From contig JADFWI010000071.1 in the NCBI GenBank assembly GCA_015222985.1, forward strand, positions 1-31,720: a stretch of 31,720 nt of DNA, given 5' to 3'. The notes under the pieces are model-generated. The model was not told where the DNA came from, did not search any database, and worked only from the letters and a program-made list of their open reading frames with translations. This DNA is from Pseudomonadota bacterium. GTDB lineage: Bacteria > Desulfobacterota > Desulfobacteria > Desulfobacterales > C00003060. The translations under genes were made by a program, and so were the position numbers. Below, piece after piece: positions 1-31,720 of this stretch. Positions within the stretch are counted from its first letter, which is position 1. Every line of letters begins with the position of its first letter.

Positions 1-30
1 CACGTTCTTTGAACAAGATGATAGTCAGAT

Positions 31-122
31 GTTCGAAAAAGGCAAACCACTCGAAAGGGTGGGACGCAAAGCCACTGGCCTAAGTCCGAAGTTTTAAGGA
101 TAGGGTAGCAGGGTTGCCGAGC
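31..122 (+). ncRNA. Cyclic di-GMP-I (GEMM) riboswitch aptamer
   Basis: Hallmark string GGCAAACC-actc-GAAA-gggt-GGGACGCAAAGCC..GGCCTAA....GGTAGC.GGGTTGCCGA at 41-120. P1 can form between GTTCG (31-35) and CGAGC (118-122). The position equivalent to G20 of the Vibrio Vc2 aptamer is G. Lies about 60 nt upstream of the ATG at 184. Confidence 0.95.
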
Positions 123-183
123 AGATGCAGCGCCTCTTTGAAGCTGTGTTTTGCGCGGCCAAAGAAGTACTGGAGGTGCTGCA

Positions 184-3100
184 ATGTCACCACGATTTTA
201 CATAGCAAAGTCTTTACGAACCCGGGTTTTCAGTCTTTCCTTTTTTCGGTTTCTGTCCTTTGTCATTCTCCTCTCTGGTATCCTGGTATTTCCTCAAAAT
301 GCCTGTGCAGTAGAGGTAACATTGGCCTGGGACGCCAATGGCGAAGAAGACCTTGAAGGTTACAGGATTTTTTATCGCGAAGATGGCCAGAATCACGATT
401 ACGATAATCCGGCCTGGCAAGGCACTGCCACAACATGCACGATTTCGGGTCTGGATGACAATACGACTTACCATTTTGTGGCAAGGGCTTATGATACTTC
501 GGATAATGAAAGCACCGATTCCGATGAGGCCACATATCAGAGTTATACGCTCCTGTTAAGCACATCGTCAGACCGCTCAAACTCAGTGTCATTGCAGAGT
601 GAAACAGTGACTGGTAACATCTTTGTCTTCACCGGCCCTGATGAAGGTGTCGAGCAGGTGAGTTTTTATCTGGATGACCCGGACATGAACGGAGCCCCTC
701 GGCAGGTCGAAGAAGTCATCCACTATGATTTTGCGGGCACTGCCGGTGATGACTCTGCCAACCCTTTTGATACTACTCAGATCTCCAACGGGCAACACGA
801 GATCACCGCGTTCATCGAGTTGACGGCCGGTGGCAGTCGAACTGTGAGCGCTACATTTACCGTAGCCAACAGCACAAACACGCCGCCCACAGCCGACAAC
901 CAGTCCGTAAGTACCCATGAAGACATATCCGTGAGTATGACACTGACTGCCACCGATGTTGATGGAGACAGCCTTACGTACACGTTAGTCGACCAGACGT
1001 CGCATGGAACATTATCAGGCACGGCCCCCAACCTGACCTATTCGCCCGACGTGAACTACAACGGTTCAGACAGTTTTAGCTTCAAAGCTAACGATGGCCA
1101 GAGTGACTCGGAACTTGGCACTGTAAGCATTACGCTAACCGCCGTAAACGATGCCCCCGTAGCCAATGATCAATCTGTCTATACAGACGAAGACACGGCA
1201 ATTAGCGGTACTCTGGACGCCAGTGATGTAGATGGTGACGCACTCACGTATGTGCTTGTAACCAGTGGAAGCAAGGGCACGGCATCGGTAACCAATTCAT
1301 CAACCGGCGCCTTCATATACACCCCAAATCAAAACGCTAATGGTACTGACACCTTCACCTTTAAGGCCAATGACGGCACCACAGACTCGAACACAGCAAC
1401 GGTTACGGTGACTATTACTCCTGTAAATGACGCCCCCGTGCTTGACAGCATCGGCGCAAAGAGCGTAGACGAAGACTCGCTGCTTACATTTACCGTCACG
1501 GCAACAGATGCGGACGGCGACACGCTCACATACTCTGCCGGAAACCTTCCTACGGGCTCAAGCTTTGATGCTGACACACAGAGCTTTGCCTGGACCCCGG
1601 GCTACGGTTCTGCCGGAAACTATACGGTAACCTTTACGGTGACTGACAGCGGCACTCCGGCCCAGAGCGATTCCGAGCAGGTAACGATCACTGTGGGTGA
1701 CGTTAATAGACCGCCTACAGCCGATGCAGGTGACGAGCAGAGCGTTGACGAGGGAGATACGGTTACTTTGGATGGCTCAGGTTCATTTGATCCTGACGGC
1801 ACCATTTCTTACAGTTGGTCCCAGCAAGCAGGGCCGACCACAACATTGTCTGATGCATCGGCAGTCCGGCCTTCATTCACGGCTCCGGATGTTGAAGAGG
1901 ATGGCGCAACGCTATCCTTTCAGTTGACAGTGACCGACAATGGTGGACTCGAATCGACAGCCACCTGCATTGTGTATGTTTCCTGGGTAGACGACTCCCC
2001 TGCCCTCACCAGCCTGTCCATTAGCGGGTCGAGTTCGGTAGCGGAAAACAGCACCTCTAACTACACAGCCACGGCCACATTCAGCGACGGGAGCACTCAA
2101 ACTGTTACCGCAAGCGCTGACTGGAGCGAGGAGTCATCTTATGCCGGCATTAGCGGTAGCGGCGTGCTTTCCGCGTCAGAGGTAACTGGCGACGAGACAG
2201 TGACTATTACGGCAAGCTATACTTCTTCTGGTGTGACAAAGACGGATCAGAAGTTGGTGACGATCACAGATGTGCCGGAATCCAATCTTCCCTCTTCAAC
2301 ACCGGTTATCGCATCTCCCTACGACGGCCAGATGGAGTGTGACCTTATGCCGAGCATTACCACCGAGGCTTTCTCAGATCCTGATGGGGACCCGCAGAGC
2401 CAAAGTCAATGGCAAATCAGCAAACAAGAGGACATCTCGTCCCTGATTCTTGATATTACTACCACCGATCAGCTCGTAGAACTGCCCGTTCCCCACACGA
2501 TGCTTGAAGCAGACACGACATATTATGTGCGCGTCCGATTTTACGATGTACATGGTGAGGCCTCTGACTGGTCAGACACTGTTGAGTTCACCACCACTAT
2601 TGACGACAACGATGTTGACGGTAACGGTGTCCCAGACGATCAGGAAGTTGGCGACGATGTGGACCTCAATGAAGATGGCGTTGCTGACAACGACCAGCCA
2701 GGCGTCATCAAATGCGCACAATACGTTTCTAACAATGTCACCGTTGGCGTTGGCAAGGCGTCTAATTCCGTAACTGCCATAGAAAGCGTTGAAACGATTG
2801 AGCCATCAAGCGTTTTTGACAATCCCTTGGTAGAATTCACAACAGGGCGCAATATTATCAAACAAAAAAGCTTGATATTCGGACTGTTTTCCTATCGGAT
2901 TCGCGTGAACGAGCCCGGAGCTTCAGCTACGGTGAAGATTTATTTCTCGAAAAAGATTTCACCGGGTTCAATCTTCTGCAAATATGACACGGTCAGTGGC
3001 TGGCAGGACTACTCCGAACATACGATTTTTGAGAAAAATCGCAGGTCTATTACCCTGGAAGTCAAAGACGGCGGCTATGGGGATAGCGATGGAGTGGCCA

Positions 3101-3423
3101 ATGGCATCATCCTCGATCCAGGTGGAATTGCCGAAACAAGCAGTGGAGAGGATGGATCTGCCTTGAGTGGTGACACAAGCATTGGATGTTTCATTAATAC
3201 TGCCGGATTTGACTCAGACTCATGTGAGGAGTCCAGCAAAATCGTCGGCTCATGTGAGCCCGTTATGCGACTAATAGTAGTCCCTCTGGTAGGAATCAGG
3301 TATGTTCTTGTTAATGCTTTTGGGACGACCGGCACCGTAGCCGGACTCCTGCTCGCAGCGTTGTTTCTGGCTGGCTTGCTACGGAACCATGGCAGGTTAC
3401 TCTCAGGAAGTCAGGAATCATAG
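184..3423 (+). CDS. Large secreted/surface protein (putative adhesin): signal peptide, FN3, Ig-like domain, 2 cadherin-like Big_9-type repeats, putative-Ig, PKD/REJ, BIG_2-like, FN3-like, DxDxNG Ca-binding repeats, choice-of-anchor U domain, CFI-box-like C-terminal membrane anchor
   Basis: ATG at 184 with GGAGG at 172-176 (the ORF track starts at TTG 151). Hydrophobic signal ends QNACA. FN3 'VTLAWDAN..DLEGYRIFY..TTYHFVARAYD'; 'NTPPTADNQSV.T.ED..LTATDVDGDSLTY' type repeated twice; 'NRPPTADAGDEQSVDEGDTVTLDGSGSFDPDG'; 'ITLEVKDGGYGDSDGVANGIILDPGG'; 'GCFI' then a hydrophobic helix and a basic residue. Confidence 0.9.
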   Translation: MSPRFYIAKSLRTRVFSLSFFRFLSFVILLSGILVFPQNACAVEVTLAWDANGEEDLEGYRIFYREDGQNHDYDNPAWQGTATTCTISGLDDNTTYHFVARAYDTSDNESTDSDEATYQSYTLLLSTSSDRSNSVSLQSETVTGNIFVFTGPDEGVEQVSFYLDDPDMNGAPRQVEEVIHYDFAGTAGDDSANPFDTTQISNGQHEITAFIELTAGGSRTVSATFTVANSTNTPPTADNQSVSTHEDISVSMTLTATDVDGDSLTYTLVDQTSHGTLSGTAPNLTYSPDVNYNGSDSFSFKANDGQSDSELGTVSITLTAVNDAPVANDQSVYTDEDTAISGTLDASDVDGDALTYVLVTSGSKGTASVTNSSTGAFIYTPNQNANGTDTFTFKANDGTTDSNTATVTVTITPVNDAPVLDSIGAKSVDEDSLLTFTVTATDADGDTLTYSAGNLPTGSSFDADTQSFAWTPGYGSAGNYTVTFTVTDSGTPAQSDSEQVTITVGDVNRPPTADAGDEQSVDEGDTVTLDGSGSFDPDGTISYSWSQQAGPTTTLSDASAVRPSFTAPDVEEDGATLSFQLTVTDNGGLESTATCIVYVSWVDDSPALTSLSISGSSSVAENSTSNYTATATFSDGSTQTVTASADWSEESSYAGISGSGVLSASEVTGDETVTITASYTSSGVTKTDQKLVTITDVPESNLPSSTPVIASPYDGQMECDLMPSITTEAFSDPDGDPQSQSQWQISKQEDISSLILDITTTDQLVELPVPHTMLEADTTYYVRVRFYDVHGEASDWSDTVEFTTTIDDNDVDGNGVPDDQEVGDDVDLNEDGVADNDQPGVIKCAQYVSNNVTVGVGKASNSVTAIESVETIEPSSVFDNPLVEFTTGRNIIKQKSLIFGLFSYRIRVNEPGASATVKIYFSKKISPGSIFCKYDTVSGWQDYSEHTIFEKNRRSITLEVKDGGYGDSDGVANGIILDPGGIAETSSGEDGSALSGDTSIGCFINTAGFDSDSCEESSKIVGSCEPVMRLIVVPLVGIRYVLVNAFGTTGTVAGLLLAALFLAGLLRNHGRLLSGSQES

Positions 3424-3441
3424 AGCGCTGGATGATCGTCC

Positions 3442-3489
3442 AAGCAACTGACCCCGCACAAGAAGCAATCGGGGTCAGTTGCTTTTTTT
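3442..3489 (+). terminator. Intrinsic terminator after the adhesin gene (possibly bidirectional with the convergent AI-2E gene)
   Basis: Perfect 15 bp stem AAGCAACTGACCCCG (3442-3456) / CGGGGTCAGTTGCTT (3470-3484), 13 nt loop, running into a T tract. Confidence 0.9.
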
Positions 3490-3497
3490 GCGAGCCC

Positions 3498-4601
3498 TCA
3501 AGTCTTTCTCATGAAGGTTTCATAACTTGAACGATAGATACTGGTAAGAGTCAAAAATGCTGTGATGACCAGGGGACCGTATATAATTCCCAAGATCCCG
3601 AAGACCTTTAGGCCACCCAGAACGGAAAGAATGACCAGGAGTGTGTGCATCTTAACCTTGTTTCCCACGAGTCTGGGTTTGACTACATATTCTATGGTAG
3701 AGGAAATAACCAGGAAAAAAACGATGAAGAAAATACCTGCTGCTATCCTACCCTTCAGGAACAGATAGATAGAAGCCGGAATAAAGACAGCGCCAATGCC
3801 CGCAATGGGGAAAAACGCCAGTATGGCCATGATTGAGCCCCAAAGGAAGGGCGAACCTAGACCAAACAGAACAAAAACAACGCCTCCCAGAGTTCCTTGA
3901 ATCAGCCCTGATATACCGTTTACTACAAGGACTACCGAGGCCATGGCATGGAATTTGTCCATGAGTTTTCTGTCTTGATCCTCAGGAAGCGGAGAAAGCT
4001 CTATAAAGAAAGCGATAAGATCTTTGCCGTCAATTAACAAGAAGAAGATGATCAGGAGCATAAAGGCAAAGTTAATGACAAACTTCAAGACGTTTGTAGC
4101 AACGGTGCTCACTTGCTCGTAGAGAAACAGGCCGACGAACCTTCCAAGCTCGGACAGGCCCTTGTTGAGGTGCTCAACGCTTAGCTTGATGTCAAAGTTT
4201 GCAAGAATGCCTTCGATACGTCCCACAATTTGGCTGTTCTGCAAGAGTTCCTTAAAATCCTGGTTTATGGCAGCATTGGTACCCATGACATACAGGTTGT
4301 ATGCTTCCTTGGAAAGGGCGCCTATTATGAACACCAATGGCACAAAAACCACCAAAAAAATAATTGTACACGTGATCAGAGAAGAAAGTACTGGCCGCAT
4401 CTTCTTGGCAAAGAAGCTGTAGACCGGATAGAAAATACCAGTCAACACAAAGCCAAGGACCAGAATAGACACAAAGGGCCACAGGACTTTGCCCACAAGA
4501 AAGATAGTAATCAGGAATATGATGATGAAGTACCTGAATATCATCTGTGTGGAGGCTTGTTCAGGCGTTTCATGGCCCAGGTTCTTATCCATGGTAGTCA
4601 T
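3498..4601 (-). CDS. AI-2E family transporter (PerM/TqsA-like permease)
   Basis: 367 aa, multiple TM helices. Family motifs 'ISSTIEYVVKPRLVG', 'LSVLGGLKVFGILGIIYGPLV' and 'FFPIAG'. The start may be the second Met (4592). Confidence 0.92.
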   Translation of the reverse strand: MTTMDKNLGHETPEQASTQMIFRYFIIIFLITIFLVGKVLWPFVSILVLGFVLTGIFYPVYSFFAKKMRPVLSSLITCTIIFLVVFVPLVFIIGALSKEAYNLYVMGTNAAINQDFKELLQNSQIVGRIEGILANFDIKLSVEHLNKGLSELGRFVGLFLYEQVSTVATNVLKFVINFAFMLLIIFFLLIDGKDLIAFFIELSPLPEDQDRKLMDKFHAMASVVLVVNGISGLIQGTLGGVVFVLFGLGSPFLWGSIMAILAFFPIAGIGAVFIPASIYLFLKGRIAAGIFFIVFFLVISSTIEYVVKPRLVGNKVKMHTLLVILSVLGGLKVFGILGIIYGPLVITAFLTLTSIYRSSYETFMRKT

Positions 4602-4609
4602 CCTTCCAC

Positions 4610-5293
4610 CTATTTTGGCCGTCTTCTCTCAAGGCTCCACGCAAGGAGACTCGTGACAATGAAGGCCAGAATCCCTGCCATGGCCGCGCTGCGCCACGGC
4701 GTTTTTCCCTTCATCAGACTCAAGGCGGGTACGAATATCAGTATCCAGCAGGCAATGTGCCACGGCTTTACAAGGCCGGCAACGGATCTCCCTACAAGCC
4801 TTTCCCAGCTTCTACGCAAACTTCCTCTCTGGATCTCCCTGACAAGCTCCTTTGCCTCAAGATCCGTATGAATTGAATATCCTTTATCTTGCTCAATATT
4901 GTGGTCATAATGTTCCCTTTTCTCCAACGATCCATCCACTCTCCAATACGTCCACGTGCCATCTCTTTTGCCGATAACCCAGTGACTTTCAAGCGCCTTT
5001 TGGCCGCTGCTATGCCAGTCTGTCCACTTGCCATGCATCTTTCCATAGAGGAATTCGCCCTCCGTAATCCTGGCTCCGTTTTCGGTCCACTTCATCCAAA
5101 TACCGGTTTTTTTCTCTTTTGTGTATTCCCCTTCTAATTGCTTCTGTCCGTTCTTGTACCAGAACACCCATTTTCCATGCCGTTTTCCTTCAAGCAGGCA
5201 GCCCTTCGCATAAATGGATCTTGGCCGCCAAAAACATGGCCCCCTTGACCAATAGAACGTGACTTTTTCAGGCTTTGGCATTGTTCCGTTCAC
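4610..5293 (-). CDS. MORN-variant (YwqK-like) repeat protein with two C-terminal TM helices
   Basis: Repeats 'GKRHGKWVFWYKNGQKQLEGEY', 'KKTGIWMKWTENGARITEGEF', 'GKMHGKWTDWHSSGQKALESHW', 'GKRDGTWTYWRVDG', then two hydrophobic segments. Confidence 0.8.
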   Translation of the reverse strand: MNGTMPKPEKVTFYWSRGPCFWRPRSIYAKGCLLEGKRHGKWVFWYKNGQKQLEGEYTKEKKTGIWMKWTENGARITEGEFLYGKMHGKWTDWHSSGQKALESHWVIGKRDGTWTYWRVDGSLEKREHYDHNIEQDKGYSIHTDLEAKELVREIQRGSLRRSWERLVGRSVAGLVKPWHIACWILIFVPALSLMKGKTPWRSAAMAGILAFIVTSLLAWSLERRRPK

Positions 5294-5294
5294 A

Positions 5295-5837
5295 CTAATG
5301 AAAACTCAGTTCAAGTTTGCTGACATTGCCTACTCCCAGGCTTCCAAGGGATCTGTATTTGGGCGGGATGCTCTTTGTCGAAATCCATGACTCACGGTCC
5401 GGATCATACTTGAAGTACAATAAGGTTGTATATCTGAACACGGGCACACCAGGTATTCGGTAGCGAACCACCAACTTCATGTAACAGTGTTCCCTTTGCT
5501 GGATTCCACCAGCAGGGCCAGGGATATCCGGGACCTGCAACCTGACAGGAGTTGCCTCGGATTCAACCCTCTGGTGGATTTCAGGCAGGTTGGCCAACAA
5601 TGCCACCTGGCCGGCCCAATACCAAAAGGCGTCCACTTTGTATATGACCGCATTCAAGGTTCCTTGGTTCCTGACATGGATGCCGGCGCAGTCAGGAACG
5701 ATTATAATGACAGGTCGAGAAATCCCAAAATATCCCAGTACGACGAGGAGGAGGAGTAATATGCAGCCGCCACCAATCGCCCCTTTCTTAGTGAGGTTTC
5801 GGAGCTTTTCCTTGAAATAGTCTACCTCCTTACTCAT
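5295..5837 (-). CDS. Hypothetical single-pass membrane protein with a beta-rich extracytoplasmic domain
   Basis: 180 aa; basic N-terminus then TM 'GGGCILLLLLVVLGYFGI'. Overlaps the upstream methyltransferase stop by 8 bp and ends 1 bp before the next gene. Confidence 0.7.
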   Translation of the reverse strand: MSKEVDYFKEKLRNLTKKGAIGGGCILLLLLVVLGYFGISRPVIIIVPDCAGIHVRNQGTLNAVIYKVDAFWYWAGQVALLANLPEIHQRVESEATPVRLQVPDIPGPAGGIQQREHCYMKLVVRYRIPGVPVFRYTTLLYFKYDPDRESWISTKSIPPKYRSLGSLGVGNVSKLELSFH

Positions 5838-6465
5838 GATACCGTTCTACCCTGTCGTTTTTTACAGCTACCAGGATATAGAGCCGGGGCTCATCAATCA
5901 GATCTTGAATCTCGAATCCATAGGGCTCAAACAAGTCTTGAGCCTCCGATCGCTGCGGAAAATCATCCAAAGGGAAAGGGGACTTCTCTTTCAATGAGTC
6001 AATAAACGATTTGCCCATAGGATGACTTATCACCATGCGCCCATTTAGTTTCATCATCCGGCTAACATTGGCAATACTGCTGTCTTTGTCCACAATATTG
6101 GGATAACAGGCGTTCATCATGACTACATCAATACTCTCGCTAGAAAGACTTATGTTCCGGACGTCCGCAGCAATGGCAAGTGCATACGGATAGTGTTTTC
6201 TGAGGTGCACCAACATAGCCTCCGAAAGGTCACAGGCAAATATCGTCCGTGGTTGATAAGCCCGGATCAACGGAATCAGTATGCCTGTGCCCGAACCTAC
6301 ATCCAGAACAGTCTCTCCTTTGTTGATCCTGGCTGAAGCCACAATCTTTTCCAAGCGTTCAGGCACGCCTTCGGGCAGAGGCGGATCAAAGACGTGGATA
6401 AGGCCGCTGAAGAAATCCCGTTGGACCTGATTGATTCTCCTGATTTCGTCCTTAGTCGGCTTCAT
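5830..6465 (-). CDS. Class I SAM-dependent methyltransferase
   Basis: Motif I 'VLDVGSGTGIL', motif II 'IFACDLSEAML', and 'ADV..ISLSSESIDVVMMNACYP'. Confidence 0.9.
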   Translation of the reverse strand: MKPTKDEIRRINQVQRDFFSGLIHVFDPPLPEGVPERLEKIVASARINKGETVLDVGSGTGILIPLIRAYQPRTIFACDLSEAMLVHLRKHYPYALAIAADVRNISLSSESIDVVMMNACYPNIVDKDSSIANVSRMMKLNGRMVISHPMGKSFIDSLKEKSPFPLDDFPQRSEAQDLFEPYGFEIQDLIDEPRLYILVAVKNDRVERYHE

Positions 6466-6477
6466 GCCCGAATCCGT

Positions 6478-6834
6478 TCACAGGAGTCCCTTTTCCATGA
6501 GAAAACTCATAGTCCTGTGACTGATTGTTGCGGATTGGCTGATAGCACGCGAAAAGCCATCCATGGCACCGGCGGAAGCGTTTGAATCGACCATGGTCAG
6601 ACCATTGTCGAGTTCTTCTCGAATGTTCGCCCATTCCTCTTGCGGTGAGACCTTGTGGGCCAGTCCGATGTCTTGATACAAAGATCTCAAGAAAGTGGAA
6701 AAGACTTTGTTCGCCCCTCCTTTTTCACTATCCGAAAGCCCCTCAATCACCATGGCCAGTTGCGAAGCCACTATGAGGCTGGCCTTCATTCTTTCACCCA
6801 TCATGAAACCGAGGATCGCCTCTTTCTCTGTCAT
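6478..6834 (-). CDS. Hypothetical all-helical protein (~118 aa)
   Basis: In line with its operon neighbours. GGGAGG precedes the ATG at 6834 (track start 6846). No family recognised. Confidence 0.7.
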   Translation of the reverse strand: MTEKEAILGFMMGERMKASLIVASQLAMVIEGLSDSEKGGANKVFSTFLRSLYQDIGLAHKVSPQEEWANIREELDNGLTMVDSNASAGAMDGFSRAISQSATISHRTMSFLMEKGLL

Positions 6835-6860
6835 GTGCCCTCCCATCGTCGTTGCTTCGT

Positions 6861-7679
6861 TCAGGAGTCAAAAAGATCCTTTTCAGCCCGACGTGTTTCT
6901 TTAACAAAGACCTTGACTTTCTCATAGTCCTTTTTGAATCGAACAGGTTGTCCATTTCCATCTCGTGCGTTGGTTCTTGTGCAGCTATCTACACCAAAGG
7001 GTTTGACAGCCATTACCCCTTCATAGACATTCTCTGGTGACAGTCCGCCAGCCAGAATGACAGGGATTGAACTCGACTCAACAAGCCGACCGGCCGATAT
7101 CCAATTGCACGTGAATCCTGTGATGCCCAAATACCCTTCAACCGGCTCATTGCCAAGCCACGTGTCGGTTAGAAAATAATCGCTTGCGGCCTCAAAACAT
7201 CTGGCGATTTCCAGTGTCGGAATCCTCTCAATGCTTGTTGGGGTGGGAATGGGAACAGAGCGCATAAGCTCAATTCTTGGGAATCGCTCTTTTATTGAAA
7301 TCTGAAGTTCAACAAGAGCCTCCCAAGGCATCCTGCCGCCTTGGGCAGTATACAGAGATTCGCAAAAATGTACAATATCCGGCTCGTAGTATTCAATGGC
7401 CTGAAACAACACGTCTTTTGTATCAAATAGCGGAATCAGACTGTGCTTCACCCGACTTGCCTTTGAGACAAGGATTGCCTCCTTTACGGCCGGCGACTTC
7501 CAGTCTTTCTCGGAGAGGATAACACTTCCAATGCGGTCAACACCAAGCTCGATAACTCCCTCGGCCTCCCTGGGATCCTGTATCTCGTAGATCTGAACGG
7601 CGATTCTTGTTTTTTTCATTGCCGGAGGCCGTTTGGGTTTCAATCTCGCAACCTGCAATCCAGAATTTCCTATCGCCAT
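6861..7679 (-). CDS. Phosphoribosylanthranilate isomerase (TrpF)-like TIM-barrel protein with a divergent active site
   Basis: 'PVILAGGLSPENV..GV..VKPFGVD', 'YFLTDT', 'PDIVHF', 'GVDRIG' match the TrpF fold. N-terminal 'VQIYEIQ' replaces 'VKICGIT'. Alternative start ATG at 7619. Confidence 0.75.
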   Translation of the reverse strand: MAIGNSGLQVARLKPKRPPAMKKTRIAVQIYEIQDPREAEGVIELGVDRIGSVILSEKDWKSPAVKEAILVSKASRVKHSLIPLFDTKDVLFQAIEYYEPDIVHFCESLYTAQGGRMPWEALVELQISIKERFPRIELMRSVPIPTPTSIERIPTLEIARCFEAASDYFLTDTWLGNEPVEGYLGITGFTCNWISAGRLVESSSIPVILAGGLSPENVYEGVMAVKPFGVDSCTRTNARDGNGQPVRFKKDYEKVKVFVKETRRAEKDLFDS

Positions 7680-8008
7680 CCACCGAGCAAATGAAGATGG
7701 ACGTGAAAGATGGCCTGGCCGCCGCCCCGCTCCACATTAAAAAGGAGTTTGTATCCTGATGCGGCAATACCCTGGTCCTTCGCCGTCTCCTGACCCTTGA
7801 GAATCATCTGAGAGATGATCTCTTTGTCCTTATCCGTGACCTCATTGATACTTCGGATATGTATTCTGGGCACAATGAGCAAATGAACAGGGGCTTCGGG
7901 ATAGATGTCTTTAAATACGACCAGGGATTCGCCCTTGAATAAAAAATCAGCCGGTTTTTCCCCTCTGATGATTTGACAAAAAAGGCAATCCTTTTGCATA
8001 TTCCGCAT
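7670..8008 (-). CDS. Histidine triad (HIT/Hint) nucleotide-binding protein
   Basis: 'DCLFCQII', 'FKDIYPEAPVHLLIVPRIHI', and the triad 'GGGQAIFHVHLHLLGG'. Confidence 0.96.
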   Translation of the reverse strand: MRNMQKDCLFCQIIRGEKPADFLFKGESLVVFKDIYPEAPVHLLIVPRIHIRSINEVTDKDKEIISQMILKGQETAKDQGIAASGYKLLFNVERGGGQAIFHVHLHLLGGWR

Positions 8009-8071
8009 CCCTCCTCACCTGACAGCAATTATTGATCCGCTTCACATGACGACGTAGAGAATTATGGTGGG

Positions 8072-8191
8072 CGTTCACAGGTTCAGGGTTACCTTTCTTG
8101 CGTTGACCCGCCTGCGGCGGGATCAAACCACCAATCAACGGTTCAGATTTTGGGTAAACCCTGAACCCTTGAACTTCTGAATCCGTGAACG
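8072..8191. repeat. Intergenic palindromic element made of degenerate ~7-8 nt units (GTTCA../..TGAAC) around a GC-rich inner hairpin
   Basis: Left arm CGTTCACAGGTTCAGGGTTACC (8072-8093) is the reverse complement of the right arm GGTAAACCCTGAACC...CGTGAACG (8153-8191), which carries extra units CTTGAAC and TTCTGAATC. Inner hairpin TTGACCCGCC-TGC-GGCGGGATCAA. Confidence 0.75.
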
Positions 8192-8204
8192 ATTACGAAT
8201 TGTA

Positions 8205-8489
8205 TCAGGTTCGTTTGCGCGTCCTGTCAAGCGATGGGCGAAATTTTCCCCGAACTCCCCCGATTTTCTTGTCTGCCTTCTTGTGTTTGTCATAGTCAGG
8301 ATCCCTCAGGATCTTGCGCTCGACGTCCTTGACTCTGGCCTTTTGCATCTGTTCCAAAATCTTTTCTTCCTTGGGCCGAATAGCCTTCTTGACCTTTTCC
8401 GTCTCCTCTTTTGCCTTCTTGACCTTGTTGAGTTCTCTGGTGATTTCCGGCCTCAGGGAAGATTCAGTTTTCTCCTTCTTCTTTGTCAT
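8205..8489 (-). CDS. Small, very basic hypothetical protein (94 aa)
   Basis: AGAGGTG precedes the ATG. Fills the gap between malQ and HIT on the same strand. 34 of 94 residues are K/R by hand count. Confidence 0.65.
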   Translation of the reverse strand: MTKKKEKTESSLRPEITRELNKVKKAKEETEKVKKAIRPKEEKILEQMQKARVKDVERKILRDPDYDKHKKADKKIGGVRGKFRPSLDRTRKRT

Positions 8490-8539
8490 GACACACCTCT
8501 ATGTTGGCAGTTTCTTGGTAACTTTTCAATAATATGGGG

Positions 8540-10822
8540 TTACGGCAACCGCGCTGCCGGAACTTCTCGAGTTATTTCCTTTCGCCCTGATCTGTCTATC
8601 CAGGTGCGAAACATCTCGCAAAAACCCATCGCCTTCGGGTCCATGCGAAGTTGTTCCAGGCCATACTTCATTTTCAGGGACCAATTCGGGTATTCATTGG
8701 TGGTTCCCGGCAGATTTTGCTGCCTGTCATCCTTAAGCAGGTCTTCCTGGCTCAACACAAAGAGCTTGGCCGACGCCAGGGCAAGAAAGCCCACCACGGC
8801 ATTGTGAATCTCACCAGTAATCTCAGGATAGGCCTTTGGGTCTGTGCCACACTCAACAGAAAGAAGGCCCATCTCATGCAGCAGCTTCAGCAACTTCTCC
8901 TTGTCTGCCTCCCTTTCAGCAGCAGCCCCGGCAATAGCCTGTTTGTTTTCGAACATCCCTGCATCCTTGCGAATCTCGATGTCCCTGTGCGTCCAGAATC
9001 CGGCCAGGGTGGGCAGATCGTGGGTGGCAGCCGTAACTAAGGCCAGTTCGGGATAATCCGTCGTCCGAATGAAGTTCTCCTGATCATCCTTTTCAAAATA
9101 GAGGAGCCTATAGGAGAAGACGTTCGCTTCAGTCAGTCTTTTGCGTATGTACGGTGGCACGGTTCCGAGGTCTTCACCAATGATGACCACCTTGCTTCGC
9201 ACGCTCTCCAAGGCAAGAATCATGAGCAAATCCTCAAAGGGCTGTGACACATAAGCCCCTTTTCCCGGGGGCTCCCCCTCAGGTATGTAGTAAAGATGAA
9301 AAAACCTCATAACATGATCAATTCGCAAGGCCCCTCCAAAGGAGCAATTCTTCCGAATCTCTTTGACAAATAGGTCATAGCCGCTTTCTCGGAACCTTTC
9401 TGTGTTGGGGGGAGGGAAACCCCAGTCCTGACCGTGTTGTGAGAATGCGTCCGGAGGAGCTCCCACCCGGGCATTGGGAACAAAATAGTCCTGATAGGCC
9501 CAGAAGTCAGCGCCGAACCGGTCGATGGCCAATGCCAGATCATGGTACAGGCCGATACACATCCCCTGTGTCTTTGCATAGTCCTGGACTTGAGCAAGCT
9601 GTTCCTCTAACTGCCATTGCACATATTTGTAGAAAAGGACCTCCTGCCAGTGTTCCTCTCGAAATTGCCGGACTGCTTCCGTGTCAGGCCGGTGATATTC
9701 CGGGGGCCATTGCGGCCAAATCCATACGTTTTGATTGCCGGAGCGCATGAATGTCTCTAAAGCGCTGAAGGTGGCGAAGTGGTCCAGCAATTGGCCTTCG
9801 CTTTGGAAATAGGCTTCCAGTTCCTTTTGCCGGTTGGTTTTTTCCCCTTGCCTGTTCCAGTGGTTCTTGAGAAAGGCCTGGAAGGTCAGCCTCAAAACAT
9901 CTTCCTTGAGCGCCGCCACCCCTTCGTATTGCACCTTTTCAGATCTCCTGAACTCGGCTAGCAGCTCTTGAGTGTCTGGTGTCTCAATCAGATGCTGCGC
10001 ATCCGGCGAACATCGAAAATCCTCCAAAGCAGGAATATCCAGGTAGATAAAATTGCGGTAAAACCGGCTGATTGGGAGATAAGGGCTTATGTTATAAGGA
10101 CTACGGTTAAAGGTGGCATGGAGTGGATTTAAGCCGATAATATCTCCGTGAAGGTCTTCTGACACCCAGTCTACAATTTTTTTCAGGTCGCCAAAATCAC
10201 CGATACCCCAGTTCCTCTCGGAACGGACCCCGTAAAGGCTTATGGCAATGCCGGCAGTGCGCCCGTCTTGCTGTAACGCAGGCGGGACGTAAGTTTTATG
10301 AGGACATATGGCTACAGATATGGTCTGCGACTCATGCAAGCCTCCAGTTGTTACTGACAGATGAAACCGGTAATACCCGAGAGCATCGAGTTGTGGGAAG
10401 GGCAAACTCCATCTATAACAAACCTTGCCGGCCAGGCTTATGGAGTCGGAAAAAGACAAGTCCTTTTGAGTGTAAGAAATGCTTTGTGTCACATCCTGTT
10501 CATCAGTGATGGCTAGACAAACATCGAGGTCCTCGCTCCGTATCTCTTCCGGGCCCACAGGTACCTGAAAAATGAGTTTTCTTGGAAGGTCATAAAGATT
10601 AGCCACGATCGTAGATTCGGCAAGACGACACCACTCACCCTCCAACCGGGAACGCCACGCCCCCTTCGCCTGGCTCGTGTCATCAGCCAAGACCCCCATA
10701 GCCCTGAGAATCTTTTTCTTGGTGTCCACAGGGGTTCGATGGACTCTCCCCCAGTTGTCGCTGTATTCCGGCTCGATCCCGTAGGAAAGGGCCAATTTTT
10801 CAATGATCGATTCTTCGGACAA
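8540..10822 (-). CDS. malQ: 4-alpha-glucanotransferase (amylomaltase, GH77), long form
   Basis: 'LYGVRSERNWGIGDFGDL', 'GLNPLHA', 'SPYLPISRFYRNFIYLD', 'GLYHDLALAI', 'GAPPDAFSQHGQDWGFPP', 'ALRIDHVM', 'IIGEDLGTVP', 'QNLPGTTNEYPNW'. TTG start. Confidence 0.97.
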   Translation of the reverse strand: MSEESIIEKLALSYGIEPEYSDNWGRVHRTPVDTKKKILRAMGVLADDTSQAKGAWRSRLEGEWCRLAESTIVANLYDLPRKLIFQVPVGPEEIRSEDLDVCLAITDEQDVTQSISYTQKDLSFSDSISLAGKVCYRWSLPFPQLDALGYYRFHLSVTTGGLHESQTISVAICPHKTYVPPALQQDGRTAGIAISLYGVRSERNWGIGDFGDLKKIVDWVSEDLHGDIIGLNPLHATFNRSPYNISPYLPISRFYRNFIYLDIPALEDFRCSPDAQHLIETPDTQELLAEFRRSEKVQYEGVAALKEDVLRLTFQAFLKNHWNRQGEKTNRQKELEAYFQSEGQLLDHFATFSALETFMRSGNQNVWIWPQWPPEYHRPDTEAVRQFREEHWQEVLFYKYVQWQLEEQLAQVQDYAKTQGMCIGLYHDLALAIDRFGADFWAYQDYFVPNARVGAPPDAFSQHGQDWGFPPPNTERFRESGYDLFVKEIRKNCSFGGALRIDHVMRFFHLYYIPEGEPPGKGAYVSQPFEDLLMILALESVRSKVVIIGEDLGTVPPYIRKRLTEANVFSYRLLYFEKDDQENFIRTTDYPELALVTAATHDLPTLAGFWTHRDIEIRKDAGMFENKQAIAGAAAEREADKEKLLKLLHEMGLLSVECGTDPKAYPEITGEIHNAVVGFLALASAKLFVLSQEDLLKDDRQQNLPGTTNEYPNWSLKMKYGLEQLRMDPKAMGFCEMFRTWIDRSGRKEITREVPAARLP

Positions 10823-10931
10823 GAGCCCCCTTAGCAGTCATGCTTCCTCTACTATGTTTGATTTTTGCATCTTGATTTGATAATTGAATTGGGAACTTGC
10901 ACCTATCCCTTTTTGCACAAGGAGTTCACTT

Positions 10932-11504
10932 ATGAAAGTCACGTCATCTCCTGCTCTGCCCGAAGTAATTATTATTGAGCCCGATGTTTACAGAGACGAG
11001 CGTGGCCATTTTCTCGAAACCTATCAGGCCGGGCGGTATTTCCAATATGAGATCCCTTCCAGTTTCGTGCAGGACAACTTATCCTTTTCCGGACGAGGCG
11101 TACTGCGGGGATTGCACTATCAAATCGGCAAACCCCAGGCAAAGCTCGTCTGGGTCGTTCAAGGAGAAGCCTTTGATGTGGCTGTTGATATTCGCCGGGG
11201 TTCTCCAACCTTTGGCAAGTGGGTTGGGATAACCCTTTCTTCCGAGAAATACCGCCAGGTCTATATTCCAGAGGGCTTTGCCCACGGTTTCTGCGTGACC
11301 GGCGAATATGTAATATTAGCATATAAATGTACAGATTGCTATGCCCCGAAAGAAGAGCGTGGGATTCGATGGGATGATCCGTCATTGGCTATCGAATGGC
11401 CTGTTGCAACGCCCATTCTTTCAGATAAAGATGGCGCATATCCAACTCTGAAGGAAATCCCTCCGGAAGAACTGCCTGCCTTTAATGCAAGGCAATCAGG
11501 ATGA
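10932..11504 (+). CDS. rfbC: dTDP-4-dehydrorhamnose 3,5-epimerase
   Basis: 'DERGHFLETY', 'FVQDNLSFS', 'GVLRGLHYQ', 'DVAVDIRRGSPTFGKW', 'IPEGFAHGF'. AAGGAG precedes the ATG at 10932 (track start 10884). Confidence 0.97.
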   Translation: MKVTSSPALPEVIIIEPDVYRDERGHFLETYQAGRYFQYEIPSSFVQDNLSFSGRGVLRGLHYQIGKPQAKLVWVVQGEAFDVAVDIRRGSPTFGKWVGITLSSEKYRQVYIPEGFAHGFCVTGEYVILAYKCTDCYAPKEERGIRWDDPSLAIEWPVATPILSDKDGAYPTLKEIPPEELPAFNARQSG

Positions 11505-11972
11505 TAAAACAAGGCTTACCACGCACATGGCGGCTATTGCCTCCCCTCGTCCAATAGCGTCTATGCCCTCCATGGTCGTTGCCTTGATGTTGACACGTCC
11601 GAGTTCGATGTTAAGGAGCGTCGCGATATTGGTCTCCATGGCTCTGCAATAAGGGGCCAGCTTAGGGGCTTCGGCCAGTATAGTGGCATCCAGGTTGTTG
11701 ACAGAAAAGCCCCTTTCACGAATCATTTCGATGACTTTTGTCACAAACACTGTGCTCGAAATGTCCTTGAACTTGGGATCTGTATCCGGGAAATGACGGC
11801 CAATATCTCCCATGCCGGCTGCTCCCAGCAAGGCATCACACGTTGCATGAAACACAACGTCTGCATCAGAATGGCCCATGAGACCCTTTTCAAAAGGTAT
11901 GGTTACGCCACCGAGGACGAGCCTTCGGCCTTGTACCAACCGATGCAGATCGTATCCCAAGCCCACGCGCAT
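11496..11972 (-). CDS. ispF: 2-C-methyl-D-erythritol 2,4-cyclodiphosphate synthase
   Basis: 'MRVGLGYDLHRL', 'GHSDADV..HA.CDALLGAAG.GDIG.HFPDTDP', 'NIKATTMEG...IGRGE.IAA'. Confidence 0.98.
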   Translation of the reverse strand: MRVGLGYDLHRLVQGRRLVLGGVTIPFEKGLMGHSDADVVFHATCDALLGAAGMGDIGRHFPDTDPKFKDISSTVFVTKVIEMIRERGFSVNNLDATILAEAPKLAPYCRAMETNIATLLNIELGRVNIKATTMEGIDAIGRGEAIAAMCVVSLVLSS

Positions 11973-11996
11973 TTGGAAATTCTCTCTCATCAGATA

Positions 11997-13154
11997 TCAG
12001 GACCGGACCACAGCATCCCACGCATGCAGATGGAGTTCATTTTTTCCATATTCAGATGCATCTGAGCAATCCCCTGCAAGCCGTTCAAGAACTGTGTCAT
12101 ACCGGCTGACAACATTTTCCCACAAAAACGACCTCATTTTCTCTGCCAGCCGGATCCGAATTAATTCATACCGCTTATAATCTGAAATTATCAAAAAAAG
12201 CTTTTCCATAAGATCATGTCTGTTTTTATAAAGAAAGTGCTCATGGAACTCTTCCGGAAGTATCTCAGGATATGAAAGCCTGTCAGGCAGCAGCGGTACG
12301 CATCCCATGATCATTGCTTCTATAACGGAGATGCCGAAGTTCTCCTGCATTGCAGTGCTTATTACAACTGCACCCCGTTTAAGCCATTTCTGATACTCCT
12401 CCCGTAAAAGAATATATCCGAACTGAAGGATTTTGTCCTTAAATCTCTCTTCCGCCTGCTTAAACTCTTCAGGTATCAGGCCAAAGTTCTCTCCCATAAG
12501 CGCTATATGAAAATCAAGCCCTCTGTCATTGAGATCTTCAAGCACATTAAAAAATATTTTATAGTTCTTGTCAAACCCCCATCTGTGGTTCCAAATAATG
12601 AGGGGAGGATCTGTCTGTTTCTCAGCATCAACATCCCCGTAAGATGGCAGTGTTATGCCAGGGTATAGGACTCCAGATTTTTCACGGATTTTATCTGCCA
12701 CCCCTTTAGGCCTGAAGTCACGCCCCCTTTTTAGGAACTCCGGTACGGCATTTAGAAAAGCATCCTTATGCATTTTTGAATTAAACACAACAAGGTCGGC
12801 CACAACCGCAGTAGTAATGTTGATTATGCCTAACTGAAAGGCGCCTTTGTCGCCGGGCGGCTGCGGATAAGTCATCTGGTTTTCATGGAAATATGCCAGA
12901 ACAGGTGGGCACGGTAAACCGACAAGTGCCTTGAAATCCGCCAGATTGAAAAGATCGGTGACAATAATACCGTCATATTCTTCAAGCGGGGGGATGTTAT
13001 CTACAATATGAAGCGCGGCCCCAAGCATACGCCAGCGCCAGTTTTCTCCGGGCATGGACACAATATCAATATCATGCGAGGAGTATGTAGACAGTCCGTT
13101 CACAAAAAGCGCGTGCGAACCCTGACAGTATGTTTCCAGAAAAAGGTACTTCAA
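11997..13154 (-). CDS. DUF3524-domain GT-B glycosyltransferase, homolog of animal GTDC1/QTMAN (tRNA-queuosine alpha-mannosyltransferase)
   Basis: 'FLETYCQGSH', 'PGENWRWRM', 'YFHENQMTYP', 'ADLVVFNS', 'WNHRW..DK', 'VVISTAMQENFGISVIEA...GCVPLLPDRLSYPEILP'. TTG start with GAGGTG upstream. Confidence 0.88.
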   Translation of the reverse strand: MKYLFLETYCQGSHALFVNGLSTYSSHDIDIVSMPGENWRWRMLGAALHIVDNIPPLEEYDGIIVTDLFNLADFKALVGLPCPPVLAYFHENQMTYPQPPGDKGAFQLGIINITTAVVADLVVFNSKMHKDAFLNAVPEFLKRGRDFRPKGVADKIREKSGVLYPGITLPSYGDVDAEKQTDPPLIIWNHRWGFDKNYKIFFNVLEDLNDRGLDFHIALMGENFGLIPEEFKQAEERFKDKILQFGYILLREEYQKWLKRGAVVISTAMQENFGISVIEAMIMGCVPLLPDRLSYPEILPEEFHEHFLYKNRHDLMEKLFLIISDYKRYELIRIRLAEKMRSFLWENVVSRYDTVLERLAGDCSDASEYGKNELHLHAWDAVVRS

Positions 13155-13565
13155 AACGGTTCACCTCAGATCATGACATACCTGGACTAACTTACCTTGT
13201 TTCTTAATAATTTATGGCGCTTTTTTTATCAGGAACGAGCAGCAAAGTAAAGCCTAAAGCCCTAACTCAACATGTATCATACCACATCGATGTGACAAAT
13301 ACGGTCATGCCGATTTTGGATTTCAGATTGGGGATCAGGACTCCGTCATTGTCGAAGGTAGTCCCGTGAAATCATAGAGATTGTTCCCGGATCGTTTTTT
13401 GCTCAATTCGAATAGCACGAATTTCAGGCGTCGCAACTCCTTCTAATTTGGGAAAACCCGATCGACTTTGACGTTGCCGTGGATTGGGGATTTCAGGATT
13501 TGTCATGTCGTCCAATTCGTGCTATCAGAAAATCACTTCGTAAGCTGCAATGGAGAGGAGTTTTC

Positions 13566-15131
13566 ATGAAACCTGTTGCACTGATTATCCGCGATGGCTG
13601 GGGCTATCGCAAGGAGAGTGAAGGAAACGCTGTCAAGGCGGCAAAGACACCCAATGTGGATTCGTATCTGAGGGATTATCCATGGACGCTGATCCATGCC
13701 TCAGGGGAGCCTGTAGGGCTGCCCCCTGGCTACCAGGGATCGAGCGAGGTCGGTCACCTCAACATGGGCGCAGGGCGCATTGTCATACAGGAGCTTACGC
13801 GCATCAACGACGGAATGGTGGACGGCTCGTTTTTTCAAGCAGAGCACTTCAAAGCGCTGGTCCAAAACTGCAAGACAAACGACTCAAGGCTCCACCTCTT
13901 GGGCCTATTGCAGGACGAAGGCGTTCACGCTCACTGTGATCAATTGTTCAAAATTATGCGTACAGCCAGAAAAAGCGGTGTGGGCGATATTATTGTTCAC
14001 GTCTTCACCGACGGTCGCGACACACCGCCCCGTTCCACACTTGAATATCTCCATCAATTGAATGATGTCATGAATGACGTGGGCAATTGCCGTGTGGGTA
14101 CCCTCATGGGCCGATATTACGGCATGGACCGTTCAAAGAACTGGGACCTCACCACCACTGCTTTCGAGTGTATCGTAAACGCCACCGGTCGCAAGGCTCA
14201 AAGCCCGGAAAGTGCTGTTGAGGAGTCTTACGCGAAAGACAAGACACCCGATGACATTGAGATGTTTGACGAGTATATCCCTCCCTGTGTGGTTGGAGAC
14301 TACCGTGGAATCAGCGATGGCGACTCTGTACTCCACACGAACTTCAGACAGGATCGCGCCATTCAGCTTTCCATGGCCTTTGTTGAGGATCACTACCCGG
14401 GAAACCGCTCGCGTCGCCCAGATTGCCTGTATGTTGGCCTTAGCCGATATTATGACGAGTTTCCACGTTTCATCCTTGGAGCGATGGGCTCCGGAGGTGG
14501 CATGAAAAACCTCCTCGGTGAAGTGATCAGCAACAGGGGCTTAAAGCAACTACGCCTGGCCGAGACACAGAAATTCCGCCACGTCACCAGCTTTTTTAAC
14601 GGCAAGTCCACGCATCCCTATCCAGGGGAGGATCAGGTTGAGATAAAGAGTCAGTATGACCCCGCCACATTTGCGTCCCATCCGCAGATGAATGCCTACG
14701 ATGTGAGAGACAGGTTTTTTCAACTCGTTAAGGATGGGAGTGAATATGCGCTTATCGTCATCAACTTCGCCAACTGCGATATGGTAGGACACACTGGTGA
14801 CATGGCTGCCGCAACCAAGGCCGTCGAGGTGGTTGACGAATGCGTCGGAGACTGCATTAAGCGACTACTTGAACTGGATGGCGAAATCTTGCTTACCGCC
14901 GATCACGGAAACGCCGAGGAGATGATCGATCCAAAGACCAAACGTGTGAAGACCAGCCACACCCTCAACCCCGTTGAGCTAATCTATATCAGTAGCAAGG
15001 CCATGGGTAATAAACTCAAACCAGGAGGTAAGCTGGCCGACATTGCCCCCACGATACTCAAACTAATGAACATTGACATTCCTCCTGAAATGACGGCCAC
15101 ACAGTTGATTGAAGGCTCATATTTTCCTTGA
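13566..15131 (+). CDS. gpmI: 2,3-bisphosphoglycerate-independent phosphoglycerate mutase
   Basis: 'LIIRDGWG', 'VGLPPGYQGSSEVGHLNMGAGR', 'FTDGRDTPPRS', 'GRYYGMDR', 'NFRQDRAIQL', 'AETQKFRHVTSFFNG', 'NFANCDMVGHTG', 'TADHGNAE'. GAGAGGAG precedes ATG 13566. Confidence 0.97.
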   Translation: MKPVALIIRDGWGYRKESEGNAVKAAKTPNVDSYLRDYPWTLIHASGEPVGLPPGYQGSSEVGHLNMGAGRIVIQELTRINDGMVDGSFFQAEHFKALVQNCKTNDSRLHLLGLLQDEGVHAHCDQLFKIMRTARKSGVGDIIVHVFTDGRDTPPRSTLEYLHQLNDVMNDVGNCRVGTLMGRYYGMDRSKNWDLTTTAFECIVNATGRKAQSPESAVEESYAKDKTPDDIEMFDEYIPPCVVGDYRGISDGDSVLHTNFRQDRAIQLSMAFVEDHYPGNRSRRPDCLYVGLSRYYDEFPRFILGAMGSGGGMKNLLGEVISNRGLKQLRLAETQKFRHVTSFFNGKSTHPYPGEDQVEIKSQYDPATFASHPQMNAYDVRDRFFQLVKDGSEYALIVINFANCDMVGHTGDMAAATKAVEVVDECVGDCIKRLLELDGEILLTADHGNAEEMIDPKTKRVKTSHTLNPVELIYISSKAMGNKLKPGGKLADIAPTILKLMNIDIPPEMTATQLIEGSYFP

Positions 15132-15189
15132 CACGCAGTTCCTTTTTACGCATGTTACCATGTATGTCTTTCATCGAAAGGAGTAGAAA

Positions 15190-15603
15190 ATGACAAATGC
15201 ACAGAAAAGCAAAGTCGTTGCCAAGAAAACGGGCCCTGCTGCAAAAAGAACAACCAAGAAAAAGCCAACATCAAAAAAGGCGGATACGATGAGCGTCGGC
15301 ATCAAAAAAGAATATCTCAAGAGCAGAGATATGTGCAAAGTGACATTCAGATTGCCGAAAATCGCCGCTCCTGACGCCAAAAACGTATGCATCGTAGGAG
15401 ATTTTAATAATTGGAATGTTTACGCCAATCCCATGAAGAGGCTTAAAAATGGGGGGTACACCATTACGCTTGCGCTTAAGCCAGGAAAGGAATATCAGTT
15501 TCGTTATCTCATCGATGAGTCAAAGTGGGAAAATGATTGGAACGCAGATAAATACGTGAAAAGCCCTTTCGGAGACAGTGATAACTCAGTTATCGTAGTT
15601 TAA
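15190..15603 (+). CDS. Stand-alone CBM48 / isoamylase early-set (glycogen-binding) protein with a Lys-rich N-terminal tail
   Basis: 'IKKEYLKS..CKVTFRLP', 'IVGDFNNW....PMK', 'LKPGKEYQFRYLID...WENDWNAD'. AAAGGAG precedes ATG 15190. Confidence 0.9.
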   Translation: MTNAQKSKVVAKKTGPAAKRTTKKKPTSKKADTMSVGIKKEYLKSRDMCKVTFRLPKIAAPDAKNVCIVGDFNNWNVYANPMKRLKNGGYTITLALKPGKEYQFRYLIDESKWENDWNADKYVKSPFGDSDNSVIVV

Positions 15604-15612
15604 AGTAATATC

Positions 15613-16308
15613 TTATTTGCCCAGGAGAGCCTCCGCCATTTTTAGATCTTCAGGCGTCGTAATCTTGATGTTACCAGGGTCACCAGGTATCACCTTAACT
15701 ACCTCGCCGCACATCTCAACCAATTCGGCGTCGTCGCTACCCGCGTAATCTTCCTTCTGTGCGGCCACATGAGCGCCCAGTATAATATTGTAATAGAAAG
15801 CCTGCGGGGTCTGGGCCATACGGATCATGTGGCGTTTCATGGTAACAACCACACGGTTCTCATCATCTATGGTTTTCACAGTATCACTTGCCGGCAAGGC
15901 AAGGATGCACCCCCCGTGTTTTTCTGCTGTCTTGACACACTGCGTTATTTTTTCAATCCTGATCAAAGGGCGGACACCGTCATGAATAGCCAAGATCTCG
16001 AATCTTCCTTCAGTCGCCATTAAACCGTTGAAGACTGACTCCTGCCTTGAGCCCCCCCCCGAAACCAAATGAACCGGTTTGTGCAGTTCCAGCGTACCGA
16101 TTATCTCCTGTTGACACAGATCATAGTCCTTTTCGGCAATCACCAGAAATATCTCTTCTATGACATCACAGTTGTCAAAGGCAGACATGGTGTGCGCCAA
16201 CACAGGGCGGCTTCCCAACATCGTGTACTGCTTTTTTTGTGCCGTCCCCATACGAACGCCGTTCCCGGCAGCGACAATGACGGCAGCGACTCTATTCTGT
16301 CTGTCCAT
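15613..16308 (-). CDS. ispD: 2-C-methyl-D-erythritol 4-phosphate cytidylyltransferase
   Basis: 'IVAAGNGVRMG...KKQY', 'GGGSRQESVFNGL', 'IHDGVRPL', 'AQTPQAF', 'DDAELVE', 'NIKITTPEDL'. Confidence 0.97.
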   Translation of the reverse strand: MDRQNRVAAVIVAAGNGVRMGTAQKKQYTMLGSRPVLAHTMSAFDNCDVIEEIFLVIAEKDYDLCQQEIIGTLELHKPVHLVSGGGSRQESVFNGLMATEGRFEILAIHDGVRPLIRIEKITQCVKTAEKHGGCILALPASDTVKTIDDENRVVVTMKRHMIRMAQTPQAFYYNIILGAHVAAQKEDYAGSDDAELVEMCGEVVKVIPGDPGNIKITTPEDLKMAEALLGK

Positions 16309-16332
16309 AATGATAAGAACCGCACGCCCCTA

Positions 16333-17646
16333 TTATTTCAAATAGAAAAGCTCTCTGGGAAGCGGTATTCCCTTGCCCATGGAATCCTCGCCATAGTTCA
16401 CACTGGCCAGGATCCGGATATCACTTAAGGCACGCTTGTCCCCTTGAAATACCACCTCGGGGATAACTTCCTTCTGGATCTTGCCCCCCGCCCATTGCAG
16501 ATCAAGCACACTGCTTGCGTCAAACCTGTCATAGCCCACACATAACTCCACTTGGCCACCGTAGTGCTGGACGATCTTGGCCACGAGCAGGCTCGGCCGG
16601 CTGTGAAAACCCATCTTTTGGGGTACGCCCGCCATGATGGTACCCCGCTCGATATTTTCATTCAAAAGCTCCTGAGCAAGACCCTGGCCTGCCACAAGGA
16701 AGTGGCAAACGTAATAGAGACCGTAATTTACAATACAGTCAAGGATTTCTTCCGGCTTGACTGCCTTGCTCAATTCGTCACGCACTTCGATACAAATATT
16801 CTTGTACCCTACTTCATATAGGTGACGCTCATAGTAGTGGAGGAGTCTGCGGGTCAACTCCAGAAGGTGCAGCACAACCGAGATGTAACCTCGCAAGCTC
16901 TTCAGCCTCATATTCCGCAATTGGAGTCCGCTCCTGTTCACATAAGTGTCAAAGGAGGACTGAAGACTGTGAACGGCCATTTCAAATCGCCGCGCCTGCT
17001 CTTCGTTAAATCTGCCGGGGACAATGGCCTTGATCTCATCTACGCAATGCGGTTGGTAAAAACCGTGCATTTCAAAGTCTCTGGATGCTCTCAAAAACTC
17101 GGTTGTGATCTTTACGATGTTCTTTTGCTCCTCTTTTAGGTTTTCATCGTCAATGTCAGATTCAAGGCGGTTGTTGCTCGGTATCCCAGGAAAATCATCC
17201 CAGACAAAACTGTCCGAGGGCAACTCTATCTCCAGGTGCTTAGCTTCTTCCAATGCCTTCGAAGAGATGGACCGCAAAGAGCTTGTAAGGAACTTGTGGG
17301 TCCTGTATCCTGCTTCCTCGAACCGATCGGTATCAGCCAAATTGTAAAAAGGAAGCCTGATATAGATATGTTTTTGCGAGTAACTCGCCTCTGAGAGGTT
17401 TCTCACGCTGGAAACCAGTTCTCGATAGTAATACCACTTCGAGCTGTTTTTTGCCCCATGAAAATCCAAGAAATCTTCCAAAAGCTTTGAGCTCGAGACC
17501 ATCTGCGCATACAGTTTCTTGGTGAAGGTCTCACGGACAGGTTCACTTCCGTCAAGGTAGGCACAAAGCTTAAGAAAATCCCAGGAAAAATGGTGAACCT
17601 TTTCAGCGAAACCACCGCCTTGCAGAAGAGCTGTTGCTTGATGCAT
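16333..17646 (-). CDS. Large protein with a C-terminal HPr phosphocarrier domain fused to a ~330 aa helical region of unknown function
   Basis: 'GFHSRPS' (His15-type site) and 'RFDASSVLDL' (Ser46-type site), 31 residues apart as in HPr. GAAGGA precedes ATG 17646 (track start TTG 17679). Confidence 0.85.
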   Translation of the reverse strand: MHQATALLQGGGFAEKVHHFSWDFLKLCAYLDGSEPVRETFTKKLYAQMVSSSKLLEDFLDFHGAKNSSKWYYYRELVSSVRNLSEASYSQKHIYIRLPFYNLADTDRFEEAGYRTHKFLTSSLRSISSKALEEAKHLEIELPSDSFVWDDFPGIPSNNRLESDIDDENLKEEQKNIVKITTEFLRASRDFEMHGFYQPHCVDEIKAIVPGRFNEEQARRFEMAVHSLQSSFDTYVNRSGLQLRNMRLKSLRGYISVVLHLLELTRRLLHYYERHLYEVGYKNICIEVRDELSKAVKPEEILDCIVNYGLYYVCHFLVAGQGLAQELLNENIERGTIMAGVPQKMGFHSRPSLLVAKIVQHYGGQVELCVGYDRFDASSVLDLQWAGGKIQKEVIPEVVFQGDKRALSDIRILASVNYGEDSMGKGIPLPRELFYLK

Positions 17647-17698
17647 CAAAAATCCTTCCAAGAATCGGGAATATCCCAAGTTTCTATTATGTAGTTAT

Positions 17699-18102
17699 GT
17701 CAGAGTAGGCCGTAAGCCGAGTTCTGTTTTCCGTATCGGTCACCCTTTACGGAACAACGATCATTCATCTTGGGGTGTTGATTGCTCAAAACCTCTTGCG
17801 ACCAACCCGGAAGCTCGGACGGGCCGTCCTCAAGTGCTTCCCTATTCGGTCTTGCTCCAGGTGGGGTTTACCTAGCTTCCCCGGTCACCCAGGGAACTGG
17901 TGCGCTCTTACCGCACCTTTTCACCCTTACCCTCCGAGACAGGCACAAGGCCAATCCCTTAAGGCGGTGTGTTTTCTGTGGCACTTTCCTTCGCGTCACC
18001 GCGACTCCGCGTTACGGAGCACCCTGCCCTGTGGAGCTCGGACTTTCCTCCCGCATCCATGACTATGTCGAAGATGCGAGCGATCGTTTGGCCTACTCTG
18101 AC
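17699..18102 (-). ncRNA. rnpB: RNase P RNA (bacterial type A)
   Basis: Minus strand carries the universal GAGGAAAGTCCGAGCTCC near the 5' end, AAGGAAAGTGCCACAGAAAA internally and AACAGAACTCGGCTTA near the 3' end. P1 is perfect: GTCAGAGTAGGCC pairs with GGCCTACTCTGAC. Confidence 0.98.
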
Positions 18103-18830
18103 ACGTGTTTTTCTTCTGCCACATCACGATTTTTCCAATAAATAATACGTTCGCAGTTTGGGCAAAACCTCAGAGAATCTCTTCTTTGCAATTCGTTGTA
18201 CATTTGGGGAGGAATACTCATGTGGCAACCGGAACATGTTGCGTTTTCTACAAGGGCTACAGCCAGACCACCTCCCCCTGTTTTGAGCAGCTCATACCTT
18301 GCCAGTATCTTAGCGTCTATGGTCTTTGCCATGTTCCCCCTCTGTTTCTCCTGCTCAGAAAATGCATCCTGCGCTTGGCGCACTTCAGCCTGAATGGCTT
18401 TTGCCTCTTGCTCAAATCTAGCCTTTACTGCTAAGAGACTATTCTGCTTGTCTTGGAATGCTTGTTTTAGGCTCTCCAACTCCTCCATACAAGCCAGAAT
18501 CTCATCTTCCTTTTCTGCATTTGCCCCTTCCGTGCCTTCGATTTCCTTTAACACAGCCTGATATTCCTTGTTGTTCTTAATGGTCAGAAGCCTGGCTTTG
18601 CTCTTCCTGATGCGTTCAGCGCAGTCTTCCACTGCACTTTCATACTCTCGCTGTACCTTTCGACACTCCTGAATGCGGTTCTTGTCAGACTCTAAATCTT
18701 GCTCCACCCGTTCGATCTCTTCTTGGCTCTCTTTGATTCGTTCAGGTCCCGCCAGTATTTGCCCCTTCAACTGATCCAAGGCTTGATCTTTCTCCTGAAT
18801 CTTGACCAACATCTCAATCTGTTTTATCAC
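18093..18830 (-). CDS. Coiled-coil protein with a C-terminal C4 zinc ribbon (DUF164/zf-RING_7; HP0958/CdsZ-like)
   Basis: Long heptad-rich region, 'KNNKEYQAVLKEIE', and 'CSGCHMSIPPQMYNEL......FCPNCERII'. GTG start with GGAGG. Confidence 0.93.
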   Translation of the reverse strand: MIKQIEMLVKIQEKDQALDQLKGQILAGPERIKESQEEIERVEQDLESDKNRIQECRKVQREYESAVEDCAERIRKSKARLLTIKNNKEYQAVLKEIEGTEGANAEKEDEILACMEELESLKQAFQDKQNSLLAVKARFEQEAKAIQAEVRQAQDAFSEQEKQRGNMAKTIDAKILARYELLKTGGGGLAVALVENATCSGCHMSIPPQMYNELQRRDSLRFCPNCERIIYWKNRDVAEEKHVSE

Positions 18831-18861
18831 TATAACCTCCGAGACCCCATTATAATATCAC

Positions 18862-19974
18862 TCAAATATACTGAAAACAATCCCTCTCCTCTTCGTACGG
18901 TTCAACCTGAACTGAATACCCTCTGTCTGACAGGTTTTCTCTCAACAGCGCCACAAGACCCCCAACCACGAGATGCTCTGAAGCAAAATGTCCAATGTCA
19001 ATGAGCGCCCGTCCCGAATCCTCAACATGTCGCCCATCATGATAACCTAAGTCACCACTTACAAAAACCTGGGCATCAGAGGCAAGAAAATCAGCCAAGA
19101 GGCTTTTGCCACTCCCACTGCAAACGGCAACACGCCTGACTGTTTGCTTAGGATCTCCCACTATCCTGACTGTCTCTAATCCCAGGACCTGCTTGATCCT
19201 TTGTGCAAAACGTTGAAGAGAAATCTCCTTGTCAACGTCGCCGACTCGCCCCAGCCCGTCATTTGAATTGCCGCCACCCACACCGTAAAGGTCATAAACC
19301 ACCTCTTCGTAGGGATGGACGGCATGTAAAGCGGCAATAACCTGAGGCAAATCCTTTTCTGCAACCAATACCTCTATCCGGTATTCTGATGCCTGAGTGA
19401 CTTCTCCTCTTCGCCCAATGAAGGGCTTGGCCGTGTCGCCAGGCTTAAAAGTTCCCATCCCTTCTGTCCGAAATGAAAGATGAGTATATTTTCCGCCTTT
19501 TCCAGCGCCTGATTCGAACAAGGCGTTGATAACTTCACCCTCGTGTCCTTTTGGCACAAACACCGCCATCTTGTACTGCTCAGTCTTCTTGGGCCTGAGC
19601 ACGTTTGTATTGTTAATTCCAAGCGCATCAGACAACATGTCGTTCAGACCATCTCTAGCGCTATCCAAGTTGGTGTGAGCGCAAAAAATACCAAGCCTCT
19701 TTCTTAAGGCAGTTTCTATTATTCTTCCGATGAGGGTCTCGGGGTCCAAGGCTGAGAGGGGTTGAAATATCAACGGATGGTGCGTTATCAGAAGGTTTAC
19801 GCCGTGTTGAGATGCCTTATTTACCACTTTTTCAGTCGGGTCGAGAGCGACCCAAATTCTGTCAACGGGCCACGCATTATGTCCTACTTGAAGGCCGATG
19901 TTGTCCCATTCTTCCGCTAGAGACGAGGGGGCGATCTTTTCCATCACGTCCACAATGTGCCCAATTGTAACCAC
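18862..19974 (-). CDS. Nif3-like dinuclear metal centre hexameric protein (YqfO/DUF34, long form with PII-like insert)
   Basis: 'LAEEWDNIGLQVG', 'LLITHHPLIF', 'AHTNLD', insert 'KMAVFVP...ALFESGAG...HPYEEVVYD', and 'LIDIGHFASE'. Confidence 0.96.
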   Translation of the reverse strand: MVTIGHIVDVMEKIAPSSLAEEWDNIGLQVGHNAWPVDRIWVALDPTEKVVNKASQHGVNLLITHHPLIFQPLSALDPETLIGRIIETALRKRLGIFCAHTNLDSARDGLNDMLSDALGINNTNVLRPKKTEQYKMAVFVPKGHEGEVINALFESGAGKGGKYTHLSFRTEGMGTFKPGDTAKPFIGRRGEVTQASEYRIEVLVAEKDLPQVIAALHAVHPYEEVVYDLYGVGGGNSNDGLGRVGDVDKEISLQRFAQRIKQVLGLETVRIVGDPKQTVRRVAVCSGSGKSLLADFLASDAQVFVSGDLGYHDGRHVEDSGRALIDIGHFASEHLVVGGLVALLRENLSDRGYSVQVEPYEEERDCFQYI

Positions 19975-19984
19975 TAAACCTCCT

Positions 19985-20029
19985 CAAAAATGCGAAAAGG
20001 CGCAGTCCTAAGACTGCACCTTTTCACAT
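19985..20029 (-). terminator. Strong hairpin with T tract between tRNA-Ile2 and nif3
   Basis: Minus strand ATGTGAAAAGGTGCAGTC-TTAG-GACTGCGCCTTTTCGCAT-TTTT forms an 18 bp stem (with G-U pairs), immediately followed by GAGGAGG, the nif3 SD. Confidence 0.7.
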
Positions 20030-20110
20030 GCGGGCCAATAAAAAAGCTGGCCTCTTTGTACGCTGCCTTCTATATGTTCCCACACGCCTTATGTTTGTAT
20101 CCTTGTTATG

Positions 20111-20186
20111 TGGTGGGCCCACCTGGGTTCGAACCAGGGACCTACCGGTTATGAGCCGGTGGCTCTTCCAGCTGAGCTATGGGCCC
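20111..20186 (-). tRNA. ileX: tRNA with CAT anticodon, most likely tRNA-Ile2 (lysidine-modified); CCA encoded
   Basis: GGGCCCATAGCTCAGCTGGAAGAGCCACCGGCTCATAACCGGTAGGTCCCTGGTTCGAACCCAGGTGGGCCCACCA, 76 nt. G1-C72 is paired (not an initiator); C4-G69/C5-G68 are TilS-type determinants; position downstream of rpoD matches E. coli ileX. Ile2 rather than elongator Met is an inference. Confidence 0.9.
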
Positions 20187-20207
20187 GGAAAGCTCCAGAT
20201 CAATTAA

Positions 20208-20236
20208 TCTGTACGCCCGACTGCCCTTATTGTCAA
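20208..20236 (-). promoter_or_regulatory. Probable sigma70 promoter for the tRNA
   Basis: TTGACA (20236-20231), 17 bp spacer, TACAGA (20213-20208), about 20 nt upstream of the tRNA 5' end. The -10 hexamer is imperfect. Confidence 0.5.
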
Positions 20237-20239
20237 GTA

Positions 20240-21985
20240 CTACATTTCCAAAAAGGCTTTCAGTTTGCGGCTTCTCGTAGGATGGCGAAGCTTTCTCAGT
20301 GCCTTTGCTTCAATTTGCCTGATCCTCTCACGGGTCACATGAAAGTCCTTTCCCACCTCTTCAAGGGTATGGTCAGCCTTTTCACCAATGCCAAATCGCA
20401 TCCGCAATACCTTTTCTTCACGGGGAGTCAGTGTAGCCAGTGATTTTCGGGTCTGCTCTGCGAGGTTCAGGCTAATGGCCGCCTCAGAGGGTGACATGAA
20501 TTTCTTGTCCTCAATAAAGTCGCCAAGATGGCTGTCTTCTTCCTCTCCGATAGGCGTCTCCAGAGAGATAGGCTCCTTGGCAATTTTTAGGACCTTGCGG
20601 ACTTTTTCCAAAGGAAACTCCATTTTTTCGGCAATTTCATCTGGAGTGGGTTCCCGCCCAAGTTCCTGGACCAAATATCGCGAGGTACGAATCAGCTTAT
20701 TAATGGTTTCAATCATGTGCACAGGGATTCGGATGGTGCGAGCCTGATCAGCAATGGCCCTTGTGATCGCTTGCCTAATCCACCACGTTGCATATGTGCT
20801 GAACTTGTAACCTCGTCTGTACTCAAATTTGTCAACGGCCTTCATGAGACCCACATTTCCTTCCTGAATCAGGTCAAGGAACTGAAGCCCCCGATTTGTA
20901 TATTTCTTTGCTATACTGACAACTAACCTTAAGTTCGCATTCACCATTTTTGCTTTGGCGACCCGAGTATTTTGTTGACCTTGTATGATTCGGGCCAAGA
21001 TCCGTTTTAGGCCCTGAGCGTTCATTTTTAGATCGAGTTCCTGTTGCCGGATAGCCTCATCTATTTCACCGGCTCGTTTCACAAGCTTGGAAAACTCGCT
21101 TTTCTGTAGGTTGCTTTGTTTCCAGTGCTTATCAACAAATCTTGTTCTCGCCTTGGAACCATTGCGCATTTGACTCAAAGTGACACCTGCCCGATAAGCA
21201 CACTGGGCAAATTCTTTTCCCAGTGCCTCAAAGCGTGCGATATGGTTTTCGACCTCATCAACAATAGAATCGATCCATCTTGACTCTAGTCTCCAATCCT
21301 TGATGTCGTCGAAGATTTTGCGATTCCTCCGATTGATGCAGCGCCTAACCCGGCGACGTTCTTCCCGACCCAGTCGCGGTCCAAACAGCCGTTTCCTGTA
21401 CTTTTCATTCTCTTCGTCGATCATGTTGATGATATCAACGATGTTACAAATCTTTTGTATATGTTCGGCTTCCTCAATATAAGTATCGATTTCATCTACA
21501 TCGCGCAGGACGTCCCTCAAGCGGATCTTGCCATTTCGAAGGTCTTTGACAACGCTGATTATCCCTCTAACTCCCACTGTTGAGTCCACCAGAGTCTTCA
21601 ATACCTCCTGTTCTCCTGCCTCGATCTGTTTGGCGATTTCGACTTCCCCCTCTCGGCTCAGCAAGGAGACCAAACCCATTTCGCGAAGGTACATTTTAAC
21701 GGGATCTGTGACGCGCCCGAAAGCGTCCTTCTCTGGTTGCGCGGGAGGCTTTGACTTCACAAGAGGATGTTTGCGCACAATCTTTTTTTCAAGAGCCCTG
21801 ATTTCCCTTCCATCGATGATTTCAATATCGAGTTCATCAAAAACCATCATCATTTCGTCTATTTGCTCGGCAGAAACATTGCCATTCGGCAACGCATCAT
21901 TAAGCTCCTCATAGGTAAGGTAGCCCTGCTTTTTTCCTTTTGTGATGAGTTGTTTTAAATCGTGAACCTCGGACTTCTTGGGCAT
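20240..21985 (-). CDS. rpoD: RNA polymerase primary sigma factor sigma70
   Basis: Region 1.1 '[17 protein letters not shown]', 1.2 '[24 protein letters not shown]', region 2 '[58 protein letters not shown]', region 4 '[28 protein letters not shown]'. Confidence 0.99.
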
Positions 21986-22028
21986 AAAAATCTCCTTCCA
22001 AACAAGTCTTGTGGTTTTGAGCCAGCCC

Positions 22029-23783
22029 TTATTGAAGGGCGTTCAAGCGTTCGTGTACGTGTCTCTGTTTTTCTGCAAGAAGTCTATGCAATAGGGCTTC
22101 GTCTTTTGCCTTCTCAGCCTCTTTGATCCGTCTTAGAAGCTCTCTTTCTCGCTTCCTTCTCAGATGAGCTTCGTATTGACTTACAATCTTAGAGCAACTA
22201 TCTCGATCCCATGATTCCTCTTCCACAGCGAGGGAAGATATCACGCTTCTTACTTGAGGATCATCAGTCTGTGCGATCAAATCTGCAGAAACATATGGGC
22301 GATTTGCCGCAGATCTGTCCAAAATCATTTTGCCAACTTTTCTCAGCGTCGTTGCTTCCATGCTCTCAACAATCTCCCTGGTATCAAAACCAGACAAGAT
22401 GTCAGGAGATTGAAGCATCATGGCTATGATGGTTTCTTCCAGCTTCGAACCATTGCGGGGCCTGGCCGGGAAAACCCTCTTCTTGCTCTTTTGAACCGAG
22501 GTGCGAATCTGTTCTAAGATGGCGGACTCGTCAATATTGAGGCGCTCAGCCAAATTCTTCACATAAACCGCCCTGCTCACACTGTCCGCCAATGCACCGA
22601 GTGGACCTTTCAACGCTTCCACGATCTTTATCTTCCCCTGCAAAGAGAGACCGTGCTTCTTGATGGCCGATGCCATGACAAATTCCATCATCGATAAGGC
22701 TCGTTCGGCCGTCTGGCAAAATTGATCGCCACCTGCTTCAAGGACATAGGAATCCGGATCCTTGCCTTCAGGAAGACTCATGATGCGGGCATCTACCTTT
22801 TCTTGCACGAACAGGGGAAGGCTGCGCTCAGCGGCTTTCAAGCCTGCTTCATCGGAGTCAAATACGAGGGTAACATGCTTGGCATGACCCTTGAGAATTC
22901 GCATATGTTCCCTGGTAATGGCTGTTCCCAGAGTCGCAACCACATTATTGATGCCGTGACAGCTTAGAGCCAATAGATCAAAGTAACCCTCCACGACAAA
23001 GACCGAACCGCTCTGGCGGCATGCTGCTTTAGCAACTGGCAAGCCGTACAAAGTTCGACTCTTATGATAAACAGGAGTCTCGGGTGAGTTAAGGTATTTG
23101 GGAAGGCTCTCATCCAAACAACGTCCGCCAAAGCCGACCACCCTTTCATGAATATCTACAATAGGAAATATTATACGATCCCGAAACCGATCATAATATC
23201 CTCCTCTTTTGGGAACGATCAACCCGGCCTTTTCAACATCTTCGAGGGGCGTTCCTTTAGCCGAAAAACAACCAACAATGTTGCTCCAGCCGCCCGGGGC
23301 ATAACCCAGGCAAAAGCGATCAATGACATCTGATGTTATCTTTCGTTTCCTTAGATACTCCCTGGCAACCCTGCCCGAGGGGGATTTCAGCAGCTTGTCT
23401 TTGAAATAGTCAACAGCCTCTTGATTTATCTTAAACAGCCGTTCTTTTTCTTCCAACTGTCGTTTCTGGGCAGGCGACATGTGTCTGGTCGGGATCTCGA
23501 TTCCATACTTTCGGGCCAGGAACTTGACGGCTTCTGGAAAGCTGAGATTGTGATAGAGCATCAAAAAGCTGAAGACATTTCCGCCCTTGCCGCAACCAAA
23601 ACAATGAAATATCTGCTTTTCTTCGGTCACTGTAAAAGACGGGGCCTTTTCGGCATGGAATGGACACAACCCCACGAAATTCTTCCCGGCCTTTTTCAAA
23701 GCAACGTGCTGTGCAATCACATCAACGATATTGGCTGCATTAAGTACGTCAGCAACCTTATCGTTTGGTATTAAACCCGTCAA
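22029..23783 (-). CDS. dnaG: DNA primase
   Basis: Zn finger '[23 protein letters not shown]', '[11 protein letters not shown]', 'PKYLNSPET', TOPRIM 'VVEGYFD', 'FDSDEAG', 'DPDS'. GGAGGG lies 9 nt before TTG 23783 (track start 23810). Confidence 0.98.
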
Positions 23784-24037
23784 AGCAGATGACCCTCCAG
23801 GCGCACACAAGCACCCGTAGCTTTTCTCAATAACGACCCTTTTCCGGAAAAACAGGAATAGTTCCAGGGTATTATGGCACTACTAGGCGCAGACGTGCCG
23901 GTATGCGCAACGAGACGGGACGTCGTCAGGATTGCTAGCTCCACAAAGAAAGGGTTTGTAAGTACTGTTTTTGGCGCAGAATCTCTGATAAACTTTACAA
24001 ATAAGAATTCTAAGGCGATTTGTCAAGACATAAAAGT

Positions 24038-24162
24038 GACGGCTTCGTAAAAAGTCCAACTTCCGCGTTCCGCTGCATCCTTCGTCACTGCGGCGTACCA
24101 TAAGTACGCCTCATTCCTCAGGATTTGCGCGCCTTGAATTTGGAGCTTTTTGCTTTGCCGTC
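24038..24162. repeat. ~125 bp non-coding MITE/REP-like element with imperfect terminal inverted repeats and an internal palindrome
   Basis: Left end GACGGCTTCGTAAAAAGTCCA; right end reverse complement GACGGCAAAGCAAAAAGCTCCA; inner GGCGTAC-CATAA-GTACGCC. A third end-like copy (reverse complement GATGGTCTCGCAAAAAGTC) at about 24170-24188. Confidence 0.75.
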
Positions 24163-24189
24163 TGATTCTGACTTTTTGCGAGACCATCA

Positions 24190-25236
24190 GTGTCAATGAT
24201 TATTAGAGAACGCATTGAAAATGAGGAAAGGCAAACCCTTTCTCCTTATGCCAAATTGAGCGCTGAGACAAAAGGCCGGCGCATACCGGAGGAGCCATGT
24301 GTTATCCGTACGGCCTTTCAACGTGATCGTGACAGGATCATCCACTCCAAGTCCTTCAGACGCCTTAAGCACAAGACACAGGTCTTTCTCTCTCCCACTG
24401 GAGACCATTACCGTACACGGCTTACACACACCCTGGAAGTCGCACAGATCGCCAGAACGGTTGCCAAGGCCCTTAGACTCAACGAAGTGCTGGTCGAGGC
24501 CATTGCGCTAGGACACGACCTGGGCCACACACCCTTTGGTCATGCCGGCGAGTCCGTGTTGAACAAGATTTTCCCCGGTGGGTTTTCCCATCATGAGCAC
24601 AGCCTCAGAGTAGTCGATGTGCTGGAGAAACGTGGCCACGGGCTAAATCTTACTGCTGAAGTAAGGGATGGGATACTGAAACACTCCAAGGGAAAAGATG
24701 AGATCCTGCCGCGTGACACTTCGGCATGGCCTGCAACTCTAGAGGGGATGGTAGTGCGGATTTGTGATGTCATCGCCTACGTCAACCACGATCTTGACGA
24801 TGCAATGCGTGGTGGCATTATTGTTGCAGAAGATATTCCCGGAATTTGCCTGGACGTTTTGGGAAATTCCCATGCCAAGCGCATTGATACCATGGTGAAG
24901 GATCTCATCTTTGCGACCATGGAGGAGCCTGGCCTTGGGTTGCGAATGCACGACACCATTTATGAAGCCCTGGTATTGATGCGCGATTTTCTCTATGAGC
25001 GTGTTTATGAGGTTCACACGGTCCATGCTGATTTTATTCGTGCGGAAAAGATCATTCGCGAGCTCTATGCGGAATTTATGGAAGACGAAGGAGTTTTTGA
25101 AGAAGAAATAGGTGAAAAATTGCCTGGAACGTCCAGGGAGCAGAGCGTGTGTGACTTTATCGCCGGCATGACGGACCGGTATGCCCTTCATCTCTACGAG
25201 AAGTTATTTCTCCCCCGGCCGTGGATGGTGTATTAG
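24190..25236 (+). CDS. dgt: Deoxyguanosinetriphosphate triphosphohydrolase (HD domain)
   Basis: '[27 protein letters not shown]', '[15 protein letters not shown]', '[14 protein letters not shown]', '[13 protein letters not shown]', '[11 protein letters not shown]'. Start is GTG 24190 or ATG 24196. Confidence 0.97.
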
Positions 25237-25256
25237 GGTGCATGCTCAATAAAATC

Positions 25257-25286
25257 TTGACACGCATGAGAACACTATGATAGTTT
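25257..25286 (+). promoter_or_regulatory. Possible sigma70 promoter for the acidic protein gene
   Basis: TTGACA at 25257-25262, then TATGAT (13 bp spacer) or TAGTTT (18 bp spacer). The spacing is not ideal. Confidence 0.3.
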
Positions 25287-25380
25287 TTTGAAGAAAATCA
25301 GGAAGTAGAGGAGTTTGTTTCTCCTTTTCTGCTATTGGCGGCAGATTTTTACCGGCAACCTAATCAAAGGAAACGTAATC

Positions 25381-26118
25381 ATGGATACCGACAACAAGAA
25401 CAAGGAAGGTCAGATATCCGAAGATGCTGGGGATCTCTCATTGTCATATGATGATGAGAATCTCGTGATGGAGGGATCCGGAAATGAACCTGGTTCATCG
25501 GAAGACCTTTTTCTTGAGACAGAAGCCGAGGGGGAAGACGAAGTCATTGAACTGGTCGATGCCGTGACAGAGGAGTCGGAAGGCCAAGATGTCTTGGAAT
25601 TGACTGACCGGGTTGAGGACCAAGGTTCTCAGGCCGAGGAAGAGGATTTGTTGGAGTTTTCAGGGGCTGAGCTTGCTCCCGATGAGCCTGATGAAGATGG
25701 CCTCGCAGAAGATGTTGGCATGGAGATTACCGAGGAGCGCCCCGAGATGCCTGTTGCCGAGGAACCAGTAGACGATTTGGAGATATCCCAGGACCTCCGA
25801 GATGCCGCAGTTGAAGGGGACGAAATCCCAGAAGATCTTGGAGGATTCGGTGAATCAGATGTAGAAGAGGATGCCGGTGAACTGGTGGAGCCGTCGGTTT
25901 CATATCCTGAGCAGGGGCTGGTTTCAGAAGCTGGAGCGCAACCGGCCGATAAGGCGCTGGAACCCGCGATTCTTGAAAGGCTTTCTGACGAAAGGATAGA
26001 AGAAATCGTTACGCGTGTAGCAAGGGAAGCAGTAGAGAAAAAGGCCGATCGAATACTCCTTGAAGTTGCCGAGGCAGCCATTGCAAAGGAGATAGAAAGA
26101 ATCAAACAAGCGCTTTGA
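25381..26118 (+). CDS. Highly acidic, largely disordered protein with a C-terminal PopZ/RomR-type helical domain
   Basis: 245 aa from ATG 25381 (AAAGGA upstream); 81 D/E (about 33%) by hand count. Motifs 'EDEVIELVD' and 'DVLELTD'. C-terminus 'LSDERIEEIVTRVAREAVEKKADRILLEVAEAAIAKEIERIK'. Confidence 0.8.
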   Translation: MDTDNKNKEGQISEDAGDLSLSYDDENLVMEGSGNEPGSSEDLFLETEAEGEDEVIELVDAVTEESEGQDVLELTDRVEDQGSQAEEEDLLEFSGAELAPDEPDEDGLAEDVGMEITEERPEMPVAEEPVDDLEISQDLRDAAVEGDEIPEDLGGFGESDVEEDAGELVEPSVSYPEQGLVSEAGAQPADKALEPAILERLSDERIEEIVTRVAREAVEKKADRILLEVAEAAIAKEIERIKQAL

Positions 26119-26162
26119 TGGGCGAATGGGTTCCTGGAAATAGACGGTGCAATGAATGACTC

Positions 26163-26196
26163 AGGGGGTTAAGTCTGTTAATCCCCTTTTATATTT
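26163..26196 (+). terminator. Possible intrinsic terminator after the acidic protein gene
   Basis: AGGGGGTTAA-GTCTG-TTAATCCCCT, a 10 bp stem with one G-U pair, followed by TTTATATTT. Confidence 0.5.
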
Positions 26197-26263
26197 CAGT
26201 TTGGGAAACTTGGTCCTTTGGACCAGGTTAGAGTCATTGGTTTTGTCATACTTGGTTCCATCG

Positions 26264-26366
26264 AAATGCCAAAAGTGCCTAAAATGCCAAAAGTGCCTAA
26301 AGTTAAGAACAGAACGTGCAACCCCGATTTTAGGCATTTTACAATTTTAGGCATTCTAGGCATTTT
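26264..26366. repeat. Inverted pair of 9-nt-unit tandem arrays (TGCCTAAAA-like / TTTTAGGCA) upstream of valS
   Basis: AAATGCCAAAAGTGCCTA x2 (26264-26299) faces TTTTAGGCA-TTTTACAA-TTTTAGGCA-TTCTAGGCA (26328-26362) across a ~25 nt spacer. Confidence 0.8.
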
Positions 26367-26474
26367 TTTCTCAGGCACTCATGAGTTTGCGAAGCGCCAG
26401 GCCCCCTCAGGGGGCCAGATCAAGGCCATGTCCCCTGGGCATGAATTCTTTACCAGTTTTGGGAGCACGATTAG

Positions 26475-29180
26475 ATGAGTTCGGATATACTCAAGAAGGG
26501 CTACGAACCACAAGAGGTGGAAGAACGATGGTATGCATATTGGGAAAAGGAAGGCCTCTTTGCAGCCGGGGAAGTTAGCGCCGGAGAACCCTTTTCGATT
26601 GTCATCCCACCGCCCAACGTGACCGGGGTCCTGCACATGGGCCATGCCCACAACAACACATTGCAGGACATCCTTTGTCGCTATCGCCGCATGCAAGGTT
26701 ACAATGTGCTTTGGATGCCGGGGACGGACCATGCCGGCATTGCTACCCAGAATGTTGTGGAAAAGGGCTTGGCTACGGAAGGAAAAGACCGGCACAGCCT
26801 GGGGCGTGAGGAATTCATCAAAACGGTGTGGCAGTGGAGGGAGCAATACGGCGGCCTGATCATCAAGCAGTTGAAGCGCCTGGGGGCTTCGTGCGACTGG
26901 GCTCGTGAGCGCTTCACCATGGACGATGGGCTGTCTAAGGCCGTAAGGACTGTCTTTGTGAAGCTCTTTGAACAAGGCCTGGTTTATCAAGGCAACTATA
27001 TCATCAATTGGTGCCCTCGTTGCCAAACAGCCCTGTCAGACCTGGAAGTGGACCACGAGGACCACAACGGACACCTGTACTACATCAGGTATCCCTTTGA
27101 AAACGGAGAGGGCGGAGTTGTTGTGGCAACCACCCGCCCTGAGACCATGCTGGGTGATACAGCGGTGGCAGTCAATCCCAAAGACCAGCGCTACAGTGCA
27201 CAGGAACGCACAAACGTGATACTGCCCCTGATGAACAGAAAAATCCCCATTATTTTTGACGAATATGTTGACATGAGATTCGGAACCGGCGCCCTGAAAA
27301 TTACTCCTGCACACGATCCCCATGACTTTGAGATAGGTCAGCGTCACAACCTTGACTCGATAAAGGTGATAGACAGCGATGGCTGCATGAATGAGAACGC
27401 AGGCCCTTTCCATGGAAAGGATCGTTTCAGATGCAGGGAAGAGGTGCTCGATGCCCTCAAAAGGGAAGGCCTTCTCGAGAAGGTAGAGTCATACCAGCAC
27501 AGCGTGGGACATTGCTACCGGTGTCGAACAACCGTAGAGCCCTATCTGTCCAAGCAGTGGTTTGTCAGGGTCGAGCCCCTTGCAAAAAAGGCCATTGCCG
27601 CGGTCCAGAGGGGGGACACCCGTATCATACCGGACACGTGGACCAAGACATATTTTGAGTGGATGAACAATATCAAGGACTGGTGTATCTCACGGCAAAT
27701 CTGGTGGGGCCATCGTATCCCGGCCTGGACATGTGAGGCCTGCGGTGAACTGATCGTGGCCATGGATCCGCCCGAAGCGTGCCCTGCCTGTGAGGGCAGC
27801 GCCCTTGTTCAGGAGTCCGACGTTCTGGACACCTGGTTCAGCTCTGCGCTCTGGCCTTTTTCAACCATGGGCTGGCCTGACGATACCCGGACCTTAAAGA
27901 CCTTTTACCCGACCTCCGTCTTGGTTACCGGGTTTGACATCCTTTTTTTCTGGGTTGCACGAATGATGATGATGGGGCTCCATTTTATGGGGGAGGTCCC
28001 CTTCAGGGATGTATATATTCACGCTCTGGTCAGGGATGCTGAGGGGAAAAAGATGAGCAAATCAAAGGGAAATGTCATCGATCCTCTCTATGTGATCAAC
28101 GAGTTTGGCACGGATGCCTTAAGGTTTACCCTGGCGGCCTTTGCAGCCCAGGGACGGGACATAAAACTATCCGAGGAGAGGATAGAAGGCTACCGTCACT
28201 TTATCAACAAGCTTTGGAACGCTTCCCGCTTTTCCCTTATGCATCTGAAGGATTTCGATCCCGATTCCTTCAAAATGATCGACCGGGATCTTTCACTGGC
28301 AGATAGATGGATTCTTGCCAGGCTAAACGGTGTGATCGAAACTGTGACACAAACCCTTGATGAGTACAAATTCAACGAAGCAGCAGGCGCCATTTATCAG
28401 TTTGTGTGGCATGAATTCTGTGACTGGTACCTGGAAATCATCAAGCCAGTGCTCTACGGACATGAGTCGGCAGAAGGTTCCGGTAACGGGTCAGGGGAGG
28501 GCGCCGAGCCCTCGGGGCGTAAGACCGCCTTGTTTACGCTTTGGTCGGTTTTGAACGAGATCCTGCGTTTGCTCCATCCTTTTGTCCCGTTTGTTACCGA
28601 GGAGATCTGGGATAAACTTCCCGGCGCTGAAGGCTCAATCATGAGAGCGGAATTTCCTGCGAGCGCGAAGGAGCGATATGACGCAGAGGCTGAAAGGAGC
28701 ATGAACCTCCTCATGGGCATCACAAACGGCATACGCAATATCAGGGGTGAGATGAACGTTCCTCCATCCTTGCTTGTGGAGGCCACTGTTCAGTCCCCTG
28801 ACGAGAAGATGCGCCAGACTCTTGACAAACACCGCAATATCATTGTCAACCTGGCAAAGCTGGCGCGTTTGGAGGTAACGCCGCCTGGCGAGAGACCGGC
28901 CTCATGTGCCACTTCCGTCTTTGGCAACAGCACCATATTTGTCTCCTTGAAGGACATCATAGATTTCAAGGCCGAAGAAGAGCGTCTGAGCAAAGGGATT
29001 GCGAAAATTACCAAAGAGCTGGAGGGCGTTGAAAGAAAATTGAACAACGAGGCTTTCCTCACCAGGGCCCCACAAGATGTCGTGGAAGGAGTACGAGCAA
29101 AGCAGGAAGACTTTTTGGAAAAGAAAGACAGATTGGAAGAGCACTTGAGGACCGTGTGCCGGATTGCCGGTGATTCATGA
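26475..29180 (+). CDS. valS: Valine--tRNA ligase
   Basis: 'IPPPNVTGVLHMGHA' (HIGH), 'DHAGIATQ', 'VATTRPETMLGDTAVAV', 'DWCISRQIWWGHRIP', 'DVLDTWFSSALWPF', 'KMSKSKGN', and a C-terminal coiled coil. Confidence 0.99.
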   Translation: MSSDILKKGYEPQEVEERWYAYWEKEGLFAAGEVSAGEPFSIVIPPPNVTGVLHMGHAHNNTLQDILCRYRRMQGYNVLWMPGTDHAGIATQNVVEKGLATEGKDRHSLGREEFIKTVWQWREQYGGLIIKQLKRLGASCDWARERFTMDDGLSKAVRTVFVKLFEQGLVYQGNYIINWCPRCQTALSDLEVDHEDHNGHLYYIRYPFENGEGGVVVATTRPETMLGDTAVAVNPKDQRYSAQERTNVILPLMNRKIPIIFDEYVDMRFGTGALKITPAHDPHDFEIGQRHNLDSIKVIDSDGCMNENAGPFHGKDRFRCREEVLDALKREGLLEKVESYQHSVGHCYRCRTTVEPYLSKQWFVRVEPLAKKAIAAVQRGDTRIIPDTWTKTYFEWMNNIKDWCISRQIWWGHRIPAWTCEACGELIVAMDPPEACPACEGSALVQESDVLDTWFSSALWPFSTMGWPDDTRTLKTFYPTSVLVTGFDILFFWVARMMMMGLHFMGEVPFRDVYIHALVRDAEGKKMSKSKGNVIDPLYVINEFGTDALRFTLAAFAAQGRDIKLSEERIEGYRHFINKLWNASRFSLMHLKDFDPDSFKMIDRDLSLADRWILARLNGVIETVTQTLDEYKFNEAAGAIYQFVWHEFCDWYLEIIKPVLYGHESAEGSGNGSGEGAEPSGRKTALFTLWSVLNEILRLLHPFVPFVTEEIWDKLPGAEGSIMRAEFPASAKERYDAEAERSMNLLMGITNGIRNIRGEMNVPPSLLVEATVQSPDEKMRQTLDKHRNIIVNLAKLARLEVTPPGERPASCATSVFGNSTIFVSLKDIIDFKAEEERLSKGIAKITKELEGVERKLNNEAFLTRAPQDVVEGVRAKQEDFLEKKDRLEEHLRTVCRIAGDS

Positions 29181-30007
29181 TTGGGAAAAATGAAAGACTG
29201 ATTCGCCTGGCCCTTGAAGAAGATATTGGACCGGGAGATGTCACAACCGACACGCTGATCGAACCCGATCGTGTGGAAAGGGCGACAATTGTTGCCAAAG
29301 AGTCCTTTGTCTTGGCCGGGCTTGAGTTGGCCCAGGAGGTCTTTAGGAGCCTTGACTCTGCCATGAGTTTTGACACGAGCTCTCATGATGGCGACTCTAT
29401 CGAAAGTGGTGATGAAATCCTTAAGGTGACTGGCAAGCTTCATGCCCTTCTTACCGGGGAACGAACGGCCCTAAATTTTCTCCAGCGCCTCTCAGGGATT
29501 GCCACCTTTACACGCAAGTTCGTGGATAGAACAAGGGGTGCCGGGGTCAGGATTACCGATACCCGAAAGACAACGCCTGGATGGCGTAAGCTGGAAAAGT
29601 ACGCTGTAAGGATGGGAGGAGCCCGCAACCACCGCTTCGGACTCTATGACGGCATCCTTATAAAGGACAATCATATTAAGGCCTGCGGCGGGATCACCGA
29701 GGCAGTGGAACGCGTTCGAAAGAACCAGGGGCAATTTCTTCGTATCGAGGTGGAGGTTACGGACCTGAAGGAGGTCGAGGAGGCCCTCAAAAGCGGTGTG
29801 GACATCATTATGCTTGACAATATGGACATAAACGGGATAAAGAGATCAATTGGGTTTATTGGCGACCGGGCTCTAGTCGAAGTATCCGGAGGCGTAAGCT
29901 TGGACTCGGTAGCTGAACTAGCCGCCACCGGTGTGGACATCATTTCCATAGGCGCCTTAACCCATTCGGCAAGGGCCGTGGACATAAGCATGCGAGTCAT
30001 GGAGTAA
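29177..30007 (+). CDS. nadC: Nicotinate-nucleotide diphosphorylase (carboxylating), quinolinate phosphoribosyltransferase
   Basis: 'ALEEDIGPGDVTT', 'ERTALNFLQRLSGIAT', 'DTRKTTPG', 'NHRFGLYDGILIKDNHI', 'IEVEV', 'IIMLDNM', 'EVSGG'. ATGA overlap with valS. Confidence 0.98.
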   Translation: MIGKNERLIRLALEEDIGPGDVTTDTLIEPDRVERATIVAKESFVLAGLELAQEVFRSLDSAMSFDTSSHDGDSIESGDEILKVTGKLHALLTGERTALNFLQRLSGIATFTRKFVDRTRGAGVRITDTRKTTPGWRKLEKYAVRMGGARNHRFGLYDGILIKDNHIKACGGITEAVERVRKNQGQFLRIEVEVTDLKEVEEALKSGVDIIMLDNMDINGIKRSIGFIGDRALVEVSGGVSLDSVAELAATGVDIISIGALTHSARAVDISMRVME

Positions 30008-30079
30008 TCGGTTGATGAACAACATTTTCGTGGTAGGTGTGTCTTTTTTTCATTCCGGCTGGTCCGGGTTAGGTAGTGT

Positions 30080-31126
30080 GTGATGAGATACTGCGCAATA
30101 GAATATGCCATTCCCAGCAAGCTTGTAACCAATACTGAAATTATTCAGGAAATCGTTTTCAGGAGCAAACGTTATCTAACGGAGAAGGCGCTGAATTTGC
30201 TGGAATCTAAGATGGAGGAACTGTTCGAAAAAGCAGTCACCTCGGTGCGATATCACCGTGCGAAAAACGAACGGGCCATCCAGTTTGGCATTGAGGCTGG
30301 CATGAATGCCTTAAAGTCAGCCAACATGTCTCCCAAGGATATTGATCTCTTGATATACGTTGGCGTTGGAAGAGGGTATATTGAGCCTGCAACTGCCAAT
30401 GTTTTTCAGAAAATGCTTAAACTGAAGAAAGCCACTTGTTTTGACATACTGGATGCCTGTGCAAGCTGGCTCAGGGCGATTCATGTGGCCCATTCGTTCA
30501 TAAAGACCGGCATGTACAAGAATGTGATGATCTTAAACTGCGAGTTCAACTTCCGGGAGTATGCCAATTTTGAGTTCAGGTCCATAAAAGATATTGAGTT
30601 CAATTTCCCCACGTTTACGATTGGAGAAGCGGCAACGGCCACAATTGTCACTGATTCAGAAGCGGATGATGAGTACTACACCTCTTTCAGGACGTGGGGA
30701 GACCGTCATAACCTGTGTAAAATACCGCTTCCCCATTTCAGCGAATATAGCGATGGCGAGCTAAGAAATGAAATTGAACCTCTGAGGTTTTTCTCCTATG
30801 GCGAGAAGATATTTCGATTTGTGTTTGCGAGATTATGTAAGCACTACCGTGAAGACACGGTAGTGAATAATTTCAAGCACGAAATCGTCTTTAGCCATGC
30901 TGCCAGCGATGCAATGAGCGACAGAGTAATCAAGTCGTGCAAGCTGGGCGAAAACAAGGGTTACAACACTCACAAACGATTTGGAAACACGGTCTCTGCT
31001 TCAGTGCCCTTGGCTATGGCTTGTGCCATGAAAGACGGGAAGTTAAAGAACAACACCAACGTCCTCACCGGTTTCGGGTCTGCCGGTGTTTCTACTGCAT
31101 GGTCCAAGTTCAAGTTTCTAACCTGA
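30080..31126 (+). CDS. FabH/OleA-like thiolase-fold condensing enzyme (KAS III family)
   Basis: 'RGYIEPATA' (E102), 'TCFDILDAC' (C127), 'FTIGEAATA', 'FSHAAS' (H273), 'FGNTVSASVP' (N303), 'GFGSAG'. Confidence 0.88.
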   Translation: MMRYCAIEYAIPSKLVTNTEIIQEIVFRSKRYLTEKALNLLESKMEELFEKAVTSVRYHRAKNERAIQFGIEAGMNALKSANMSPKDIDLLIYVGVGRGYIEPATANVFQKMLKLKKATCFDILDACASWLRAIHVAHSFIKTGMYKNVMILNCEFNFREYANFEFRSIKDIEFNFPTFTIGEAATATIVTDSEADDEYYTSFRTWGDRHNLCKIPLPHFSEYSDGELRNEIEPLRFFSYGEKIFRFVFARLCKHYREDTVVNNFKHEIVFSHAASDAMSDRVIKSCKLGENKGYNTHKRFGNTVSASVPLAMACAMKDGKLKNNTNVLTGFGSAGVSTAWSKFKFLT

Positions 31127-31720
31127 TTGACTCAACTCTTTGGATCGCCGGGCAGCCGCTTGAACGGCGTCCTGCAGATGCCCCTTCACCTTATGACGGT
31201 CCAGCACATTGATGGCCGCCTCAGTAGTGCCTCCTTTTGACGTCACGTTTTTTCTAAGTGAAACCGCAGCCTCCCCCGTTTTTTCCAAGAGCTTTACCGA
31301 TCCTTTGATCGTCTCAAGTGTCAGGGTCAGTGCGTGTGAGGGTCTCAGTCCAAGTCTCGCTCCAACTTCTACCAGCGACTCTATCACGTAAAAGATGTAG
31401 GCTGGCCCGGAACCACTCAGGGCAGTCACGGCATCTAGGTCTTCCTCTTCGAATTCAATGACTTTCCCAATGGCCTCCAAGATCATGCGGGCAATACTAA
31501 GATCCGATTCCTTTGCATAGCGATTGCCGCTCATGCCAGCCATGCCTGCCAAGACCAGGGCTGGAGTGTTGGGCATAACGCGGATGATGGGGAGTAGTCC
31601 CTTTGAGTTCCGATCCAATGAGGGATATAGGTGTTCTTCTATCCTTTTGATGGGAAAACCAGCGGCAATGGAGATGATGAGCTTGAGACCTCTTATGGTT
31701 TGCGGAAATGTCCTGGAAAG
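31118..31720 (-). CDS. proC: Pyrroline-5-carboxylate reductase, 3' part (5' end lies outside the window)
   Basis: The frame is open to the window edge. 'LIISIAAG', 'IIRVMPNTPALV', 'DAVTALSGSGPAY', 'LRKNVTSKGGTTEAA', 'AAARRSKEL'. Confidence 0.97.
   Translation of the reverse strand, partial: LSRTFPQTIRGLKLIISIAAGFPIKRIEEHLYPSLDRNSKGLLPIIRVMPNTPALVLAGMAGMSGNRYAKESDLSIARMILEAIGKVIEFEEEDLDAVTALSGSGPAYIFYVIESLVEVGARLGLRPSHALTLTLETIKGSVKLLEKTGEAAVSLRKNVTSKGGTTEAAINVLDRHKVKGHLQDAVQAAARRSKELSQSG

Follow-up and report, generated by a model that had tools for sequence, protein, structure and literature searches.

A bacterial homologue of the animal tRNA-queuosine mannosyltransferase QTMAN, acquired as a single-gene insertion between ispF and gpmI

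Background

A gene on the reverse strand of the window (11997..13154; the window is the whole stretch of 31,720 nucleotides that was analysed) encodes a protein, P0001, which sequence, profile and fold support as a true full-length homologue of animal QTMAN (GTDC1), and comparison with related genomes shows that this gene was acquired horizontally as a single-gene insertion between ispF and gpmI, upstream of ispF. At a probability of about one half, we propose that its product is a soluble retaining GT-B (GT4-type) enzyme, orthologous to animal QTMAN, that would hexosylate queuosine 34 (Q34) of tRNA; acceptor, sugar and physiological role are what we infer for it. The source genome is an 85%-complete MAG of an uncultured sulfate-reducer-type bacterium.

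Animal QTMAN makes manQ34 on tRNA-Asp (Zhao et al., Cell 2023, via PMC11755703; bioRxiv 10.64898/2026.06.28.735034), the tRNA-queuosine alpha-mannosyltransferase activity has the EC number 2.4.1.110, and sugar-modified queuosine has been described as a vertebrate feature (PMC10690763). The first-pass annotation of this DNA knew of no mannosyl-queuosine in bacteria, in agreement with the literature searched, in which there was neither a description of sugar-modified queuosine in bacteria nor a mention of DUF3524, the former name of the QTMAN_N domain. The bacterial protein is one more member of a family of putative function that is already named in databases: NCBI calls the bacterial relatives 'tRNA-queuosine alpha-mannosyltransferase domain-containing protein', and Pfam names the family likewise. 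What is new here is the insertion of a single gene between ispF and gpmI, the distant hosts of its nearest copies, and the recognition of HRWGFDK as the signature of a subclade.

Relationship to animal QTMAN

The DUF3524 profile search that had been suggested for this protein returned QTMAN_N (PF12038) over its N-terminal Rossmann half (residues 3-167; 12654..13148, reverse strand) with an E-value of 2.7e-54 and 183.9 bits against a cut-off of 25, covering model positions 2-168 of 168; the domain was also recovered by a six-frame search of the genome. Glycos_transf_1, the GT4-type nucleotide-sugar donor domain, occupies residues 178-330 (12165..12623, reverse strand; E 1.2e-9). The GTDC1 motifs initially listed all occur, in colinear order: ETYCQGSH (residues 7-14), WRWR (39-42), YFHENQMTYP (88-97), ADLVVFNS (119-126), WNHRWGFDK (188-196; 12567..12593, reverse strand) and VISTAMQENFGISVIEAMIMGCVPLLPDRLSYPEILP (264-300). 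The motif columns are invariant or nearly so in 15 animal QTMANs and 141 bacterial homologues, and every residue invariant across animals and bacteria is retained (H14, H90, E91, Y96, N125, S126, R191, K196, G221, G274, E279 and P290). The signatures of the N domain common to both groups are E7, GSH (12-14), WxWR (39-42), YFHENQxxYP (88-97) and FNS (124-126), and in the donor domain the alignment places the EX7E motif of retaining GT4 enzymes at E271...E279 (12318..12344, reverse strand), E279 being invariant.

In a search of 1.8 billion proteins, a named animal GTDC1, from the crinoid Anneissia japonica, matched with an E-value of 1.3e-61; judged from sequence, this match and the shared motifs are far beyond chance. 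The alignment with the animal proteins is colinear over residues 1-362, and identity is 31-37% in the N domain as well as in the C domain; by this measure the putative acceptor half is no less conserved than the donor half. The AlphaFold2 model (pLDDT 93, pTM 0.91) leads to the same family: QTMAN proteins take the first nine places among the Swiss-Prot structure matches, those of zebrafish, fly, frog, mouse and human among them, six of these nine have E-values of 1e-29 to 1e-32 and TM-scores of 0.82-0.84, and the fly protein superposes with TM 0.84/0.86 and an rmsd of 3.1. The next tier in Swiss-Prot consists of generic GT4 proteins at about 1e-14. The homology to GTDC1/QTMAN that the first-pass annotation had proposed was therefore borne out by profile, sequence match and fold alike. 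Two differences from the animal proteins are evident: they carry an insertion of about 100 residues after residue 175 that the bacterial protein lacks, and the latter has G193 and Y198 for the animal Glu and Pro of HRWEHDKxP. In addition, the bacterial gene is accessory and horizontally mobile, and its acceptor and sugar are putative.

The same data bear on an alternative that we consider improbable, though the most serious of those weighed here, namely that the protein is an ordinary GT4 enzyme acting on a sugar, lipid, small-molecule thiol or protein acceptor, for instance in the cell envelope or in the making of a storage glycan or compatible solute, and that its similarity to QTMAN reflects common descent only. 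Homologues are automatically annotated as 'glycosyltransferase involved in cell wall biosynthesis', and the best matches among solved structures are GlgM, glycogen synthase, BshA and MshA. GlgM (6tvp), BshA (3mbo/5d00), MshA (3c4q) and PimA (2gej) share with our protein the GT-B fold, the EX7E motif and an Arg/Lys pair after the first strand of the donor domain; however, their N domain is unrelated in sequence, and they act on sugars, malate, inositol phosphate or lipids. The matches to solved structures are also remote (12-16% identity, TM about 0.65-0.7) in comparison with those to QTMAN. There is no QTMAN structure in the PDB, and profile matches to the PDB cover the generic GT4 C domain only. 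Finally, the N-domain motifs are specific to the family and common to the tRNA enzyme, which argues against this alternative. In GT-B enzymes the N domain carries the acceptor specificity.

The gene and its insertion site

The open reading frame is uninterrupted across 385 codons, from a TTG start, the position of which is backed by alignment with the homologue consensus MxILxxEPFYGGSH, to a TGA stop. Six bases 5' of the start, a Shine-Dalgarno-like GAGGTG (13161..13166, reverse strand) can be read from the sequence. This site falls within a DNA segment (12073..13166, reverse strand) that is 77-85% identical to the closest homologues found on other contigs and comprises the reading frame and the ribosome-binding site only; each of those homologues lies in a different gene context. 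The nearest copies are 79-82% identical to the gene, yet the ValS proteins of their hosts are only 60-68% identical.

In the closest relative, G009, ispF and gpmI lie 316 bp apart, and the stretch 11973..13552 of the window has no counterpart. Here, ispF (11496..11972, reverse strand) follows directly 3' of the gene on the same strand, and its ancestral partner at the site, gpmI (13566..15131, forward strand), is the divergent neighbour; the spacer 5' of the gene (13174..13490) is made of short dispersed repeats found on many contigs of the genome and the genus. The gene was not found in any of 30 congeners sampled, one of which has flanks that are 93-95% identical. A search of the insert boundaries for the signature of a mobile element gave no meaningful direct or inverted repeats, no Rfam family was found at the insert, and the region 3' of the gene has no stable fold (z +1.29). 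Nor did a terminator-like site turn up between the glycosyltransferase gene and ispF, and hence the two are probably co-transcribed. IspF belongs to the MEP pathway and is essential in bacteria that rely on it. The gene can move by itself between sulfate reducers that are only distantly related, and it is probably transcribed from a housekeeping promoter region; movement of this kind is expected of an enzyme with a universal substrate.

The genes malQ, rfbC, gpmI and one for a CBM48 protein adjoin the insertion, and such sugar-metabolism neighbours would suit an ordinary GT4 enzyme. Nonetheless, the closest relative, itself without the gene, has them in the same order; they are ancestral and predate the insertion, and hence are not functionally linked to it.

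A recent single-gene insertion could also be a passenger, inactive or decaying in this genome. The gene has a G+C content of 0.448 against about 0.52 in its flanks, it deviates from the family at positions 193 and 198, and it has lost its native stop: while 96 of 121 homologues terminate at residues 361-362, the reading frame continues here into a species-specific tail of 24 codons plus stop (11997..12071, reverse strand) without homology to other family members, DNA homology to related genes ending just before it, at 12073-12076. Against this, the frame is intact with all invariant residues, both deviations are common to a whole subclade, the tail is predicted to be disordered (pLDDT below 50 for residues 366-385) and lies outside the fold, and an independent assembly has this arrangement too, its protein being 98% identical. 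Transcription of ispF, moreover, probably crosses the gene, as the sole upstream spacer lies beyond it. A passenger is therefore very improbable; with all invariant family columns intact and G193 fixed in the subclade, the gene looks functional.

Distribution and neighbourhoods of the family

At E below 1e-30 the bacterial family numbers 886 clusters; its pattern is matched by at least 599 stretches in species-representative genomes, and all 599 listed were confirmed as relatives by tblastn. The carriers belong to the Thermodesulfobacteriota, Spirochaetota, Planctomycetota, Bacteroidota, Actinomycetota and Pseudomonadota; cultured strains among them include Desulfatibacillum alkenivorans DSM 16219, Desulfosarcina alkanivorans PL12, Desulfobacter curvatus DSM 3379 and Marispirochaeta associata JC231. 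The protein studied here is one of these DUF3524 proteins and is set apart by its subclade motif, WNHRWG[FY]DKN, its species-specific C-terminal tail and its lineage-specific insertion.

No conserved neighbour emerged from 76 loci, in which no neighbouring family is common to more than seven; a TPR protein, a GT4 and a radical-SAM protein recur in three to five loci each and are restricted to single lineages. Four loci from Desulfobacterales have a classical GT4 gene 0-1.2 kb downstream, at a distance of one to three genes, in a glycan-pathway-like arrangement, which agrees with an ordinary GT4 function; however, neither a polysaccharide cluster nor a conserved glycan-pathway partner was found among the 76 loci. 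The lack of a conserved neighbourhood, together with the differing contexts of the closest homologues, argues against a role in the cell envelope. A defence glycosyltransferase directed against phages was also considered and was rejected, as no family among the PADLOC defence-system models matched the protein at an E-value of 0.01 or below.

Two contexts give weak, independent support for links of the family with RNA and with 7-deazaguanine. In five diverged spirochaete loci the family gene is translationally coupled to a stand-alone RNA m5C methyltransferase of the NOL1/NOP2/Sun type, and on a phage contig a glycosyltransferase with the donor-half motifs of the family (FNHRWEFDKNP; hhalign probability 98.8%) sits between FolE/Gat-QueC and a DpdA-like transglycosylase. 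The phage cluster can be read in another way, however. The bacterial acceptor could be some other 7-deazaguanine or cyclopentenediol molecule, such as free queuine, queuosine or a precursor (in salvage, export or storage) or a 7-deazaguanine base in DNA, the enzyme having been recruited for tRNA later, in animals. The phage relative, inside a cluster for 7-deazaguanine modification of DNA, would fit this, as would a patchy and mobile gene resembling an accessory function. In a midpoint-rooted tree the animal QTMAN clade is nested in a much larger bacterial diversity, and consequently the animal activity need not be ancestral. Nevertheless, the phage glycosyltransferases of DpdA clusters share with our protein only the donor half, with the motifs NHRWExDKNP and ExFGxSVxE. 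Their N half lacks the QTMAN_N signatures, their presumed acceptor is DNA and they are located in a conserved pathway operon, unlike the gene described here; the protein on the phage contig has no Pfam match and, in the part of the N halves that hhalign aligns, reads FHSS instead of FHENQ. The bacterial protein, in contrast, keeps all the signatures, at an identity equal to that of its donor half, and no dpdA-like or salvage-transporter gene adjoins it, either here or in the 76 loci. We regard such a different 7-deazaguanine or cyclopentenediol acceptor as unlikely, slightly more so than an ordinary GT4 function.

Queuosine supply and the proposed activity

As to whether the genome has the queuosine pathway, a question raised by the first-pass annotation, tgt (contig C266) and queH (contig C117) were found, but no queA in the MAG, which is 85% complete; queA is nonetheless present in 20 of 24 congeners, the nearest one included, in all 21 good genomes of the order, and in all 50 other genomes carrying the family. 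The MAG encodes a tRNA-Asp(GUC) with the anticodon loop CUGUCAC, a loop also found in human and E. coli tRNA-Asp, as well as tRNA-Tyr and tRNA-His, and a ManC-type GDP-mannose pyrophosphorylase (contig C91). On this basis queuosine-tRNA would probably be available as an acceptor. Within the phylum sample, 59 of 373 good genomes carry the family; queA is present in 57 of these 59, and the other two (G104 and G450) have tgt. As 367 of the 373 have queA, this co-occurrence has no discriminating power; it could refute a queuosine acceptor and cannot support one. A core tRNA-modification enzyme would not usually show so patchy and mobile a distribution (none of 30 congeners).

Apart from GluQRS (YadB), which makes gluQ, no bacterial enzyme is known to decorate the cyclopentenediol of Q34 in tRNA-Asp (PMC10690763). 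The protein described here would target the same atom group on the same tRNA, by functional analogy only; GluQRS has an unrelated fold, that of a truncated GluRS, and transfers glutamate instead of a sugar. It was over cut-off in 0 of 41 in the order, so no known enzyme competes there for the queuosine diol; for the same reason no pattern of anti-correlation could be read.

In the proposed activity, the C-terminal Rossmann half would bind the nucleotide sugar, R191 and K196 contacting its diphosphate and the E271-X7-E279 motif, the role of which is known from GT4 enzymes in general, contacting ribose and sugar. The N-terminal QTMAN_N half would present the acceptor, presumably the cyclopentenediol of queuosine 34 in a GUN-anticodon tRNA, most likely tRNA-Asp, and the product would be hexosyl-queuosine, possibly with mannose, the sugar that animals use. 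The isoelectric point, considered as a hint of RNA binding, is uninformative: that of the protein, which is acidic, is 5.4, the median of bacterial representatives is 6.2, and the animal tRNA enzymes, at 5.7 to 7.6, are not basic either. An imported, intact relative of QTMAN suggests that some bacteria may also sugar-coat queuosine. If so, a tRNA modification regarded as an animal trait would have arisen in bacteria and be far more widespread, the list of anticodon modifications known from bacteria would lengthen, and cultivable carriers would offer a simple system for studying the role of the sugar on Q34.

A subclade with an altered donor-side motif

In the family motif R191 and K196 are invariant, and the Glu and Pro of HRWExDKxP are both replaced in our protein: G193 stands where all 15 animal sequences and 87% of the bacterial ones have Glu, and Y198 where all 15 and 91%, respectively, have Pro. 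The first-pass annotation had pointed to HRWGFDK as a deviation of this gene; the deviation is real, but it is not peculiar to it, given that Gly is fixed at position 193 across the subclade, in 113 of 121 sequences at 64% identity or above. As far as the alignment tells, HRWGFDK is a stable signature of the whole subclade and not a lesion. The replacements of E193 by Gly and of P198 could mean a changed donor or acceptor, and in this subclade the sugar may be another hexose.

Taken further, and more tentatively than the enzyme activity itself, some bacteria would make sugar-modified tRNA queuosine, known so far from animals only, a single-gene cassette would move among lineages of Desulfobacterales, and the WNHRWG subclade may use a sugar other than mannose. 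Such a cassette would be self-sufficient because the queuosine-tRNA substrate is present in almost every recipient. The subclade, with its altered donor-side motif, is the first place to seek a different sugar; at position 198 its members have C, Y, H or G.

Identity of the glycosyltransferase and kinship with animal QTMAN

The open reading frame at window positions 11997-13154 of the reverse strand comprises 385 codons and starts with TTG, with GAGGTG six bases upstream; in the alignment, the N-terminal residues of its product line up with the very start of the family consensus, MxILxxEPFYGGSH. In Pfam, residues 3-167 cover the whole QTMAN_N model (PF12038, formerly DUF3524) with an E value of 2.7e-54, and residues 178-330 match Glycos_transf_1. 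NCBIfam holds no specific model for this protein and returned weak generic GT4 matches alone, all far under the cut-offs. The motifs from which a homologue of GTDC1 (QTMAN, the animal tRNA-queuosine mannosyltransferase) had been recognized are all found in colinear order, and read ETYCQGSH, WRWR, YFHENQMTYP, ADLVVFNS, WNHRWGFDK and VISTAMQENFGISVIEA..GCVPLLPDRLSYPEILP.

Among 1.8 billion cluster representatives searched, 886 proved to be relatives at E < 1e-30; one of them (E 1.3e-61) is a protein of the crinoid Anneissia japonica named GTDC1 by NCBI, which as a query retrieved the animal QTMAN/GTDC1 proteins. When 15 animal and 141 bacterial sequences were aligned, the columns conserved in animals were largely those conserved in bacteria, in the first half of the protein (E7, G12-S13-H14, W39, W41, Y88, H90-E91-N92-Q93, Y96-P97, A119-D120, F124-N125-S126) as well as in the second (W188, H190-R191-W192, D195-K196, the EX7E pair E271/E279, P290, L293, Y295-P296-E297, W345). 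The N and C domains are each 31-37% identical to their counterparts in animal QTMAN, hardly below the 35-42% shared with other bacterial clades. The AlphaFold2 model, built with 86 homologues, has a pLDDT of 93 and a pTM of 0.91, with disorder confined to residues 366-385. The nine Swiss-Prot models closest to it all belong to QTMAN, those of zebrafish, Drosophila, Xenopus, mouse and human giving TM 0.82-0.84 and E values of 1e-29 to 1e-32, whereas generic GT4 enzymes form the next tier at about 1e-14. The PDB contains no QTMAN structure, and among solved structures the closest folds belong to retaining GT4 enzymes, for example GlgM, BshA, MshA and glycogen synthase, with 12-16% identity. Pfam, the colinear alignment and the fold match bear out the proposed homology: the protein truly belongs to the QTMAN family as a bacterial member, and it appears to be functional.

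In an unrooted maximum-likelihood tree (animal proteins P0216 and P0284-P0378, versus P0122-P0271), the 15 animal sequences group in a single clade (SH-aLRT 100), whose long branch emerges among bacterial representatives of far greater diversity, and the window protein falls in another, well-supported clade. A bacterial origin of animal QTMAN is possible, the direction of transfer not being fixed by an unrooted tree. The nearest neighbours of the animal clade are two unnamed metagenomic proteins, P0194 and P0222 (SH-aLRT 90).

Pfam and NCBI already have a name for the family, and our literature search found no paper on its bacterial members; what the window adds is the definition of the subclade described below and a clear case of horizontal acquisition of a single gene.

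The WNHRWG subclade

The Glu of the motif HRWExDK is present in 15/15 animal and 87% of the bacterial sequences, and the Pro three residues after its Lys in 15/15 and 91%, respectively; the window protein differs from animal QTMAN in having Gly and Tyr there. In the 121 homologues with at least 64% identity, residue 193 is Gly in 113, Ser in 7 and Glu in 1; Cys, Tyr, His or Gly occupies position 198, and the remaining invariant residues are all kept. HRWGFDK is therefore a stably inherited subclade signature rather than a defect. The Arg and Lys that flank the variant residue contact the donor diphosphate in GT4 enzymes generally, and a changed sugar donor is one plausible consequence. The deviation, which the first-pass annotation suggested may shift specificity, is a trait of the whole subclade.

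Queuosine genes in the host and across genomes

At 3.0 Mb in 647 contigs, the host genome is estimated to be 85% complete. The window, its longest contig, consists of chromosomal core DNA (rpoD, dnaG, valS, ispD, ispF, gpmI and a NIF3-family gene), with a tRNA-Met(CAT) encoded between the last of these and rpoD (20111-20186, reverse strand). The check for queuosine (Q) genes advised in the first-pass annotation located tgt and queH, together with tRNA-Asp(GUC), tRNA-Tyr(GUA) and tRNA-His(GUG). The anticodon loop of tRNA-Asp is CUGUCAC, the same as in E. coli and human tRNA-Asp. In this 85% complete assembly queA was not found; it occurs in 20/24 congeners, the nearest relative among them, and in 21/21 good genomes of the order, and its absence is most simply an assembly gap. 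No GluQRS scored over the cut-off in the order. The genome should contain Q-tRNA, so the lack of Q genes that the first-pass annotation named as speaking against its reading does not apply here. The genome also encodes a ManC-type GDP-mannose pyrophosphorylase on contig C91. The match to TIGR01479 (GDP-mannose pyrophosphorylase/isomerase; C91, 1238-2728, sites L111 and L112) is divided between two neighbouring frames, and the cupin (isomerase-type) segment is upstream of the nucleotidyltransferase segment, opposite to their order in the fused protein.

In a phylum sample, 59/373 good genomes carry the family; 57 of these have queA and the remaining two (G104 and G450) have tgt, and queA was found in 50/50 other family-carrying genomes. 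Because queA is present in 367/373 genomes of the sample regardless of the family, this co-occurrence gives a queuosine acceptor no statistical support; the pattern is compatible with it.

Genomic context and the acceptor

The neighbourhoods of 76 loci from Desulfobacterales, Spirochaetia, Planctomycetota and other groups have no gene family common to more than seven of them. Five spirochaete loci, with glycosyltransferases only 49-63% identical among themselves, have a stand-alone NOL1/NOP2/Sun RNA m5C methyltransferase (253-274 residues; L085:9095-9883, L086:9104-9883, L090:1254-2015, L095:5526-6350 and L097:9085-9894) downstream of the gene, overlapping or abutting it and thereby translationally coupled to it. 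This methyltransferase is unassigned, its scores staying under all the equivalog cut-offs, whether for RsmB, RsmF or the tRNA C49 enzyme. This coupling seems to point to an RNA substrate, and both enzymes may act on the same RNA. The pairing recalls the m5C38 described on human tRNA-Asp bearing mannosyl-queuosine (bioRxiv 10.64898/2026.06.28.735034). We infer that tRNA queuosine is the acceptor, so that the window protein would be a glycosyl-queuosine tRNA transferase, with a probability of about one half.

A phage contig (IMG/VR IMGVR_UViG_3300035698_003099; L114:170-4965) has an operon encoding, in this order, FolE, a Gat-QueC fusion, an oxidoreductase, a glycosyltransferase of 359 residues whose donor half has the motifs of the family (FNHRWEFDKNP; hhalign probability 98.8%) and a DpdA-like transglycosylase. 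The cluster links the donor module of the family to 7-deazaguanine chemistry and would predict a sugar-bearing 7-deazaguanine in the phage DNA. It lends some credit to the idea that the window protein acts on another deazaguanine or cyclopentenediol acceptor, which we consider rather improbable; unlike the family of the window protein, the phage enzyme has an N half without the QTMAN_N signatures, as expected if its acceptor is DNA.

Against these RNA and deazaguanine clues, a classical GT4 gene lies one to three genes downstream in four Desulfobacterales loci, which could indicate an ordinary GT4 role. We regard such a role as unlikely, if slightly less so than the other deazaguanine or cyclopentenediol acceptors: the gene lies outside any polysaccharide cluster, and its neighbours in the window that serve sugar metabolism were there before it arrived.

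Insertion of the gene between ispF and gpmI

Within the genus, none of 30 genomes sampled carries a QTMAN_N gene, which is present in 11/16 other families of the order. The closest relative (G009), whose flanks are 93-95% identical in DNA and whose ValS is 97% identical, has ispF and gpmI as divergent neighbours 316 bp apart; in the window the gap measures 1580 bp (11973-13552). Since this distance is 140-420 bp in most other congeners and another congener carries a different insert there, 1.8 kb long and containing an ORF of 128 aa (L115, G011:C32:19300-21900), the spacer is a variable spot in the genus. An independent metagenome assembly has the same order, gpmI-GT-ispF-rfbC-malQ, with a GT protein 98% identical, so the arrangement is no assembly artefact.

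At the DNA level, the similarity (77-85%) to the closest homologues, each in a different context, is confined to 12073-13166, the ORF and its ribosome-binding site. The genomes hosting the nearest copies (79-82% protein identity) have ValS and GpmI only 60-68% and 41-44% identical to those of the window; in Desulfatibacillum alkenivorans, of the same order as the host, ValS is 64% and the glycosyltransferase about 50% identical. The G+C content of the gene is 0.448 (0.459 at third positions), lower than that of ispF, gpmI and malQ (about 0.52; 0.55-0.59). By these comparisons, the gene is a recent horizontal insertion of a single gene. In 96/121 homologues the protein ends at residues 361-362, where homology with the window protein also stops; its ORF extends 24 codons into unrelated sequence, a predicted disordered tail.

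A lone acquired gene with such a tail might be an inactive passenger, which we judge very improbable; what is left of the probability is assigned to no particular reading. No terminator-like site or stable hairpin was found between the gene and ispF, so ispF is probably transcribed through it, and this read-through would argue for its expression.

The upstream spacer (13174-13490) is made of short dispersed repeats that match no Rfam family. A unit of about 80 nt (13333-13412) and another of about 70 nt (13410-13490) each have 8 further copies on other contigs of the genome, many at contig ends, and a third (13174-13335) is found again elsewhere in the genus; the fragmentation of the assemblies is probably due to these repeats. 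Adjoining ispD, a 448-aa ORF on the reverse strand (16333-17679; called as 437 aa in the independent assembly, where it is conserved) found no Pfam match at E 0.001; on visual inspection, the C-terminal 90 or so residues resemble an HPr-like phosphocarrier segment (GFHSRPS...).

Follow-up and report, generated by a model that had tools for sequence, protein, structure and literature searches.

Free HPr can be replaced in the PTS by a multidomain carrier, for which FPr is the precedent. HPr domains lying within larger proteins are found in FPr/FruB, DhaM, and EI-HPr-EIIA fusions, and the PTS of Desulfotalea psychrophila was called incomplete or absent (PMC2405797). A His-to-His drain of phosphate from a phosphocarrier has its precedent in SixA and NPr (PMC7948535). 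Here, a protein joining an HPr domain to a helical domain of 320 residues that has a His-rich site, herein referred to as the HPr-fusion protein, was analyzed in a Desulfobacterota genome (contig JADFWI010000071.1). Some bacteria have no other HPr, so this fusion probably functions as a carrier in the relay and brings a control domain of its own. The window, i.e., the whole stretch of DNA that was analyzed, comprises 31,720 nucleotides.

The layout proposed by the sequence-only reading was confirmed (Table 1). The open reading frame translates to 437 aa with both of the quoted helical blocks and the LLHYYERH motif, the His of GFHSRP is His348, and Ser379 follows 31 residues on. The gene is located between rnpB, which ends 51 nt upstream, and ispD, which starts 24 nt past the stop codon. 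The window contains no PTS gene, and thus no transporter, EI, or HprK gene. The HPr-fusion gene is real, since 2489 homologues were found at E<=1e-3 (90% collection), the N-terminal domain alone as query retrieved 342 clusters at 50% identity, and the full-length AlphaFold model has a pLDDT of 93.8 and a pTM of 0.91.

Table 1. Features of the HPr-fusion gene and of its neighbors, in window coordinates.
Feature	Coordinates	Strand	Remarks
HPr-fusion gene, whole	16333..17646	-	437 aa: helical domain, HPr domain, and conserved C-terminal tail; single copy
Four-helix bundle 1, residues 13-137	17236..17610	-	conserved E57, D61, A65, N68, H93, Y101
Four-helix bundle 2, residues 170-331	16654..17139	-	conserved E215, R219, H226, Q229, D233, R252, H260, H270, E273, R274, H275
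Most conserved polar stretch, His226-His275	16822..16971	-	with His93 (codon 17368-17370), putative functional site(s) at the bundle interface
HPr-fold domain, residues 334-420	16387..16647	-	ends in an F/Y-G-E motif common to the free HPr of the genome
His348, equivalent of HPr His15	16603..16605	-	in diverse homologues: His 106/107, Arg350 106/107, Pro351 105/107
Ser379, equivalent of Ser46	16510..16512	-	kept in 52/53 of the short and 21/54 of the long subfamily
Conserved C-terminal tail (P430, L433, Y435, L436)	16336..16386	-	absent from free HPr
rnpB	17698..18099	-	upstream neighbor; Rfam 322 bits; context kept only in Desulfobacterales
ispD	15613..16308	-	downstream neighbor; context kept only in Desulfobacterales
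rpoD	20240..21985	-	2.6 kb upstream, in a dnaG-rpoD-tRNA-nif3-zinc ribbon-rnpB block; bears on the possibility of a sigma regulator

RNA-library contigs from one study, derived from a 95-97% identical relative, span most of the gene, which is no proof of transcription or of an operon. A promoter and terminator scan around the gene gave results at chance level. Elsewhere in the window, ispF (11496-11990) is separated from ispD by a CBM48 gene and gpmI, both on the plus strand, and by a glycosyltransferase gene; unlike in the window, ispD and ispF are adjacent in loci L002 and L017. Genes for a GH77 4-alpha-glucanotransferase with a 190-aa N-terminal extension (8540-10822), a QTMAN-like glycosyltransferase (11997-13154), and a stand-alone CBM48 protein (15190-15603) lie near the HPr-fusion gene. 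A c-di-GMP-I-GGC riboswitch (32-122, plus strand) is located directly 5' of a gene for a 1090-aa adhesin-like protein with Ig/cadherin/PKD domains, the pair spanning 32-3423. No Pfam match at E 1e-5 was found for the open reading frames 6861-7679 (272 aa) and 25315-26118 (267 aa).

As a single sequence, the protein matches HPr weakly, with 15.7 bits for Pfam PF00381 (cut-off 23) and 19.6 bits for TIGR01003 (cut-off 47.9). The family profile clearly matches solved HPr (E 8.6e-10), and residues 334-420 align with the E. coli HPr structure over 81 residues (Z 10.5, rmsd 2.0; Foldseek prob 1.00). The active-site motif of HPr, His15-x-Arg17-Pro18, corresponds to H348/R350/P351 and is near-invariant across phyla. 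The protein is a 437-aa fusion and not a free-standing carrier of about 90 aa; the free HPr of this genome is encoded on contig C428. Helix B of the fused domain is extended, and in the long subfamily it is followed by an 85-aa insert with no Pfam match. In P0181 (385-500) and other long members, this insert resembles a duplicated helix ending in G-K-I.

The Ser of HPr has a helix-capping role. The free HPr of the source genome keeps the same Ser although the genome has no HprK, which the capping role explains without phosphorylation. Ser379 of the fusion is probably structural as well, a helix cap. None of the 71 genomes carrying the fusion encodes HprK. Among Desulfobacterota, HprK was found in 0 of 22 carriers vs. 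99 of 229 non-carriers, and it is also absent from all 201 Planctomycetota genomes and from genome G251. This exclusion may reflect lineage history, since many HprK-less genomes do not have the fusion gene and Planctomycetota have no HprK altogether. The earlier claim that both phosphorylation sites are intact is thus not supported for the Ser, which most long members have lost while the N-terminal domain residues stay conserved in both subfamilies. Dual His/Ser control with a working Ser site is likewise unsupported, given that no HprK was found in the source genome or in any other carrier.

Two size classes were found, a short one of about 435 aa and a long one of about 515 aa that contains the insert; the named long-type records are from Planctomycetota. 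Among Desulfobacterota, 22 of the 251 genomes sampled have the gene, and these include every one of the 8 others from this order; among Planctomycetota, 48 of the 201 genomes have it. It is a single-copy gene in both phyla, with one planctomycete genome having two adjacent pieces. These pieces, in a one-contig genome (G355:C1:2813182-2814145), lie in different frames, reflecting a frameshift or a sequencing error. Cultured carriers are Desulfosarcina alkanivorans PL12 and Limihaloglobus sulfuriphilus (SMSP2_02601). In databases, the protein is already annotated as HPr family or hypothetical, and the literature searched, in which coverage of subscription journals was sparse, yielded no paper on it; to that extent, the architecture is conserved yet undescribed.

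No longer fusions of 766-2185 aa were found, a null result of little weight. One long-type member, P0176 (759 aa), has an N-terminal TIR domain (PF13676, E 3.5e-24) and is a single record. In planctomycete locus L241 (G296:C180), an open reading frame (5563-7530, plus strand) fuses the protein in frame to a calcineurin-like metallophosphoesterase (PF12850); this is also a single record, for which an assembly error is possible. A related gene is located directly downstream in seven other loci (L245, L252, L259, L264, L266, L267, and L269).

Elsewhere, the source genome (85% complete) encodes EI, free HPr, EIIA-Ntr in the rpoN operon, and EIIA-Man; no match to EIIC was found in it. As judged by eye from the translations, a gapA-tpiA-secG-like run directly follows the gene for EIIA-Man (G000:C153:1108-3379). 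In genome G004 (L319), the gene for EIIA-Man is likewise close upstream of gapA, from which a single gene separates it. EI was found in 69 of the 71 carriers and in 55 of the 60 non-carriers. Its co-occurrence with the fusion says little by itself because of this non-carrier baseline, and it was dropped as a discriminating test.

Free HPr is encoded by 12 of the 21 other Desulfobacterota carriers, including all 8 genomes of the same order. In the other nine and in G251, only the fused domain was found in a search for free HPr at E 0.05. One of the nine, G004, was removed from the HPr-less set: its contig breaks off 366 nt before ptsI, on the upstream side. The eight remaining genomes are 93-100% complete and form one clade. 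Free HPr was found in 9 of the 10 planctomycete carriers tested, the tenth (G279) having only the fused HPr domain. The HPr-less cases represent about three lineages, all of them draft genomes, and the completeness range refers to the eight Desulfobacterota only.

EI is present in all ten HPr-less genomes, and in the eight Desulfobacterota it keeps its TSH motif. EIIA-Ntr is kept in the nine of these ten that were tested, and EIIA-Man is kept as well in the eight Desulfobacterota. The order rsmI-ptsH-ptsI was found in three carriers with free HPr; in seven of the eight HPr-less Desulfobacterota it reads rsmI-ptsI, with no room for ptsH. A custom HPr profile found nothing at rsmI-ptsI or behind ptsN-rapZ-EIIA-Man in this clade. 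When fused domains were scored against free HPr, the four best scores all came from the HPr-less Desulfobacterota clade. The best explanation is that the fusion serves as the carrier, since both the EI and EIIA ends are kept with only the fused HPr domain between them. Judged by sequence and gene content, the fused domain thus probably carries phosphate from EI to EIIA. In the source genome and in all 8 others of its order, this role would be redundant because free HPr is present.

The protein had been proposed to be a regulatory PTS output or sensor of an undescribed type. The regulatory, undescribed part stands, with a transporter-less PTS and an N-terminal domain of no known family; the protein seems to be more than an output, namely a carrier, because it provides the sole HPr domain in some genomes. 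For co-occurrence with ptsI, ptsN, and hprK, named in the same reading as a check, EI and EIIA-Ntr are kept as described above and HprK was never found.

The AlphaFold model agrees with the model of a homologue in the ESM Atlas, which is independent of it (TM 0.95). This agreement and the pTM of the full-length model suggest that the domains pack in a fixed way. Coevolution was analyzed in an alignment of 529 sequences (Meff 305) and gave two antiparallel registers, the first (i+j about 354) pairing helix 72-101 with 246-277 and the second (i+j about 420) pairing helix 107-137 with 298-331. Several of the register pairs recur in both subfamilies. These registers fit a pseudo-symmetric pair of bundles related by a pseudo-twofold, with His93 opposite His260. 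His226 may lie near His260, as the hairpin register indicates, with a weak coupling (z 2.1). Two sites are probably formed by the conserved polar residues, one centered on His93/226/260 and its mirror on His270/Arg274/His275/Glu57/Asp61. The two loosely similar blocks noticed earlier do align in register by profile (E57/Q229, D61/D233, R75/R252, H93/H270), but the score of this internal repeat (hhalign) is not above that of shuffled controls. Couplings between the HPr domain and the N-terminal domain are weak and subfamily-dependent; a docking of the HPr face derived from them did not hold in both subfamilies and was dropped.

The N-terminal domain matches no characterized family in Pfam, fold, profile, or ESM Atlas feature searches. 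The combination of AlphaFold and Foldseek proposed in the sequence-only reading likewise gave no significant match to a characterized domain. Fold searches returned generic helical bundles only, with designed proteins at the top (Z 11.4), and the matches listed did not include Rsd, EIIA-Chb, or PRD domains. The ESM Atlas feature searches returned the HPr-fusion family itself or nothing, and hhalign comparisons with CHAD, HPt, PhoU, ChbA, and Rsd gave nothing significant.

The protein may be a second, self-regulated phosphocarrier of a transporter-less regulatory PTS, a scheme to which, with all steps taken jointly, we give slightly less than an even chance. Anatomy, conservation, and gene distribution are observed here, and all steps of chemistry are inferred. 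In the first step, EI would quite likely phosphorylate His348 using PEP, as the genomes indicate. In the second, the domain would probably hand the phosphate to EIIA-Ntr or EIIA-Man, replacing free HPr where ptsH is lost; in the source genome, the fused carrier would run beside free HPr. In the third and weakest step, the pseudo-symmetric eight-helix domain would control this flux in cis, through a center of His93, His226, His260, Glu263, Gln229, Asp233, and Arg252 and a mirror site of His270, Glu273, Arg274, His275, Glu57, and Asp61. The His center might accept the phosphoryl group and release it again, in analogy to SixA acting on NPr, or a bound metal or metabolite might gate docking of the HPr domain. 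Ser379 would be structural in this scheme. As a best guess, the helical domain tunes the phosphorylation of the carrier; a role as phosphatase or sensor has no support from any known fold or profile. A bolder version is doubtful. In this version, the helical domain would be a new class of His phosphoacceptor/phosphatase or metabolite sensor that is built into a PTS carrier and sets His348 phosphorylation in HprK-less lineages, with the protein running the whole EI-to-EIIA relay in one Desulfobacterota clade.

Alternatively, the N-terminal domain could be a metal-dependent enzyme or a metal or small-molecule binder that acts on another substrate and is switched when its own HPr domain is phosphorylated, the carrier role being secondary. 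This is unlikely, even though the domain is net acidic, has five His, four Glu, and two Asp residues conserved at 80% or more, and probably clusters three of these His (93, 226, and 260). No ferritin-like, hemerythrin, or DinB match above background was found, no metabolic neighbor recurs across lineages, and the loss of ptsH is not explained by such a function alone.

The gene neighborhood raises the possibility that the E. coli HPr-Rsd-sigma70 circuit has a counterpart here in a single fused protein, in which phosphorylation of His348 would switch a helical domain that binds sigma-70. In E. coli, dephosphorylated HPr antagonises Rsd (PMC6055147). This precedent and the linkage to sigma genes keep the idea alive, albeit as a rather improbable one. 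At 32 of 33 short-type Planctomycetota loci, the HPr-fusion gene is divergent from a sigma-70 gene of about 280 aa (directly head-to-head in about two thirds), and rpoD precedes it by 3-6 kb in Desulfobacterales. In the tree, these two sigma-linked groups are separated by lineages without the link. However, no sigma gene is found at long-type loci, at pheT-ihfA loci, or at L110, and the sigma genes of the two groups are of different types and oriented differently. Each of the two links represents a single inherited gene block, in which pyrF, hemN, and parB are equally conserved in Planctomycetota, and no significant profile similarity to Rsd was found. The complex predicted for a planctomycete homologue and its neighboring sigma factor scored 0.00, which has no weight either way.

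It is improbable that the HPr domain is a protein-binding module only, without phosphorylation. Its scores below the Pfam and TIGR cut-offs, the extended helix B, and the insert of the long subfamily would agree with such a role, but the active-site His, Arg, and Pro are near-invariant, and some genomes that have retained EI and EIIA contain no other HPr domain.

A diverged CHAD domain, tying the PTS carrier to polyphosphate, has a very low probability. The CHAD structure 6qva is the top Foldseek match of the N-terminal domain (prob 0.90, E 0.092), and both proteins appear to share a layout of two four-helix bundles related by a pseudo-twofold (PMC6537752). In the N-terminal domain, the C/C' and D/D' helices of the two bundles are in antiparallel register, and the best CHAD alignment has VIA Z 8.3 and rmsd 3.8 over 141 aligned residues. 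Over the whole domain, however, TM is 0.30 and rmsd 17.6. No member out of 122 matches PF05235, and hhalign probability is under 1%. CHAD binds polyP on a basic surface, and the net charge per 100 aa is -2.0 in the N-terminal domain vs. +4.0 in CHAD, with 3 vs. 8 conserved Arg, as counted from sequence alone.

Regulation of IspD/MEP flux or of RNase P RNA processing under dual His/Ser control, which the sequence-only reading had linked to the gene, is the least credible account: the tight order dnaG-rpoD-nif3-zinc ribbon-rnpB-gene-ispD (rnpB context at 70 and ispD context at 75 of 80 loci), with no terminator-like site between rnpB and the gene, is conserved in Desulfobacterales only, all other lineages examined having pheT-ihfA, pepA-leuS, or unrelated neighbors, and HprK is encoded by no carrier. 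In several Desulfobacterales (L043:3938-5901, L284, L287, and L289), genes for a sufC-like ABC ATPase and a SufBD-domain protein lie between rnpB and the HPr-fusion gene and interrupt this context.

Many sulfate reducers and planctomycetes have a PTS without a sugar transporter or HprK, and for this PTS the HPr-fusion family, read as a self-regulated phosphocarrier, is a candidate control point. The protein would also explain genomes whose PTS seems broken, with EI and EIIA present and no HPr. The predicted carrier role is addressable with four purified proteins, and cultured carriers exist.

EIIA-Lac/Chb proteins are three-helix trimers with H-x-x-Q-T and H-A-Q-D-H motifs. In the N-terminal domain, neighboring helices have H-x-x-Q-S and H-x-x-E motifs reminiscent of ChbA, a loose likeness seen by eye; the profile comparison, with a single ChbA sequence only, was not significant. 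Bundle 2 aligns with CheA P1 of the HPt type (PF01627) at Z 8.1-8.3, a range common for helical bundles (e.g., Z 8.1, rmsd 3.3, 105 aligned), and the likeness is generic. In place of the H-x-x-K-G motif of HPt/CheA P1 it has H-N-L-Q-S, with no Pfam match and an hhalign probability of at most 3.6%. For PhoU, with its tandem three-helix bundles (PF01895), no Pfam match was found, and hhalign gave at most 0.2% against a shallow 9-sequence profile. CHAD (PF05235; 6qva, 5a61), with two pseudo-twofold four-helix bundles and conserved His/Arg, is the best but non-significant Foldseek match; the N-terminal domain is acidic and not basic, arranges its bundles differently, and has no profile match to it. 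The HPr-regulated anti-sigma-70 protein Rsd/AlgQ (PMC6055147) brings together a helical bundle, HPr, and sigma-70, the same cast that the neighborhood suggests. Rsd is a free 158-aa protein without significant similarity to the fusion (probability 1.2% with a single E. coli Rsd sequence, a weak test). SixA acting on NPr (PMC7948535) offers a possible analogy, and an analogy only, for a His-containing domain that drains a phosphocarrier; SixA is a separate alpha/beta enzyme with no likeness in sequence or fold.

Multidomain PTS carriers likewise hold an HPr domain, but the partner domain here is not EI, EIIA-Fru, EIIA-Man, or EIIA-Glc, and no sugar transporter or kinase gene lies nearby. With HPr (PtsH) and NPr (PtsO) of PF00381 and TIGR01003, the fused domain shares the fold, the G-x-H-x-R-P site, the Ser46 position, and the C-terminal G-E motif, and like them it is found in genomes whose transporter-less PTS comprises EI, EIIA-Ntr, EIIA-Man, and RapZ. 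It differs in scoring below the family cut-offs, in being fused behind 330 aa of an unknown helical domain, in the extended helix B and the extra tail, in the 85-aa insert of the long subfamily, in its location away from ptsI, and in never being found with HprK. The N-terminal domain thus falls in no family tested and the protein lies outside the free HPr family; it probably works as an HPr-type carrier within a multidomain PTS protein.

Follow-up and report, generated by a model that had tools for sequence, protein, structure and literature searches.

A receiver-less protein with a RomR-C-type tail, encoded upstream of valS in Desulfobacterota, probably links the RomR and PopZ pole scaffolds

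What kind of protein is encoded by the strongly acidic open reading frame that lies directly upstream of valS in a Desulfobacterota genome, and is it related to known organisers of the cell pole? The question concerns a 31,720-nucleotide stretch of DNA (hereafter the window), for which a preliminary description had proposed that positions 25381-26118 encode a receiver-less RomR relative connecting the PopZ and RomR families. PopZ and RomR are the two best-studied pole scaffolds of Gram-negative bacteria. PopZ is restricted to alpha-proteobacteria according to Lasker et al. (PMC9512792), and RomR-C has been called non-homologous to characterized domains (PMC3441718). No proposal of RomR-PopZ homology was found in our literature search (subscription journals being outside its scope), in which RomR papers mention PopZ as an assay tool only.

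As to the gene itself, the preliminary description was exact for its coordinates, as the open reading frame runs on the + strand from an ATG at 25381 to a stop codon at 26116-26118. It was equally right about acidity, announced as about one third D/E (81 of 245 residues, 33.1%), and about the strings it quoted, which are all present: EDEVIELVD (aa 52-60), DVLELTD (aa 70-76), and the C-terminal IEEIVTRVAREAVEKKADRILLEVAEAAIAKEIERIK (aa 206-242). However, the protein (P0001; 26.6 kDa, pI about 4.05) is 245 aa long instead of about 190, and its basic residues number 16, made up of 9 R and 7 K, instead of five. They are that scarce only in aa 1-195 (6 K/R versus 69 D/E), the last 50 aa comprising 10 K/R and 12 D/E.

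P0001 starts with a conserved N-terminus, MDTDxKNKE (aa 1-9, 25381-25407), identified in an alignment of its homologues (alignment A1). It is followed by an acidic linker (aa 10-195, 25408-25965) which is probably disordered, judging from its composition and from its varying length and sequence in homologues; over aa 1-190, Pro accounts for 5% and Gly for 9% of residues, and the net charge per residue is -0.33. The linker carries two copies of a motif resembling that of PopZ, EVIELVD (aa 54-60, 25540-25560) and DVLELTD (aa 70-76, 25588-25608), the latter being found unchanged in real PopZ proteins, as well as a family-specific motif, EDVGMEI (aa 110-116, 25708-25728). An amphipathic helical domain (aa 196-245, 25966-26115) ends the protein and contains invariant and near-invariant columns in alignment A1.

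A ribosome-binding site, AGGA, can be read 9 nt 5' of the ATG (25368-25371), and a hairpin resembling a terminator, with a 10-bp stem and a T-rich tail, is found 45 nt after the stop codon (26163-26197). A sigma-70-like promoter candidate, TTGACA-16 nt-GATAGT (25257-25284), lies ~100 nt 5' of the ATG; it is a consensus match only, and a weak one because one such site was found for 1.1 expected in shuffled sequences. No Rfam match was detected in the gene or its flanks. Pieces of the gene were recovered from four metatranscriptome runs, including a 246-nt piece that is identical (contig X17), as would be expected of a transcribed gene, with carried-over DNA as a possible other source. We rejected the reading of 25381-26118 as a spurious open reading frame, given conservation across the phylum and presence in RNA libraries. 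In Pfam and NCBIfam, P0001 (in full or as its last 56 aa) gave only sub-threshold matches (Mannitol_dh_C, TPR_Slam, and PopZ_fam at 16 bits), which, taken alone, we regarded as noise or bias.

Homologues were gathered by word-indexed and exhaustive phmmer searches, yielding 48 cluster representatives at E<=1e-3 (about 50 proteins in the family, hereafter family A). All representatives are annotated as 'hypothetical' and, where named, belong to Desulfobacterales or Deltaproteobacteria MAGs. They share one plan in alignment A1: an N-terminal MDTDxKN, PopZ-type motifs, a variable acidic linker, and a nearly invariant tail forming a helix of ~45 aa (LSDEKIEAIITRVV..EKKADRILLEVAEAAIAKEIEKIKQAL). 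The PopZ-type motif occurs in one to four copies per member, as (E/D)E(I/V)IEL(T/V)D with consensus EEIIELTD. An EDxGME-type motif is found in 19 of the 50 members of family A and in 6 of the 18 members of a shorter subfamily B (P0079, P0087-P0106), which was added by profile search; at most 3 occurrences were obtained in shuffled sets, and none in 94 PopZ or 84 RomR sequences. The profile search also recovered a group of ~330-aa proteins of like plan and P0098, named 'DUF2497 domain-containing protein' in UniRef. When the phylum was searched with a further alignment (A3), 97 of 401 Desulfobacterota genomes gave matches, essentially one per genome (two genomes have two adjacent matches each). 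Some of these matches include a receiver (REC) domain, and the single match per genome suggests that receiver-less and REC-bearing forms are alternatives at one locus.

The clearest kinship of P0001 is with RomR. Using hhalign with profiles that we built ourselves and scored without secondary structure, the family A tail matches RomR-C (84 sequences) over 60 columns with P=2.5e-10 and a probability of 96.8%, and subfamily B matches it with P=2.6e-8. The last ~45-50 aa of P0001 are thus a RomR-C-type amphipathic helical domain. Similarly, a RomR-C HMM run against the 27,063 six-frame ORFs (>=50 aa) of the source genome ranked P0001 first (E=0.0056), the next ORF having E=10. Therefore, no canonical RomR was found in this 85%-complete genome, and P0001 is its only RomR-C-like protein. 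No receiver domain was detected in P0001 (no PF00072 match at E<=10), whereas PF00072 is matched by the RomR-like proteins P0080, P0126, and L132. Both parts of the proposed 'receiver-less RomR relative' are thus borne out, and we are highly confident that the gene is real and that P0001 is a novel form, devoid of a receiver, within the RomR-C family.

The REC-bearing relatives connect this family to typical RomR proteins. The distant matches P0080 and P0126 combine an N-terminal receiver domain, an acidic linker and a family-type tail, P0126 also carrying EEEIIELVD. Among the 30 best loci of the phylum, five (L132, L144, L145, L147, and L150) encode a receiver, a linker and a tail of the type ...EIIEKIAWEVVPELAETLIKEEIKKLK; this is the RomR architecture, including the Trp and Pro reported as invariant in RomR-C (Keilberg 2012, PMC3441718). 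Using L132 as a query, we retrieved 86 RomR-type proteins from Geobacteraceae, Desulfuromonadales, Myxococcales, and Polyangia, which end in ...IEKIAWEVVPELAETLIKEEI.KLK.

Compared with Myxococcus xanthus RomR (receiver, linker, and RomR-C), P0001 has a Glu-rich helical tail of ~45 aa in the same register, a probably disordered linker before this tail, and a gene directly 5' of valS, as in RomR loci of Desulfobacterota, Geobacter and a Myxococcales MAG. It differs by the lack of a receiver, by Asp and Leu at the positions aligned with the invariant Trp and Pro, by an acidic linker (5% Pro) where that of RomR is Pro-rich, and by its PopZ-type motifs, as opposed to the (D/E)(D/E)-hydrophobic-W-(G/D) motif of 30 of the 84 RomR linkers. 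A hypothetical protein of Geobacter pickeringii (P0140) is receiver-less and acidic, has a RomR-C tail, and is encoded ~100 nt upstream of valS like a member of the P0001 family, but it keeps the RomR-C Trp and Pro as well as the Trp-type linker motif and has no PopZ-type motif. In Desulfobacterota, six proteins encoded 5' of valS (L170, L193, L163, L185, L179, and L186) are receiver-less with one N-terminal motif of the IIDLVEVVEE type, and their tails have kept the RomR-C Pro and not the Trp (e.g. REIVPRVAEEVIVREIERLK); they are intermediates between the P0001 family and canonical RomR-C.

The chromosomal position of these genes provides a second line of evidence. The preliminary description had named valS as a neighbour of popZ and romR and noticed it beside P0001, where it starts 357 nt past the gene (26475-29180, + strand). 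Our survey upheld this synteny on all three sides. For the P0001 family, valS lies directly downstream on the same strand at all 30 of the 30 best phylum loci. Among the 40 weaker phylum matches, 31 stretches include the start of valS, and 28 of these 31 have an ORF of the superfamily immediately upstream; many of these ORFs are REC-bearing RomR, others lack the receiver, carry the motif, and have a tail that contains Pro, so that the weaker loci show a graded series of receiver-less and RomR forms. Receiver-less and REC-bearing forms therefore occupy the same slot upstream of valS. For popZ, already reported beside valS in Caulobacter and Agrobacterium (PMC5686542), valS is the next gene on the same strand in 63 of the 71 loci with enough downstream sequence. 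Finally, valS also follows a Myxococcales RomR-like gene and the receiver-less RomR-C gene of G. pickeringii, and it is not adjacent to a Polyangia RomR-like gene.

The short linker motif of P0001 points to PopZ. To obtain PopZ genes, we searched species genomes with the N-terminal helix in back-translated form, which gave 94 non-redundant proteins; of four checked against the NCBIfam PopZ_fam model (cut-off 125 bits), three scored 139-189 bits and the fourth (Brucella) 109. The expression [DE][VIL][ILVF][DE]L[TVSI][DEQ] is matched in 44 of the 50 members of family A (90 copies), in all 18 members of subfamily B, and in 52 of the 94 PopZ proteins (one copy each, of the DDILELTD/DEVLELTD type), but in only 2 of the 84 canonical RomR and in at most 3 members of residue-shuffled sets, a pattern well beyond chance. 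Conversely, the Trp-containing motif of RomR linkers is absent from family A, subfamily B, and PopZ. Taken with the tail match, these counts indicate that the P0001 family joins a PopZ-type linear motif to a RomR-type tail. As a class, the PopZ and RomR strings from which the preliminary description argued proved sound, for motifs (the 52 PopZ proteins above), for RomR-type tails, and for the PopZ C-terminus, that of a Caulobacter sp. PopZ (L075, 188.6 bits against PopZ_fam) ending exactly in ...LEDVVRELLRPLLKEWLDQNLPRIVETKVEEEVQRI....

Is P0001 then itself a PopZ? Direct comparisons give little: P0001 has no Pfam match to DUF2497 (PF10691), it scores 16.2 bits with a high bias term against PopZ_fam (NF052660), far from the cut-off of 125 bits, and an HMM of the PopZ C-terminus alone, used to search the complete set of six-frame ORFs from the genome, did not retrieve it. 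A language-model search for look-alikes returned DUF2497 as the only named family (a lead only), and five subfamily B proteins (P0079, P0091, P0094, P0095, and P0103) gave sub-threshold DUF2497 matches of 13-20 bits, all ending at profile position 73 of 75. Direct membership in PopZ/DUF2497 is thus a weakly supported part of the original interpretation, while RomR kinship, valS synteny, and the PopZ-RomR link are supported.

Profile-profile comparisons reach further. Family A against full-length PopZ yields P=0.012 and its tail against the PopZ tail P=2.9e-4 (score 23.3). Subfamily B, which is firmly tied to family A (P=1e-23), comes closer, with P=1.9e-5 against full-length PopZ and P=6e-7 (92%) between tails, and RomR-C itself matches the PopZ tail with P=4.6e-5. 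When family A, the bridging subfamily B, and RomR-C were merged in one profile (110 tails), the comparison with the H3H4 domain of PopZ gave a score of 34.7 (P=8e-7, 91.6%), against 9.0±2.1 (maximum 14.4) for column shuffles and 15.1 for the reversed alignment. Across the tail comparisons, column-shuffled PopZ tails scored 9-10 ± 2 (maxima 14-17) and reversed ones 10-16. All tail alignments are in one register, with ...EIERv.R opposite ...EIEkiK, and the Pro of RomR-C aligns with P157 of PopZ, at the H3/H4 junction. A motif common to PopZ and not to canonical RomR, together with C-terminal profiles in a single register, sustains the proposal that P0001 links the two families.

P0001 resembles the alphaproteobacterial PopZ in its three-part layout, where short hydrophobic-acidic elements at the N-terminal side are followed by an acidic IDR and then by a helical domain at the C-terminus, in its (D/E)(V/I)(L/F)(E/D)LT(D/E) motif, in having valS directly downstream, and in the profile similarity of its C-terminus to H3H4. 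It differs in lacking the H1 helix (MEEILASIRRII) and the H2 region, in carrying several copies of the motif (two here, and up to four in the family) where PopZ has a single one, in its low Pro content, and in scores far under curated cut-offs. The absence of the PopZ N-terminal helix, noted in the preliminary description, is literally true, yet a weak colinear hhalign alignment (P=0.026) places family motif 1 opposite H1 and motif 2 opposite the DVLELTE of PopZ. PopZ residues W151/L152 and P146, reported as important (PMC12999525), have no equivalents in P0001. Overall, the PopZ link is weaker than the RomR link but consistent, and we regard deep homology between the P0001 family and PopZ as likely.

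Under the main alternative, only the RomR-C kinship is real, the likeness to PopZ reflecting convergence of acidic hubs and the position beside valS reflecting coincidence or selection for co-expression. Glu-rich amphipathic helices can indeed converge, which is a point against a common superfamily; the helices concerned are short and of low complexity, direct scores of P0001 against PopZ models are sub-threshold, and the P values of the family against PopZ remain modest, both for full-length sequences and for C-termini. However, this alternative fits poorly with scores lying 7 to 13 standard deviations over column-shuffled controls and clearly over reversed ones, with a register kept in every pairwise link, with the RomR-C Pro aligned to PopZ P157 at the H3/H4 junction, with a motif shared specifically with PopZ, with colinear elements, and with valS directly downstream in both family and popZ loci. 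We therefore consider this alternative unlikely. The RomR-type tail, the PopZ-type motifs, and the valS position together suggest that the P0001 gene probably links two pole-scaffold families which have been treated as unrelated. Our preferred reading, which we hold to be reasonably probable, is that P0001 is a receiver-less member of a superfamily holding RomR and, more distantly, PopZ, and typically encoded directly upstream of valS. A common origin of PopZ, RomR, and the receiver-less Desulfobacterota family in a single valS-linked ancestor, whose product was an acidic pole scaffold able to self-assemble, is, on balance, slightly favoured.

What such a protein might do can be proposed from its better-known relatives. 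RomR-C alone is enough for polar localisation in M. xanthus (PMC3441718), and in PopZ, H3H4 forms a trimeric coiled coil leading to hexamers and filaments, with the acidic IDR working against assembly and H1 serving as the client-binding element (PMC12999525). By analogy with RomR-C and PopZ H3H4, the tail of P0001 would drive self-association and pole targeting; its strongly negative linker may act as a repulsive spacer tuning assembly, like the PopZ IDR; and the two hydrophobic-acidic motifs could, like PopZ H1, either dock partner proteins or be auto-inhibitory. With no receiver, P0001 would have neither phosphorylation input nor RomX binding through a REC domain, and would therefore be a constitutive, not a switchable, hub. 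From these analogies, we tentatively lean towards P0001 being a self-associating, probably polar, hub protein.

A different role would follow if P0001 were a functional RomR minus its receiver, that is, a pole-bound adaptor in the MglA polarity module that recruits MglA or the regulators of MglA via its linker or RomR-C, and not a general PopZ-like hub. RomR co-occurs with MglA/MglB (PMC3441718), the C-terminus of P0001 is closest to RomR-C, and the source genome encodes a GTPase of the MglA type with the diagnostic YTVPGQ motif, followed by a DUF4388 (PATAN-like)/cNMP-binding protein (contig C501/L156, 1577-3385). As no canonical RomR was found in this genome, P0001 could be its only RomR equivalent. 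Yet the receiver on which RomX is reported to dock (bioRxiv 10.1101/2024.02.20.581209) is missing from P0001, and PopZ-type motifs replace the Trp-containing motifs of RomR linkers (30 of 84). Moreover, no Roadblock/MglB match was obtained at E<=0.01 in the 85%-complete genome, nor beside mglA on the short contig C501. Finally, an MglA-like GTPase (E<=1e-20) was found in 11 of the 24 genomes with the receiver-less form, leaving 13 without a match at this threshold, versus 5 of the 6 genomes with the REC-bearing form; these genomes are few and related, and their distribution hints that the role of the receiver-less form is not tied to MglA. An MglA adaptor thus appears doubtful. The last alternative, in which P0001 acts with valyl-tRNA synthetase or in translation (e.g. 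as an acidic regulator or chaperone), so that adjacency reflects functional coupling and not history, would account for a valS neighbourhood exceptionally conserved across phyla, but we judge it very improbable, as the members that have been studied by experiment, PopZ and RomR, act in polarity and no connection to ValRS is reported for them (PMC3441718, PMC9512792), as the P0001 gene has its own terminator-like hairpin and is separated from valS by a repeat element, and as at least one RomR-like gene (Polyangia) lies away from valS.

The preferred superfamily reading makes P0001 a candidate pole organiser for anaerobic sulfate reducers. If common ancestry is true, PopZ-type organisers are not an alphaproteobacterial invention, and RomR is a scaffold that gained a receiver domain, with the P0001 family as an intermediate. 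The combination of a PopZ motif and a RomR tail at the same chromosomal position makes this ancestry testable by domain swaps and oligomer structures, and hub assembly could be studied across the natural range of acidic linkers within the family.

The source genome (G000; 647 contigs, 85% complete) carries a dsrA that scores over its curated cut-off, and it recurs in metagenomes from cold seeps and sediments. The repeat element preceding valS is a multi-copy element of 266 bp (26191-26456, strand not assigned), located between the terminator and valS and thus outside the P0001 gene. Its sequence combines direct repeats of 9 nt (AAATGCCAA/AAGTGCCTA) with inverted arms. Other contigs of the genome hold at least 8 long copies, 77-90% identical, besides many fragments, and the element is covered to very high depth in RNA libraries. 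In the contig of a related strain the element is absent, 26190 being joined to 26457. It looks like a MITE-like insertion.

Upstream of the P0001 gene lies an HD/HD_assoc, dGTPase-like phosphohydrolase gene, which we rejected as a conserved neighbour as only the genome's own locus has it. The rpoD-dnaG pair is found in the same window on the - strand (20240-23810), adjoined by a tRNA gene (20114-20186, - strand), and an RNase P RNA of class A (322 bits) is located at 17698-18099 (- strand). On the other side, valS shares 4 nt (ATGA, 29177-29180) with the ORF that follows it, read as nadC, which suggests translational coupling, and a FabH-like gene lies beyond the putative nadC (30080-31126). 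At the start of the window, a c-di-GMP-I-GGC riboswitch (74 bits, 32-122) directly precedes the gene for a 1090-aa protein (151-3423) built from Big_9, cadherin-like, PKD and fn3 domains, which is a candidate surface adhesin under c-di-GMP control.
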